Shown here: positions 1-64,000 of the stretch, in pieces
Layout: every line of letters begins with the position of its first letter
Position numbering within the stretch: position 1 is the stretch's first letter
Source of the DNA: Tricharina praecox
Taxonomy: Eukaryota
Assembly (NCBI RefSeq): GCF_024521635.1
Contig: NW_026250403.1
Location: forward strand, 1,550,001 to 1,614,000
Length of the DNA stretch: 64,000 nt
Direction: 5' to 3'
Notes under the pieces: generated by a model
Seen by the model: only the letters and a program-made list of their open reading frames with translations
What the model was told of the DNA's origin: nothing
Databases searched by the model: none
Position numbers and translations under genes: made by a program

Positions 1-256
1 TCCTCGCATACACGGAGTCGACAGTGTGAATGACACTGTCAAGCCCAATCTTGAAACTCGTTTCATGTTCGAGGTTCAATGGAATCTCAGAGCGCTTGAT
101 AATGTTCATGAATGACACCAACCACGATTTGGAATTATACGGTGCAGCATTGCTAAGGCCAATTGAGTAATGTTTCTCCCTTGGAAGAACCCATTCACCC
201 TGGACCTTATCACTTGTATTTTCTTGAGAACGGGGGATGGTTGGAGGCGCGATCAT
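1..256 (-). CDS. Possible 5' part of an unknown protein running off the left edge
   Basis: ATG at 256 (minus) opens a stop-free frame of about 85 codons to the window edge (MIAPPTIPRSQENTSDKVQGEWVLPREKHYS...). No recognisable domain. Confidence 0.25.
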   Translation of the reverse strand, partial: MIAPPTIPRSQENTSDKVQGEWVLPREKHYSIGLSNAAPYNSKSWLVSFMNIIKRSEIPLNLEHETSFKIGLDSVIHTVDSVYAR

Positions 257-944
257 ATTATATCACTCGCGCCGACCGCTGTATACATCAGTGTTTGACG
301 CCCTCAAGATTTTTTTTTGAAATTAACGGAAATGGTCAAATGCAATGAGAGAAATATAAAAAGGAGTATACTCAAGCCGACCGGAAATGGGGGGATGAGG
401 CTCTCTAAACGAGCTAAGCCCCGCCTAGGCAGCCCTCAAACGAAGATGAGATGTGGACTGGTCATCTCCGGTCTCGTGATCGGAAACGGTCGATTACAGA
501 ATGACACTTCCTCAAGCTCTCTGCGATCGGCCGAATAATAGCGTTCAATCGCTTTCCGCTTGTGGCATTTGTCCCGGTCGTTTATGAGCTTCAGTCACAT
601 CGGGTTGCGCTGATTTGTTGCTGAGAAAATGCTGCCTATCGATTGGCGCTGATTCTCCCGCCTTATTTTAGGTGTTAATGCAGTACGTCATGACAATCCC
701 GCCTTGTGCATCTGTGTGCCGGCCGGAAACAGAACACAGCTGTCTTTGGTAATGAAACTCCACCTCCACCGCAGGGCGAAGATCCGCTATATCCGAAGAT
801 GACATAATTGTGCACAGAGAGAGGGAGAGAGATACAGAAGAGGGTGCCAATCCAAATGCATGAGAACCGAAACCGAAACATAAGCAAACACAACCTCGAC
901 AACATATCATATATCATCAACCCCGCTCCGACTAATTGCTTTGC

Positions 945-2936
945 ATGCTTCGTTGCCGCCTTCTCCTCTCTCCTCTCCAACGTGTTACTGTTCCTCTATC
1001 ACACACGCGTCCTACACATTTCCCGAACTATAGCTACATCTCGAGAAGCTTCAATACGACCCCAAACATGACGGCTACAATCCAACAGAAGGAGTACAAG
1101 CTCAAGCTCGACGACTTCGACCTCAAGAACGGCGACAAAGTCGAGGCCGAGATCGACGGGCTCGAGGGCGCCAAGGTGCTGTTGCTGAAAGCTAATGGCC
1201 AGTTGAGAGCTCTCGGGCCGAGGTGCACTCACTACGGTATGTGAATCCCAATTGTGTGGAAGCTGTAAGACGTGCTGAGATGTTACCTGTAGGTGCGCCT
1301 CTGGTCAAGGGCGTGGTTTCCGATGACGGCCGCATCACCTGTCCCTGGCACGGCGCCTGCTTCGATACCACCAACGGCTTCGTCGAGAACGCTCCGGCAC
1401 TGGACCATCTCACTTCATACCATGTCACGGTGCGTGACGGTGCCGTGTACGTTCGCGGCGACGAGGAAACTTTTAAGGCCGGCAGACGGGTCCCCAACAT
1501 CGCTTGCTCTCCGCGTGCGAACGAGAAGGTCTTGATTGTTGGAGGAGGATCAGGAGCTATGGGCGCCATCGAGGGAATCCGTGAGAAGGGATACACAGGC
1601 CAGGTTACAGTGCTTTCGAAAGAGGCGTATCTGCCGATTGACCGTACGAAGCTCTCAAAGGCTTTGATTCAAGATGTCGCAAAGGTCCAGTGGAGGGACG
1701 CGGAGTTCTACAAGGCGGCTGGAATTGACTTTCATTTAGAGAAAGAGGTCGAGTCAGTTGACTTTGCAGGACATAAGCTGAAGACTAAGGATGGAGAGGA
1801 GTTTGAGTACAACAAGGTCATCTTCGCTACCGGAGGCACCCCGAAACGGCTACCGATGGAGGGGTTCAAAACGCTAGGCAATGTGTTCGTTCTCAGGGGC
1901 ATTAATGATGTGGAGAGGATTTTGAAAGCGGCCGGCGACCACAAGAAGAAGATTGTCGTAATTGGTGAGTGCGGCCCAAAGAGAGCTAGACAAGCAGGAA
2001 AGATGCTGATGCCCGTAAACAGGCTCGAGTTTCATTGGAATGGAGGTTGGCAAGTGTCTTAGCGGCAAGGGCAACGAGGTCACCATTGTCGGAATGGAGT
2101 CAACCCCTCTGTAGGGTTTTTCCAGCATTCTTTCATCATCCTGATGCTAACCTTTCTACCAGAGAACGAGTGATGGGTCCTCAAGTGGGTGCCATTTTCC
2201 AGCGTCAGCTCGAGAAGTCGGGCGTCAAGTTCTACATGAGTGCCCAGGTGGACGATGCGAAGCCCTCTTCGTCAGATTCGTCGGTCGTTGGTTCGGTGGC
2301 CTTGAGGAGCGGTGAGAGCCTGGAGGCAGACCTGGTGATCCTCGGAGTCGGTGTGGCTCCCGCCACCGAGTACTTGAAGGCCAGCGGCATTAAGCTTGAA
2401 GATGACGGAAGCGTTGCCGTTGACGACCACTGGAGAATCAAGGGTGTTGAAGATGCCTATGCAGTTGGCGATATCGCCACATATCCTCACGGTAGCGGAG
2501 TGGTTCGAATCGGTAATTGAACTCAAATCCTCTTGTCTACTATATGGCTAACCATGAAACCCCCACAGAGCACTGGAACGTCGCCCAGAATGCTGGTCGC
2601 CAGGCGGGACGTCACATTGCCAACAAGCGCAAGCCCATTCCGTTCACGCCCATCTTCTGGTCAGCTCTCGGAGCCCAGCTTCGCTACTGCGGAAACTCAA
2701 GTGGAGGTGACAAGCATGACGATGTGATCCTCTTGGGAGAACCCGACAAAGACAAGTGGGTTGCGTATTACACGCAGGGCGAGAAAGTGGTTGCCGTGGC
2801 GAGCCAGGGCACTGATCCTGTGGTCGTCCAGTGCGCCGAGTTGATGAGGAGGAGTAAGATGCTGTCGAAGAGCGATATCCAGGCTGGAAAGAGTCCGTTG
2901 GATGTCTATCCACCAGCTGAGATTACTGCGGCTTAG
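945..2936 (+). CDS. AIF-like Rieske [2Fe-2S] plus FAD-dependent pyridine nucleotide-disulfide oxidoreductase
   Basis: Exons 945(or 1068)-1236, 1293-1964, 2023-2110, 2163-2512, 2569-2936, all GT-AG. Rieske motifs CTHYGAPL and CPWHGACF. FAD/NAD motifs IVGGGSG, FATGG, IGSSFIGME, AVGDIA. C-terminal EHWNVA...PIFWS. Confidence 0.92.
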
Positions 2937-3340
2937 GATGTGACTTTTATGGAGTCCAAAATGGTTAGCCTGTGAGTGATTTGTATAGGAATAGGATTCG
3001 CATTGAGCTTGAGAGAACATCAATGAATTTTCACATACGGCTTGTCTAGACCATGGGGACCCTCGTATGGAGCTGTTAATCGCAATAGACTATCCCTTAA
3101 ATTCATGTAGTCCAATGGAGATCAGCCCTGAGCCCTATATATTCTGCCGTGTCCCTTTCGCTTCTAGATACCCAAGACACTCGCTTAACAACGAGGCTCA
3201 ACCAGATTTGCGCTAGTCGTTGCCGTGTTTACGTTCGCGACTCCAAACAGCCCCAACCCATCAGATCACGGAATATCGGTCCATTCCCGAACTGCTGGCC
3301 CAATTGCCACGTCTTCCCAACTCCTCCTCACAAGAACGCC

Positions 3341-6300
3341 ATGGATCCGCGAGACCTCAAGTCTGCGTCCAACTATGTCAACCAACAGCTTGCGTCGCGC
3401 GGGCTGTTGCGCGGCAACCCGATCGATTTCGCGAAACCCTCGAAAGACCCTGACAATCCCGCGCGGATCATCAACCTTGTGCACGAGCTAGTTCAGCGGA
3501 GAGATGTAGGCTGCCAATCGGCGGGGGATAGGGCTGCTCGGGAGATTGTTAGCTGACTGAATGCGCTGTAGAGGGAGGCCGAGCAGCGGGAGAATCTGGC
3601 AGACACGATACGGGTATTGCGGAATACCGAGACTAAGCAGACATCCACAATCGTACTTTCCACCCACTACACGCCCTCACGCTGTGGTACTGTGCGAATT
3701 TTGACACGGGGTTGCGCCGATAGGAAACAATGAAAGAGAAGATCGCCGAACTCGAGCGAAAAAACGGCCACCTCGAATCGCAAGCCCGCTCCATGACGAC
3801 CACCTTGCGCACCACCGAGTCCTCGGCCAAATCCCTCCGCGACGAAGCCCTCCGCCTCAAGTCGCTTCTCGCGCAGGTGCGCACACAGGCCGCGAACGAT
3901 GTCCGCAAGCGCGATATGCAGATCACCAAGATGAAGGAACGACTCAACGATACGCGGCGGGGCGCCCGGCCTGCAGCTTCAACGATCGTTATTAAGACGG
4001 GGGATAAACCGGTGCGGGGAACGGTTCGCGAATATGATGCACTGGGGGAGAGTGTGCAGTCCTCCACGGCTGCTGCCGCTGCGGCAAAAGCGTTGTCGGA
4101 TGATACTACGGACTTTTTGACGACGCTTTCGCAGCAGTTGGCGGACGAGAATGACAATATTCTAGCGCTAGTACGACAGTGTTTGTCTACGCTCAAGGCA
4201 GTCCAGGGACTCCCAGACGATGATCATAATCCACAGACGGAGGAGGAGGCAGAGGGCGCGCTGAACCCGGTTGTGGCACCGCCGGCGAATCTTGAAAGTC
4301 TCAGCATGGAGCTTGATACGGTCATCGGTTCCCTACAGGAGTTGTTGAACCAGCCAGATTACGTGCCCGTTGAGGAACTGGCGGAGAAGAACGAAGAATT
4401 GGCGGAGAAGAATGAGGAGATCAACCTACTCACGCAGAGGAATACAGTGCTCTATGAAGAGTGGAAGAAAGCTATTGATTTACTGGACGAATGGAATCAG
4501 GGGTTGTTAAATTCCGTTCAAAACCCCGAAGATGCGGAAGGCAGCGGGCCTACTTCGGACCCAACCGCACCTATGACGGCGCCCAGAAACAGGAGCAAGG
4601 GCAGGAGCAAGAGCAGACTACGCGGACTCTCAATTGCGTCGACTGCGGGGAACGAAAGTGAGATCGAGGTGCATTTGTTGCAGAGTCAGGAGGCGGTTAC
4701 GAGGTCAATCAAGCGAGTACGGGCCACCGATCCGCAGTTGGCGTCTGAGCCTGAGCCTCAAGTTGCAAGAAAGCCGGAGATATTTGAGCCTCGGCCTCTC
4801 TTCCAACCTCAACCCGAGGAGCCACAAGGCCAGGCAGATACCAAGCATGAGCAGGAGGAGGCGCAGGAGGAGGAGCATGAGGAGGAGCACGAGGAGGAGG
4901 AGCTGGAGCTGGAGCCAGAACAGGAACAGGAAATATTGGAAGACAGAGTGATTTACGAAGAGGAGGTGATGATTGTTCGTACGAAGTCACCCGCGCTATC
5001 TCCGCATCCACAATCGCAGCGAAGGAAGCAACCTACACCTATGCCCTCTTCCAGTAGAAAGACTACGAGGCGCTCACCGCACCCAGGGTCTCGAAGAGGA
5101 GCGCTACCAGTGGAGGAGCCAGAGCATATACCCGAACCTGAGCCTATGGTCACCGTTGCGGAGAATGTGCTTGAATTGAAACCGCACTCACGACGACAGC
5201 AGCCAGTACTGGACTCGACTGCCTTGGCATCACCTCGTCGGGGATCACGACGGCAACCGCAGCCTGAGCCCGAGTTGCCTGAGCCCGAGTTGCCTAATTT
5301 GCCCAAGCCCAATTTGCCCGAGCCCGAGCCAATGGTTACTGCCGATGAGCCCGTATCTAAATCATATTCCCGGCTACAACAACTGCAACCGGCACCGGAT
5401 CCAGCTCCGGTGGCATCACCGCATCGGGGATCGCGACGGCAACCACAGCCTCAGCCTGAACCCGAGGTGGAAGCTGTGCCCGAGACTGAGGCGCAAGCTG
5501 GGGTGGAAGATGAGCCCGAGCTCCCGAAATTGCCCGAGCCGGAGCCCGAACCCATTGAGAAGCCCACCACTCGATCGCGACGTGCTCGGCAGTCCGTGCC
5601 AAAGCAGTCCTCTATCGTCGCCTCGCCACGCCGGCAGTCACGACGTCTACTACAGTCCGCGCCAGAACCGGAACCGGAACCCGAGGTCGCACTGCCCGAG
5701 CTTGGTGGTGAAGTTAAACCAAAACCTCGCGCACGAAAACCCCGTCCATCCATGCCAGAGACCACCGCCACGCCGCTCCGACAATCACGACGTCAACAGC
5801 AAGCCGCCCAAGTAGAGGAGACAGAGCCGGAGACCATGACCGGCTCTTTAAAGCTACGTATCCGACGACCACGTGTTGCCCAGTCACCGGCAACCAAGGA
5901 ATCTCCCGCGAAACTAAAGCTACGACGACCACCGGTTACCCAGTCACCAGTGGTCGCCGAATCTCCCGCGAAACTAAAGCTACGACGGAAACAGCCCGTA
6001 CCCGTTCCAGAGGCGAACACCGACACCCTCAAACCCCAGTCTCGCCGACGATCAAAGCCTCCCGTCGCCGAACCGGAACCAAACCCAGAAGACGAGAATG
6101 AGATCGCAGTTGCGGACGGACCAGAACCCCAGTCGGAGCATGAACTGTCAGACCCCACATCTCGAAAGCGTCGGAGATCCGAGCGAGTCGTAAGCTCACC
6201 CCATTACCCTCACTCGTGCATACGTACTGATAGTGATAAAAGAAATCCAGACCAGATCTGGCAACCGGGTCGCCCGCTCCGGCCGTAAAGAAGGTTAAAC

Positions 6301-6368
6301 GCCGGACGTCGAGGAAGAAGTTGGAGATTGATGGAGACTTGCTTCTGAGTGCTGCTTTTGATGCGTAA
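3341..6368 (+). CDS. ADIP (afadin/alpha-actinin-binding) domain coiled-coil protein, TinA/Msd1/SSX2IP-like, with long Pro/Glu/Arg-rich disordered tail
   Basis: Exons 3341-3505, 3572-3652, 3724-6189, 6243-6368 (the last acceptor is uncertain). N-terminus ASNYVNQQLASRGLLRGNPIDFA...RIINLVHELVQRRDREAEQRE is followed by coiled coil, typical of fungal ADIP proteins. Confidence 0.78.
5881..5988 (+). repeat. Intragenic 60-bp tandem duplication (QSP..ESPAKLKLRR x2)
   Basis: cagtcacc...gaatctcccgcgaaactaaagctacgacg occurs at 5881 and 5941. Confidence 0.85.
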
Positions 6369-6910
6369 TACTTCCTATCTAGTTTTTCTCGATACTCTTT
6401 TAGTACTTCCTCGCGGGAGCTTTTTGTTATTACTTGGCGTATGAGGCAGGTTTGAGCGCTATTGTTTGGGTCTTTCGAACGTTTTTTTTGGTTGGCTACG
6501 TCCTGTGGATGGATGTGGATATAGGATGATTGCGAATGATGATGTAGTCGTTATTCAGTCAAGCCCATTCGATTCTATTATTGCTTTTTCCTTTCATCAA
6601 GAGACCACCTAGACACGGTATAAAAAAGAATCGGAAGAAATAAGGGGAAGGAAATAAAGTAAATATACAGCGAAAGGGTAACACCAAAGGAGATGTAGTA
6701 TCATCATCCAGATAAATTTTCCAGAGTCAGTGCAGCAAGACGCAAGCCAAACACAAACGAAACAAAAACAGCCAAAGCAAAAAAGACAGCCGTCAATCAA
6801 ATGAGGAGGAGCCAGGCACAAAAAAGGTATATGTACTATACGACAATCAAGAAGAGAGTAAAATTCCACAACATGCCAAAATCAAAGAACCTAACTCCAA
6901 CAAAAAACAT

Positions 6911-9900
6911 CTACTGCCCGCTTTCCACGTCCCTCAGCGGCTGGTATCCGTTTCCACCCCTAGCCAGCCGTCCTCCGCGCCGCCAGAACGCCCACCACGA
7001 CGTAGCATCGCGGTAGATAACCTTCCCATCGTTGTCGTGCACCGCCTGCATGCCCGCCTCGGTCATCCAGCGCGGGCGGCGCCAGAATTTCAGGAGGAGA
7101 CTGGAGCAAACGACGGAAACGCTACTTGCGGCCATTGCAGCGCCGGCGGCCATGGGGTGGAGGTGGAGTCCGAACGGCAGGAAGAATCCCATCGCGAATG
7201 GTATGCCGATGACGTTGTACATGCACGCCCACCAGAGGTTGAGCTTGATTCTTCTGAAGATGGTGCGCGCTAGGTGGAGGGATGCGGGGACGTCGAGGAG
7301 TGATTGCGGGCGCATGATGACTATATCCGCGGCTTCCATGGCGACGTCGGTGCCGGAGGCCATGGCGATGCCAACGTCTGCGGTGGCGAGCGCGGGGGAA
7401 TCGTTGATCCCGTCGCCGACCATGGCGACACACTCGCCGGCGGCTTTCATGCGCCGCACGATTTCTTGTTTTTCGTCAGGAGAGACGCCAGCAAAGACCA
7501 TGTCGGCGTCGATTCCGACCTCTTTGGCGACTTGTAAGGCCGTTGCTTCTTGGTCTCCAGTTACCTATTGAGTATTGTTAGCATGTGCTAGCTATGCTGA
7601 TTAGGGGATGAAAAGCGTACCATCGAGACTTTGATGCCCAGCCTCCTGAAGGCCTCAACTGCATGTCCAGCATCCGCCTTCAGCTCGTCACTGAGCGCAA
7701 TAAATCCAGCATATTCATCTTCAATGGCGATAAATACGTGTGTTCCGTTGCTGTGGCCCTTCTGTACTTCCAGTGGAACCAATACCGAGGACTCTCCAAG
7801 GAACTTTACGTTGCCGACGAGAACCTTGTACGCCTTGCTGTCTGTGGCATGTGGCTGAACATTTGCCTCCACTCCCCTACCAATGACAGCCTTGAAATTG
7901 GTGACCGTTGCTTCGAATCCTCCATCACGTCCAATCCCAAGTGCTTCCTTTGCCGCCACAGATATGGATTTGCCAACGGGATGTTCACTTCCAGACTCGG
8001 TAGCACCGACGAGTAACCACCATAGTTTTTGTCTCCATTCTGACTGCTCCCAGACGGCAGATCGCTTGTTGACTGCAACACTCATCTTGCCTTGAGTTAG
8101 AGTACCGGTCTTGTCGAGAACGACGTGGGTGATCCTCGTTGCAGTCTCCAAAGCCGCACCACTCTTGACCAAGATCCCGTTCTCTGCTCCAACGCCAGTG
8201 CCGACCATTACGGCCGTCGGAGTAGAAAGACCCAGCGCGCAAGGGCAGGCGAAGACAATGACGGAGATACACAGCTTGAGGCAGACCATGAAACGGCCGC
8301 CGGCAGCTGCGCTGGCAAAAAGTGCTGGAGGGTGCGATAGCACGTGTGAGAGAATCATCCATCCGATGAAAGTTGCGATTCCCAAAGTCAAGACACCCGG
8401 GACAAAATAACCAGCGACAATATCCGCCATCCTTTGTATCGGAGCGCGGGAAGTTTGCGCCTGTTGTACGAGCTTGACGATTTGACTCAGCTGGGTGTCT
8501 TTGCCGGCACGAGTAACCCGAAAGTCAACACGGCCCGAGCCGTTGACGGTACCTCCGATCAGCATGTCCCCTTTCATCTTCGAAATCGGCATCGCCTCGC
8601 CAGTAACCATGGACTCATCGACGAAGGATTCGCCAACAATCACCATACCATCGGCTGGAATCTTGTCTCCTGGGCGTACTATAACCACGTCGTTGACCTG
8701 AATCAGCTCGGTAGGAATGACCTGCTCTTCAGCCACATGGTTCTCGTCATCGAAGAGGCCGATCTTGCTGGGGTCAGCGTAAATGGTGGCCATAGATGGT
8801 GCGAGTGACATAAGACGAGATAGAGCCTTCGATGTCTGTCCCTTTGCCCGGTTCTCGAGGTACCGTCCGAAACTGATGAAGGTGATCAACATTGTCGAAG
8901 TGTCGAAGACCGTGCTGGGCCGGTTGTGAGGTTCGCAGAAAATAGACATAGCCATGGCCAATACCGAGAAGAAAAACGCCGCTGAAGTGCCCAGAACCAC
9001 CAATACATCCATAGTTGCGCTGCCGTGTCTCACACTCTTCCATGCACTCTTGTAAAACCTCTTTCCAACCCCAAACTGGACGGGAATCGTCAAGAGCAGA
9101 CATATAACATCGCCGACAAAGAGACCACGTAATGGTAGTTCTTTTGCAGCGAATGCCGCATTTAGTCCCTTAAACCACATCGGAATGATCATGGACATGA
9201 GGAAAACCGGAATAGCGAACGTCAGGGAGAATCTGAAAGCTAACCGCCACGACTGGATCTCCTTTGTTTTCGCTAGCGATTCTAGCTGAGCATTATTGTC
9301 CTCGACATCCGCAAGCAAGGCGTTGAAATTTAACGACTCGACAATCGCGACGAGGTCTCGCACACCGATCCGGGCTGGCGAATAGTTGATCTTCGCGCGA
9401 GAATTGGCCAGAGTGATAGCGACGCCATGAACACCTTGGGCTCCTAGCAATGCGTCTTCTAGGGATGTGCAGTCTTGCGCAGTACTGAGTCCATAAACTT
9501 TGAAGATAACCACATCCTCCTTCTTCGCTCCCCCGTCGTCCTCCAGGTCTGTAGAAACTAGTGAGGCATCGAAGCCGCAATCTTCGATGCTGCGATGACA
9601 AAATTAGCCCAAAGCGCACAGAGCTTCCTCCGTGACAGAACTTACATTTCGACAACCTTTTCGGCAGTCACAAGTGTCGGGTCGTGGACTGCAACAGCTC
9701 GCTCGGTAATTAAGCTCACGGTAAAGCTGACGATTCCCTCCACATCCTTAAAACCACCCTCCACCGCCGATGTACATGCCCCGCATGTCATCCCTCCTAC
9801 CGACACAACCGTTGTTGCCAGCCGGGCTCCTTGCGCATTTACGCTCGCCTTCTCCGGAGTCTGGTCATCGCTCGAAATGATTTCCGCGCCGAAACCGCGG

Positions 9901-10286
9901 TCTTCGATTCTGTGTAGGTATGCACATCAGCCCTGGTTGCACCATCCATTCGAAGTCGGGGATCGTACATCTCAGCCGCTTGTTCGGCCGACAGCTTCGA
10001 CAGATCGTGAATCAACACCGCGCGTTCGGTCATGAGACTGACTGTAAACGATTCCACGCCTTCCACGCCCTTGAATCCGCCTGCGCGCGCCTGTATCAGC
10101 TCTGCCGCTTTCCCGGCCGCCATCGCCGCCGACGACGCTACAACACCCACCGTGTACCTACGAACCTTCTATTGCAGATGTACATGCCCCGCAGGTCATT
10201 CCCTCCACCGCTATCGTCGTCTGCGCCATGCGCTCCACGTTCACGAGCGGAATATCCTCCCCATCTCTAGCGTCGTCCCGAGGCAT
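6911..10286 (-). CDS. CCC2: Copper-transporting P1B-1 P-type ATPase (Ccc2/ATP7-like)
   Basis: Exons 10286-10166, 10080-9969, 9909-9646, 9589-7621, 7564-6911. Two GMTCGAC HMA domains plus a third degenerate HMA. Motifs TGE, CPCALGL, DKTGT, SEHP, VTGD, GDGINDSP, YN and MAASS. Confidence 0.95.
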
Positions 10287-10456
10287 CGCGGCGTTCGGGA
10301 GTGTGTTGGTTCAGCTGTCGCACTGATCGTATGCGTCGAGTGTTCGTTTCGTTACCGATGCTGAAAGGTCGTCTCGTGTCGTGAGTTGGAAGGATACTGC
10401 TGTGATGCAGCACCAAGGGGTTCGCGAAGATGAGTTCGTTCTGGATCCAGAGCTGC

Positions 10457-10479
10457 GGTGGTGGTGGTGGTGGTGGTGG

Positions 10480-10510
<31 letters not shown>

Positions 10511-10518
10511 GGTGGTGG
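10457..10518. repeat. (GGT)n trinucleotide microsatellite
   Basis: About 20 GGT units with one GCT interruption, directly upstream of the Cu-ATPase. Confidence 0.95.
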
Positions 10519-13500
10519 CCTATTGGTGTGCGTTTACCCGTGCCGCGGGATTCCTTCACGCCGTAATCTCGCTTGACGGTAGTAGAAGAGCACTTAGGTA
10601 TGCGATGGAGAATGTTTCGGAGTAGAGGCCGCTAGGATGATTTTCTGTCAGTTTTTTTCCGAGTCGTGTTGTCTTTTCCGAGGCCGTTATTTGTTGTGGT
10701 AGTGGGTGTGGGTAGCTGGTGAAGTTGGGATGCTCGGTCGGCAGTGGGGGGGGGTTTCTGAGGAGGTGCAGGAGCAGCCTAGAGGTAGAGTACCTTCGAT
10801 TTGTTGCAGCGCCACCAGGACGGAATTAGAATACCGACAACGGACAGAGCTGTCAGATATGATGAGGGATGGAGTCAGCAAAGCAGTTTCCTCGGCGAGG
10901 AATATTAAGAACAGATCTGATATGTATACAAAGTGGCGGAGGGGGGGACGGGGGATGTGGGGATGACAAACTGCACGGCACTGTTGTGTGGGCGCACCGG
11001 GACAAAGCGAAGCAATGCCGACAGGATAAACGAAGTCGCCGCGTGTACTGTGGAGACCTTTGACGTGCGCGGAATTGAGGAAGAAGAGAGGTGGGAGCTC
11101 TCTCTATTTGGCGGCAAGACTGCCTGTGCGACCCTGGATATGAGATAGTTATGACCTTCTGCAACAGTAGAGCATCACAAGGATTGTCTGTACTCAAAGA
11201 CGGTCCAGACGGGGACTTTATCCAGCTGCCAGGAACAGTAATTAATAGCTAGTGGATAGGGCGCCAAAGTGCTCAGCAGCCACAGCATACGGTACAACAG
11301 GAAGGAAATGTCTTCAACGGAGCACCAACAAGTTACAACTCCATGGTTGAGGTGAGCAAGTTGTGAGAGAGTTGTCGCAGATCACAGTTATCCCGTCGAT
11401 TTCGGGTGTCCGAGTGAAGCCGGTACTGGCGTAACTGCCCATAGCTTTGTTTCACTTAAGCCGGTACGTCCTTCATATCGGTCTCAGATTTGGCTGATTT
11501 GCTCAAGCTACCTTACCCAAATGCCCGCCGGGGACTCGACAGAAGCCACCTTCTCCAATACTCGGGCCACGACGCAAGGAAGAGAACCGTACGATTCTTC
11601 ATAACTACCAGGTCAAGGGGCATACGTGGTGTACTACGTATATTTACCAGCAACCATCGGCATGTACCACTCCGGGGGCCCTCCGACAAAGAACCTGCAA
11701 CTCCGAGCACAGAGTTCCACCTCCGAGGTGTGTGCATCACGAAATGCTCGGTGGGCGGCTGTTCAGCATGTCACGGCCGATGGGAGAGACAGCGCTTTGC
11801 CGAAAGGGATATTATCTGAGTATCACAAATCAATAATTGACGAATCGATGGGTAACAGACTTCTGGGGAGAAACAAATCGTCATCCGCATGGGCCAATCC
11901 CGAATGGGCCAATCCCGAATGAGGCAGTCGCGAACGATTCCCCGCCTATTTTTCTTGGGGAATTTATAGTATCTTCCTACATGGCCGGAGACTTTTCTTC
12001 CAGTCTCCGTGGTTCGCGTTGCGGAGGCTACCGCGTGACTCCGTATTCCGGGCCTGTCGACGAAGATGGAGCTCGAGTGCGATACAGTGATGGGTTACAA
12101 AGTGCTGGGTCTTAATATATGCAATACCGGCCAGTTCTTCCGGTGTCAAGGTGAATCAGGAGCGAGCGGTCTTGTTTCTCAAGCACTCGGAGATAGAGAC
12201 AAAGCGCACTCGGCCCGCCCGCACCTCGGATGTCAAACTACCCCTTCCTTTGTTTCGAACCGCTAGCGAACGGGGTGAGGAGTTGCGATCGAGGATTCCC
12301 GACAAGTGGCGGTTGATACTTAAACCTCGGATCGGTTCGAGACATAATGGGTTCTGGTTGCTCCTATTCAGAGTCAGAAACTCCGTGGAGTGCTGCCGCG
12401 AAGTGCGCTCTCTACCTCCGACGGAGATGCCGCGGCATTGCTTCGGCCTAGGTACATGTCAACGTACAAACTTGTGAGCCGATACACAAAATTACGCAAA
12501 CAGCACTGTTCTACACTTCCTCGGTACATACTGAAGACGGAGCTATCAATGGAAAGATCCCAAGGCTGGAACCAAGACGAGACATCGAGAGTTTATAGTT
12601 TTTTTTATCTCCTCGAACCGTTTTGTACTAGGTAGTACTTTGTCCCAGAGAGAGAGCATCAATTTATTATCGCATACGGCCTGTCCGGACTATGGCGACC
12701 TCCTACCCGGCCTTCCTGTCAGCTCTGCGGGGGTGGAGAGAAAGCTCTATCGCCGTCGGCCCGTTGCTGCGCGATGTACAATACTCGTGCTACCTATACA
12801 AGCGATCACTCGGCGTATCGGGTTCAAGCCACTTCATCACGAGTGATGTGGCTGGTGCTTAGAGCGGCATCATTCCGCGAATGGTCCTTCCTAAATTCTA
12901 TACCATTTTTCCTGCTGGGGCATCCGTTGCGGTACCATGCTCACAGTTTAATGATAATTGCGGTGGTGCATATCCTACCGGACGACAAGTATGTAATTAT
13001 GATATATGCATGTTCGATGTGGCCCGCTTTGAGGGCGGAGGTGCCTTCTCTCCCAGGATCTCCAACCAGCACGAAAGAGCAGAAAGCACATTCCTGCTGT
13101 CTGCCGCGATCACGACTAACTACGGCAATGTCAAAAAAGGCATCCCCTTCCCTTTTTCCCGCCCACAGCTGCACTGCAGCAAAGCGGTTGTTCACAGCTT
13201 CTGCCTCCGCCGTTTCAGCACCCATCTCCACGATCAGCCCCTCCGCGGTACCGACCCGTCTTGGACGAGACAGCCGCCATCGTATGGGGCAGAACACCTG
13301 TCTGTCTGGATGGATGGATGTGCGGGGTAGTTACCTGTCCCATCATGTGAGCCAGCGGAGAGGCCCCAGCCCCAACCCCCCGCCACCTGCACGCGCACAT
13401 GTAGAGCTTCGCCGGCCGCATACCACAGCGATGCGGAGCTTTGGTCAGCCCTACCACAGCCAGGAATCGGAGCGCACAGACTCACACGACGATGGGTGCT

Positions 13501-16308
13501 GCCCCTCATCGGTCGATCGATCATTGGATGGAAGCCAGTTGCCGATGGGGCAGATGTGATAGAGGGAGAGCGGGGGGAGGGGTTTCCCGGCCCTTCCACG
13601 ACCGGCTCGTCCAGGTGTATACCGGAAGTATCCAGAAGGAAGTTCGAGCCTTCCTCCCATCCATATATCCATCCATCCATCCAGTCTGTATCGAAATCGC
13701 AGGCGTGCAGAAACCAACAAAGGAGCGGGCTCTGCAGAGACCAGACCACATAGTGGCCACAGCACGTTCCCGTTCCCGCGCACCGCTACTGCTAGTTACT
13801 TACTACTACAAGCCACCCCCACCACCCCCTCCCCTTCCCCTTCCCGCGCTGCACTGCGCGGTGGGGACGATGCTTCTGGAAGATGCAGGTGTGCTGTAGC
13901 ATCAACACTCTATTTGTGATCGCCTGGTGTTGCCGTTAACGGCGGAGCCAGCATGTCGTCGTAGTTTGGAAGTGGACGGAACGAGGAGTTCTATCCGCGG
14001 AAATGAAGTGGTTCACTGGGGGGTGAATCAGTGATGGTTGCGAATAGCAATGTAGGTATGAACCTAGGCTCGGATATGGGACAGAAGCGGCGGCGGCGGT
14101 GGGCCACGGTCGATACCCAGGACTATGTATGGTATGATATGTACGTACCAGGGCACGGAAAGTGTAGATTTGTGGGAGCATCGTCGGAGCGAAATATCAT
14201 ATTCTCCTCGTCTCGTCGAAACGGGGGGGAGAATTTTCATCATCGAATGAGATGGATGGATGCAAAAGCAAAGCAGAACAAAGCTCGTGTCGAGCTGGGC
14301 TGGGCTGGGCGGATCGTCGCGGAATGGAAGAATTTTTTTCCCGGCCGTTCGTGCATGTTTTGTGTTTTTGTCTCGGGCGACGAGCGAGATCTGCTCTGCC
14401 TCCGGAGATGTTACAGCATGAAGGGAGGGGGGGTTGGACAACGTCTCTCCATGATTGCTCCCGCGATACCTCTGATACCCCCACGATCCACCCGCTAACT
14501 ATGGTACTTGGTTACCCGTGCTGCTGCGGCGAGTCACTGCCATGACCCATGAGACACCCATTGTGACCGTAACGTCCTTCTCCATCATCGACGGTCACGG
14601 ACCCCCCCCCCAACTGGCAAAATCCAGCGGACTAGGCCTCTACTCCAGTATCCCGCTCTCCACATGGCAAAGCAGGCTCCCAAGAGTTCTGCTCGCCATC
14701 TAGCCAGCCAGCCAGCCATGTAGCCAGCTAGATGCTGCCCCTTCCCGGCTCTAGCCCATCTTCACGATTAAGTTGAGTTGAGCTACCAGGATGGAATATA
14801 CAGGAATGTCGGACATCCACTTGCGTGGCCGTTGGTAGGAGGTAGATATTAGGTACTAGGTAGAGGGGCACGGGTGTCACCGTGGTTTATAGTAGGTATT
14901 CGCTTTGTTGTTTTCTGTTTTCTGGCTGGCGGAGTCGAAAGAAAGGCTTCGTTCAAAGGAATTTATAGGTGCTCAATTATAGGTATCACTCATTCCACAA
15001 AACCCGAAGTATGTTTCTTTTGACCATCACCACTCTTAGATGGTACGCGCTTGCCATGCTTCAAATTCGTATGGGAGCTGGGTGCTTCTGCCCATGGAAT
15101 CACTATTGCGGTATCGCATATGCTCACAGACAATGCAGCTCGACCCGAGCCCTTGGTCCCAGAGTGTTCTTCATCGGATCCCATGAGGCATAGGTACACA
15201 CAGCTTATCACCGCTCAGCACAATGCAAGGACATACGGTAGTTATCAGATGTCATCGTATCGTGAATTCACCCTTCCCAGCTCCGTCTTAACCCCCCTCC
15301 AGCTAGCTAAGGTACTTTACAATCCTTCCAAGAACAACAGTAATCGAGACGCAGAATGACAGACGACAGACGATTCAGTCCAACTGAAAGAAATAAAAAA
15401 AAGCTACAGCAGTAAAAACGCATGGTAAAGTAAAATCTGAATCAAATCAAATCAAATTTTCCAGCACTTGAACCTGCCCATCCGTCCAGTAAGTTTTCGT
15501 TCTTCATCTCCTGCTGCTTCACCTTCAGACTCGTGTCCATCCTCCGTGCCCTTCCCATCCTTACTCCACGCCCTCCCGCCGCCGGCTGACCGTTGCACAT
15601 TGCCACCCCCGCATGCCATCTCGCCCTCCCGCTCCCGCCTCCCGCCTCTCGCTCAAGACTAAGTACCTAGGTCTAGGACCATACCGTCTCAACGTTTCCC
15701 ACCTTACCCACCATCACCCACCATCCGCCTTGTACGTTCCCGTCGTACCCTACCCGCATTTCCTTATCCAGTGGATACCTATGATGGAGAAAAGTAGACA
15801 AGTAGAAAAGTAGAGATGAAAACGAGCAGTAACAATGAACCGAACCGAGCAGAACCGTACAGAACAAACAAAAAACCACAGAGTGCCGCCAGTTCTCACG
15901 CAATACAAGATAGAGTAAAAGTGATCCACCGAAAAGAGAAAGAGAATGAGAATGAGAAAACGAACCTCCCCGCCGCCTCCCCCGTAAGCAACCCGGAAAA
16001 TGAGACCGTAAAAGCTATTATAATATCACAGGGAAACGAAAGAAGAAGAAGAAAAAAAGGCATAAACTACAAACAAACAAAAGTTCAAGATCCGCCGCCG
16101 GTGAGGAAAGGAAGACTGCGAGTAAAGCATGGATAAGAGAGATAGAGAGAGAACCTATTAGCCTAATGCAAAGAAAGGAAAGAAGTCGGGAAGTAATAAG
16201 AAGCTGCAACCGTGATCAAAGCTTTTCTGCGTGTCAAGTAGTAAAAGAAAAGAAAAAAAGCATGAGCCAGGAATAGGACATATCCTAGGTTTCTGGTTGG
16301 CCGGCCGG

Positions 16309-18121
16309 CTAGTAGATTCTGTTCAAGCCACGATACCGGATGTGCTGCTGCTCTCCGCTCTGCTGGTAGTTCGATGGGCTGCTACTGCTGCTGGGTGTTC
16401 CCGAGCTGGTGTGAAGCGGTGGCGCTGTTATTGCACTTACGCGCGGAACCAGGTCTACCTCGGTGCGCTGCTGCTGCTGCTTCTGCCGCTCCTGCTTGAG
16501 CATCGAGGCCGCGGCACCCGATAGGTGCTCGATCGAGGAGCTGTGGAGCGACTGCTGGTTGGAGGGATACAGTCCAATGGTGTTCATGTTCGAGACAGAA
16601 GATGTTACGTAGTTGCTCATGGAGTTGCTGGATGCGGAGGATGAAAGCAGCGTCGGTGTGGATCGTTCGGAAGTTGAGAGAAGTGTCGGCGTGGATCGCT
16701 CGGAGGAGCTGGGCACAACCTGTTGCAGAGATGGCGACGCAGGGATATAGCTCGCAGCCGGGGATCTGCGGGTCGAGGTCGACGAGCGAGAATGTGATGC
16801 ACTCGATGGACCAGAGGAATCCGTGTAGGAGCTGTAGAGCTTGATGCCGCCAAAGTCCGTGGTTGGCATGCGAGCTGGCCCCAGCGGAGGCAGAACCTTG
16901 TCCAAGAGCGTCGACCTGGATCCGCTCTCTGGTAGAGACGAAGATAGCGAGCCGAGAGCTGGGAACATGGTGGGATAGCTATCCAAGCTGGTGCTGCTGG
17001 CATTCCTAGGTCCAGCTGGGCACGGCATGAAGCCGGACATGATGCTGCCCATTGTGACACTCGATGCAGTGGTTTCCGGTTCCAAGTTTGAGTAATACGT
17101 GGAGCTGGAGGACTTGTTGGTTGGCTGCACCGAAGACCAGTGCCTTGGGTAATCGGAGTGCTGGCTCGAAAGAACTGCGTTCGCATTATCGGTGCTCAAG
17201 CTATGTCCTGTCTCTGAGTTGAGCATGTATTGGGAGTAATTGCTGTCCGTGGGAGCCGATATCTCATTCCCAAGCCCTTCGTAGAAACGGGATGCAACCA
17301 GATTCATGGACGAAGTCGTGGGATCGGCAATGAGGCCATCTTGATGGTAAAGCTTCGAACTCATCAATGTGCCACGGCTACTACTGAAGCCCATGCTATG
17401 CCCCATTCCCATGGAGGACGGATATCCAGATGAATGCAAACATGGAGCCGAATAACTCCCTGCTGCATGTAATCCAAGGGATGTGGATCCGGATCCGGGC
17501 CCATGTCCAGAGCCGCCGGAGTGGGCCTGTCCAGTTCCATTGGAAGGCGGAGAGGTTGCACCTGAATATGTTCGGAGGTCGATGGTTGACGACGATACCT
17601 AGTGATGGTAATGGTATGAGTTTCATTTGTGCCAGGTATTCGAGCGCCGGCAGTGAAGTTTGTACGTACCCTCTCAAACTTACACTCGTGCGCTGCTTGG
17701 GCGCCCCTGCAGTGGCCACAGCCAGTGTTATCACCAGGGTCTCCGCTGCAGCGTATCTTTCTCTTACGGCACCTCCCGCACTATTCATGACATTGTCCCA
17801 GTCAGTTATGTTACAAACTTCAGCGAGGGAATGAACTAGGTAGGTAGCATAGGAAAAAGTGGGACAAACAGCGACGGGGATCCGTCTGCGTGGTGCGGCG
17901 GACCCATTGCCGTTACTCTGAACAGTGGTAGGATGGGAGATGGCGCCATTGCGAATCTGTCCTTGCGAACGGGCCATGGGATCGGTGCGTGGGTTGGCTC
18001 GTGAGGACATGTTAAAGCTCCCTCTGTCGTGCATGGGTGGCCGTGGCGGATGGCGATAGTCACCGGCATCCGGGTCATAGCCAGAGTTGAATTGGATTAA
18101 GATGTTATTGTTGCGAGTCAT
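16309..18121 (-). CDS. Zn(II)2Cys6 fungal transcription factor with Ser-rich low-complexity C-terminus
   Basis: Exons (start 18121, 18034 or 18010)-17870, 17780-17670, 17598-16309. The spliced sequence reads PRRRIPVA|CGRCRKRKIRCSGDPGDNTGCGHCRGAQAAHECKFER|VSS. Start codon uncertain. Confidence 0.88.
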
Positions 18122-21100
18122 ACTGCGTCGCTCGTTCGATGGCAGCAAGGTCGAAATACGTTCTGTTACCGAGTTCGAGAAAGTACAGGAAGGGCGGGGG
18201 ACTGGAGAGGCAATGCGACAGAATGGGCCTCGGAAAGCCAGCGGAGAGGTTGGAGACGGGAGGGCAGATGAAATATGACAAACCTCCCTTGGGGTGGAAG
18301 GGCGAGGTGTGAGCGAGTGGAAGTAGTGATGACAATGTTGGAAAGAAGAGACACCGGCTGGCAGGTAGGCTAAAGTATGTATCGAAAGCCTGCTCCACTG
18401 GAATAAGGACGGCGAAGGACGCCGATGCAATCGCTTCAGGCCACACAGAGGCAAAGACGAAAATGGAGGCCAGAAGCTGCGTTACCACTGCGGTTTTTTT
18501 GGAGACACAACTACGACCAACCCTGCGTACTTTCAGTACAAACAGTGTTATAGCCTCTCCGTCCAAGTCCGGCGGCTGTCGTATATGGGGGGATGTGGGG
18601 ATGGATGACGTTGGTGTTCGTAGGTGAGACCCAGTACGCTACGAAGCGATACTAGTGGGGGTGGGGGATGAGATGTAGAAGCAGTGGTGGTAGTAATAGT
18701 AGTAATAGTAGTGGCAGTAGTAGTAGCAGTAGGGGTGGTGGTGGTGGGAGTAGTAGTAGCAGCAGTAATAGTGGTATCAGTGGTCGGTTGTTGGTAGTTG
18801 GTGATGTGGTCGGGAGGTGGGGGGTGTGGGGGGGGGGGGGGGCAACAAGTGGTAGATGCGGCGGTAAATCAGAGGGATATCTGGGAAGGGTTCTAATGGA
18901 AAAGTTACGAAGATGTGGCGAGAGGGCGCATTATGAAGTGTTTGCATGTCGATACATTGAGGAAGGGCATAGGTCATTGCACTCCCACCCCCCCTCCACC
19001 AATCCCCCAATCCCTCCCCATCATAGGGATCTCGGATGACAGGTAGAGATCTATCGGCCATCAGATGGATCCCAGAAGTGAAACAGACGGCTGGCTCATG
19101 GTTTCTTCTAATGTGCATTTGATTTTGGCTTCTCACCTTCCAGCGCAGGAAAAGCACAGGGCAGAAAGCGTGCGTGGATATCATGGGCAATTCTTCTCAT
19201 ATTCACCCGTTGGTAGTGCGCTGGACAGGTCCCGTGTATCCGCAGGCAGGAATGAGGCGGGGAGGGAAGAGAGATAGGAGGGGGGGGGGGAGGGCTCCAC
19301 TGGTGGTTGTAATCGGCAGTGCTTGTTTCCTATCGTCTTTTGTGTACATTTTTCTGGAGCGAATGCTGGGCTTCCCTTTGTCCTTCTGGGGAACCTAAAT
19401 CTTGTCGGCATAATGCCGCCCATGCGATTTTGCTGGGCTACAATCTCCCATTCACCGTGGTCAGCCGAGCAAGCAAGCAAGAAGTCAAGCGAGAGACTTC
19501 ACCTGTCCCTCTCTCAAGGCTGTGCAGGGCCACCAGGAAGATATATGGGCCAAATCAAAGATCCCCACCATTCAGATGACGGACAATGCCTTACTGCAGG
19601 GCCGCAACGTGTAAAGCAGGAACGCATATCGGATCGTGGCAACGCTGGCGTTTGAAGGGCGTTGAAGTTTGTGACCAGATTCGAAGCCACCGATTCCCCT
19701 CGTTGCTCGGATGCACTTTGTATCAAGGTTGATTTGAAGTGCAAAAAATAAACTGCCTCATCCGGCGGTGGCATTCGCCACAAATTCCGCAGCAAGGCTG
19801 TGCTGCTCACATCTGACGATTAGCTTCGTGGGAAGTTACTGGTCCACGAAGGCAACGACGACAGTATTGCTGTCAAGCAATTTGATGTCTGAAGCCTTAG
19901 ATCGCGGCCGAGAACGGGGAGATGCGCGCGCCACCATCGACGCCGTTTGCACAAAGCATGGTGGGTCACCCGATGCTAGTGGCTGTAGGAGAGCCATGCG
20001 TATGTGTAACAAACAACGGAAGTAACCCTGGCTCGAAATCAAGTTGGGGGGGAGGGGATGGGAGGGGGAAGGAGGTAGGGAGCAAACCTGGAGGGACCAA
20101 GCAGAATCGTACGGCATCTAGCAGAATTCTTGAGGTTTTGGCCGCCGCTCTCCAGATGGGATGTGGTGTAGAGTTACCGACAGCCCTATCCGCACACCAT
20201 GATATCCCGCAACGTGGCGGGCATCATGTATGTACATTGCAGTGGCTATGGCAGGAAGCACAGTTCTCCCTCTGCTTGACCATGACTGTTGGCGATGGGC
20301 TGCACTGTTGACCGAAAACCATTACGAGCCGTTCGAGCCGATTCGAACTGCAGTGCCGCTACGTTAGATGCTACATAGGCAACCGTTAGTGGGCAGACCC
20401 GGTTCTTGGAGGGGGGGGAGGGCAAGACTGGGAGGAGGGTGTGAGGTGGTCAATGTGCGGATCCATGTGTTTTCTGCGAAAACACCATCCAGCAAGGCCG
20501 CTCATGGCCGGAAGGGCTGGCTGGACAGAAGGACGGACGGAGGCACCGCAGTATGCAACACGACTGGGCCGGGTGGCCGTAATACCTTCGGCAGGTACCC
20601 CCGTCTGGTGAACCGCCACCTACTTCACGGACGAGACACACCAGTTATGCATCCTCCGTCAGATACGCATGGATTTCTCGCGTGCTCAATTGGCAATTCT
20701 CCGACATATGTCTCGCTTCGCCGATGATCCCAACCAGATCATCGAAACCTGGCTTGGAGGCAGGCTATCTGGCAGAACCGATGCCACAACAAAGGTTGAC
20801 CACAGGTCCCGCGTGTGGATCTCAGACTGCGGGTAGACGGTGGTCCCCACGGGTCTGCAATGCAAGGTATCGTTCCTTCAATCATCGTAGGTACCCGCCG
20901 CTGCTGCTTTACGAGCCTGAATTCGCCGGCTCTTGTGGGGAAGGCAGATAGGTCCGTTGCGTGTACATATCAGCCCAGGGGGTTTTCTCCGCTGCCGCCC
21001 CACGAACCGTCCAGCCACTCCCACATAGCGCGGCCTGGAGTGCGGTGATACAAAGCATTGGGGGCGGGGGGCGGGATCTGCTCTTCCCCCACAGCAGCTG

Positions 21101-22922
21101 AAGCCGATTCCGATCCAATCTCCATAACTCCCGAGAGAAAATACAGTTTGGCCCTGATGGTTGTTCCTGTGAGAGGCAACTCCAATATCAGCCAGTTCTA
21201 GTTGTCCCCAAGAGATGTACGCAGGCAATCTGTACATACATACATGCATAAGTACTGACCTACAAAGACGGGCCAAGAGCAGGATGTCCTCTACGTGGCC
21301 AGCTCAGAGTACCTGCCGATTGCAATTGGGTCCGTACGCAAAGCTATCGGTACTCCATGGTTACATAGGTTGTGTAGCAATCGAGTTCCGAGTCCTGAAA
21401 CACTTCCTAGGTCCCTCTTGTCCATAAATACTTGTTGTTTGAAGGAATCTAGATGCGTGTGCATGTACGGTTGAAGTATGTACCACACGCCTTGAGCTGG
21501 GCGGGTCCGGAAGGTGAAGTGAGCGGTCCAAACCGGGGGGGGGGGGCAAACGTGTCACCGAGAAAGAAAGATAAAAAATTGAAATAAAGCTACCCCCGGG
21601 GGTACAGAGATTGCTGGGCACGGCATCAGTGACAAGCGGTAGGTGGGTACTTGGATCCTTTCTTGAATCGACCCGCAAGTCGAGGTACAGACAGATAGAC
21701 ACCGATACGTACGCACAGGTACAGGCAGGTAGATAGACACCGATACGTACGTACGCACGCCCGCACCTTCAGTTGCGTTTTGCATGATCATGAGTGCAGG
21801 ACAAGATTCGAACATTGCTCATAATGGTGAGCTGTTCTTTCCAGATCTGCCCGAATCTGTGCACTGTCAGGAGAGAATTCCCACAGCCTGTGCCACTTGC
21901 ATTGGGGGCGATCGCGAGCGTGACAGGTTGCGTAGAGCATGGAGCATGGAGCATGGAGCATGCCGACTTGCGCAGAGAATACGTGCACAATCCGCTCACA
22001 ATGCGCCTTCTCTTCCGAGGACGCGGGAATAGCCGCTCCCGAGTGAGCTGCACAGATTCGGCGAGTGATGGGCATTGAACCAACCGCAGAGCAGCTGCCC
22101 CTCTCGCAATGGCCTTCTGGGCTGGCCAAATGGCTGGCCAACTGGCTGGCTGGCCGACTGGCCGACTGGATGACTGGATGACTGGTCATCTCGAGATGCA
22201 TGTCGTGCAGAAACGGAGTGCGGTGAAACCGAGGAGAATCTGCGCGCAGACTGATATATCGATGGAGTTGCACCGGACTGTCTCGGGAAGTTGCAGGTAG
22301 AAGAAAGGGCGCCAAGAACAACACATAACGTCCTGTGGCCCCGCATGGCACAGCTTTCGCGCAACAACCAGGCCATTTGTATGTGTGCCCAGATAACTGC
22401 CATTCACGAATTGGAACTTTGAGCCGGGCCTCGAATTCCCAACCTCTTGGCACGCCGTTCTTGGAGGGGAGCGTAGATCTGGCTATAGATAGCCGCGCGA
22501 TGTGTATAACCCATTAACTGCCATGCCGCCAGGACATCTCGGGGGACGGTAGATGGAATGGCTAGAGTGCTGTCCAGTAACCGTGAGTAGCTTTGGGCGG
22601 CGAGTTAACGATGGTGGTTCTTTCCGCCAGGACTTAGGAGCGGAGTATTCCCTGCGCGGCCGGCACAAGGAATCGATGCACGCCACGGCCTCTGTCGGAT
22701 GGAGGGGACTCGGGGTACCTGATGCACAAGAGCCGTTCTTCGACGTTGCCCTCCCAACGTCGTGTACCCGCAAGGGAAGATCCAGCGTGCAACCGGACGT
22801 GGTTACCACCCTCCCTCCCTCCTCACATAGGTACTCCTCAAGTCCGGTATCGTAAGCATTATCAAATCAGAAGTTGTCTGCCCGGCAGTTGTCGTCCCAT
22901 CCGAGTTCCCTGAGTCCATGTA

Positions 22923-22962
22923 TGTGTCTGTGTCTGTGTCTGTCTGTGTCTGTGTCTGTGTC
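22923..22962. repeat. (TGTGTC/TGTC)n simple repeat
   Basis: tgtgtctgtgtctgtgtctgtctgtgtctgtgtctgtgtc seen directly. Confidence 0.85.
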
Positions 22963-23537
22963 CGTGTACCACGCAGAGTGCTAGGCTGTACTCTAGTTAG
23001 AGTTGACTTGTTGAGCTGAATGGGCGAGCAGAAATAAAGCTTCTCTATGCACCCACTCAAGCTGTCGTAAGTATCCAGCTTGCGAGCGACATCGATGAGC
23101 TGCCGAGCTGTAGCGCCGTTACATGGAGAACAAAGTGTAGATACTCGCGGCTAATGCGTATCTTAACGAGACCATAGCTCCTTACTTACCTAACCTGATG
23201 AGGCGTGCCAAGCCTTGGGAAAGGAGCAGCTGAAAACCACACCAATCATCTCCATTGAAGCTGTGACCTCACCTTCAAGGCTCCAGCAACGCGCAGCAGC
23301 AACCACACGCGACGACGTAGTGCCACCGCTCCTCCTCGAACCACCCCGACCAAACACCACCCTACCTCCCTTCCTCCCTCTGCTAGACACTTGCGCCTCT
23401 CTGTCGACTCCGTGAAATCGACTTGCGAACTACCACTCGGCTTCAGAACCGGTAACCCACCAATTTGCTCGTCCGCCCTAGGAATCCTGCTCTTTTCGCC
23501 CTCGATCCACGCAACAGCTTCTCTTAGAGTCCCACCA

Positions 23538-25214
23538 ATGTCCGTTCTATTGGAGCTGGGCGAGGCGGGCGATATCGTCATTGACCTGCTCGTCGACTAC
23601 GCTCCGCGCACCTGCGAGAATTTTCTGAAGCTGTACGCAAATCCCACCCCCCCCCTCCCAAAAAAAAATATATAAAAAAAAGATAAAAAAAATCCCAATA
23701 TCGCGCTCATTCGGCGTTCATTCCTTTCCGTACGGCGACCCTAGCCTTCTGAAATCTCCCGCTTCGGGAACCTACAATCACCAACCAACTAACACCACGT
23801 TCGGAACCGCTGTCAGATGCAAAGTGAAATATTACAATTTCTCTCCAATATACGGTGTCCAGAGAGACTTTTCGTTCCAGACCGGCGACCCAATCGGACC
23901 AGACTCGCCAGACTCAGATGGTGGTTCGTCTATATGGGGCCTTATCGACGGCCCGTCGCGCCGCTTCTTTCCGGCGGAATTTCACTCGAAATTGAAACAT
24001 TCGGAGCGCGGAACCGTCAGCATGGCTACCGCTCCAGCTGCAAGTAACCCCGATGAGAGGGTTAGCGGGAGTCAGTTCATCATCACCCTAGGGGACAATC
24101 TAGACTATCTTGACGGCAAGTCATCGGTCTTCGGCAAAGTCGTGGAGGGATTCGATGTGTTGGAGAAGATCAACAACGCTTTCTGTGACGGCAAGGGAAG
24201 GCCGCTGAAAGACATCAGAATACGGCATGCGATAATCCTGGAGGATCCGTTCCCCGATCCCAAGGGTTTGGTTGAACCGCCAGAGAGTCCCGTCCCATCA
24301 GCTGCCCAGTTGGCAACCGTCCGAATCGCGGAGGATGAAGAGCTCGATGTTAACGAAGATCCTGAAGTGGCTGAAAAACGGAGGCGAGATCGGGAGGCTA
24401 AGGCACAAGCTCTTACGCTAGAGATGGTCGGAGATCTACCATTTGCCGACGTCAAACCACCAGAAAACATTCTGTTTGTATGCAAGCTCAATCCAGTCAC
24501 ACAAGGTACGTGTTGTCGGGGGGAGGGGGCTTGTTCCGTTATCCGACCCCATTGACTGACGTGAACCCATTTCAGACGAAGACTTGAATCTCATCTTCAG
24601 CCGCTTTGGCAAGATTCTCTCGTGTGAGGTCATTCGGGACAAGAGGACTGGTGATAGTCTGCAGTATGCATTTATTGAGTTTGACGATCAGAAAGCCTGC
24701 GAACAGGCCTACTTTAAGATGCAAGGTGTTTTGATTGACGACCACAGGATTCACGTGGACTTTTCCCAGAGTGTAAGCTCTCCCGAGCCCCGACCGACTC
24801 TACGTTTACTTACATCAAAGACAGGTGTCGAAATTGTCCACTAGCTGGCGGACAAACACCAACGAAAAACGCCAGAAACAGGCCAATTCGCATGGGTTTG
24901 GCGGATCATCGCAGCTGCAGCGACGGGGGCAATACCGGGAAGACACAAGAGCACCGCGTAATGATGGGCAGCACGATCTCGTTTTTGATGCTCCTGATGT
25001 CAAAAGAAAGGAAGAGCCTCCGCGCCGCAGAGAACAGGACCGTCACCGTTCATCTCGCGGACACGATGACGGAAGAAGCAAAGACACGAAAAGGTACCGG
25101 AGTCGTAGCCGTAGCAGAGATCGAAGGAGGGAAAGTGATAGGCTCCGTCACAACCGAAGTCGCAGTCCAAGAAGGCATCGTGATCGCGATGACCGTGACC
25201 GGTACAGAAGGTGA
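23538..25214 (+). CDS. PPIL4: Peptidyl-prolyl cis-trans isomerase-like 4 (cyclophilin-RRM-RS protein, PPIL4/Rct1 family)
   Basis: Exons 23538-23632, 23817-24505, 24576-24772, 24825-25214. Cyclophilin domain MSVLLE...GDIVIDL...[32 protein letters not shown]...SLQYAFIEF...[12 protein letters not shown]-rich tail. Confidence 0.95.
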
Positions 25215-25430
25215 TCATAGGTCATCACTCATTCTTCTTCATGTACGGTATGTAGTAAAACAGGACTTGGATTCCCCGAATATTCTTAAAGAGATTGATC
25301 AGTGGTGGCTGGCATAGCCTACAATCCTACACGTGTATTATCTATGGAAGTTTGTCCTGTTCAACCAATTCATTATCCATGGCTTATGCTTTAGTTTCTC
25401 GAAGCACTGGACGGTCGATGGATTAATTAA

Positions 25431-25512
25431 GGCGTGACATCGAACAAGGCCGGCTTTCCGTTATGCCTTGGCGTGACGTCGAACAAGGCCGGCTTTCCGT
25501 TGTTCCTTGGCG
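25431..25512. repeat. 39-bp tandem duplication
   Basis: ggcgtgac(a/g)tcgaacaaggccggctttccgtt(a/g)t(g/t)cctt at 25431 and 25470. Confidence 0.9.
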
Positions 25513-27840
25513 CGATACTCCTCCGTCTCTTGTGAAGAATGGATCACTTACGCACCAATTCATCAACATTTACCGACAGACGCAGGAAGCCACACGAGAT
25601 GCGAAGGTAGGGAGAGGAGCGTATATGGTCCCCTCCACCATGCACCATGACACTGCCAACAGACTTCCATTAGAAGCAAAACTGTAGGACGTCTTTTACA
25701 TTGGCGTTACCAGTTCTCGGAAGTGCGCGGGTATTTGTTCCAGACCGAACTGGCGCTGGCAGTACAACATTACCCGATGGGGACAGTCGTTCTCGTCCCC
25801 TGATCCGTTTTCAAGGCAATCATATTATGCAGCGCCCGATCGGGCGTTAAATGGCACTTTCCCAAACGAAGTCCATTCTCACGACGACAATACTCATAAT
25901 CATACGCATGACCACAACCCATAACTCCGCCAGCTTCGCCCTCTGTGGTTTGGTATCGCTTTCTATGAGTGTGGCATATATCTACATTATGGTTGTTTTT
26001 TGTTGTGAATTTCTCCACGGGACAAGGCGATGGACGAGGTCCGGTGATGCATAGTGGCGGTGCTCCCACCATTGTCGGTGGTCATCAACTATCACGTCTG
26101 ACTACACATCACTCTGGGATGATTTCAACACCACAAATAACCATCTAAATCAGTCACCCAACTTTCTCACGATGGTCAATCACATGAATGAAATTGTTCG
26201 GGCTTCGGGGGGAGCTGGCGACAGAGTTTCCGAATTTCCTTGTTTTTGACATTGAAGCACAGATCATGGCCGAGCTGAGGGATCAGCAGGAGAATTTGGG
26301 GGCAGAGGCTTTGGTGCTCTTACACGGGTCACTGGGATACCCACCCCCCGTCAGCTGTGGGGCAAAACAGCCCGACAACTCTGGTTAACCTGTGCTTTGC
26401 TTTCGTCGGTCGGCCACGCATCGCCGCCGGCGTGTATGTATGCGTTATGCACCCACGGACCCTCCTCCTCCTCCCCTCCTCCGCATTTCTGCCAGCAAAT
26501 GCCGCTGCCGACCGGGTATGTATTCGTCTCGATGCTCGGACTTTTGTTCCCGATTTTCCTTTTCATTTACATTTATTTTACTTTCCCCCTCCCCCGAGTC
26601 CCCCCAGTCCCCACGTCCCCTCGTGTGGCGTGTCAGCGTCCACGCGTTGCATGTTTATGCAGGAATTCAAAAAGTCTCCCTTTATCGCTGGATTTTGTGG
26701 GAGGCTGCCGATAAATACAGTAACCAGAGTATAGTACATGAGTTGTACATCGTTGCCGGCTGGGAAGCCGCAGCAACTCTTGTAATTCAAAGTACTCTAT
26801 GATATACTCCACTTCCACTCATTTATGATAGGAGATATCAAGAAACGCTTCCCCACAGTCCAATCACGGATTCCATAACCCCCAACGAACGGAAACGGAT
26901 GAATCCGCCGGCAGGAGCGGCGTCGTGGTGGGGGAAAATTTTGCAACTGCAACTGCAAACTTCGACCCAACAGCTGAAAATGGTATCTCGAAAAGAAAAC
27001 AATCGGATTGGCTTGCGGAAAAAAGAAGAAAAAATTCAGCAGAAAATCAGCCTGCATATTTCCCTCAAAGATAGCTTCCATCCTTCATCCGGGCGAGACG
27101 AGACGAGGCGGGGGCGGGTTTATGGTTAGATAAGGCAGGATTTTGGGGGGGTTATTTCAGCTACAAAGTACTCTAGATATGCGGCTCTATCGCCTACCTG
27201 GACACTCTATACGGTATCCTGACGACAGTGCGGAATCCGAAGGCTATTTTGCTTCGATTTCTCGCTCGGTCTTGGAGCGTCGTAATCAAGCGACCAAAGA
27301 CTGTGTCTCTGGATATTCGTGGCGAGCCTCTTGTTTGAGTACACCTGTACTGCGTTGATTGATTCGTGGTTATACATAACCGGCATGGCAGGCCTGAGGC
27401 AGCGATATGGATCTCTCTGGAGAAAGAACCAAAGAACGGGTTCGGCCTGCAGCGGCTCCTGCAACTCGCGCTAGACCATCGCATATCTACCGCTCCAATT
27501 GGTTTGGCGGTGCACCGTTGTCAAGTTCCTTAGCCAGGTACCTTAATCCCTGGCGGGACGTAGATGGCTGGGGGCAGTTGGCAGGGTGGTGGGAGATCGC
27601 TCAAGAGTGTCCGGGACAGCGACCGAGGGACTGACTGACTGACTGATACATAGAACACCGATCTCGAACTCGCCCAGCATAGAAAGAGAGAGAAGAACCT
27701 CCAGCCAGCCAGCCACCCCTCCTCCTCTCATCCGACACAAAACACCAAGATCTCACGACAACAACAACAACGACGACAATTACCACGGCGCTGCAGCAGC
27801 GATCTGGTCGAGCAACAAGCGAAGTCAACACAACACAGCC

Positions 27841-30320
27841 ATGTCCGCATCCGTATCCACGGACCACGATTCCGACGACGAAGATGCCTCGCTCGAGTCC
27901 TTGACGCGGAACCTTTCACGACACACGCAGCGGCCCATGAGCGTGCATTCGCTGGGAGGAGTGGCGTGTTGTTGCGGGAGTGACCAGTGCGAGTCACTTC
28001 ACAGGAACCAGGCGATGCTGCAGGAACTCGAGGGCCAGATGAAGATTGCGGGTACGCTTGGAAAGGTCAGTCCGGCCACCGTCAGTTCTGGGGGGAGGGA
28101 GATGCGATACTTCTTCTTCTCCTTCTCGTCGTGTTCTTCTCGCGTGTGCGCACCCTTCCTTTCTCGACGTTTCGTTTCACCCCCTTCTCCTGGAGCTGGA
28201 GCTTGTGTTCCCCGACGCGAGATGTTTGTGTTGGCGATAGTTACGTCGACGGTCGTCCTTGTCGTCGTGTTTGTTTTTGTCGTGGTTGGCGTCAGGTACT
28301 TTGAGTTGCTTGTTGGGTTACTGCATTTATTGCCATGCAGTATGATGCACGACACGCACGCATACACACACACGCCCACCCACACACACACAAGAAAAGA
28401 GGAGAGAGGTAGCTGACATGAAACTGGCCGGATCCGGTGCATCGTAGGCACTTCTCAAACGACACGAAAGCTCGATGGCGGAAGCAGAATCCCGCCAAGC
28501 GTCCACCGCGATGGTCCTGGAGGAGTTGGAGAGCCAGAACGCCCAGTTAGAAGTCGAGAACGAAAAGACGCTGGAGGAGAATAAGCGGCTCTTGCGCGAT
28601 CTTGAGGAGCTCAACTCGAGCATGGCCATGTCCGAACTGCGAGTGAGGGAACTACAGGAAGATCTGGATGCTGCGCATGTAAGTGCACTGCAATGACATC
28701 GTACACTGCCGTCACCAATTCCCCCCACCCCGGTCCATCTATTCATCCATCCATCCGTACGTCTGTTGCGTGGGGGAGGGGGTTGTTTTTGCCATCTGCG
28801 GGAATGTTGATTGAAGCGTTGTTTGACAGGCCGAGTTATCTCGGATTTCTGCACATGCAGCTCGAACAGCGGTTCTCGAGGCGCAGCTGGCAGTCTTGGA
28901 GAGCGAACAGGAGGAACTGCGGAACACCATCACCACCACAAAGGAGGAGGAGCGGGCTGCGGTCGCGCGATGGAAACGGGCCGAACGTCAACTTGCAGAG
29001 CTCGAAAACCAGCTGGAGCGGATACAGCGCGAGCACACGTTGGAGCGTGCGCGATCCAAGAACATCCTTGAACGGATGGAACAACGCAAGCTGGCGAGTC
29101 AGAGGGCTGGGACATTCCCTACGACGCTGGCGGCGGACAAGAACGCCATCAGCCGCTTCATGAAGGAGATACTCGCGGAGAATGGGCACCTGCAGCTGGG
29201 CGTCGCAGAGCTGAGGGACATGCTGGCGCAGTCGCAGGAGGAGATCAAGATGCTGCGCGAGAAATTGGAAGTCATGGGTAGCGACCACCACATCCAGGTC
29301 GACTCCGGCAGGTCGCCTTTGAGCATGGAGCTCGCGCGATCCCCGTCGCCGCAGAGTTCCACGACAGCCGCAGGCGTAGTCGTTCACCACCACCACTATC
29401 ATGCACTCCCCGGCAACAAGGGGAAAGCCATCAAACCCCCGCTCAGGCGTCCGAAGAAGAAGAAGAACATTTCCGGCGATCACCATATCGACACACTTCG
29501 CGTCCAAGGATTCGATGCTGCCAGTGGTTCCTCGAGCAGGGCGCCAAAACGCTGGTCAACGTCAACGGGCGCTCTCTCTTCGTCGCCCACCTCCACTTTC
29601 CGTGACTCGTCGATCTTTGATCGCATGGACAACGGCGACGACACCTCGCGTCCGACCAGTGCAGACTCGAACTATGCACCGTGGCCCAAACAATCTTGGG
29701 GGAAACATACCCGCAAGGTCTCCCACCCGCCACCCTTCACCATTCTCAACACTACCCAAGAAGTGTCTTCGGATCCTGAGAGCATTTCTCGCTCTCCGCC
29801 ACAGCCGTCTCCAATGCGGGCGGCTTCACCTCCCATTCCAATCCTAAAGCGCTCGGTATCCCACGAGAGTCTCTTGTCAATATCCGCGCTCGATCATTCG
29901 GCGTACCACACGTCCCCCGCGCTCTCGGTATCGTCGTTCACGTCTCGGCGGCCTGATCTGAGAAGCCATAGATCGAGAGTCAATGATCCACAAGCAAGCA
30001 TCACACACGGAGTGGCAATCCGAGATAGTCCCGGAAGCAGCCAGTGGGGAGGCTCAGCGTACAGCCGGCTACTGGGGCTTGCTGAGGGTAGCCCGCCTAC
30101 CGGCAAGACCCTTTCCCGGAAACCGTCTGCCGCCAGTAGCAATGGCGCTGGCGGCGGTAGTGGTTGGTTCTGGAAGTACGTTACGTTGGCGCCTGGAGGA
30201 TCGAAACCAGGAAGAAGCGAGGAGCCCAAAGCGAAGAAGCCGATCACGAGGCCGATTGCTGGATTCGTCGACGAGGACTTGCTGAGGGAGTCCTTGGTTG
30301 ACGGGCCAGGATTGTCGTGA
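27841..30320 (+). CDS. Fungal coiled-coil protein with CCCG motif and CC1-box-like segment; function unknown
   Basis: Exons 27841-28065, 28448-28678, 28830-30320 splice in frame. ACCCGSDQC...IAGTLGK|ALLKRHE is followed by about 220 aa of heptad-rich coiled coil, then HHHHYH and a Ser/Pro-rich tail. Confidence 0.8.
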
Positions 30321-30964
30321 GCGGAGCCGGTGTTTTATCTATTATATATACGAAACGGTATGTTTTTTCTTTTGTTGACCTCTCATAGCATAAGGTAGGA
30401 AGGATGTTGGGGGGTTTTTTTTGGAAGGGGATAGAGCATTTCTGGGGCGTTTTGGGCTGTTTTTTTGATTTCTATTCTCATCTCCTACACTGGACCGCGA
30501 TACCCACATGCTAGTGCACTTCTCTGCACTCTTCCTTTGTCTCCGCTCTCTATCGCCACTTCGCACAATCTTTTTCATACCCTTTCTTTTCCTTCACTTC
30601 ATCTTTGGACGGCATTTTACATTGGAACTGGGACTTGTAATTTCATCTTTTGGATAGCATCGCTTTGTCACGGCAGGTACACAGCGGGCAGCGGTTCTTG
30701 GGCTTGCGGACTTCTTGGACAGATCTCATTTGCTATGTCTCTGTACTTAACGCAACGTCACTCCGGGCTTGAGAAGCTCGAATAATAATCTGTGTTTCAC
30801 AAGCAAGTGGCGAAAGTAGTGTGTAACTTCGCCCGAGTTACAGTTCGAGGTGATCAACCGTGAAATCTTGGCGCAGTAGAACCCTGCCCGTTCCCTGCAA
30901 CCCAAAACTTCGAATCTCGAATTTCGAACCCAAACCTCACCACCAAACACCACAACCAACCAAG

Positions 30965-31900
30965 ATGACAGCCTCAATCCCCCTCAAGATCAAGAACGAA
31001 TACTACATACTACCACTAGCTCTCCCCGCAACCCCCTCCGGCGCCCCAGAAGCAACCCACATCCTCTACCTCCGGCGTCACCAACCGCGCATCCCCACAC
31101 CCAACGACAGCCGCACGCTCTTCGTCTCGAACCTTCCCGCCGACGCCACAGATGCGCACCTGCGCACCCTCCTCTCGTCACTCGGCGGCGGCCGCATAGA
31201 ATCCGTCAGCTTCAGCACCGACGCCGCCGCCCCTCCACCCCCCGCGCCCGCCGCTCCCACCACCATCGACTCCAGCACCAAGAAGCGCAAGCGCGCGATC
31301 ACCTCCGGAGGCGGCGAAGCCGCCGCGCTCGCCGCAGCCGCAGAGATCAGGACGTGGGACCGGGCGCTGCAGCGCAGCGGCGCGAACGGGCTCGCGGTAT
31401 TCGTTGACGACGCCAGCTGCGCGGGCGCGCTGCGGGCGATCGAGAAGCTGCGGCGGAAGTCGAAGACCGCGGCGGCACTGCCGGTGTGGGGCGAGGGCGT
31501 GGCCGGTGTTCCAGAGCTGGGGATCGCGAGGTATGCCGCGCATCATAGGCTGAGGTTCCCGGCGTCGGCGAGGCTGCAGGCGAGCGCGGACGCGTTTGTG
31601 GCTGCGTTTGGGGAGGCGGAGGAGGTGGCGAAACAACAGGCGGCCAAGAGGAGGAGTGTCGTCGATGAGGATGGGTTTGTTACTGTTACGAGGGGCGGCA
31701 GGGTTAAGCCTGCGACGCAAGAGGCGGCCAAGGCGGTATTGGATGAGAAGGAGAAGAGGAAGGGGGAGCTTAAGGGCTTTTATAGGTTCCAGATTAGAGA
31801 GGAGAAGAAGACGCGGCAGAACGAGCTGTTGGCGAAGTTTGAGGAGGACAGGAAACGCGTTGAGGAGAGGAAGAAGGGGAGGAAGTTTAGGCCCGAGTAA
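30965..31900 (+). CDS. RRP7: Ribosomal RNA-processing protein 7
   Basis: Intronless. RRM-like RTLFVSNLPADAT. C-terminal VDEDGFVTVTRG...FYRFQIREEKK...KFEEDRKRV...RKFRP. Confidence 0.93.
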   Translation: MTASIPLKIKNEYYILPLALPATPSGAPEATHILYLRRHQPRIPTPNDSRTLFVSNLPADATDAHLRTLLSSLGGGRIESVSFSTDAAAPPPPAPAAPTTIDSSTKKRKRAITSGGGEAAALAAAAEIRTWDRALQRSGANGLAVFVDDASCAGALRAIEKLRRKSKTAAALPVWGEGVAGVPELGIARYAAHHRLRFPASARLQASADAFVAAFGEAEEVAKQQAAKRRSVVDEDGFVTVTRGGRVKPATQEAAKAVLDEKEKRKGELKGFYRFQIREEKKTRQNELLAKFEEDRKRVEERKKGRKFRPE

Positions 31901-32059
31901 TCCGATGGACTTGATGGTGGAGAAAAGTGTTTTTATTTGGGCTCGCTGTATTCAGGCTCCGGAGTTGATCTTAATTGCAAATGATGTTTATGCTGTGGTA
32001 GGTATCTTTCGGATATCATCTAAACTAAATTCTACATCTCCTTCCGGCACTCATTCTCC

Positions 32060-33612
32060 TCAAAATCCTTTTTCAGCCAGCTTATCTGGAGTATCGTGCA
32101 CCACATCAGCCACCGCTCCCCCACTACCCCACTACCCCAAGAAGAACTCACCAGTAATAGCGCAGTAAAATGCCAGCGCATTAAAGTCCCTCTTCACGCC
32201 GATCAAATTGCCCACCGCGAATCCAACACGATTGACCCAATTTATGATGCTGAGGTGATTGACGCCCACCAAGGTCCCTTCGTATGTCCCCCACCTTGCC
32301 GATTTGACGGATACCAGCCCGTCATTCGGACCCTCTGTTTCCTGGATTACGCGGTGCGGTGCGTACCAGATGTTGTAGAATTGAGGCGCGAAGGTGGCGC
32401 CGTATGAGAAGTAGCTGACGTTGGGGTCGTTGGGGACGGCCGGATTGAAGGTCTCGTCCATGTACTTCGTGGTGAGTTGTGAGAAGGCGCCGGTTTGGAA
32501 TCCCATCTTGTGAAGGACACGGTAGATCCGGGGTAGGTTATGCGCTATGGACGGAGTCAGAGAGACATATCTTGGACCGAAAGGGGGTTACAGACGTCCA
32601 ATAGTGGAAAACATGCGGTCGGCGAAGGATGAGCCTGTGAATATTAGCGAGTGATATAATGTGCTTCAGAATGTGGCCATACCATGGTGAGGAGTGGCAA
32701 CAGTCGTGAGAGACAGCACCTTGAAGTCGGTCGGTTTGAGTATACTGATCATATACCTGGCATCGATCCCACTATCGTAGCCAATTGGTCAGTCGACCAT
32801 CCACAGTTCCCCAAGGGGCCAAATACTCACCCCTAAACACTCCAATCCATACCCGCAGCCCACGTCAGCCCACTGTTCCTCCCACAGTATCAACCACGGT
32901 AAACGCACCATACTATGCCTACATGTCGTCAGTCCTATGTACCTCCCCCAGATTCCAGATGCGGCACACGTGGGCCTCCTACCCAATCAAATTAACACTC
33001 TTCCCGACGCCACCTGCCTTCCTGATCCCTTCCGCCAAAGCCTCGGCCCTCTGCTCGATCGTCGACGTCGGCGGAACTGTCGATACGATTACCTGCACCC
33101 CACGGGCCTGGAGGCAATCTGAGATTCCACGCCAGTCTACCACACGGACGGGTCAATAGCTGTAGCGATAGTGTCAATGGGAGGGAGGGAGGGAGAGAAC
33201 GTTACATTCGATCCCCGGAATCCAGTTCCCCGCCAGTCGCAGTTTGTCAAAGCCCATCAAGCCATGGCACTAAGTACTCTCTACATCAGCCCTCCCGGTC
33301 CCCTCCCTTCGTCCTCCTCCTTAGGGTGGCACACACCAAAACAACCGGATTCTTCGGTGCCTCTATGTACATATCACCCGATCAGCCGTCACCTCCCTAG
33401 ACAACCCAACTCAACCAACACGACGGGTACCTACTATAACTCTCCCTCAAATCGGCGAACTCATCCTTCAACTCGCGCACACGGGGGTCTTCCCACGCCT
33501 TCTGTTTCGCCTCGTTGCTGTCGGCTCTCGGCCCGGTTGCTGTGCCTGTGGAGTAGAAGCGGATCCAGATCAGAGCTGGCGGACGGCCGCGGACCATTGT
33601 GATGCAGTTCAT
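32060..33612 (-). CDS. TGL2: Triacylglycerol lipase, alpha/beta hydrolase (Tgl2-like, probable mitochondrial presequence)
   Basis: 10 exons: 33612-33435, 33362-33337, 33269-33206, 33136-32983, 32918-32909, 32832-32831, 32771-32683, 32634-32596, 32544-32152, 32085-32060 (981 nt, in frame). Motifs PVVLCHGLMGFD, YWRGI, VNLIGHSMGGIDARY, TVATPHHGS, NDGLVSV, NHL. Confidence 0.9.
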
Positions 33613-34258
33613 GGAGTTTTTTTTTTCGGGGGTGTCGTGCGAGATTTTGGGAAAAGATGCGGTGGATCTCTGGTACCCGGGGGACGGGATAGTGAGCATG
33701 ACAGGGAAAAGGACTATGATATCACCGGTGACAGGGTTCTGCGGGAAGCGAGTGCATGGGCTTTGGGGATGTGGATGCACTACGGTATCATCACTCGAAC
33801 GAGAGCTTCACAACTTTTCGTTCTGGTGTTGGATGGGTGCGCGGGACAGTGTGGGGGAACCGGTTTGTAACTGCCATGATCTACTAAGGTTGAATGCAAA
33901 AATGACTAAACAAGAAACAAAAAAAGATGCACACGTTTGAGGACCCGGATTCACTGCTCTACTGACGTCTGAGCTTTTTGTGCATCAGGTGGGAGTGATA
34001 CAATATCATTTGCACGTATCCTTAGACAATCAAATGAACACAATGATACCTGACTAGGTTTGATCATCACAGATTCTGTAAAATCCATCCCCATGCAACC
34101 GAAATGGTTCAGACGTGAGTATGAATCATGTCAATCACGCACACAAACTGGTATGAAAACACCTTTAATGCCCGATCCAAACAACGCCGAAGAAGAAAAC
34201 ATTAACAATGACAGCCATCCGGTCCGTATGAGCTCGCACATAAACCCCGTGACGACGT

Positions 34259-35195
34259 TTACCTCCTCTTACGATCTCCCATCAAGCCACCGAGCCGTCC
34301 CTTGAGCCTCCTCCTGCCAGCATTCGATGTCCAGGCAGTGCTTCCAACTTCACCAAACGACGAATCGTCCAGATCCATACCGTCATCTTCTTCCACGTTG
34401 CCCCTAAAATCTTCAGCGCTCTCCGAGATAACCCTCTTTCCCTTGCCACCAACCGCCTTATCCTGATTCTTGAGCTCCTCCTTCCTAGCTGCAACAAACT
34501 TCTCGTACTCCTCGCTGTCCTTCTTCTTCCGCAGCGCCTCTCGATTCACCTTCTCCATCTGCTCGTCGATATCTGCAAGGACATCATCACACTGTTTGCA
34601 CCAAGCGTTCAACGTTTCCACCATGCTCTGGATCTCGACCGGCGCCACGTCGCGTCCAGCGGTAGAAGAGACTTCGACCAGCTGCGACGCAGTATCGAGC
34701 TTCGCATGTAGCAATCCCGCGTAGATGGCCGAGATGATGAGGTCCTCCAGGATGCGGACGCTTGGGAGCTCGAGCGACTTCAGGAGGGACGGGTATGTGA
34801 GGTGTTCCGATCCGCGCGACGCAATGGTGATCAGCGAGAGCTGCTTGAGCTTTTCGAGCTGCTTCTCGTTGAGCGCGGGGAGGTTCGGGTTCGCTGTTAC
34901 ACCTTAGCCTACCTAGGCACGAGCATTCAATCGCGGCCGCACGGAACGGATGTTACTTACTCCGGTATTCTGCTAAGCTGCCGTAGGCAAAGATCCTGAG
35001 GAGCTCAAAGTATGGGAGTCCGTCGGGGTTGGACGAGAGAGCTTGGATGCCGGGGCATTCGAGGAGCTCGGAGAAGACGTAGGTGCCTGGCGCTTGGGTA
35101 GCCTGCACCACTAGGTCCGCGGCTGCTCGACCCGTAGCATTCTTTGCGAGCAGGATGAAGGGTTGTAGAGCTGTGATGTATCTCTGGTCGGCCAT
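34259..35195 (-). CDS. CSN7: COP9 signalosome subunit 7 (PCI domain)
   Basis: Exons 35195-34961 and 34893-34259. LQPFILLAKNATGRAAADLVVQATQAPGTYVFSELL, LLRIFAYG, KLKQLSLITIAS, LEDLIISAIYAGLLHAKLD...GRDV. Confidence 0.9.
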
Positions 35196-35349
35196 TGTTG
35201 GAGAGAAGGAAGCTTGTTCGAGGGTGGTGGGGATGCGAGGGTTCACAACTGGAGCTTGAGGTGGGGGATGTGGGTGCGTCGAGCAAGTTTATTGAGTGGT
35301 CATTTTCTTGTCATTAGGAATCATGTTAAGCGAGCAAGCGGGGCGAGGC

Positions 35350-35951
35350 TGAGTCAGACGAGGCTGCGTCGGTAAGGCTTCGAGCGAGTGCGATAGTGTG
35401 TTTTAGTTATCTACAGTTCATTTGGGGGGGACAAACTCTGAGAGTGAGGAAAAGAGACTTTGAACTACCAGAAGAATGATGAAAGATTGACGACGCAAAT
35501 CACATGGACAGCCCGAGGGATGTCATTCTTCCCGTGCTGGTTTCCAGCAGAAATACTTTTCATTCCGATTCCGCCACTACATTCAGGCGATGATTTATAT
35601 CGGAAGTTGATGAATAAGAGAAGAGTATGATGATGAAGATGGAGCGAGAGCGGACGGATGATGAGTTTCAATTTGATGATACAATGTTTGACGAGATTCA
35701 GCAGAGCAATGGATTGATTGTGTTACTTTTTTGTTTGGTTCGCTTAGATGACTTGGATTTTCGGGTAGTCAATTTTGTGTTATGAGTGGTCATTCTTATT
35801 AATTGACTCATCATTGTTTTAGGTATTGACTACGGTAAAGAAAAACAGATCGGCGACTCAATAAAACAATTGACTCTGCAATCACAACCCAACAAAACAT
35901 TATCTCAACAAACAATGACTCCTCGACCTGAGAATGACAACGAAATGACTC
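35350..35951. promoter_or_regulatory. Cluster of TGA(C/G)TC (Gcn4/CpcA/AP-1-like) sites in the divergent CSN7-ThrRS promoter
   Basis: TGAGTCA at 35350, TGACTCA at 35804, and TGACTC at 35871, 35916 and 35946, in an AT-rich intergenic region. Confidence 0.4.
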
Positions 35952-36418
35952 GGCAACATCATGTCCGGCTTCACAATCCCACCATTGCTTAACGCTAAAC
36001 TCATACAGTTCACCAACATGGAGGTCTCCTAACTTGGCTTTTGTCAACACACTCATAAGCGGAACCGTTTTAATGTCGCGTATCCTAAAACCACCCTCGT
36101 GCTTTCTCTGCGTCAACTTGCTTTGGCGCGCTGACTTAGCTGTAACCCTCGTATTCTCACTCGGTATACGATAGCGACAGAACGGCAATGCATAGGAGAA
36201 ATCAAAAAAAAGACACATGCAATAGAACAAGAATGTACACGAGAAGGTTCCATTGCTTCCCGGAGCATCTTTAGCATGAACTAGTTCCCAAAGCTTTCAT
36301 GCTTATATCGGACGTAATGACGTCCGAAGCACGTGACAGAACCCTGGTCTAAAAAAAGGATCGAACGTCCATCCCACATGCTCAACCGAAAGCCAACGTC
36401 TCCCCCGCATTTCCCTCA

Positions 36419-38170
36419 ATGCGACTCTCAACATGCTCCCTCCTTCTGCGGCGGTCCTTCCAGCCATCACCTGCAACTTCCAGACTCCTGGCAAGATGCC
36501 TACCTCCTCGGTTCCGCAACTACTCCTCACACGCTGATCCGGCACCTCCGATACCCAGAGCGAGCACCATAGACACCACAACTGCGGCACCTCCAGTGTC
36601 CACGAAACCCGATACTACCGGTATCGCCGCTACGGCACCTCCGAAAGTTGAGTCAGACGTAGCGGACACCACCAATGCGTCGCCCGCCAAACAGCCGAAG
36701 GCCGAGGCCGAGGCCGAGCTGCCGCCAGATCATCGCACGATAGCCACAGCGCAACAGCTGCTGACAACAACCCACTACTCACCGGGGTCGCCGCTGTTTC
36801 TTCCGCACGGCACACGCATCTACACCAAGCTTGTGGACTTCCTGCGCTCGCAGTATGCGCTCCACGGCTTCCAGGAGGTGCTGTCGCCGAATATCTACAA
36901 GAAGTCGCTGTGGGAGACATCGGGGCATTGGGAGAACTTCAAGGAGGACATGTTTGAGGTTACTGGGCGCGGGATAGGCGCTGTCAAGGATGAGGGTACG
37001 GTAGAGGGCCATGAAGAGGAATATGGCCTCAAGCCGATGAATTGTCCCGGACACTGCCTCATGTTCAAGGCCTCTGGCGGCGGAAGGAGCTTGCGGGATT
37101 TACCCGTGCGATATGCGGACTTCTCGTCGCTCCATCGGTAGGTTGTGCCGGAGCCCAGGCTCACCGGCTTTTGATATCGCTCATACTACGTGGACTGACC
37201 GCTGCGAAGGAATGAAAACTCCGGCTCGTTGAGCGGTCTCACCCGTGTTCGGAGATTCCACCAGGACGATGGCCATATCTTCTGCCGGCCTATACAAATC
37301 GCGCAAGAGATCTCTGCCACACTCCAGTTCATCGAGACGACGTACAGGGTTTTCCATCTGCCGAAGCCGGAGCTGGTGCTTTCGACCAGGCCAGAGAACT
37401 ATATCGGAGAGCTCGAAGAGTGGGATCGCGCTGAGGCTGCGCTCAAGAAATCACTTGAGGAATCCGGACAGGCATGGACCGTGAACGAAGGAGATGGCGC
37501 ATTCTACGGGCCCAAGATCGACATCATGATCTCGGACTCGGACGGAAAGAAGCACCAAACGGCCACTGTGCAGCTCGACTTCCAGCTCCCCCGGCGCTTC
37601 GAGCTCGAGTACCTTGCACCCGCGCCTGCCAGCGAGCAAAAGGGCATTCTCTCGGAAGACCCCGCCGAGCTGAACGAGTCCGGATTCGTCACGCCCGTCA
37701 TCATCCACCGCGCCGTGATGGGCTCACTCGAGCGCTTCATGGCGCTGCTAATCGAGCACTACAACGGCAAATGGCCGTTCTGGCTCTCCCCGCGCCAGGC
37801 AATCGTCATCCCCGTCGCCATGACCGACGAGATCGTGGCGTATGCGCACAAGACTCTGGCCACCATCTCCGGCGTGGAAAACAAGGACCTTACGCAACCG
37901 CAGTCCATGAGCAAGCGCACCTTCCACGTCGATATCGACACGACCACCAGCTCGCTGTCGAAGAAGATCCGCAAGGCAAAGAATATGCAGTACAACCACA
38001 TCATTGTCGTCGGCGAGAGAGACGTAAAGGCTGGGACGCTTAATGTCAACACCGCCGCACCCGCGAAATACGTCCTGAACAAGGTACAGCAGGCGTCGAA
38101 AACGTCGGCTGATATGACCGCCGAACAGCTGTACGACCACTTCATCAAGCTGGAGGATAGATATGAGTGA
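36419..38170 (+). CDS. MST1: Threonine-tRNA ligase, mitochondrial (Mst1-like, no N-terminal editing domain)
   Basis: Exons 36419-37137 and 37210-38170. Arg/Ser/Leu-rich presequence. Motifs LWETSGHW, LKPMNCPGHC, LHRNE.SGSLSGLTRVRRFHQDDGHIFC, GAFYGPKID, IHRAVMGSLERF, WPFWLSPRQ. Confidence 0.93.
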
Positions 38171-40796
38171 TTTCTCGGTAGCTTGTCCGAGAAAGGGGGG
38201 GAGATCAACCGGCTCCTGTGTGTTTTTTTATGCAGGGCAAATGTATGTACGATAGATATCTAGCAACAAGGAGAAAAGGAGAAAAAACAAGGACCGATCG
38301 ACATGATGTATAGTATTCTAGAAGGATGAGTGAGTGAGTGGGTGTGGCGGTGGCTTGTATGAATTTCGGCGAAGCAGGTCCGAGTCGGGGAGCAGGCTTG
38401 TGTGTGCTGATCCTGATGGATGGCTTAGAAGTTCGAACCCCTTTTAATGGTTCCATCGGACCTTCTAGATTGATTCTATGCGGCATTGAGTGAGAGAGTA
38501 TTGCGGGGGAAAGTATTGACGGCCCGGCCGGTTGAGATGGGTTGTGAGATGGGCAATGTCGGATTTTTGCCCCGGCCCCGGCCCCGGACTCGACCCCGAC
38601 CTCCAATTCACCCTTCCCCATGGAGAATCACAGTTCGTCACTCGTCACTCGGGATAAATCTTGAAACGTGCATAGGATTCTACTACAGGGCGACCGCCTT
38701 CAGGGGGAGGCACGGGCGCTCCGTCAATGGTCATGGCAGATATCTCTCTATACGAGCCGTTGTTAAGGCTGATGATGTTGGACACTGGATTGCCGGCCGG
38801 TCCAAGGCGTGGAATTCAACGTTTGCACGAGATCCGGAGGTTCCATGAACGGTTTGGTTTGGCTTGGTTTGCCTTGCCGGTCGATGTAGTCATAAACATG
38901 AGCACGAGCATGTGAACCCTCAACGGAGGGAGGTGTGATCCTGATAGGTCAAACTGCTAAACCAACCGCGATGATCGTTTTTCACCTAGGGATTCATCTC
39001 CACCGAAACCTCAGCCCGACACGGTGTCACGGTCATCACCGATCACTCACCCCCGCTCCGCCGCCTATCCTTGGAATTCGTTCGTCACTGTCTCAGCACA
39101 ATTTCGCTATGAAGGCTGAAGGTTGAAGGTTGAACTCCGGTTTCGCCGGATCCTGAATTACGGGTGGTACCGATGTTCTAGAGTAGGGGTTCGCCGTGTA
39201 TTCCCGCGTACCGATATGATAGTAGCCTGGGGAGGCTGTGTACGACATAACTACGGGTCTTGCATGGTGGCTTCGGATCTGGCAGGGAGAGGCAAGACGG
39301 GAGGCCTGAGTGTTCACGATGCGATTCTAATAGGTAAGTCTGCTAGAGCAACCATCGTGTCTATGGTACGGCAATTCCGAGACATCCTGCGAGCGAGAAG
39401 AAAGGAAAAAGAAAGATGGGAAGATGGGGGCTACATACCGTCCACACGTACCGGTACCTACATCTTACCTGTCATACATACAAGGTTTTCTGGAAGAATC
39501 CTAGGGAAGGCACAGTATGTATGTGTCTACTGTACATACATAGTGCACGCAATTCTCAAACCTGGGTTTGAGTCTCAGTAAGCTGTTGAATTCATGTCGC
39601 TGACGGCCTTAGCTATGCTGTGAGACATGTGACGGCGAAATTCTCAGTCTCTGTCGGAATCCTGGGTATGGATGTACAGTTGTGTGTATCCCGCTATACG
39701 GGTATATACACCGAGTACACACGACTGTAGCTCCGGTGATTTCGCCGACTCTGCGCCACGAAACGGGCCGACCGGGTTTCGTCAGGATGGAAGAAAGCAA
39801 AGCATGTGCTCCTCGGCTCGGGGTAGTTGTGTAGGGCTAGTTACTGCACGATTTTCCGTTTCTGTAGTGTGCCGCCGTGGATGAAGTCTGGGATTGGGAT
39901 CGCGTATTTGGCGATGTAGAGCAACTGTCGCGTATGTGATGTATGTAGGCATTCAACTTGACTGCAGGTTCGGCGCTCTCGACACATAGATATTGGATGT
40001 GTAGTGACATACCGGTATTCTCTAGATGATGGTTGGTGGTGGTGTGATGCGATGGACTCGATTTGACTGGCTTGACGTTGGCGCCGATTCCCGAGGCGAG
40101 AGTGATGTGTGTGACACCCACAGAGCCTCGCTCGCTCGCACGTTCGTCTATCCGTTCGTTCGCCCATTCACTCGTTCGCTCCCACCTCACCACTCTCCCC
40201 CAACCATCGCCATTGCGGACGTCCCCTCTAGTCTTCTCCGCGACCAATCTGCAGCCGAGGGCTTACTTGACTCGTCCTTGGGGTTACACATGTAATTCCC
40301 AACCTGTCTTGTCCCACGCAAGCTCCAGTCCAGCCCATCCAGCCAGCCCATCCATCCCATCCCAACATCATTTCCCCCCTCGCCATCGCCCGTGTCAGTG
40401 GAGGGGCTGCTTCGACAGCAACCAACAAGCAAGCAAGCGGAACGAAACCTCTATTCCCGTCCACCACCACCACTACCACCGACTACGACTACGACTACCG
40501 CCGCGCACAATTGCCCGTCCCAGACCCCGACCACCCTCCGCGTCACATTCATTTCCCGCCTGAGTACTGCGCCGCGACAAGATCTTCCCGCCCACCGCCT
40601 GAATCCACCACCCCTCCACCACCCCTCCACCCACCCGCCCACCCCGGCTGGCTGGCAGTTCTCGGCTACATTACATACTCCCTGGCTGGTGAGAGGTCGT
40701 GGAGAGAAAGGAAGGAAGGAGGAAGGCAGGAGGAAGGAAGGAAGGTGGGAAGGAAGGAAGAAAGAAAGAAAGGGAATACATATAAAGATCGCAGTC

Positions 40797-41593
40797 ATGG
40801 ACGGGAATCAGCAACTACAGCAGCAGCAGCAGCCGGGTGAAGAGCAGCCTTCAATAGCAGCAGCAGAAGCGGAAGCAGCAGCAGCAAGAGATACTACTGA
40901 TACTGCCGCGCCCTCCACTCCTCCACCGCATACAACATCTACATCTACAACAACACCCCCACTACCACCACCTTCATCGTCACTCGGCGCACCCACCACA
41001 ACCACAGATCCTCCAGCGCAGCACATAGCCGCCTCCGAACCCCCAACCGCCGCCGCCGCAACAGCAGATCCACCAGCGCGACACACCTCCAACGCACCGC
41101 CGTGGTCCTCGGTCTCCCCACCACCCGTCTCGCCCACAACCCAAACACACCAGCCCTCAAGCAGCAGCAAGCGCAAGTGCGACACGCCGCCCGCCTCCTC
41201 CTCGCAGTCTCCCAAAAAGCCGCGGCGCACCTCCAAGCTGCGTAGCGACTCCACCGCCTCAGCAGACGGAATGTCGGAGCGCCCGCGCCTCACCGAGCAG
41301 GAGAAGAAGAGCAACCACATCGCCAGCGAGCAGAAGCGGCGCATGGCGATCCGGGAGGGCTTCGATAGGCTCACGGAAATCGTGCCGGGTCTCGAAGGAC
41401 AAGGGAGGAGCGAGAGTATCGTGCTCAGGAAGTGTTTGTCCCCCCTCTCTACCTACCTACACATTTACGCATACGTGGGATGCTGACGTTAGTGATAGCC
41501 GTGGATCACATGCGTGAAGTTTTGCAGGAGCGGCAGGAACTAATAGAGCGCATTCAGGCGCTAGGTGGGGAGATCCCACCGGATCTTCAGTAG
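40797..41593 (+). CDS. bHLH transcription factor (Ino4-like)
   Basis: Exons 40797-41433 and 41499-41593. RLTEQEKKSNHIASEQKRRMAIREGFDRLTEIVPGLEGQGRSESIVLRKSVDHMRE. Confidence 0.88.
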
Positions 41594-41866
41594 ATTTTGA
41601 CCGGGTGGGAGAGGAGGGAGTTTTGGTGGCTGCGGCGGCGGCGGCGACGGCTAAGGGTGGGTACGGCGTTCTGTCTTGTTATTGCGATTGCTTAATCCAG
41701 GGTTTTCTACCGAGTGGGAGTTTGCTTTTCTGTTTTCCTTTTTGCTGTCTTGTCATGTTGATGTGGAACTTGATGTAACTCTACATCGCATCTTAGAGGG
41801 AGAGTGGGATGATTACGCTGCGACAAGCTGTCAGCCAGTGAAGGAGGAGGAGGAGCCGTTGCATCT

Positions 41867-41919
41867 GGTGGTGGTGGTGGTGGTGGTGGCGGTGGTGGTG
41901 GTGGTGGTTCTGGTGGTGG
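41867..41919. repeat. (GGT)n microsatellite
   Basis: Imperfect GGT run between the convergent bHLH and Maf 3' ends. Confidence 0.85.
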
Positions 41920-42366
41920 ATGATGTGAGCCAGGGATTGTCCTACACCCCTGCACGGTTGGGACACTGTAGATATGGTCATACGAAGTTGTACAGGAATT
42001 GCATTTCCGTCGCTCTGGGTCTTGCGGTTCGGGATGTGATTACTGTTCCTCTGCAAGATGCGGATATGACTTCACATGCGGCAATGACAGATGCTTGTTC
42101 CTGTAGAGTACCGTACGTGAGAAAGTCGGGTAAACGCCACAGCGGCAGTGACATATAGCAGCAGCAGCAGCAGCACAAGGAGAATTAGAGAGTACATGTA
42201 CATACATCCATCCATCGCATACTGGGGAATAGCCAAACAAGCAAACAAACAAACAAGCGAATCAAGCAAACCAAACCGATCTATCGTTTCCATTCCATTC
42301 CATCCGATCCCATCCCATCATCCCAACCCGTAGTCCAATCCAAATGAGCATATATCCCCCCCTCCC

Positions 42367-43319
42367 CTAGAGCACGACCGGCTCACCATCTTCACCAATC
42401 TCGACATCATCATCGCCACTGAGCACCTTCTCGATGAGCCTCAGGGTGGAGCGCACAGGCAGCCCGACAACATTATCGTAGCTGCCCTCGATCTTCTCGA
42501 TCAGTATGCTGCCAGTGCCCTGGATGGCATAGCCACCCGCCTTATCAGCGCCCTCGCGCGTGCGCACATATGACAACAGCAGCTCATCCGTAATCGTCTT
42601 ATCGAAGTAGACGATCGTCTCCTCGACATGATTCTGCATTGCGTAGCCAGGATGCGTCGCGTCCTCGAGCGGCGTCATCGCCACAACCGCCGTGTACACT
42701 TTGTGCGCGCCCGCGTCGCGCAGCGTCTGCAGCATCGCCATGTGGTGAGCTGGGCTCTTGGGCTTCTCGAGGACCTCGCCTGACGCCAGGCAGATCACTG
42801 TGTCGGCCGCGAGAACGAGTGTCGGCTCGTCCACGTCGGTTCGCGCGATCTCGGAGGTGTACACCGCTTGGCACTTCTGCGTCGCCGTCTCTAATACGTA
42901 CTCCCAGGGCGTGTAGTGCGATTTGTCGAGGTTCTCGGCGAACGAGGAGGGCACGATCTCGATGTCCGGGAGGTTCAGCTGCACGGAGGTGGGTTAGTTG
43001 GGGGTGGGCACAGGGGGATGGATGGGGACGGGGGAAGGGGGCGCACGAGTTGTAGGAGTTCTTTGCGACGCGGCGAGGCTGACGCGAGCACGAAGCGCTT
43101 CGTGCGGAGGAGGGTGAGTGCGGGAAGCTCGAGCGGGTGTCGGCGAAGAGGGCTTCCGCTTCCGAGCGGTTGCTTGGAGTCCGGCGACGCGGCGTCTTCG
43201 TATGATGGCGGAGGGTCCACTGGGAGCAGCGAGGCCGATTGTGAGCTGCCGCCCGCGGAGACGATTTGCACGGTTTGCGGCCCGGTGCCGAAGACGGTGT
43301 TGTAGATCCAGGTTGCCAT
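42367..43319 (-). CDS. Maf-family nucleoside triphosphate pyrophosphatase
   Basis: Exons 43319-43047 and 42978-42367. Motifs FVLASASPRRKELL, AADTV, LEKP, DKAGGYAIQG, IEGSYDNVVGLP. Confidence 0.92.
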
Positions 43320-44396
43320 TGTTTACGAATTTGCTGGGTGGTAGACGGTGGTGGAGGTGTGCGTTACGGAATGGTGTCGTGTCGTGTCTGGCCGGCGGCG
43401 TAAGCTGAGCTATGCGAGCGAGCTTTGTTGTTGCTTCTGCCGCAGGCCGGATTACCTATCTGCTGGGATCGATGCTGCAGGGGCACGTCACAGACCAGCA
43501 CTCGTCTCATCGGCTTGGTCTGCTAGTTCCTTCTCATCGGCTTGATTTGGCTCTAACTAACAGGACGTTAACTACCGTTGCACGAGTAGTTGGCTCTCAT
43601 CCGATCAATTCATTCGGGATCTCTCTTCTGCCATCGACAGTCACTCTGGGGACAATCCGTTCGGTATCTCGGAACTCGATCACTTTAACGAGCCCTGACC
43701 TCGTCGTCCCGTCACCGCAAGGACTCGGGGTTCGACCGCAAGCAAGGGTGGAGTTGCATACGGCCGGCACAGATACCCGGCGCCGACTCCATACATGTAT
43801 CCGGAACTCCGATCCTCCACTCGCAAGCTCTTCGTTCTCCCCCGCGCCGGTGCCGAGGCTCTACCACTCTATAGAAATGCAGCTGGTCGTCGGTTGCCAG
43901 GACCGTGGTGCTGCTACTACCTAGATACGAACATTATAAATCAGATGCGGCACTCTCCGCCGAACGGCGGCACTACCGCTCTGTGAATTTCCCAGCGAAG
44001 AAAAGAAGGGCAGGATGTGCGATGCTCGGTGGTGATGTTGGGGCGTCGCCACCTAACTACTTGTCGGTTGGTTGACTCGTATGACGCTGGGGTACCGTGG
44101 GTAGTGTCAGTATGTACTTCGCTGGCACTGGGTATGTTGATGTCCTGCAGAATGTTCCTGCAACATCGAGACTTACAAAGCGGCTTTCCATGCCTCCGCC
44201 ATGCGAATTCTATCCGATACACGCACGGAACCATGCCAGCCAGCCAGCTGCCGAAAGGGATTCCGAGGGTGGTTAACCGGATCACGTCATGAGGTCATCA
44301 GTGGATTTCACATCTTAGCTGTGATGGGGGAGGACTGATCCGCTATATATTCCCCCTCCATTGCCCTCTACGGTTGGCTTTCGTTCCATAATTCAT

Positions 44397-45750
44397 ATGC
44401 AGCGCCTTCAACAGATCCAACAGCAACTTCCTTCATCCTCCACATCTTCCAGTCCAGCAACAATGGTCCACAACAAGTCCCTCATCTTCTGCTCTCTCCC
44501 CAAGGGCTACCCCATCGTGGGTAAGGACCTCCAGATCAAGGAGTCTGAGATCTCCGTCGACTCTCTCCCCGAGGGCGGAATCATCACTAAGAACCTGTAT
44601 GCCTCCCGTCATCTCCTCCCATCCTGCTCCCACAGCAGCTAACATCCCAAACAGCTACATCTCCTTCGACCCCTACCAGCGTGGCCGCATGCGCGATGCC
44701 AGCATCAAGTCCTACTCCGCCGCCTACGACCTTGGCAGCGTCGTCACGAACGGAGGAGTAGCCTCTGTCTACAAGAGCAAGAACGCAGACTTCAAGGAGG
44801 GTGACATCGTCGTCGCCGGCAGCATCGGAACCGAAAAATACTCGGTTGTCACCAAGGAGCAGCTGGCGTACATCCAGAAAATCGATAACAAGTACAACCT
44901 GCCGCTGAGCAACTACACCGGTGCTCTGGGCATGCCCGGATTGACCGCATAGTGAGTGTTCATTCCATGGGATCGAGTGTAGGGACTGTGTCTGATGTGG
45001 TGCTTCTAGCTCTTCCTTCTACCAGATCGGAAAGCCCAAGAAGGGCGAGACCATCTTCATCTCTGCCGCCTCGGGAGCCGTCGGCCAGATCGTCGGCCAG
45101 CTCGCCAAGCACGAGGGGCTCACCGTGATCGGCTCCGTCGGCAGCGACGAGAAGGCCAAGTTCGTCAAGGACGAGCTCAAGTTCGACCATGCCTTCAACT
45201 ACAAGACCACCTCGAACAAGGAGGCGTTGAAGAAGCTTGCTCCTCAGGGAATCGACATCTACTTCGAGAACGTCGGAGGTGAGGCCCTCGAGGCGGCCCT
45301 TGAGGCCGCCAACGACCATGCTCGCTTCATCATGTGCGGTATGATCTCGTACTACAACCTGACCAACCCCGCCGATATGTACCTCCCCAAAAACTTGATG
45401 TACATCGTGGCCAAGAGGATCAAGATGGAAGTATGTTATGGAATCCCTGGAATCTGCTCGATCGCATAGGTGGCTGACAGAGTACCGCAGGGATTCATTG
45501 TCAGTGACAAGGAGTTTGGCCCCAAGTACGCCGCTGAGCACAAGGAGAACGTCAGCAAGTGGATAGCTAGCGGAGAGCTCATCGTCAAGGAGACCATCAC
45601 CGAGGGCGTTGAGAATGCCGCTCAGGGTCTCTTGGATATTTTCCACGGAAAGAACTTTGGAAAGGGTAAGCATTCCACAGGGCACAGACACTTACTACCA
45701 GATAGCTAACAGTCTTCGCAGCGGTTCTCAAGGTGGTTCACGACGAGTAG
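44397..45750 (+). CDS. NADP-dependent alkenal/prostaglandin reductase-like oxidoreductase (MDR superfamily)
   Basis: Exons 44397(or 44463)-44596, 44655-44951, 45010-45430, 45491-45665, 45722-45750. Motifs YISFDPYQRGRM, GALGMPGLTAY, ISAASGAVGQIVGQLAK, GIDIYFENVGG, CGMISYYN, GKNFGK. TATA-like TATATA at about 44344. Confidence 0.93.
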
Positions 45751-46195
45751 ATCAGATAAGGCGGTGTTGGGCGTTTCTCTTTTTTTTTGTATATATGTAT
45801 CGATAGAATACACAGCATCTGGTTAAAAGATTGAATCTGTTTCGTTCATCGCTCTGTTGGCAAAGTGCTACATTCTTACGCAGCATCGCATCCGGTCAAA
45901 AGATGGGATAACCTTCGTCGCTCAGTTCGCAAAACGGTACACTCTCGATCACTCGTATGTCACGTTCTGCAGTGCGACGTCATGTGCTAGCACCGGCAAG
46001 GTTTAACGACTAGAGATTACCAGTCAGAACAAAGGCCGACCAGTGACCGCAGACGCGGGTCGCGGTATGAGCTGTCATGAGCCTGGTTACCTGTAACCAC
46101 AGCTTCATTATTCTCTACATGTACAAAATCACGGCGCATTCCCACAACCTCCACCTCCTCCCCTCATCGCCAAAAACATAAACCAACAACCCGCA

Positions 46196-47706
46196 ATGTC
46201 TTCGCCCTGGTGCTCCTCAAACGGCAGCGACACCTACAGCTCCGACGACGAAGCCCCCAGCAGCAGCAACCCCGCACCCCGCGACGCCGTCCGGCGGCCG
46301 CCGCCCACGCCCTCCACACCGTCCACACCCACCCGCAGCTTACCTTCCAGCACACGTACCAGCACGCGGCGGCGGCGCGCGGATGTAACCTCCACCCGCC
46401 GCATACGCGCACCCACACCCCACCACATACGCCACCCCTCCTCGTCGCGACGGCGCCCGTACCCGCCTTCTTCCGCGGGCGCCGCGCACGCGGCCACAGC
46501 CGTGGGCTCGTTCCTTCTCGACCTTCTCCGCGTGGTCGCGTGGCTGGTGCGGAAGCCGCTGCTGTGGGTGCTGGCTGTATGGCTACTCGTTGGTGTGGTC
46601 ATGGTCGCGTACAGCTCTCTCGTTGGCGCTGCCGTGGGCACGCTGTGTGCTCTTCCCGGAGTGCCGTTCTTTATGACGGAGATATGTGATCAGGGGCAGG
46701 AGGGCATGGCGGGTGCGAAGGGTGGCAGGGCGGGGGAACAGCCGGATTTTCAGACGCTCATGAGGCTCCAGGCGGGGTTCGAGGAGATGGTGGAGGAGTG
46801 CCATGATTTTACGGTTTTTGCGTGGGATCTTAGGCACTCTGAGACCGCGGTGAGGGATTTGACTAGTCTGGTTAAGCCCTCGAGGTTGGCTTGCAAGTGA
46901 GTGCTCTTTTGCGCGGGCGGGCGAGTGCTGGGTTGTTTGTGGGGAAGAGAGGTGGCTGATCGGTGCGAAGGGACGCGCTCTTAGTGAACCTGGAGGAATA
47001 CATCACCGTGGTCTCGGGGGCGGCACGGCAGCTCTCGGCGTACACCGGGCTGGTAACCGGCATGACGGACCGGGTGATCGCGGCGGACACCTTCGCGATC
47101 CGGCACTTCGAGGAGCTAGCAACACTCAAGACCGCGGCGCGGGCCTCGTCCAGCAACGCCTGGCCATGGACGTCCTTCCTCGAGAGCAAGCGGTCCGAGC
47201 TCGAGATCGCGTCCGCCGAGCGGCGGCTGCTACGCATCTACCAGACCACGGTGAACACGACGGAGAACGCGATCCGGCAGCTGATCGTGCACGGCACGAT
47301 CATCATGGAGACGCTGGGCAGCCTCGAGAACGGCCTCAACAAGGTCGAAGACACGGTGCAGCAGGAGCGCGCGGTCATTGGCGAGGCGCAGGAGGAGGTG
47401 CTCGCGCACGTGTGGACGTATCTCGGCGGGAACAAGCGCCAGCTCCAGCGCATGCAGAGCCACCAGTTCCTACTCGAGAATATCAGCGGCTACCGGAAGC
47501 GCGCACTCACGTATCTGCTCAAGACTCTGCTGCATCTCCAGGCTATGGAGGGTGACCTTAAACATATCGCCGAGGTCGTCGGTGAGCCTATGCTCGATGG
47601 CCCTGACGGAAGTATTCCCATCGCTGTGCAGATTGCTACGATCCGAAGGGGCGCAGATAGGCTGGCTGAGGGCGTTAAGAAGACTCATAACAAGAGGGAA
47701 TCGTAA
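46196..47706 (+). CDS. Hypothetical membrane protein: disordered N-terminus, hydrophobic segment, long helical/coiled-coil domain
   Basis: Exons 46196-46896 and 46971-47706 (GTGAGT...GCTGAT...AAG) join in frame. Strong GC-rich coding bias. Hydrophobic stretch LLWVLAVWLLVGVVMVAY. Confidence 0.75.
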
Positions 47707-47904
47707 GCCTCCTCTCCTCCTCCTCCTCCAATCCGATCCGTGCTAAACCCGAGAAGATATAACCAGAAGATCTTGAGTGCGTGGGATACATTTGTCAAAA
47801 CGTCGTGATTTTTTCTTGTCTTGTTTCGCACCTACCTGTCCACTTTGATATGGGATGTGATTTCTAGCGTTACTTTGGTTTACTTTAGGTTACTTTGGGC
47901 TGCT

Positions 47905-47939
47905 GCGGGTTTGCGGGTTTGCGGGTTTGCGGGTTTGCG
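47905..47939. repeat. (GCGGGTTT)4 octamer repeat; G-quadruplex-compatible
   Basis: Four GGG runs separated by 5-nt loops on the + strand. Confidence 0.8.
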
Positions 47940-48330
47940 AGGAGAACTGTTTTTTTATGGGATTTCAAAGAGCTGCGTGATATCGTATGAATATCGATGA
48001 GAATGAAGATTGAAAGCTCAACCAATAAATCCGACCTGACCTGCTCGCCCATCCATCATATGTCTGCCTGCTACTGACAGTCAACCGCCAACTCAATCCC
48101 AAGCTCATGAAAAGAAACAACAGCCCAAGTACATTTTTTCCTCCGAAAATCCCACCATGTTTTGCTAGAAAAAAAAAGAAGAAAAAAGAGAGAAATCCTA
48201 ATCCTCAAGTCAGCTACAAGCAACCACTCGGTAACTAGGAATGATAGCCAGAGTAGAACCGGAGCCATACAACGCAGTAAGTCTATGCAAATAGGCGGTA
48301 GCACAGGTGGTAGTAGGTAGCAATCAAAGC

Positions 48331-50059
48331 TCAAACACCAGCCGGATCATTGATACCACTGCAACAGTGCAACAGTGCAACCGTCAGCCCTTTTCCTTTC
48401 CTTTCCGACCAAACAACATGGTTACGGGGGGTACGGACCCGTTAGTGATCACGTAGGTAGCCTCGCGCTCGGGACAATCAGGGCTGTCCTGCAACTTGGC
48501 CACACGCTCGTCGCCGCGGCCTTTGCGCAGGAGAATCCTGGTGGCGGAGGCGTGCGCTAGGACGTGGCCTCCGACTGGACGCGGGGGGGTAGGTTAGAGG
48601 AGTTCACTTGTTGTGTGTGCAGGGGATCATACCAGGCTTGCGTCTGTGGGTACTTTGTTAGTGATCATTGCAGAGGGAGGGAGGGAGGGAAGGGAAGGCA
48701 TACCCATCGGCGCTGGCGAACAGCGCGCTGGCTCCGGGATCGCTCTGGACTTGGTTGGTCTTTCTCTCTTGTTAGCTACACCGAGACTCGAGTGTTAACT
48801 ATGGACGGAGTCTGTCTGTCCGTACCAAGAGGACGGCGACGTTGAACTCCTCGGCCATGTGCGAGAGCTTGGCCAGCATCTGTCCCAGCTTCTGTTGGCG
48901 CCTGTGGTAAGGTATCAGTAGAGAATTCTCACGGGCGTCGGTAGGTATGGTATGGTATGGTGGGTCCTACTCGGAAAGTTCACCACGTCCGCAGAAGTCC
49001 ACGCGGAAGCAGGCCATGATGCTGTCGACAACCTATACCTTCTCATCAGCCCCCGTCATCCTCTACTATATGGGAGGATCATCATCATCGGGGAACTCAC
49101 CAAAAGCCTATACTCATTCGTTGCAAAGTTCTGACACAGGCCATTCAGCAGTTCCATCTGATGTTCACTATTGAGGGCGCGTCCATAGATGATATTCTCA
49201 CAGGCGGCATCACCATCGACGCCGAACCTCTCTGAGATCTGCCTGATCCTCTCTGGCCGGAACGTTCCCTCGGTATCGATATAAGCGACCTTCCCCTCGG
49301 CGCCGCCCTGCGATTTAGGAAGCTGGCAGATCACCGACGCCGTCATCGACAGTTGCGACTTGCCCGTGCGGAACTCGCCAAATACCTCCGTGATGCTCAT
49401 CGTCTGCAACCCGCCACCCAGCATCGTGTCGAAACTCTTGCTGCCAGTGGAGATCCGGCACACTTTGCGACGCACGTGCCCGAGCTCCGCGGCGGTTATG
49501 AAGTTGTATGAGGCAGGCTGGTGCGCGGGAACATCAGCTACATAAGTACACAAACATACGGAGGGGAAACGTACAGCGCATTTGCCCGCCGCTTCCTTGA
49601 CCTTCTCCGTCTTCTGCTCGGAGAAGCCTATCGTCGTAGCACATCATTCAGTCCCCTCCCAGCCCCCCGGAGTCCACCCAATTCGTTTCGCTTTACTCAC
49701 CCTTGATCTTGGACAAGTTCCTCCTAGTAGCCGCACACACTGACTGTATGTGTACACAGTTACAATCATCATCGACCCCTTCCCTTCACACACACCCCTT
49801 CGTACTAAATCGCCAAGTGAGAATGAGAATGGTTTACGTACAGCGATGGTCCAGTATCCCGCAGCCTTGAGCTTGTTGATATCGCTGGCGCCGATGCCGT
49901 GCGACTGGAGCTGGTCGATGTCGACGATGCCATTGTTGTCCTTTACACGGCAAAGTCAGTCAGTCAGTTCAGTTCGGCGACAATGGCTGGCTGCTTGGAA
50001 GATTGTAGCACCTCGTCGTCGTCAATGTCAACGTCAACGGTAGTCTCGCGAGGCGCCAT
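48331..50059 (-). CDS. DMC1: Meiotic recombinase Dmc1
   Basis: 11 exons: 50059-50012, 49940-49842, 49743-49701, 49627-49575, 49517-49101, 49032-48971, 48901-48826, 48759-48704, 48643-48633, 48574-48439, 48358-48331 (1029 nt). [15 protein letters not shown], Walker [57 protein letters not shown]. These are Dmc1-type rather than Rad51-type signatures. Confidence 0.95.
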
Positions 50060-50957
50060 TGTTGTTGGCGATGAGGAGTGATGGGGAGTGGAGTGAGAAA
50101 TATGAGGGGCGGTGGTTGCGAGTGAGAGGGTGGGGGAGCAGTGTGGTGGAGTGATGTGTTGTGTTGTCGTGTGGAGAGAAGAAGAAGAGCAAGTGAGAGC
50201 GCAGCAGCAGCAAACGCCTTCACAGTTCCTCACTCGACCACTTGCCAGGGTCCACCCATCGAATCACGTGCGATTGGATCCGAACCCAAAGTTCCAAGCC
50301 CGGAGTCAGTGTGGCCGTTTGCTTCCTATGATACTGTCCATTAAAACTCCGATGCCCACCCACTACTCTGTCCCTCAACATCTCCCCCACAACTGACCGA
50401 CAGCTTCATTAGCCGTCACCCAAAATACATGAGCAAGTACGTAAGAATGTGCCCAGCTTTCAGCTACCATTCCTCAACCACCAATCAGTCGTACCCGATG
50501 CCAGGCATCCTAGTATATCATTATCACCTACAAAGTCCAAACTATTCTCCCACCCCCCCCCTCTCCCGCCGTCCGTCCATCCACCCTGTCTCACCCTACG
50601 TATATATTAAAGGACGAAGATATAGAGACCCAAGTTGCAAGAGACGCATTGCCCGTGTAGAAACGCCGGTAGGTGATTGAAAGGACTCCCTGAACTCCTC
50701 CCACGAAAAGAGGAATTCCGGAGAGCAATATGCACAGTGAAGAATTCACAGCTGAGAAAGAAAGATGAGGAATAAGCGAGAAAGGAAAAACGGTAGCAGA
50801 TATATCTGTAGTGAAGAAGAAAAGGAACAAAATCAGTTCGAAAAATTCATATATTTACGGCACCCAATACGAAGAAGAGAAAAGATCTTGAGAATATTGC
50901 ATTCATTATCGCTTATGGAGACTCGGATCCGCTGCCGTAAGACGTGCTGGCTGTTGC

Positions 50958-52070
<1,113 letters not shown>

Positions 52071-55000
52071 GATCGATAGTTTGGAAGATATGGAAGTCTC
52101 TGGTTCCTGCAGAAAGCAGACAAAGCCGGAACTGTGTCAGTGAAACCTGTAACTCTTTCCAGGATCCGTTCAGGAACGGATTATGAACTCGGTATGATGG
52201 GTGGTGGGTGGTGGGTGGTGGGTGATGGGTGAGGGATGATGCGGCAGAGTGTGTTCCCTCTCTGGGGGGTCGAGAAGGTGATGGTGGTGGTGGTAGTGAC
52301 GGTGAAGAGGATGATTGATGAATCTCGTACCTTGACAACTGGGTTCTAGAAAGGCGCACCGAAAAAGTCCCACTCTCAGCAACAACTTCTTCCCACACTA
52401 GACAGCAACATGCGTCATGTTTGCGAGAAACACGACGGCAAGAGATTGTGTGCTTGCTCACATCGCTCACAACTTCTTTCACTCACGCTCTTCTGTGTCT
52501 TTGATCCCCTTTGCTCTCCTTCTTCGACCCTCACTTCTTCTTCTTCTTCGTCTGCTGCTGCTTCTTCTTCGTCTGCTCTCCCCTTTCAAATTTCCTCACA
52601 CTTCCGCTTGATCTTCTTCTTCTTCTCGCACAGCCTCCGTCTTCCTTTCACTTCAGGGTTTCCCGGTCGACGTTCCCTTCAACTTTTTGCCGCTGCCGCT
52701 TGATTGCAGATTCTTTCAATTCCGAGAACCTAATTGACGACGACGACGTCCTACCGAAACTCCACTCCAACCGAAGAAGAAGAATGGAAAGGAAAATAAA
52801 ATAAAAATAAAAAGAAAGCCGAGACACGTAGGACCGAGATGACGGGGAAGGGATGGGGTGGGGTGGAGGGGTGAGTTATGTAGCTGACTGGAAGGTGATG
52901 TAAGAAAGGCCGAGGAGAACGCGGGGGGGGGGGGGGGTGGGTGGGTGGGGCGGCGGTGGCGGGGGAGGGGGGGGGGACAGTTAAGTAGGGCCACGGGATA
53001 TTTGGAGAGAGATAGCAACCAAGTACTCTACTAACTAGCAGTGTCGAGTTCCTGGGGAGGGGGGGTGTTAAACTTGGGGGGGGGGGTGGGTTGAGGTTTT
53101 GAGGGTGGATATGCCCGCTTGCTGGGCCCCACGAGTCAAGTTTACGATGAGCCGAATTCGCGCCAAATATGGGTGGGAGAAAGGCCGGGAATTTTTTTGT
53201 TTGATCGGGTCTCGGATTGGTCGAGGACGGTTTCTGCACGGACAAGGCAAAAGGAAAAAGGGGATCAGAACGAAATTGAACGAACGAACGAACAGATTGT
53301 GGTGTCGGTAGCTCTGCTGTTAGTGTCTTGGTCTTTCTGGTTAGCCACGTTGTCGTGATTACGATTAGAGAGGGGAGGGGCAGAGCAAGAGCCGGAGCCA
53401 GTGGGGGGAAAGGCAGAGAGGGGAAGGCGGAGGTTCATAGGCATGTGTAGATTATACTTATGTCACCATGTGCGTGTGGAGTGTGAATATAGTGGTAGTG
53501 AAGCACGTATGGCCAGGCTGAGCGGGCATGATTGGGAGGGGGTTGGCCAAGGTGAGGAGGGGGGGGAGGGGGATAATACAGGAAGTCCGATGACAAATGG
53601 GATGGGATGGCCAATGCGGGGGGACCAGCGGTCACCGAAAGTCGTGGCCATGGCCGGAAGGCCTACGGCAAGCGGGGAATGGGGCGGACGGACAGGGAGG
53701 GATCGGAGGTATGGATTCGGATACATATCTCTTGAGTCTTGCCAACTGGACCGCCATGACGATAACCACCAGACGATCGATAGGACAAGCAGACATAAGT
53801 GAGTGGTGTGCCCTCTCTGTAGAGTCGATAGGGTATATGTCACGAATGGTGGAGATGATGGTGGAGTCGATGGTTGTGGTGGTGGTGGAGGTGGTGGTGG
53901 TGATGGTGGTGATGATTATGATTATGACGACGAAGGCGGCCCGGACACCGTTAACCTTAAGACAGCTTAACACCACCAGCATCGTGGTCATCGCCATCGC
54001 CATCTCCAACTCCACCATCGGGTACATCGACCATCGCGGAACTCCGGTTGACAAAATGGAACCTTTCCCGCCGCCGCTGCCGCCGCCGCCGTCGCCACAC
54101 CATCGGTATGGAAATGGGGACGGAGTCTGAGCGGTCTCTCAACGGCAATTGCTCTGTCACAGCGAGTCAACCAGCCAGAGTTGACGATTGTGCTTTCATC
54201 CGAAACCGAGAGTGAGGCGAGGGGGAGGATAACGATATGATACGACGATTGAAGCAACCCATGACCCGGTACCTATAGTACTTTACCCTAACTCTCTCTA
54301 TAGGGAAAAAGCGGTGGCCCATCATCGCCCTCTATCCTACAAATCACAGTAGATTCCCTCCAACAAAAGAGGGAGCAGCAGCAGACCCGTCTTGTTTGGC
54401 TTGGAATCCACCAGCATCCCGTTACTTAATACCAGGGTAGCCTCTTCCCGGTAGCATTGAGTTTTGTACCTACCGAGACGAGACGGGCCTACTCTAAGTC
54501 GAGTAGGTACATAGCAGTGCTGGATGCCCCCTCATGAGGTCTCGAGAAGGAGTGGGAGGGGCTTCGAGAAAGGGGTGGCTGCGAGCGGAAGGGCATCCAT
54601 CGGCCGCCAGGCGGATGAAGGTGAGGCGGAGATGGAGGTTGAAAGAAGTGTCGGACCAACCAACCCGACGGGCTAGACACCAGGGGGTTCGAAAAGAGAT
54701 GTATCGCCGTGACGACATCACATTTCGTGCATAAAAGAAAGAGAAAAAAAAGCATCAGCAAAGACCTCTTGCAATTGAACCCAGGATCGTTCTCCCTGCA
54801 TAGAGCAGACCTCTAGATTCTGTAGATTCTCCAGATATATCCTCAAGAAAGAACAAGTTGTCGAGTTGAAGTTTGTCCAACCAATCTGCATTTTCTTTTA
54901 CACCAACCCACTTACGGAGGCAGCAACCATGGCCGGTCCGATCGAGAAGCATTTGCATGAAGAATTGATTGAGAAAGGAAGGGATGGTCCAAGCGAAACC

Positions 55001-57052
55001 CTCGCCTCCGAAAGTCTCCTCAAGCGAAAATGAAACAAATCCGCCCCCCCTCCCTTCCCAAACCCCACACTTCCGCTTCAGTCAATTCCCAGCCACCACC
55101 ACCACCGCACCCCGCAACATGAATTCACCTAGCGCTCACGGAAAAGTCTCTTGGAGGTTATTTACTGCGAGAATATTATTGTGATGGCTGGGCAACTTTC
55201 TGGCAGTATTTCTACGTTGCGTAAGTTTTTGGCGAAATCCGGTCTTGGCACTGATTACTAATCCAAGCACGAGCATCCATTATCGTTCGGCCAGATATCA
55301 AACAGCAGAGTCCTAAACCGCCAGCTCGGAACGTGGCGAAGAATATCTCGAATCTCGCATCTCCGTCTTCCATGGAGCGTTAACAACACGTTACTAACTG
55401 TTCTCACTCGTGTCACGTAAAAAAAAAGGTTCAAAATGGTTTATCGCATTCTCCCTGGACGCTACTAATCATCGGCGCCAAAGAGAGTGAGAGAGACATA
55501 CAACAGTACAACATGTTCGAGAGAGAGAGAGAGAGGAGAACTCCACCAACTACCCTCCCGGGTCCCCAACACACACAGCAGTTACCTACGCGCGTGACCA
55601 CGGTCTCGGGTATCCAATGGGCAGGTCGTCCAAATGCTAACACATGCAAATACCAACACCATGTCACCACCACCAACACCATCCGGCGGCGGTGGGCTGG
55701 GTATAGTAGGATGCAAGTGCAAGCTGGGCCCTGAACTCTTACAAATCGGTTATCTACCTAACAGCAAACCATAATTCGAGATTTGAGATTTGAGAGATCG
55801 GGTCGGTGCCGAGCTGTTGGTTCTGTGGCGGGGGCTTTACCTGCCGGCTCCGGGACGTACATAGAGTGCATACTTGAGTTTGTACGGTAGTATGTAGGTC
55901 TGGTGGTGGGCTGGTGCAACCTCCGGTATGCACTCTGGATATGCCTACACGCACCGGCTCTCTCGCGGGAAGTATGGTGTTCTATGAGTAGGCACTCCGG
56001 AGTACCTATCTGGGAGTGGAGTATCCGGAGCGAAGCCACATTCACCGGTGATAGTGATGCCCGGTGTTTTGCCGGCGTCGTTGCGTGCGGTGCGGTGTTT
56101 CGTTCGGTCCCGACGGTCCTCGGTGAAGCGGAGAAGTCCCCTCTCCCCTGGCCCTCTCCCCCAGACTTCCCGACCCCTCATGAACCGTCAAGGAGGCAGG
56201 AAGGGAAGGAAGGAGATTCCAATCGATCCGGTATGACGGTTCCGCACTGCTCCCCCGCCCGGCACCCCTTCCGCATCCGATAACTCGGTCGACGACCAGT
56301 CTTCCTTCTTTCTTCTTCCTCCCAGTGATTGTGGGATTCAGTGCATTGGTCATAATTCATCTTTTGCCTCGTCGACAATGCGGCCAATCGTCAAGTTGAT
56401 ACGAGCTCTTGGATACCTATAGAGAAAGTCCAACAAGTCTGAGTCAAAGAGGACCCGATGACCGTCAACGGCGGCGGCGGCGGCGGCGTATTTGCCTTCG
56501 GGATAGATCTACCTACATGGAGCATCACCGTCGTTGTTCAGCTCATATATGTAAACATCACTTGTCTAATCCCGTCTGACAGCCGTGGCAACGCAGCAAA
56601 CGTGTATCTGATTCGATAGGCCGCGCACGAGATGCCCTACAAAAGTAAACAGCAATGACTGCCATGTGAATCGCTTCCCAACTCGGACAGCCACCTTCAA
56701 GTAGAGTAAAGGGACAAAGGTATCAATGCACGTGGTCAACATCACACCATGTCACGGGAAAGGATCAAAAACCGGCTACCGAAAAAAAACCATTGAGTAC
56801 AGGAATCACAGCAAACGCATAAAAGACAAACAATTATCGGGCAGCAACTTGGAAAACCGTGCGTAACACTTCATTGAAAACAAAGACCAGAGGAGTATCA
56901 GTCCCCAGCATCCCACAGTAAGGAACAGGAGAATTCTAAAACCCAGAAAGCAGAATCAAAGAATCCATTCGTATTGCATCGAGTTTTCCAGCTTTCGAAG
57001 AAGGACAAATTCTAACACCCTTACTCCGGCATTTCCCCCCAGTTTAGACCGT

Positions 57053-58118
57053 TTATTTATCTTCGGGCTTGGCCTCTGCAGGAGCATCGGGCATCTCGTT
57101 GGTCTTGGGCTCTGCGGCGGCCTCAGGCTCGGCCTCGGAAGAAGTCCAGAGGGTCTGTTTTTAGTGTTAGCTGGGTAAACTCCGATCGAGCGGGTAGGTA
57201 TAACTCACCAAGTTGTCCCGAAGGAGCTGCATGATGAGAGTCGAGTCCTTGTAGCTCTCCTCACTAAGGGTGTCGAGCTCTGTAGTAGGTCCATAGTCAG
57301 CGTTTGTTCGGTGTCCAATAGGTAGCGCGTACAACGGGGGGTCGGTAGTAGTAAGATACGTACCGGCAATAGCGTCATCGAACGCCTGCTTGGCCAGGTG
57401 GCAAGCAAGGTCGGGGGCGTTCATGATCTCGTAGTAGAACACCGAGAAGTTCAGGGCCAGACCGAGACGGATGGGGTGGGTGGGAGCCAAGTCGGTCTGA
57501 GCAACCTCAGTGGCGTTCTTGTAGGCCTCGAGCGACTTCTCCGCCGACTCCTTGCGCTTGTCGCCGATGGCGAACTCGGCCAAGTAGCGGTGGTAATCAC
57601 CCTTCCTGCACAGCCGTTAGCGCCAGCTTCATGTGTATCGCCAGATAGAGTCGACCGTACATCTTGTGGTAGAACACCTTGGACTCTCCAGACTCAGCGG
57701 AGGGGATGAGGTGCTTGTCCAAGACCTCGAGGATGTCTTCGCAGATCTTCGCAAGCTCGGCCTCGATCTTCTCACGGTACTCCTTGATCAGAGCGACCTG
57801 GGCGCTGTTTCCCTTGGACTCCTCCTTCTGCTCGATCGAAGTGACAATGCGCCACGACGCCCTGCGCGCACCGATGACGTTCTTGTAGGCGACCGACAGG
57901 AGATTTCGCTCCTCGACGGAAAGCTCCTGGTCGGCGGATGCAACATTCTTCATGTTCTCGACCATCTCTGCAGATGCCCGCAGCAATCAGCAACATGAAC
58001 CGCGGCGAGCCGACCGAGAGAAAGGGGGATCGGTGGGGTTGGATGGATTGAACTTACCCTCGTAGCGCTCAGCCTGCTCGGCGAGCTTGGCCAAGTAAAC
58101 GGAGTCTTCGTAACCCAT
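57053..58118 (-). CDS. BMH1: 14-3-3 protein
   Basis: Exons 58118-58058, 57967-57661, 57605-57364, 57279-57209, 57154-57053. Motifs [87 protein letters not shown]. Confidence 0.97.
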
Positions 58119-61100
58119 TTTTGCGGTGAGTAGTCTATCGGAAAGTAAATGTTAGCAGAGAAGCTTGATGACGGTTGTTGATGTTGCTATGCAGAAGCGA
58201 GGCTGCTACCCCTCCAACCCCGTGTGACGTGACGGATGTTTTCAGCCCTCGTGCTAGCAAACAACCAAGAGGGGCAGCAAAACAAAGAGAGAGCGAGAGC
58301 CGCAACAAACTCAGAATACTGTGATTCACGTAATTGGAGAACTGTGGTTGCGACGTAAGGGAGTGAGGATAAACGACGCTGAGAACAGAGGTCGCGGCCA
58401 GAGCTCAGATCAGGGGCTCCTCGGTAGCAGCAGTAGCAGCGAGCCCCGCTTCCCACGCTGTCCGACAACACAGAACACTGAGCTCATGCCACGGCGTCGC
58501 CCTCATCCTCTTTCTCGCTTTCTCTCTTCGGGTTCCATCTCGAATAGCTCCGGAGCATCCGATAGCGAGTAAACTTTTCATCTCTTCGAGCTTCGGATTT
58601 CGATGCGATGCATCTCGAGATGCCGAGTCGGGGGAGCAGAGGGGAGAGGATGAAAAAAAGCAAGCAGAGGGGTAGTTCACCTGATGGGGGTTGTGATAAG
58701 AAGTTGTTGTGATAGGGAGAAGCGACGACGAGGTTGCTCAGATGTGGAGTGTCGAGGTCGTGCAGGGTGGATGTTAAGGTAGAAAGGGTTGGTGTCGGAG
58801 GGGGTGGTGATGGAGTTGGAGTTGGAAGAGGGATAGCAAAGAAGAAGGAGGAGGAGGCGGAGGAGGAGGTTATGACGGGTTGGGGTCGAAGGGGAAGTTG
58901 GAATGCGAGAGGGCGGCCAAGCCCCACCCAAATCACACTTAAGTAAATTGCCGTGCTGTGCTTGGACCCGCTGCCGCCTTGCTGGTTCTGCATGTCGGAG
59001 AAGGTCACTCTGTCTCTCTCTTCCTCTGCTCTAGAGCAGTATGCAGCAGAGATAGTTACTCTACACACTCTATCTATCGATCGTATCATCCGCATGCTCC
59101 ACCTTCGTTCTGTGCTTCGAGAGTCCTCACTTCTGCTGGAAGCAGTGCCGATATGCGGCGGACTACTGTAGAGTACCTCCTCAACGGCACCGAACTGGAG
59201 GGATCTCAGTGGCCCGGACTCTGCTTGCTGGGGGCTGGTCAGTTGGCCCTCCAATGCCACACGCGGAAGACCTGCACACCGCGGAGAGGGAGGGGGAGCA
59301 GCGGAATGCTGGAATCTTCGAATCCTCTCGACATGGCTATCCTTCCGTCCATCCATTCATCCATCCACACATCCATTGAACTGGGCCAGAGTATCGACTT
59401 TCATATCATCCATCAATCAAATCAAACACCCCCATCATCATTATCATCAGCATCATCATCGCCAGAACTACGGCCACCAGTTGTTTGCGACGAAACTCTT
59501 CGCAGCGAGCCATCCTCCATGAGCCCCACATGAGCAATGACGTTGCTGGCCGTCTCCTGACCCTGTTTCCTCTCTGCCACCCCAGCAACCATCCAAGTCG
59601 ACTTCGAATCAAATCGACAAGTGGGCACTCTACTCTGCATACCAGAGCCGCCCGACGGCGACGAACGACGTCGACCGCCCCAACTGTGCGCACGCATACG
59701 TCCACAGAACCCCTGCGACTAAAGGCAATAATCACGGCAAATACCCACGGAAACGCATCGGAATCTGATGGAACCGTCCAGCCAGCTGGCATGGTGATTC
59801 CCCTCATCCCGACGGAACCGTGTGTCACCACTGCACGCAGAGCGTCTACTGGAAACAGAGTTGCTCGATTGACCCAGCCCGGCCCAGCCCACTATGGAAG
59901 CGTAACCGACCCGGTAAGCAGTTAGATGGCCCCGCTTGCTTTCGCGCGTTTAGAGTCGTCGTCACCGAACGTGTCAAGTCGGAGCTGTGCTCGTGGAAAG
60001 CTCTAAATTTGGCTTGCCCGGATCATGCCATGACGAGGGGCTCAAAGTATGTACTCTACACACGATACGGCCCGTCCCATGCGGGCACGTACTCATGACA
60101 CCCAAGGTCCCAAGCAGGTGAAGAGACAGGCAGCACGACATCTCTACCACCGGTACGCACCCGCCGGCGCACTAGTAGCCTCACCCGCTTCCGCTTATCC
60201 TGCCCATATCTTTCCCCTCGCCTATGCCGCCCGCACGAGTTCAGGATCTACGGAAGCCTTGGTGTAGCGCCTCGATCTTCGGTTCTCAAGGTGGAGTGTC
60301 CATGTAGAGTTGCTTTCCAGGCCCTTGGCACTGGTCCAGCCTCATCTCTCGATGTGTAGCCGCCCAAATACACGCTCCGCCGTGCCGCTGGGGAATAGAG
60401 TATGTACCAGCTAGTAGATCAACCCCGACGAGTGATATTTCGGAGTATCCTCCCGCATCGCCGCAGAAGCACTTGCGCTGAAGAGTTGTGGCCAAAATCT
60501 TCAGACGCCTCGGAGCAAGCATCACCGGCAACACCGAGCTGGCCTTCTGATCTTTCGACCAACCGAAGAATCCGAACCAAACAACGAATACAAAGCCCAG
60601 CTCCCACTGAAACTTCAGCCCTACTACAATAGCTACTCAGACCTTCATAAAACATCGCAGCAACCTTATGAGCCGGTGGATAAAGATTTCGGCACCATTC
60701 TTGAATGGCAAAGGTAAATAGCCTTAACCTTGGAGGAAGGTTAACCAGCAAGCTTGCAGTCATGTGGTCGCCTCCCACGCGGGTGCCTCGTTGAACCCCG
60801 CCGGCCGTTCGTCTCCAAATTAACTCCTCCCTGTGTTTCGGATCTCATACACCAGACGTCTCAGGAAGTCAGCACGGCGTCATCAGCGATATGATCACTG
60901 GGTCATGCCGGGCCAGTGGCGGACAACTATGGGCGGCAGGACGTCAACGTATCAAGTAAATCAAGCCTGCGCCGTCAAAGTTATATGAGCCGTAAAGATG
61001 AAACGTCGTTGACGTTTCGCCGATAACGTTTCGCCGATACCACGTTCTCACTCACCCCCGTGACATGACATCGCGGATCGAATCTAATCAGATCCGATCG

Positions 61101-61406
61101 GCATCGACATCGGCCTCGTGTGGCTGAGCAGTGAGCACTCCAGCCGCAGCTGACAGTGGCCTGATCGATCCCCTACCTCGGATCAACATCATCCCAACCC
61201 ACTGCCAGTGCCAGCCCACATTACGTAGCACAAGCACTCCCAGGTAGTTCCCAACCCACCTCCCGTCCATCCATCCACCCATCCATCCTACTTCCTTCCC
61301 CACCAGACATCCCATCCATCCATCTTCCCCACCATCAAACATCCACAACCACCACCACAACCACAACCACCGAACACACACAACCACACAACCACACATA
61401 CAGACA

Positions 61407-61973
61407 ATGCTCCGCACCACCCTCACTACCAGCACTCGCACCATTGCCCGCTTCACGCCGCTGATGTCCACCCGTCTCAGCAGCAGCGAGGGCGCAACCG
61501 GCAGCGGCTTTTCCCGCGCAGGCGGCCAGGCAGCGGGGTACATACTCTACATTCTCCCATCCCTCCCCCACCCCGCCGCCACAAAACAGAACACTCTACT
61601 AACGCGGAACAGCGACTCGTTCACAAAACGCGAGAAGGCCGCCGAGGATATGTACTTCCGCCAGCAGGAACAATTGAAGCTCGTTCGTGTTCCCGTCCCC
61701 TCTCCCCCTCCACCTCAGCGTCTGCTGGGCTGTCATGTTTATGTCCATCGACTAACACCCCAACAGAAGGAACTCAAAATCAAGCTCCAGAAGCAGCGTC
61801 AACACCTTGATGAGCTCGATGCGCACATGTTCGTCTCCCCCGCTTCCCCCTCCCCTCCACCATTCTCTCCCCCAATCTCCAGCCCCACCTCAAAACCCAG
61901 CATTGACACGAAGCTAACACAAAACAAAAACAGCGACGAGATGACCAAAGAGCAGGGCGGCGAGAAGAACTGA
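61407..61973 (+). CDS. INH1: Mitochondrial F1Fo-ATPase inhibitor (IF1/Inh1/Stf1 family)
   Basis: Exons 61407-61537, 61613-61682, 61767-61828, 61934-61973. Presequence, then EGATGSG...GDSFTKREKAAEDMYFRQQEQLKLKELK and a coiled coil. Confidence 0.9.
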   Translation: MLRTTLTTSTRTIARFTPLMSTRLSSSEGATGSGFSRAGGQAAGYILYILPSLPHPAATKQNTLLTRNSDSFTKREKAAEDMYFRQQEQLKLVRVPVPSPPPPQRLLGCHVYVHRLTPQQKELKIKLQKQRQHLDELDAHMFVSPASPSPPPFSPPISSPTSKPSIDTKLTQNKNSDEMTKEQGGEKN

Positions 61974-62750
61974 GCGAGTTGAGCGAGTTGCGGGGGCGTG
62001 TACTACGAAAGTCTACCGGATGACGTCATAACTTTGTTCTCGGAAGAGCTTGTCCTCGGGAGGAGGGAAAGAGGGATGTAGATATATCTCTTTGGACTGT
62101 GAATACGGAGATGTTGATGCACCGTTTCAATGCTCAATGCTCAATGCTCGTGAAATACCTGCCCTTTTTTACGCGGGGAGGACTGTACAGCTGGAGTGAT
62201 CTGAGGTTGGTGCCCCATTCTTGATCCGGCCATGACGGCGAGCAAGCGGCCCCGGCCGTTTCCCGCTACTCAAGTGCTCGCTCCGGACAAACAAGCCGTC
62301 ATACAAGCGTCGGCTAGAATCTTGTTGTCGGAGCTAGACGAGGCTAGAGGAACTTGACACCGCCGGTTCGATCCTGTCTGCCTGCCTGTCTGGCTGCCGT
62401 GGCTTGTGGGAGATGGGATGTGTTGAAGCTGGCGGAACGAGTCCTCTGCCCCGGAAGGCATATTTACTCGATTAGTAAAACCGGCAACCCGAACTGCGAG
62501 TTCATTTCACCAGCAAGCAAGACGTGTAGTTACGGTGTGTGCGATCATAAACTTGTGCTTGTGGTATATTCATCCATCCGTTCATCGGTGCAAACCCCCC
62601 TCCAGCCGAAAGGTATCGCAATTCGCAAAACTTACATCAGAGCCATCCAAGCCCATCCCGTCCAAACCCATTCGTCCGTAGAGTACCAACAAACCCGGAA
62701 AGGAAAGAGAAACACAGAAGAAAAAACTCATCACCATAACCCTCACCACA

Positions 62751-63030
62751 CACTCACCACTCACCACTCACCACTCACCACTCACCACTCACCACTCACC
62801 ACTCACCACTCACCACTCACCACTCACCACTCACCACTCACCACTCACCACTCACCACTCACCACTCACCACTCACCACTCACCACTCACCACTCACCAC
62901 TCACCACTCACCACTCACCACTCACCACTCACCACTCACCACTCACCACTCACCACTCACCACTCACCACTCACCACTCACCACTCACCACTCACCACTC
63001 ACCACTCACCACTCACCACTCACCACTCAC
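62751..63030. repeat. Heptamer tandem array (CACTCAC)40
   Basis: 280 bp of apparently perfect 7-bp units; the minus strand reads (GTGAGTG)n. Confidence 0.97.
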
Positions 63031-63728
63031 CACAGACACACACACACTCACAGGAAAAGACTCGCCCCAATGTAAACGTAAAGTAAAGTAAAATAAAGTA
63101 TACCGATTGCCTTTCAATGCCACCCTTCAATGCCACCCGTCACCCGTCACCACCAGTGCACCACCACCAAAAAAAGAAAACCAGTACCAATCCAATCCAA
63201 TTCCTCGTAACATAACGAAACGGAAGCAAAAAAACACTGCTTAACAAAACACAAAAAGCCGTTACCGAAAATACGCAAGCCTCAACACACACAAAAAAAA
63301 TGACAAAGGGAATCTCATCGGAGAGAAATCAAAATAATAATATAAAAAAAAAAGAGATGAGAAGAAAAGATCGTTGGCTAGAGGGGACGGGGGAGGGGGG
63401 AAGCCACACACCCCCACCCAACGAACCTGTCCCCCGTAACACCAACGACATGACAAGAAATATAAAAATAAAATAAGATGAGTATACTATGCCAGAGGGA
63501 AACAAGGCAAAAAGTATACAACGCCATACGCAAGGAAAAAGAAGTGATCGAAAAACTCCAACAGGGCATGAGCGAAGCCTCCTCCTCCTCCCGTCACTCC
63601 GCGCATGCAGATGCAGATGCGCAGCAGGAGCCTAAACCCTTCACCCTCCTCCCCCTGCGTGTCATTACTTTTCATAACACGATCTCCCACATCCGTGTCG
63701 TCCATCCTCGACACAGTCATACGAACTT

Positions 63729-63989
63729 TTATAAACTCCCATCATCCCTTCTCCGGATCGTTGAACTTCCAATGCCACCCAACATGGACCCTGGCCCGGA
63801 AACTCGGGGACTCGAAAGACCACCGCGATCGTTCGGGTGAGACGGGGTACGGGTTTCTAGCAGCTGCGGTCGTTGCGTAACGTTCGGACCAAACATTCGG
63901 CTCTGAAGCCTTTCATCGTCTCCCTGCATCGACGCGATGTGGAGCCCGCTACCCCGCTCCAACAACGGCCCTCCAAGAGTCGCACACTG
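63729..63989 (-). CDS. Probable terminal exon of a gene entering from the right edge
   Basis: After a possible acceptor (cgtcgtag) an open frame QCATLGGPLLERGSGLHIASMQGDDERLQSRMFGP... ends at TAA 63729. It is followed by T-rich 3'UTR-like sequence on the minus strand. Confidence 0.45.
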   Translation of the reverse strand, partial: QCATLGGPLLERGSGLHIASMQGDDERLQSRMFGPNVTQRPQLLETRTPSHPNDRGGLSSPRVSGPGSMLGGIGSSTIRRRDDGSL

Positions 63990-64000
63990 CTACGACGGTG

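What the first reader, a model, noticed from the sequence alone, without database searches (positions are those of the whole stretch)
32771..32983. Obligatory 2-nucleotide exon inside the lipase catalytic motif (GHSMG split over four exons)
Seen (minus strand): the nucleophile elbow is assembled as GG | G CAT AGT ATG (10-nt exon 32918-32909) | GG (2-nt exon 32832-32831) | T GGG ATC GAT, giving GHSMGGIDARY. The GG dinucleotide is flanked by a complete upstream intron (GTGCGT...GCTGAC...TTTAG) and a complete downstream intron (GTGAGT...ACTGAC...GATAG). Skipping it frameshifts the protein right after the catalytic Ser; including it makes the 981-nt CDS in frame. Established: GxSxG is the lipase motif, and 1-3 nt exons are very rare and usually missed by gene finders and aligners. 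Inference: this requires ordered intron-definition splicing and could work as an on/off (NMD) switch for the lipase.
Basis: partly seen in the sequence, partly recalled or inferred. Interest (0 to 1): 0.8.

Follow-up and report, generated by a model that had tools for sequence, protein, structure and literature searches.

The report
Ancient two-base exon in a lipase gene
A fungal lipase gene really does carry an exon only two bases long (GG) inside the codons of its catalytic motif; spliced RNA contains it, and the same layout recurs in many distant relatives, where gene predictors often get it wrong.

Summary
On the minus strand a Tgl2-like lipase gene has 10 exons. GHSMG-G is assembled from exon 4, a 10-nt exon (32918-32909), a 2-nt exon GG (32832-32831) and exon 7.

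Spliced contigs in three public runs from three studies lack all nine introns. They carry exactly 12 letters between exon 4 and exon 7, which equals the 10-nt exon plus GG.

The layout is not a one-off. Of 80 related metagenome loci, 25 show the same AG|GG|GT(GC) arrangement. Each flanking intron also occurs alone in other lineages. The window groups with Pyronemataceae. The other carriers group with Dothideomycetes, Lecanoromycetes and a Penicillium, so the exon probably predates the classes of Pezizomycotina (weak tree).

Public protein models are often wrong here, with HSMG deleted or the Gly replaced.

The proposed NMD switch has no support, and the splicing order is untested. Exons of 1-3 nt are already described in fungi (PMC12230235, PMC12940212). 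This is a new, well-supported and unusually old member of a known kind.

The parts
32060..33612 (-). Whole CDS of the Tgl2-like lipase: 10 exons and 9 introns of 48-76 nt. It is 981 nt (326 aa) from the ATG at 33612, or 966 nt from the ATG at 33597. Ser143, Asp262 and His284 in 326-aa numbering.
   Evidence: model built by coordinates. (joints of spliced contigs X3, X4, X6 match the borders; the X3 contig reaches 33641).
32983..33136 (-). Exon 4 (154 nt). It ends ...AAT TTG ATT GG and supplies the first two bases of the first Gly of GHSMG.
32919..32982 (-). Intron 4 (64 nt, GTAGGA..GACTGAC..TGTAG).
   Evidence: Removed in X3, X4 and X6 contigs. Present at the same place in 24 of 80 related loci.
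32909..32918 (-). Exon 5, a 10-nt exon GCATAGTATG. It codes the third base of the Gly, then His, the nucleophile Ser and Met.
   Evidence: Its letters lie between the two sides of the joint (table 5c).
32833..32908 (-). Intron 5 (76 nt, phase 0, GTGCGT..GCTGAC..TTTAG).
   Evidence: The same position holds the only intron in 11 loci by pattern, plus 3 read by eye.
32831..32832 (-). Exon 6, the 2-nt exon GG. It codes the first two bases of the last Gly of GxSxG.
   Evidence: 12 letters between exon 4 and exon 7. (the only canonical solution). (AG|GG|GY in 25 of 80 loci).
32772..32830 (-). Intron 6 (59 nt, phase 2, GTGAGT..ACTGAC..GATAG).
   Evidence: The same position holds the only intron in L004.
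32683..32771 (-). Exon 7 (89 nt). It starts T GGG ATC GAT, giving the third base of the Gly and then GIDARY...

Best explanation
The GG at 32832-32831 is a constitutive internal exon of two nucleotides in a Tgl2-like mitochondrial-type lipase gene of a Pezizomycete (Pyronemataceae-like). It lies between two ordinary short U2-type introns. Intron 5 is phase 0 and sits after the Met codon of GHSM. Intron 6 is phase 2 and sits inside the next Gly codon. Each intron has its own donor, branch-site-like CTGAC and YAG acceptor.

Shown: the mature RNA contains exon 5 + GG + exon 7.

Inferred: the two introns are removed in two separate, probably consecutive, canonical splicing reactions. Once either is out, the other is a normal intron between normal-sized exons. 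Either order gives the same product.

Inferred from comparison: intron 5 is the older one, since it is also found alone in basidiomycete-like and Taphrinomycotina-like loci. Introns 4 and 6 were added beside it before the split of Pezizomycetes from the other Pezizomycotina classes. The trio has since been either kept or lost, mostly all together. Such concerted loss would fit replacement by a spliced copy; the fit to that mechanism is my inference from general knowledge.

The exon persists because it lies in an invariant motif where no slippage of a border is tolerated, not because it needs a function of its own.
For: **In the window**
- Anatomy and frames.
- Spliced contigs in X3, X4 and X6 (three studies) carry exactly GCATAGTATG+GG between exon 4 and exon 7. 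All their other joints fall on GT..AG borders.
- Brute force gives 1 canonical solution among 182 two-deletion solutions. The only single-deletion solution has TG..TA borders.
- The nine introns of the gene are 48-76 nt. A fused 137-nt intron would be about twice the size of any of them.

**In the 80 related loci**
- 24 have introns 4+5+6.
- 1 has introns 5+6 (L072).
- 11 have intron 5 only (+3 read by eye).
- 1 has intron 6 only (L004).
- 32 have none (+1 read by eye).
- No locus has a long gap without the internal AG|GG|GY.

**Signals not forced by my search pattern, in 24 distinct sequences**
- Pyrimidine at -3 of intron 5 in 24 of 24.
- YTRAY 5-35 nt before the acceptor in 21 of 24 (intron 5) and 23 of 24 (intron 6).
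- A or G at +3 of intron 6 in 22 of 24.
- Elsewhere the flanks carry little information (0.01-0.4 bit per position).

**Placement and annotation**
- Tree: the window sits with three Pyronemataceae (support 99). Carriers sit with Aureobasidium, Pleosporales, Meristemomyces, Lecanoromycetes and a Penicillium.
- Annotated homologues with a damaged motif: 6 of 72 and 6 of 113.
Against: - No run is on record as RNA. X3 and X4 are 'RNA?' guesses and X6 is 'DNA?'. That the contigs come from RNA is my deduction from their lacking all introns.
- Contigs show neither intermediates nor rare isoforms.
- Intron 5 begins with G and intron 6 ends with G. The mRNA alone therefore cannot tell the 2-nt exon from a single TG..TA intron. 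The choice rests on splice-signal logic and comparison.
- Use of the exon in the other lineages is inferred from DNA only. No genomic/transcript pair of one species was found.
- My pattern forced AG-GG-G[TC], so the invariance of those columns is by construction.
- The taxonomic placement of metagenome loci rests on similarity and on a FastTree of 128 columns with many open forks.
- No genomic locus of a close relative (above 58% identity) could be read.
Confidence: 0.9

Rival explanations
1. There is one non-canonical intron of 135 nt (32907-32773, borders TG..TA). The two G's of the mRNA come from the first base of 'intron 5' and the last base of 'intron 6', and there is no 2-nt exon.
For:: this is the only single deletion that reproduces the mRNA seen. 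The mRNA alone cannot exclude it.
Against: - TG..TA borders are not used by the spliceosome (established knowledge).
- The internal AG|GG|GY is present in all 25 loci that have a long gap here. Each half has its own branch-like motif and typical length.
- Each half exists alone as a normal intron in other loci: L004, L013, L056-L067.
Confidence: 0.02
2. It is an assembly or sequencing indel. The real gene has a single intron and the frame problem is an artefact.
For: None found.
Against: - DNA contigs of X1 match the window over the microexon and both flanks with no difference, though X1 may be the same sample.
- Spliced contigs of three other runs contain the GG.
- The same layout is found in 23 further distinct sequences.
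Confidence: 0.01
3. Inclusion of GG is regulated. Skipping it gives a frameshifted, NMD-prone mRNA and turns the lipase off. A variant I add: skipping both tiny exons (12 nt) gives an in-frame protein without His-Ser-Met-Gly, a serine-less isoform.
For: -: skipping GG shifts the frame.
- the stop then falls 4 nt into exon 9, 389 nt before the last junction. Skipping both tiny exons stays in frame.
- Long conservation of an awkward structure could mean that it is used.
Against: - No alternative form appears in the contigs of three runs, which is weak evidence because contigs drop rare forms.
- Many lineages lost all three introns (32 of 80 loci), so the arrangement is dispensable.
- Flanking intron sequence is not conserved beyond splice signals.
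- No unusual RNA fold is present (z = 0.22).
Confidence: 0.1
4. The three-intron layout arose more than once: in the window's lineage and separately in Dothideomycetes, Lecanoromycetes and Eurotiomycetes. It was not inherited from the Pezizomycotina ancestor.
For: - The tree is weak.
- Named Pezizomycetes such as Tuber, Kalaharituber, Morchella and Pyronema have correct annotated motifs, which could mean they lack these introns.
- L004 (Tuber-like) has intron 6 only.
Against: - Three introns at identical positions and phases, around the same 10-nt and 2-nt exons, in both groups.
- Annotated Trichophaea, Sphaerosporella and Rhizina proteins show the damage expected from the same layout.
- Partial states (011, 001, 010) look like stages of loss.
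Confidence: 0.1

Closest known systems
One-nucleotide exon of Fusarium CYP621A P450 genes (Nelson & Syed 2026, PMC12940212; whole main text read, supplements not seen)
   Same: - An ultra-short exon made of G, framed AG|G|GT.
- It lies inside a Gly codon of an invariant motif.
- It sits between two short fungal introns.
- It is needed for the frame and confirmed by transcript reads.
- It is conserved among orthologues and missed by almost all public gene models.
   Different: - Two nucleotides rather than one.
- A lipase, not a P450.
- It sits next to a second tiny exon of 10 nt.
- It is spread over several classes of Pezizomycotina rather than one genus.
- Each flanking intron is also found alone in other lineages. 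That points to origin by addition of an intron beside an older one, rather than the base-loss rescue those authors propose.
Exons of 1-3 nt in the long-read annotation of Coprinopsis cinerea (PMC12230235; passages read, supplementary figure not seen)
   Same: 2-nt exons in a fungus, found with transcript data. Omitting them breaks the frame.
   Different: That is a genome-wide count (57 exons of 2 nt in 50 genes) in a basidiomycete. The passages I read do not address conservation. In the basidiomycete-like loci of this lipase only intron 5 is present.
Single-nucleotide exon of Arabidopsis APC11 (PMC4674806; search listing only) and conserved plant microexons (PMC8831610; search listing only)
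   Same: Constitutive, frame-keeping ultra-short exons that annotation misses. The plant microexons are described as evolutionarily conserved.
   Different: Plants, long introns, other genes.
Spliceosomal twin introns (stwintrons) of Pezizomycotina (PMC5639578, PMC6616335; passages read)
   Same: Two short U2 introns lying together and removed by consecutive reactions. Gene finders handle them badly, and they are traced by comparison across classes.
   Different: In a stwintron the inner intron interrupts a splice signal of the outer one and nothing stays in the mRNA. Here both introns are complete in the primary transcript and 2 nt remain. The 'lipS' lipase of that work belongs to a different family (Pfam07859).
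Recursive splicing at ratchet points (abutting introns; mentioned in PMC6616335; otherwise recalled)
   Same: A 3' splice site lies directly followed by a 5' splice site. Removal is stepwise.
   Different: A ratchet point leaves no exon letters. Here GG is kept and is coding.
Yeast Tgl2, a mitochondrial intermembrane-space lipase (PMC11889585; passages read)
   Same: - The (G/A)xSxG elbow.
- A similar catalytic triad: Ser143, Asp262, His284 here against S144, D259, H281 in Tgl2.
- Asp-to-His spacing of 22 in both.
- Similarity to bacterial family I lipases such as LipA 1EX9 (tested on homologue P0017).
   Different: I did not compare directly with the yeast sequence. The name 'related to TGL2' comes from a source's label on homologue P0097. 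Location and activity are untested.

Membership tests
Ultra-short internal exon (3 nt or less) between canonical U2-type introns | The exon's letters are present in the mature RNA at that junction | tested here: met
   X3, X4 and X6 contigs carry 12 letters (10-nt exon + GG) between exon 4 and exon 7.
Ultra-short internal exon (3 nt or less) between canonical U2-type introns | Both flanking introns have their own canonical donor, branch-site-like motif and acceptor | tested here: met
   GTGCGT..GCTGAC..TTTAG and GTGAGT..ACTGAC..GATAG. This is the only canonical solution of 182.
Ultra-short internal exon (3 nt or less) between canonical U2-type introns | Not explained by an assembly error | tested here: met
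   (DNA and RNA contigs agree). (24 distinct sequences share the layout).
Ultra-short internal exon (3 nt or less) between canonical U2-type introns | Two separate splicing events (intermediates or two lariats) | not testable with these tools
   Only assembled contigs were available and they show no intermediate. Indirect support: each intron exists alone in other loci.
Stwintron (nested twin intron) | An inner intron interrupts the donor, branch site or acceptor of an outer intron, and no letters between them stay in the mRNA | tested here: not met
   all six signals are intact in the primary sequence and GG stays in the mRNA.
Recursive splice site (zero-length exon) | AG|GT are juxtaposed with nothing retained | tested here: not met
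   AG|GG|GT, with two letters retained.
Regulated (alternative) microexon or NMD switch | Included and skipped forms both exist and change with condition | tested here: inconclusive
   only the included form is seen in contigs of three runs. Contigs drop rare variants, and raw reads were not available.
Tgl2-like / bacterial family I type lipase (alpha/beta hydrolase) | Nucleophile elbow (G/A)xSxG | tested here: met
   GHSMG after splicing. It is conserved as [AG]HSMG in the homologues.
Tgl2-like / bacterial family I type lipase (alpha/beta hydrolase) | Catalytic Asp and His at the family's positions | tested here: met
   the D of NDGLVSV is invariant in 27 of 27 and the H is nearly invariant. 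Asp262, His284, spacing 22, as in Tgl2 D259/H281 (PMC11889585).
Tgl2-like / bacterial family I type lipase (alpha/beta hydrolase) | Sequence similarity to solved family I lipases and alpha/beta-hydrolase profiles | tested here: met
   Tested on homologues, not on the window's own joined protein. P0017 against 1EX9 and 1CVL, E from 1e-13 to 1e-17. PGAP1 and DUF676 above their cut-offs for P0002 and P0017. The single exons of the window gave no Pfam hit.
Tgl2-like / bacterial family I type lipase (alpha/beta hydrolase) | Lipase activity and mitochondrial location | not testable with these tools

The most novel reading that the evidence does not exclude
The pair of tiny exons (10 nt + 2 nt) has been kept since the ancestor of Pezizomycotina because it acts as a three-way splicing gate on the catalytic serine. 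Full inclusion gives the active lipase. Skipping GG alone gives a frameshifted mRNA that is degraded. Skipping both (12 nt, in frame) gives a stable serine-less protein that could act as a non-catalytic or dominant-negative partner; yeast Tgl2 forms dimers (PMC11889585).
Probability: 0.08. Interest if true: 0.75.

Novelty: new member of a known kind. Interest (0 to 1): 0.42.

Why it matters
1. It is a clean, transcript-backed case of a 2-nt exon in an ascomycete, lying in the codons of an enzyme's nucleophile elbow.

2. The same exon recurs in lineages that group with at least four classes. Exons at the lower size limit can therefore be stable over very long times, and here they are mostly lost together with their neighbours. 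This bears on how introns are gained next to each other and lost together.

3. It has a practical cost. Public protein models of this lipase lack the catalytic serine or carry a wrong residue in several named fungi (Sphaerosporella, Meristemomyces, Xylographa, Trichophaea, Bathelium, Xylona, Lasallia and some I recall as Pleosporales). Function prediction from those models would wrongly call the enzyme dead.

4. The locus is a natural test bed for how a spliceosome deals with a 3' and a 5' splice site 2 nt apart under intron definition.

Tried and rejected
- No RNA holder listed. I laid the two 'RNA?' guesses, one 'DNA?' run and the best DNA holder instead.
- The whole genome of the window is not held, so other tiny exons of this organism could not be surveyed.
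- The metagenome scan found no close relative. The best hit is 58% identity in exon 9. The state in Pyronema, Trichophaea and Sphaerosporella is therefore inferred from their annotated proteins only.
- I looked for a genomic locus and a spliced contig of one species among the 80 loci, to show use of the exon in a second lineage. None was found.
- I looked at contig ends for poly(A) to tell transcripts from DNA. Nothing was decisive. L013 (intron 5 only, no other interruption) may be a partly spliced transcript or a genome with partial loss; this is left open.
- RNA fold of 32760-32925: z = 0.22, no sign of a special structure.
- Pfam on single exons of the window: no hit.
- Earlier notes of this scan: none.
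- Literature searches for a prior report of this lipase's tiny exon, or of 2-nt exons under other wordings, found none for this gene. Subscription journals are not covered. The supplements of PMC12230235 and PMC12940212, which may list genes with 2-nt exons, were not seen.
- Stwintron and ratchet-point readings were considered and rejected (see membership test).
- P0182 did not match my motif pattern. I did not look at why and do not count it.

Full report
**Observation.** Read on the minus strand, the region holds a gene of ten exons. I rebuilt it by coordinates:

- exon 1: 33597-33435, or from the in-frame ATG at 33612
- exon 2: 33362-33337
- exon 3: 33269-33206
- exon 4: 33136-32983
- exon 5: 32918-32909
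- exon 6: 32832-32831
- exon 7: 32771-32683
- exon 8: 32634-32596
- exon 9: 32544-32152
- exon 10: 32085-32060

The nine introns are 48-76 nt long.

Intron 5 is 76 nt (GTGCGT..GCTGAC..TTTAG) and intron 6 is 59 nt (GTGAGT..ACTGAC..GATAG). Leaving out GG, or keeping either intron, shifts the frame. Keeping both introns runs into a TGA.

**Transcript evidence.** No run is on record as RNA. Even so, the contigs of X3 and X4 ('RNA?' guesses) and of X6 ('DNA?'), which come from three studies, are spliced.

- The X3 contig skips every intron. It does so in seven joints, one of which spans introns 4-6. All joints match my borders.
- X4 shows six of these joints and X6 shows three.
- At the site in question all three runs join 32982 to 32772 with ten letters between.
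- The aligner absorbed one G on each side into the genome (the first base of intron 4 and the last base of intron 6). The RNA therefore has exactly 12 letters between exon 4 and exon 7: the 10-nt exon followed by GG.

The DNA contigs of X1 keep the introns and agree with the window without a difference over 32153-32858 and 32877-33217. X1 may be the window's own sample, so this is not independent. It does, together with the RNA contigs, remove the indel explanation.

**Is the GG an exon?** Intron 5 starts with G and intron 6 ends with G. The same mRNA would therefore also result from one deletion, 32907-32773. Brute force gave these results:

- That is the only single deletion that works, and its borders are TG..TA.
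- Among 182 two-deletion solutions, only one has GT/GC..AG on all four borders.

**Comparison.** The closest named homologues of the largest exon are Pyronemataceae. Trichophaea and Pyronema reach 70-71% and Sphaerosporella 68%.

No genome is held for the window. I therefore scanned metagenome contigs with an alignment of the exon-9 region and obtained 80 loci at 39-60% identity. Reading the motif region and parsing it with a pattern gave:

| State of introns 4, 5, 6 | Loci (of 80) | Notes |
|---|---|---|
| 4+5+6 present, with the same 10-nt and 2-nt exons | 24 | |
| 5+6 only | 1 | L072 |
| 5 only | 11 | plus L057, L071, L073 by eye; their introns are shorter than my pattern allowed |
| 6 only | 1 | L004, Tuber-like |
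| none | 32 | plus L007 by eye |
| not parsed | 11 | includes the four read by eye above |

Of the other seven unparsed loci, four lack the region and three are cut within it. One of the three, L043, still shows ..ATAG|GG|GTAATT.

After merging three near-identical pairs, the 25 carriers represent 22 lineages. No locus has a long gap here without the internal AG|GG|GY.

I then examined 24 distinct sequences, the window included. These signals were not forced by my pattern:

- a pyrimidine at -3 of intron 5 in 24 of 24
- a YTRAY motif 5-35 nt before the acceptor in 21 of 24 (intron 5) and 23 of 24 (intron 6)
- A or G at +3 of intron 6 in 22 of 24
- two GC donors (L050, L051)

Median lengths are 52 nt for intron 5 and 53.5 nt for intron 6. 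The rest of the flanks carries almost no information. Each intron also occurs alone as an ordinary intron in other lineages. This settles the choice in favour of two introns and a 2-nt exon.

**Age.** I built a FastTree of the exon-9 region. It has 128 columns and many open forks, so it is only a guide.

- The window sits with the three Pyronemataceae (support 99).
- The carriers sit with Aureobasidium, Pleosporales, Meristemomyces, Lecanoromycetes (L079/L080) and a Penicillium (L044, L072).
- Loci without these introns sit with Leotiomycetes, Sordariomycetes, Exophiala/Endocarpon and some Lecanoromycetes.
- Loci with intron 5 only sit with Tremellales-like sequences and with a group next to Savitreella.

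The class names for Trichophaea, Meristemomyces, Xylographa, Xylona, Lasallia and Bathelium were looked up. Those of the Pleosporales genera are recalled.

The simplest reading has four parts:

- Intron 5 is old.
- Introns 4 and 6 joined it before Pezizomycetes split from the other classes.
- The trio was later lost several times, usually all at once (32 'none' against 2 partial states within Pezizomycotina-like loci).
- Such all-at-once loss would fit replacement by a spliced copy. The fit to that mechanism is my inference from general knowledge.

Separate gains are not excluded; I put them at about 0.1.

**Annotation errors.** The damage seen in public protein models is:

- Among 72 homologues aligned, six are damaged exactly here. 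Sphaerosporella, Meristemomyces and Xylographa lack four residues. Trichophaea has V for the Gly. Bathelium has DS. Rhizina has a large gap.
- Losing four residues corresponds to both tiny exons being skipped. That removes 12 nt, so the frame is kept and the catalytic Ser is lost.
- Among 113 further homologues, six carry S, R, AR or NS at this place: Xylona, Dothidotthia, Decorospora, Clathrospora, Neocucurbitaria and Lasallia. One more, P0182, did not match my pattern and was not examined.

These are the traces expected from gene finders forcing a frame across an unseen 2-nt exon. That is an inference, since their DNA was not read.

**Mechanism.**

- Shown: the mature RNA includes GG.
- Inferred: there are two canonical, consecutive splicing reactions. 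A 3' splice site and a 5' splice site 2 nt apart can hardly be occupied at once (general knowledge of spliceosome size). After either intron is removed, the other lies between normal exons.
- The sequence gives no hint of the order. The three bases before the donor of intron 6 are GGG both before and after removal of intron 5 (my reading of the bases).
- No special RNA fold is present.

Skipping GG puts a stop 4 nt into exon 9. But it has no support: only the full form is seen (weak), and many lineages do without the introns.

**The protein.** After splicing it has GHSMG, with Ser143, Asp262 and His284. The Asp is invariant and the His nearly invariant among homologues. Yeast Tgl2 has S144, D259 and H281, and its nearest structural relative is LipA 1EX9 (PMC11889585, passages read). 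Homologue P0017 matches 1EX9 and other family I lipases. P0002 and P0017 pass the PGAP1 and DUF676 profiles. I did not compare directly with the yeast sequence.

**What is known.**

- A 1-nt exon (AG|G|GT, inside a Gly codon of a conserved motif) was reported in Fusarium CYP621A in 2026 (PMC12940212, main text read).
- Coprinopsis cinerea has 57 exons of 2 nt in 50 genes (PMC12230235, passages read).
- Arabidopsis has a 1-nt exon (PMC4674806, listing only).
- Stwintrons (PMC5639578, PMC6616335, passages read) differ because an inner intron breaks a signal of the outer one and nothing is retained.
- My searches found no report of this lipase's tiny exons. Subscription journals and the supplements of the two fungal papers were not seen.

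**Verdict.** The structural interpretation is right. The regulatory interpretation is unsupported. It is a new member of a known kind. It is of moderate interest for its age, its position in a catalytic motif and the annotation errors it causes.

Noticed in passing
window 32831-32918 (both tiny exons together): Skipping the 10-nt and the 2-nt exon together removes 12 nt. The frame is kept and exactly His-Ser-Met-Gly is deleted. Three public protein models (P0003, P0023, P0030) have just this deletion.
   Followed up: partly
window 33610-33612 (minus strand): An in-frame ATG lies 15 nt upstream of the ATG at 33597. Both lie inside the spliced contigs (X3 reaches 33641, X4 reaches 33622). Which start is used is open.
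   Followed up: partly
window 30965-31897 (+): An RRP7 gene (Pfam RRP7 and RRM_Rrp7) is convergent with the lipase. The X3 contig runs 317 letters beyond 31950, so the assembled RNA contig reaches into the 3' end of RRP7. This may be overlapping convergent transcripts or a merged contig.
   Followed up: no
window 34262-34903 (-): An exon of a COP9 signalosome subunit 7-like gene (PCI and CSN7a_helixI) lies upstream of the lipase on the same strand.
   Followed up: no
L050 and L051, intron after the GG: In these two related loci the intron after the 2-nt exon starts GCATGT, a GC donor directly after the tiny exon.
   Followed up: no
L013 (1101 nt): The only interruption in the whole reading frame is intron 5 (51 nt, in frame). 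Its neighbour in the tree, L018, has all three introns. L013 could be a partly spliced transcript, with intron 6 removed before intron 5, or a genome with partial loss.
   Followed up: partly
L056-L067, L071, L073: At the position of intron 5 these loci have very short introns of 32-43 nt. They fall into a Tremellales-like group and a group placed next to Savitreella.
   Followed up: no
L004 (Tuber-like): This locus has only the phase-2 intron (ATGGG|GTAAAT..TTCAG|G) and not introns 4 and 5. It is the one case of the younger intron surviving alone.
   Followed up: partly
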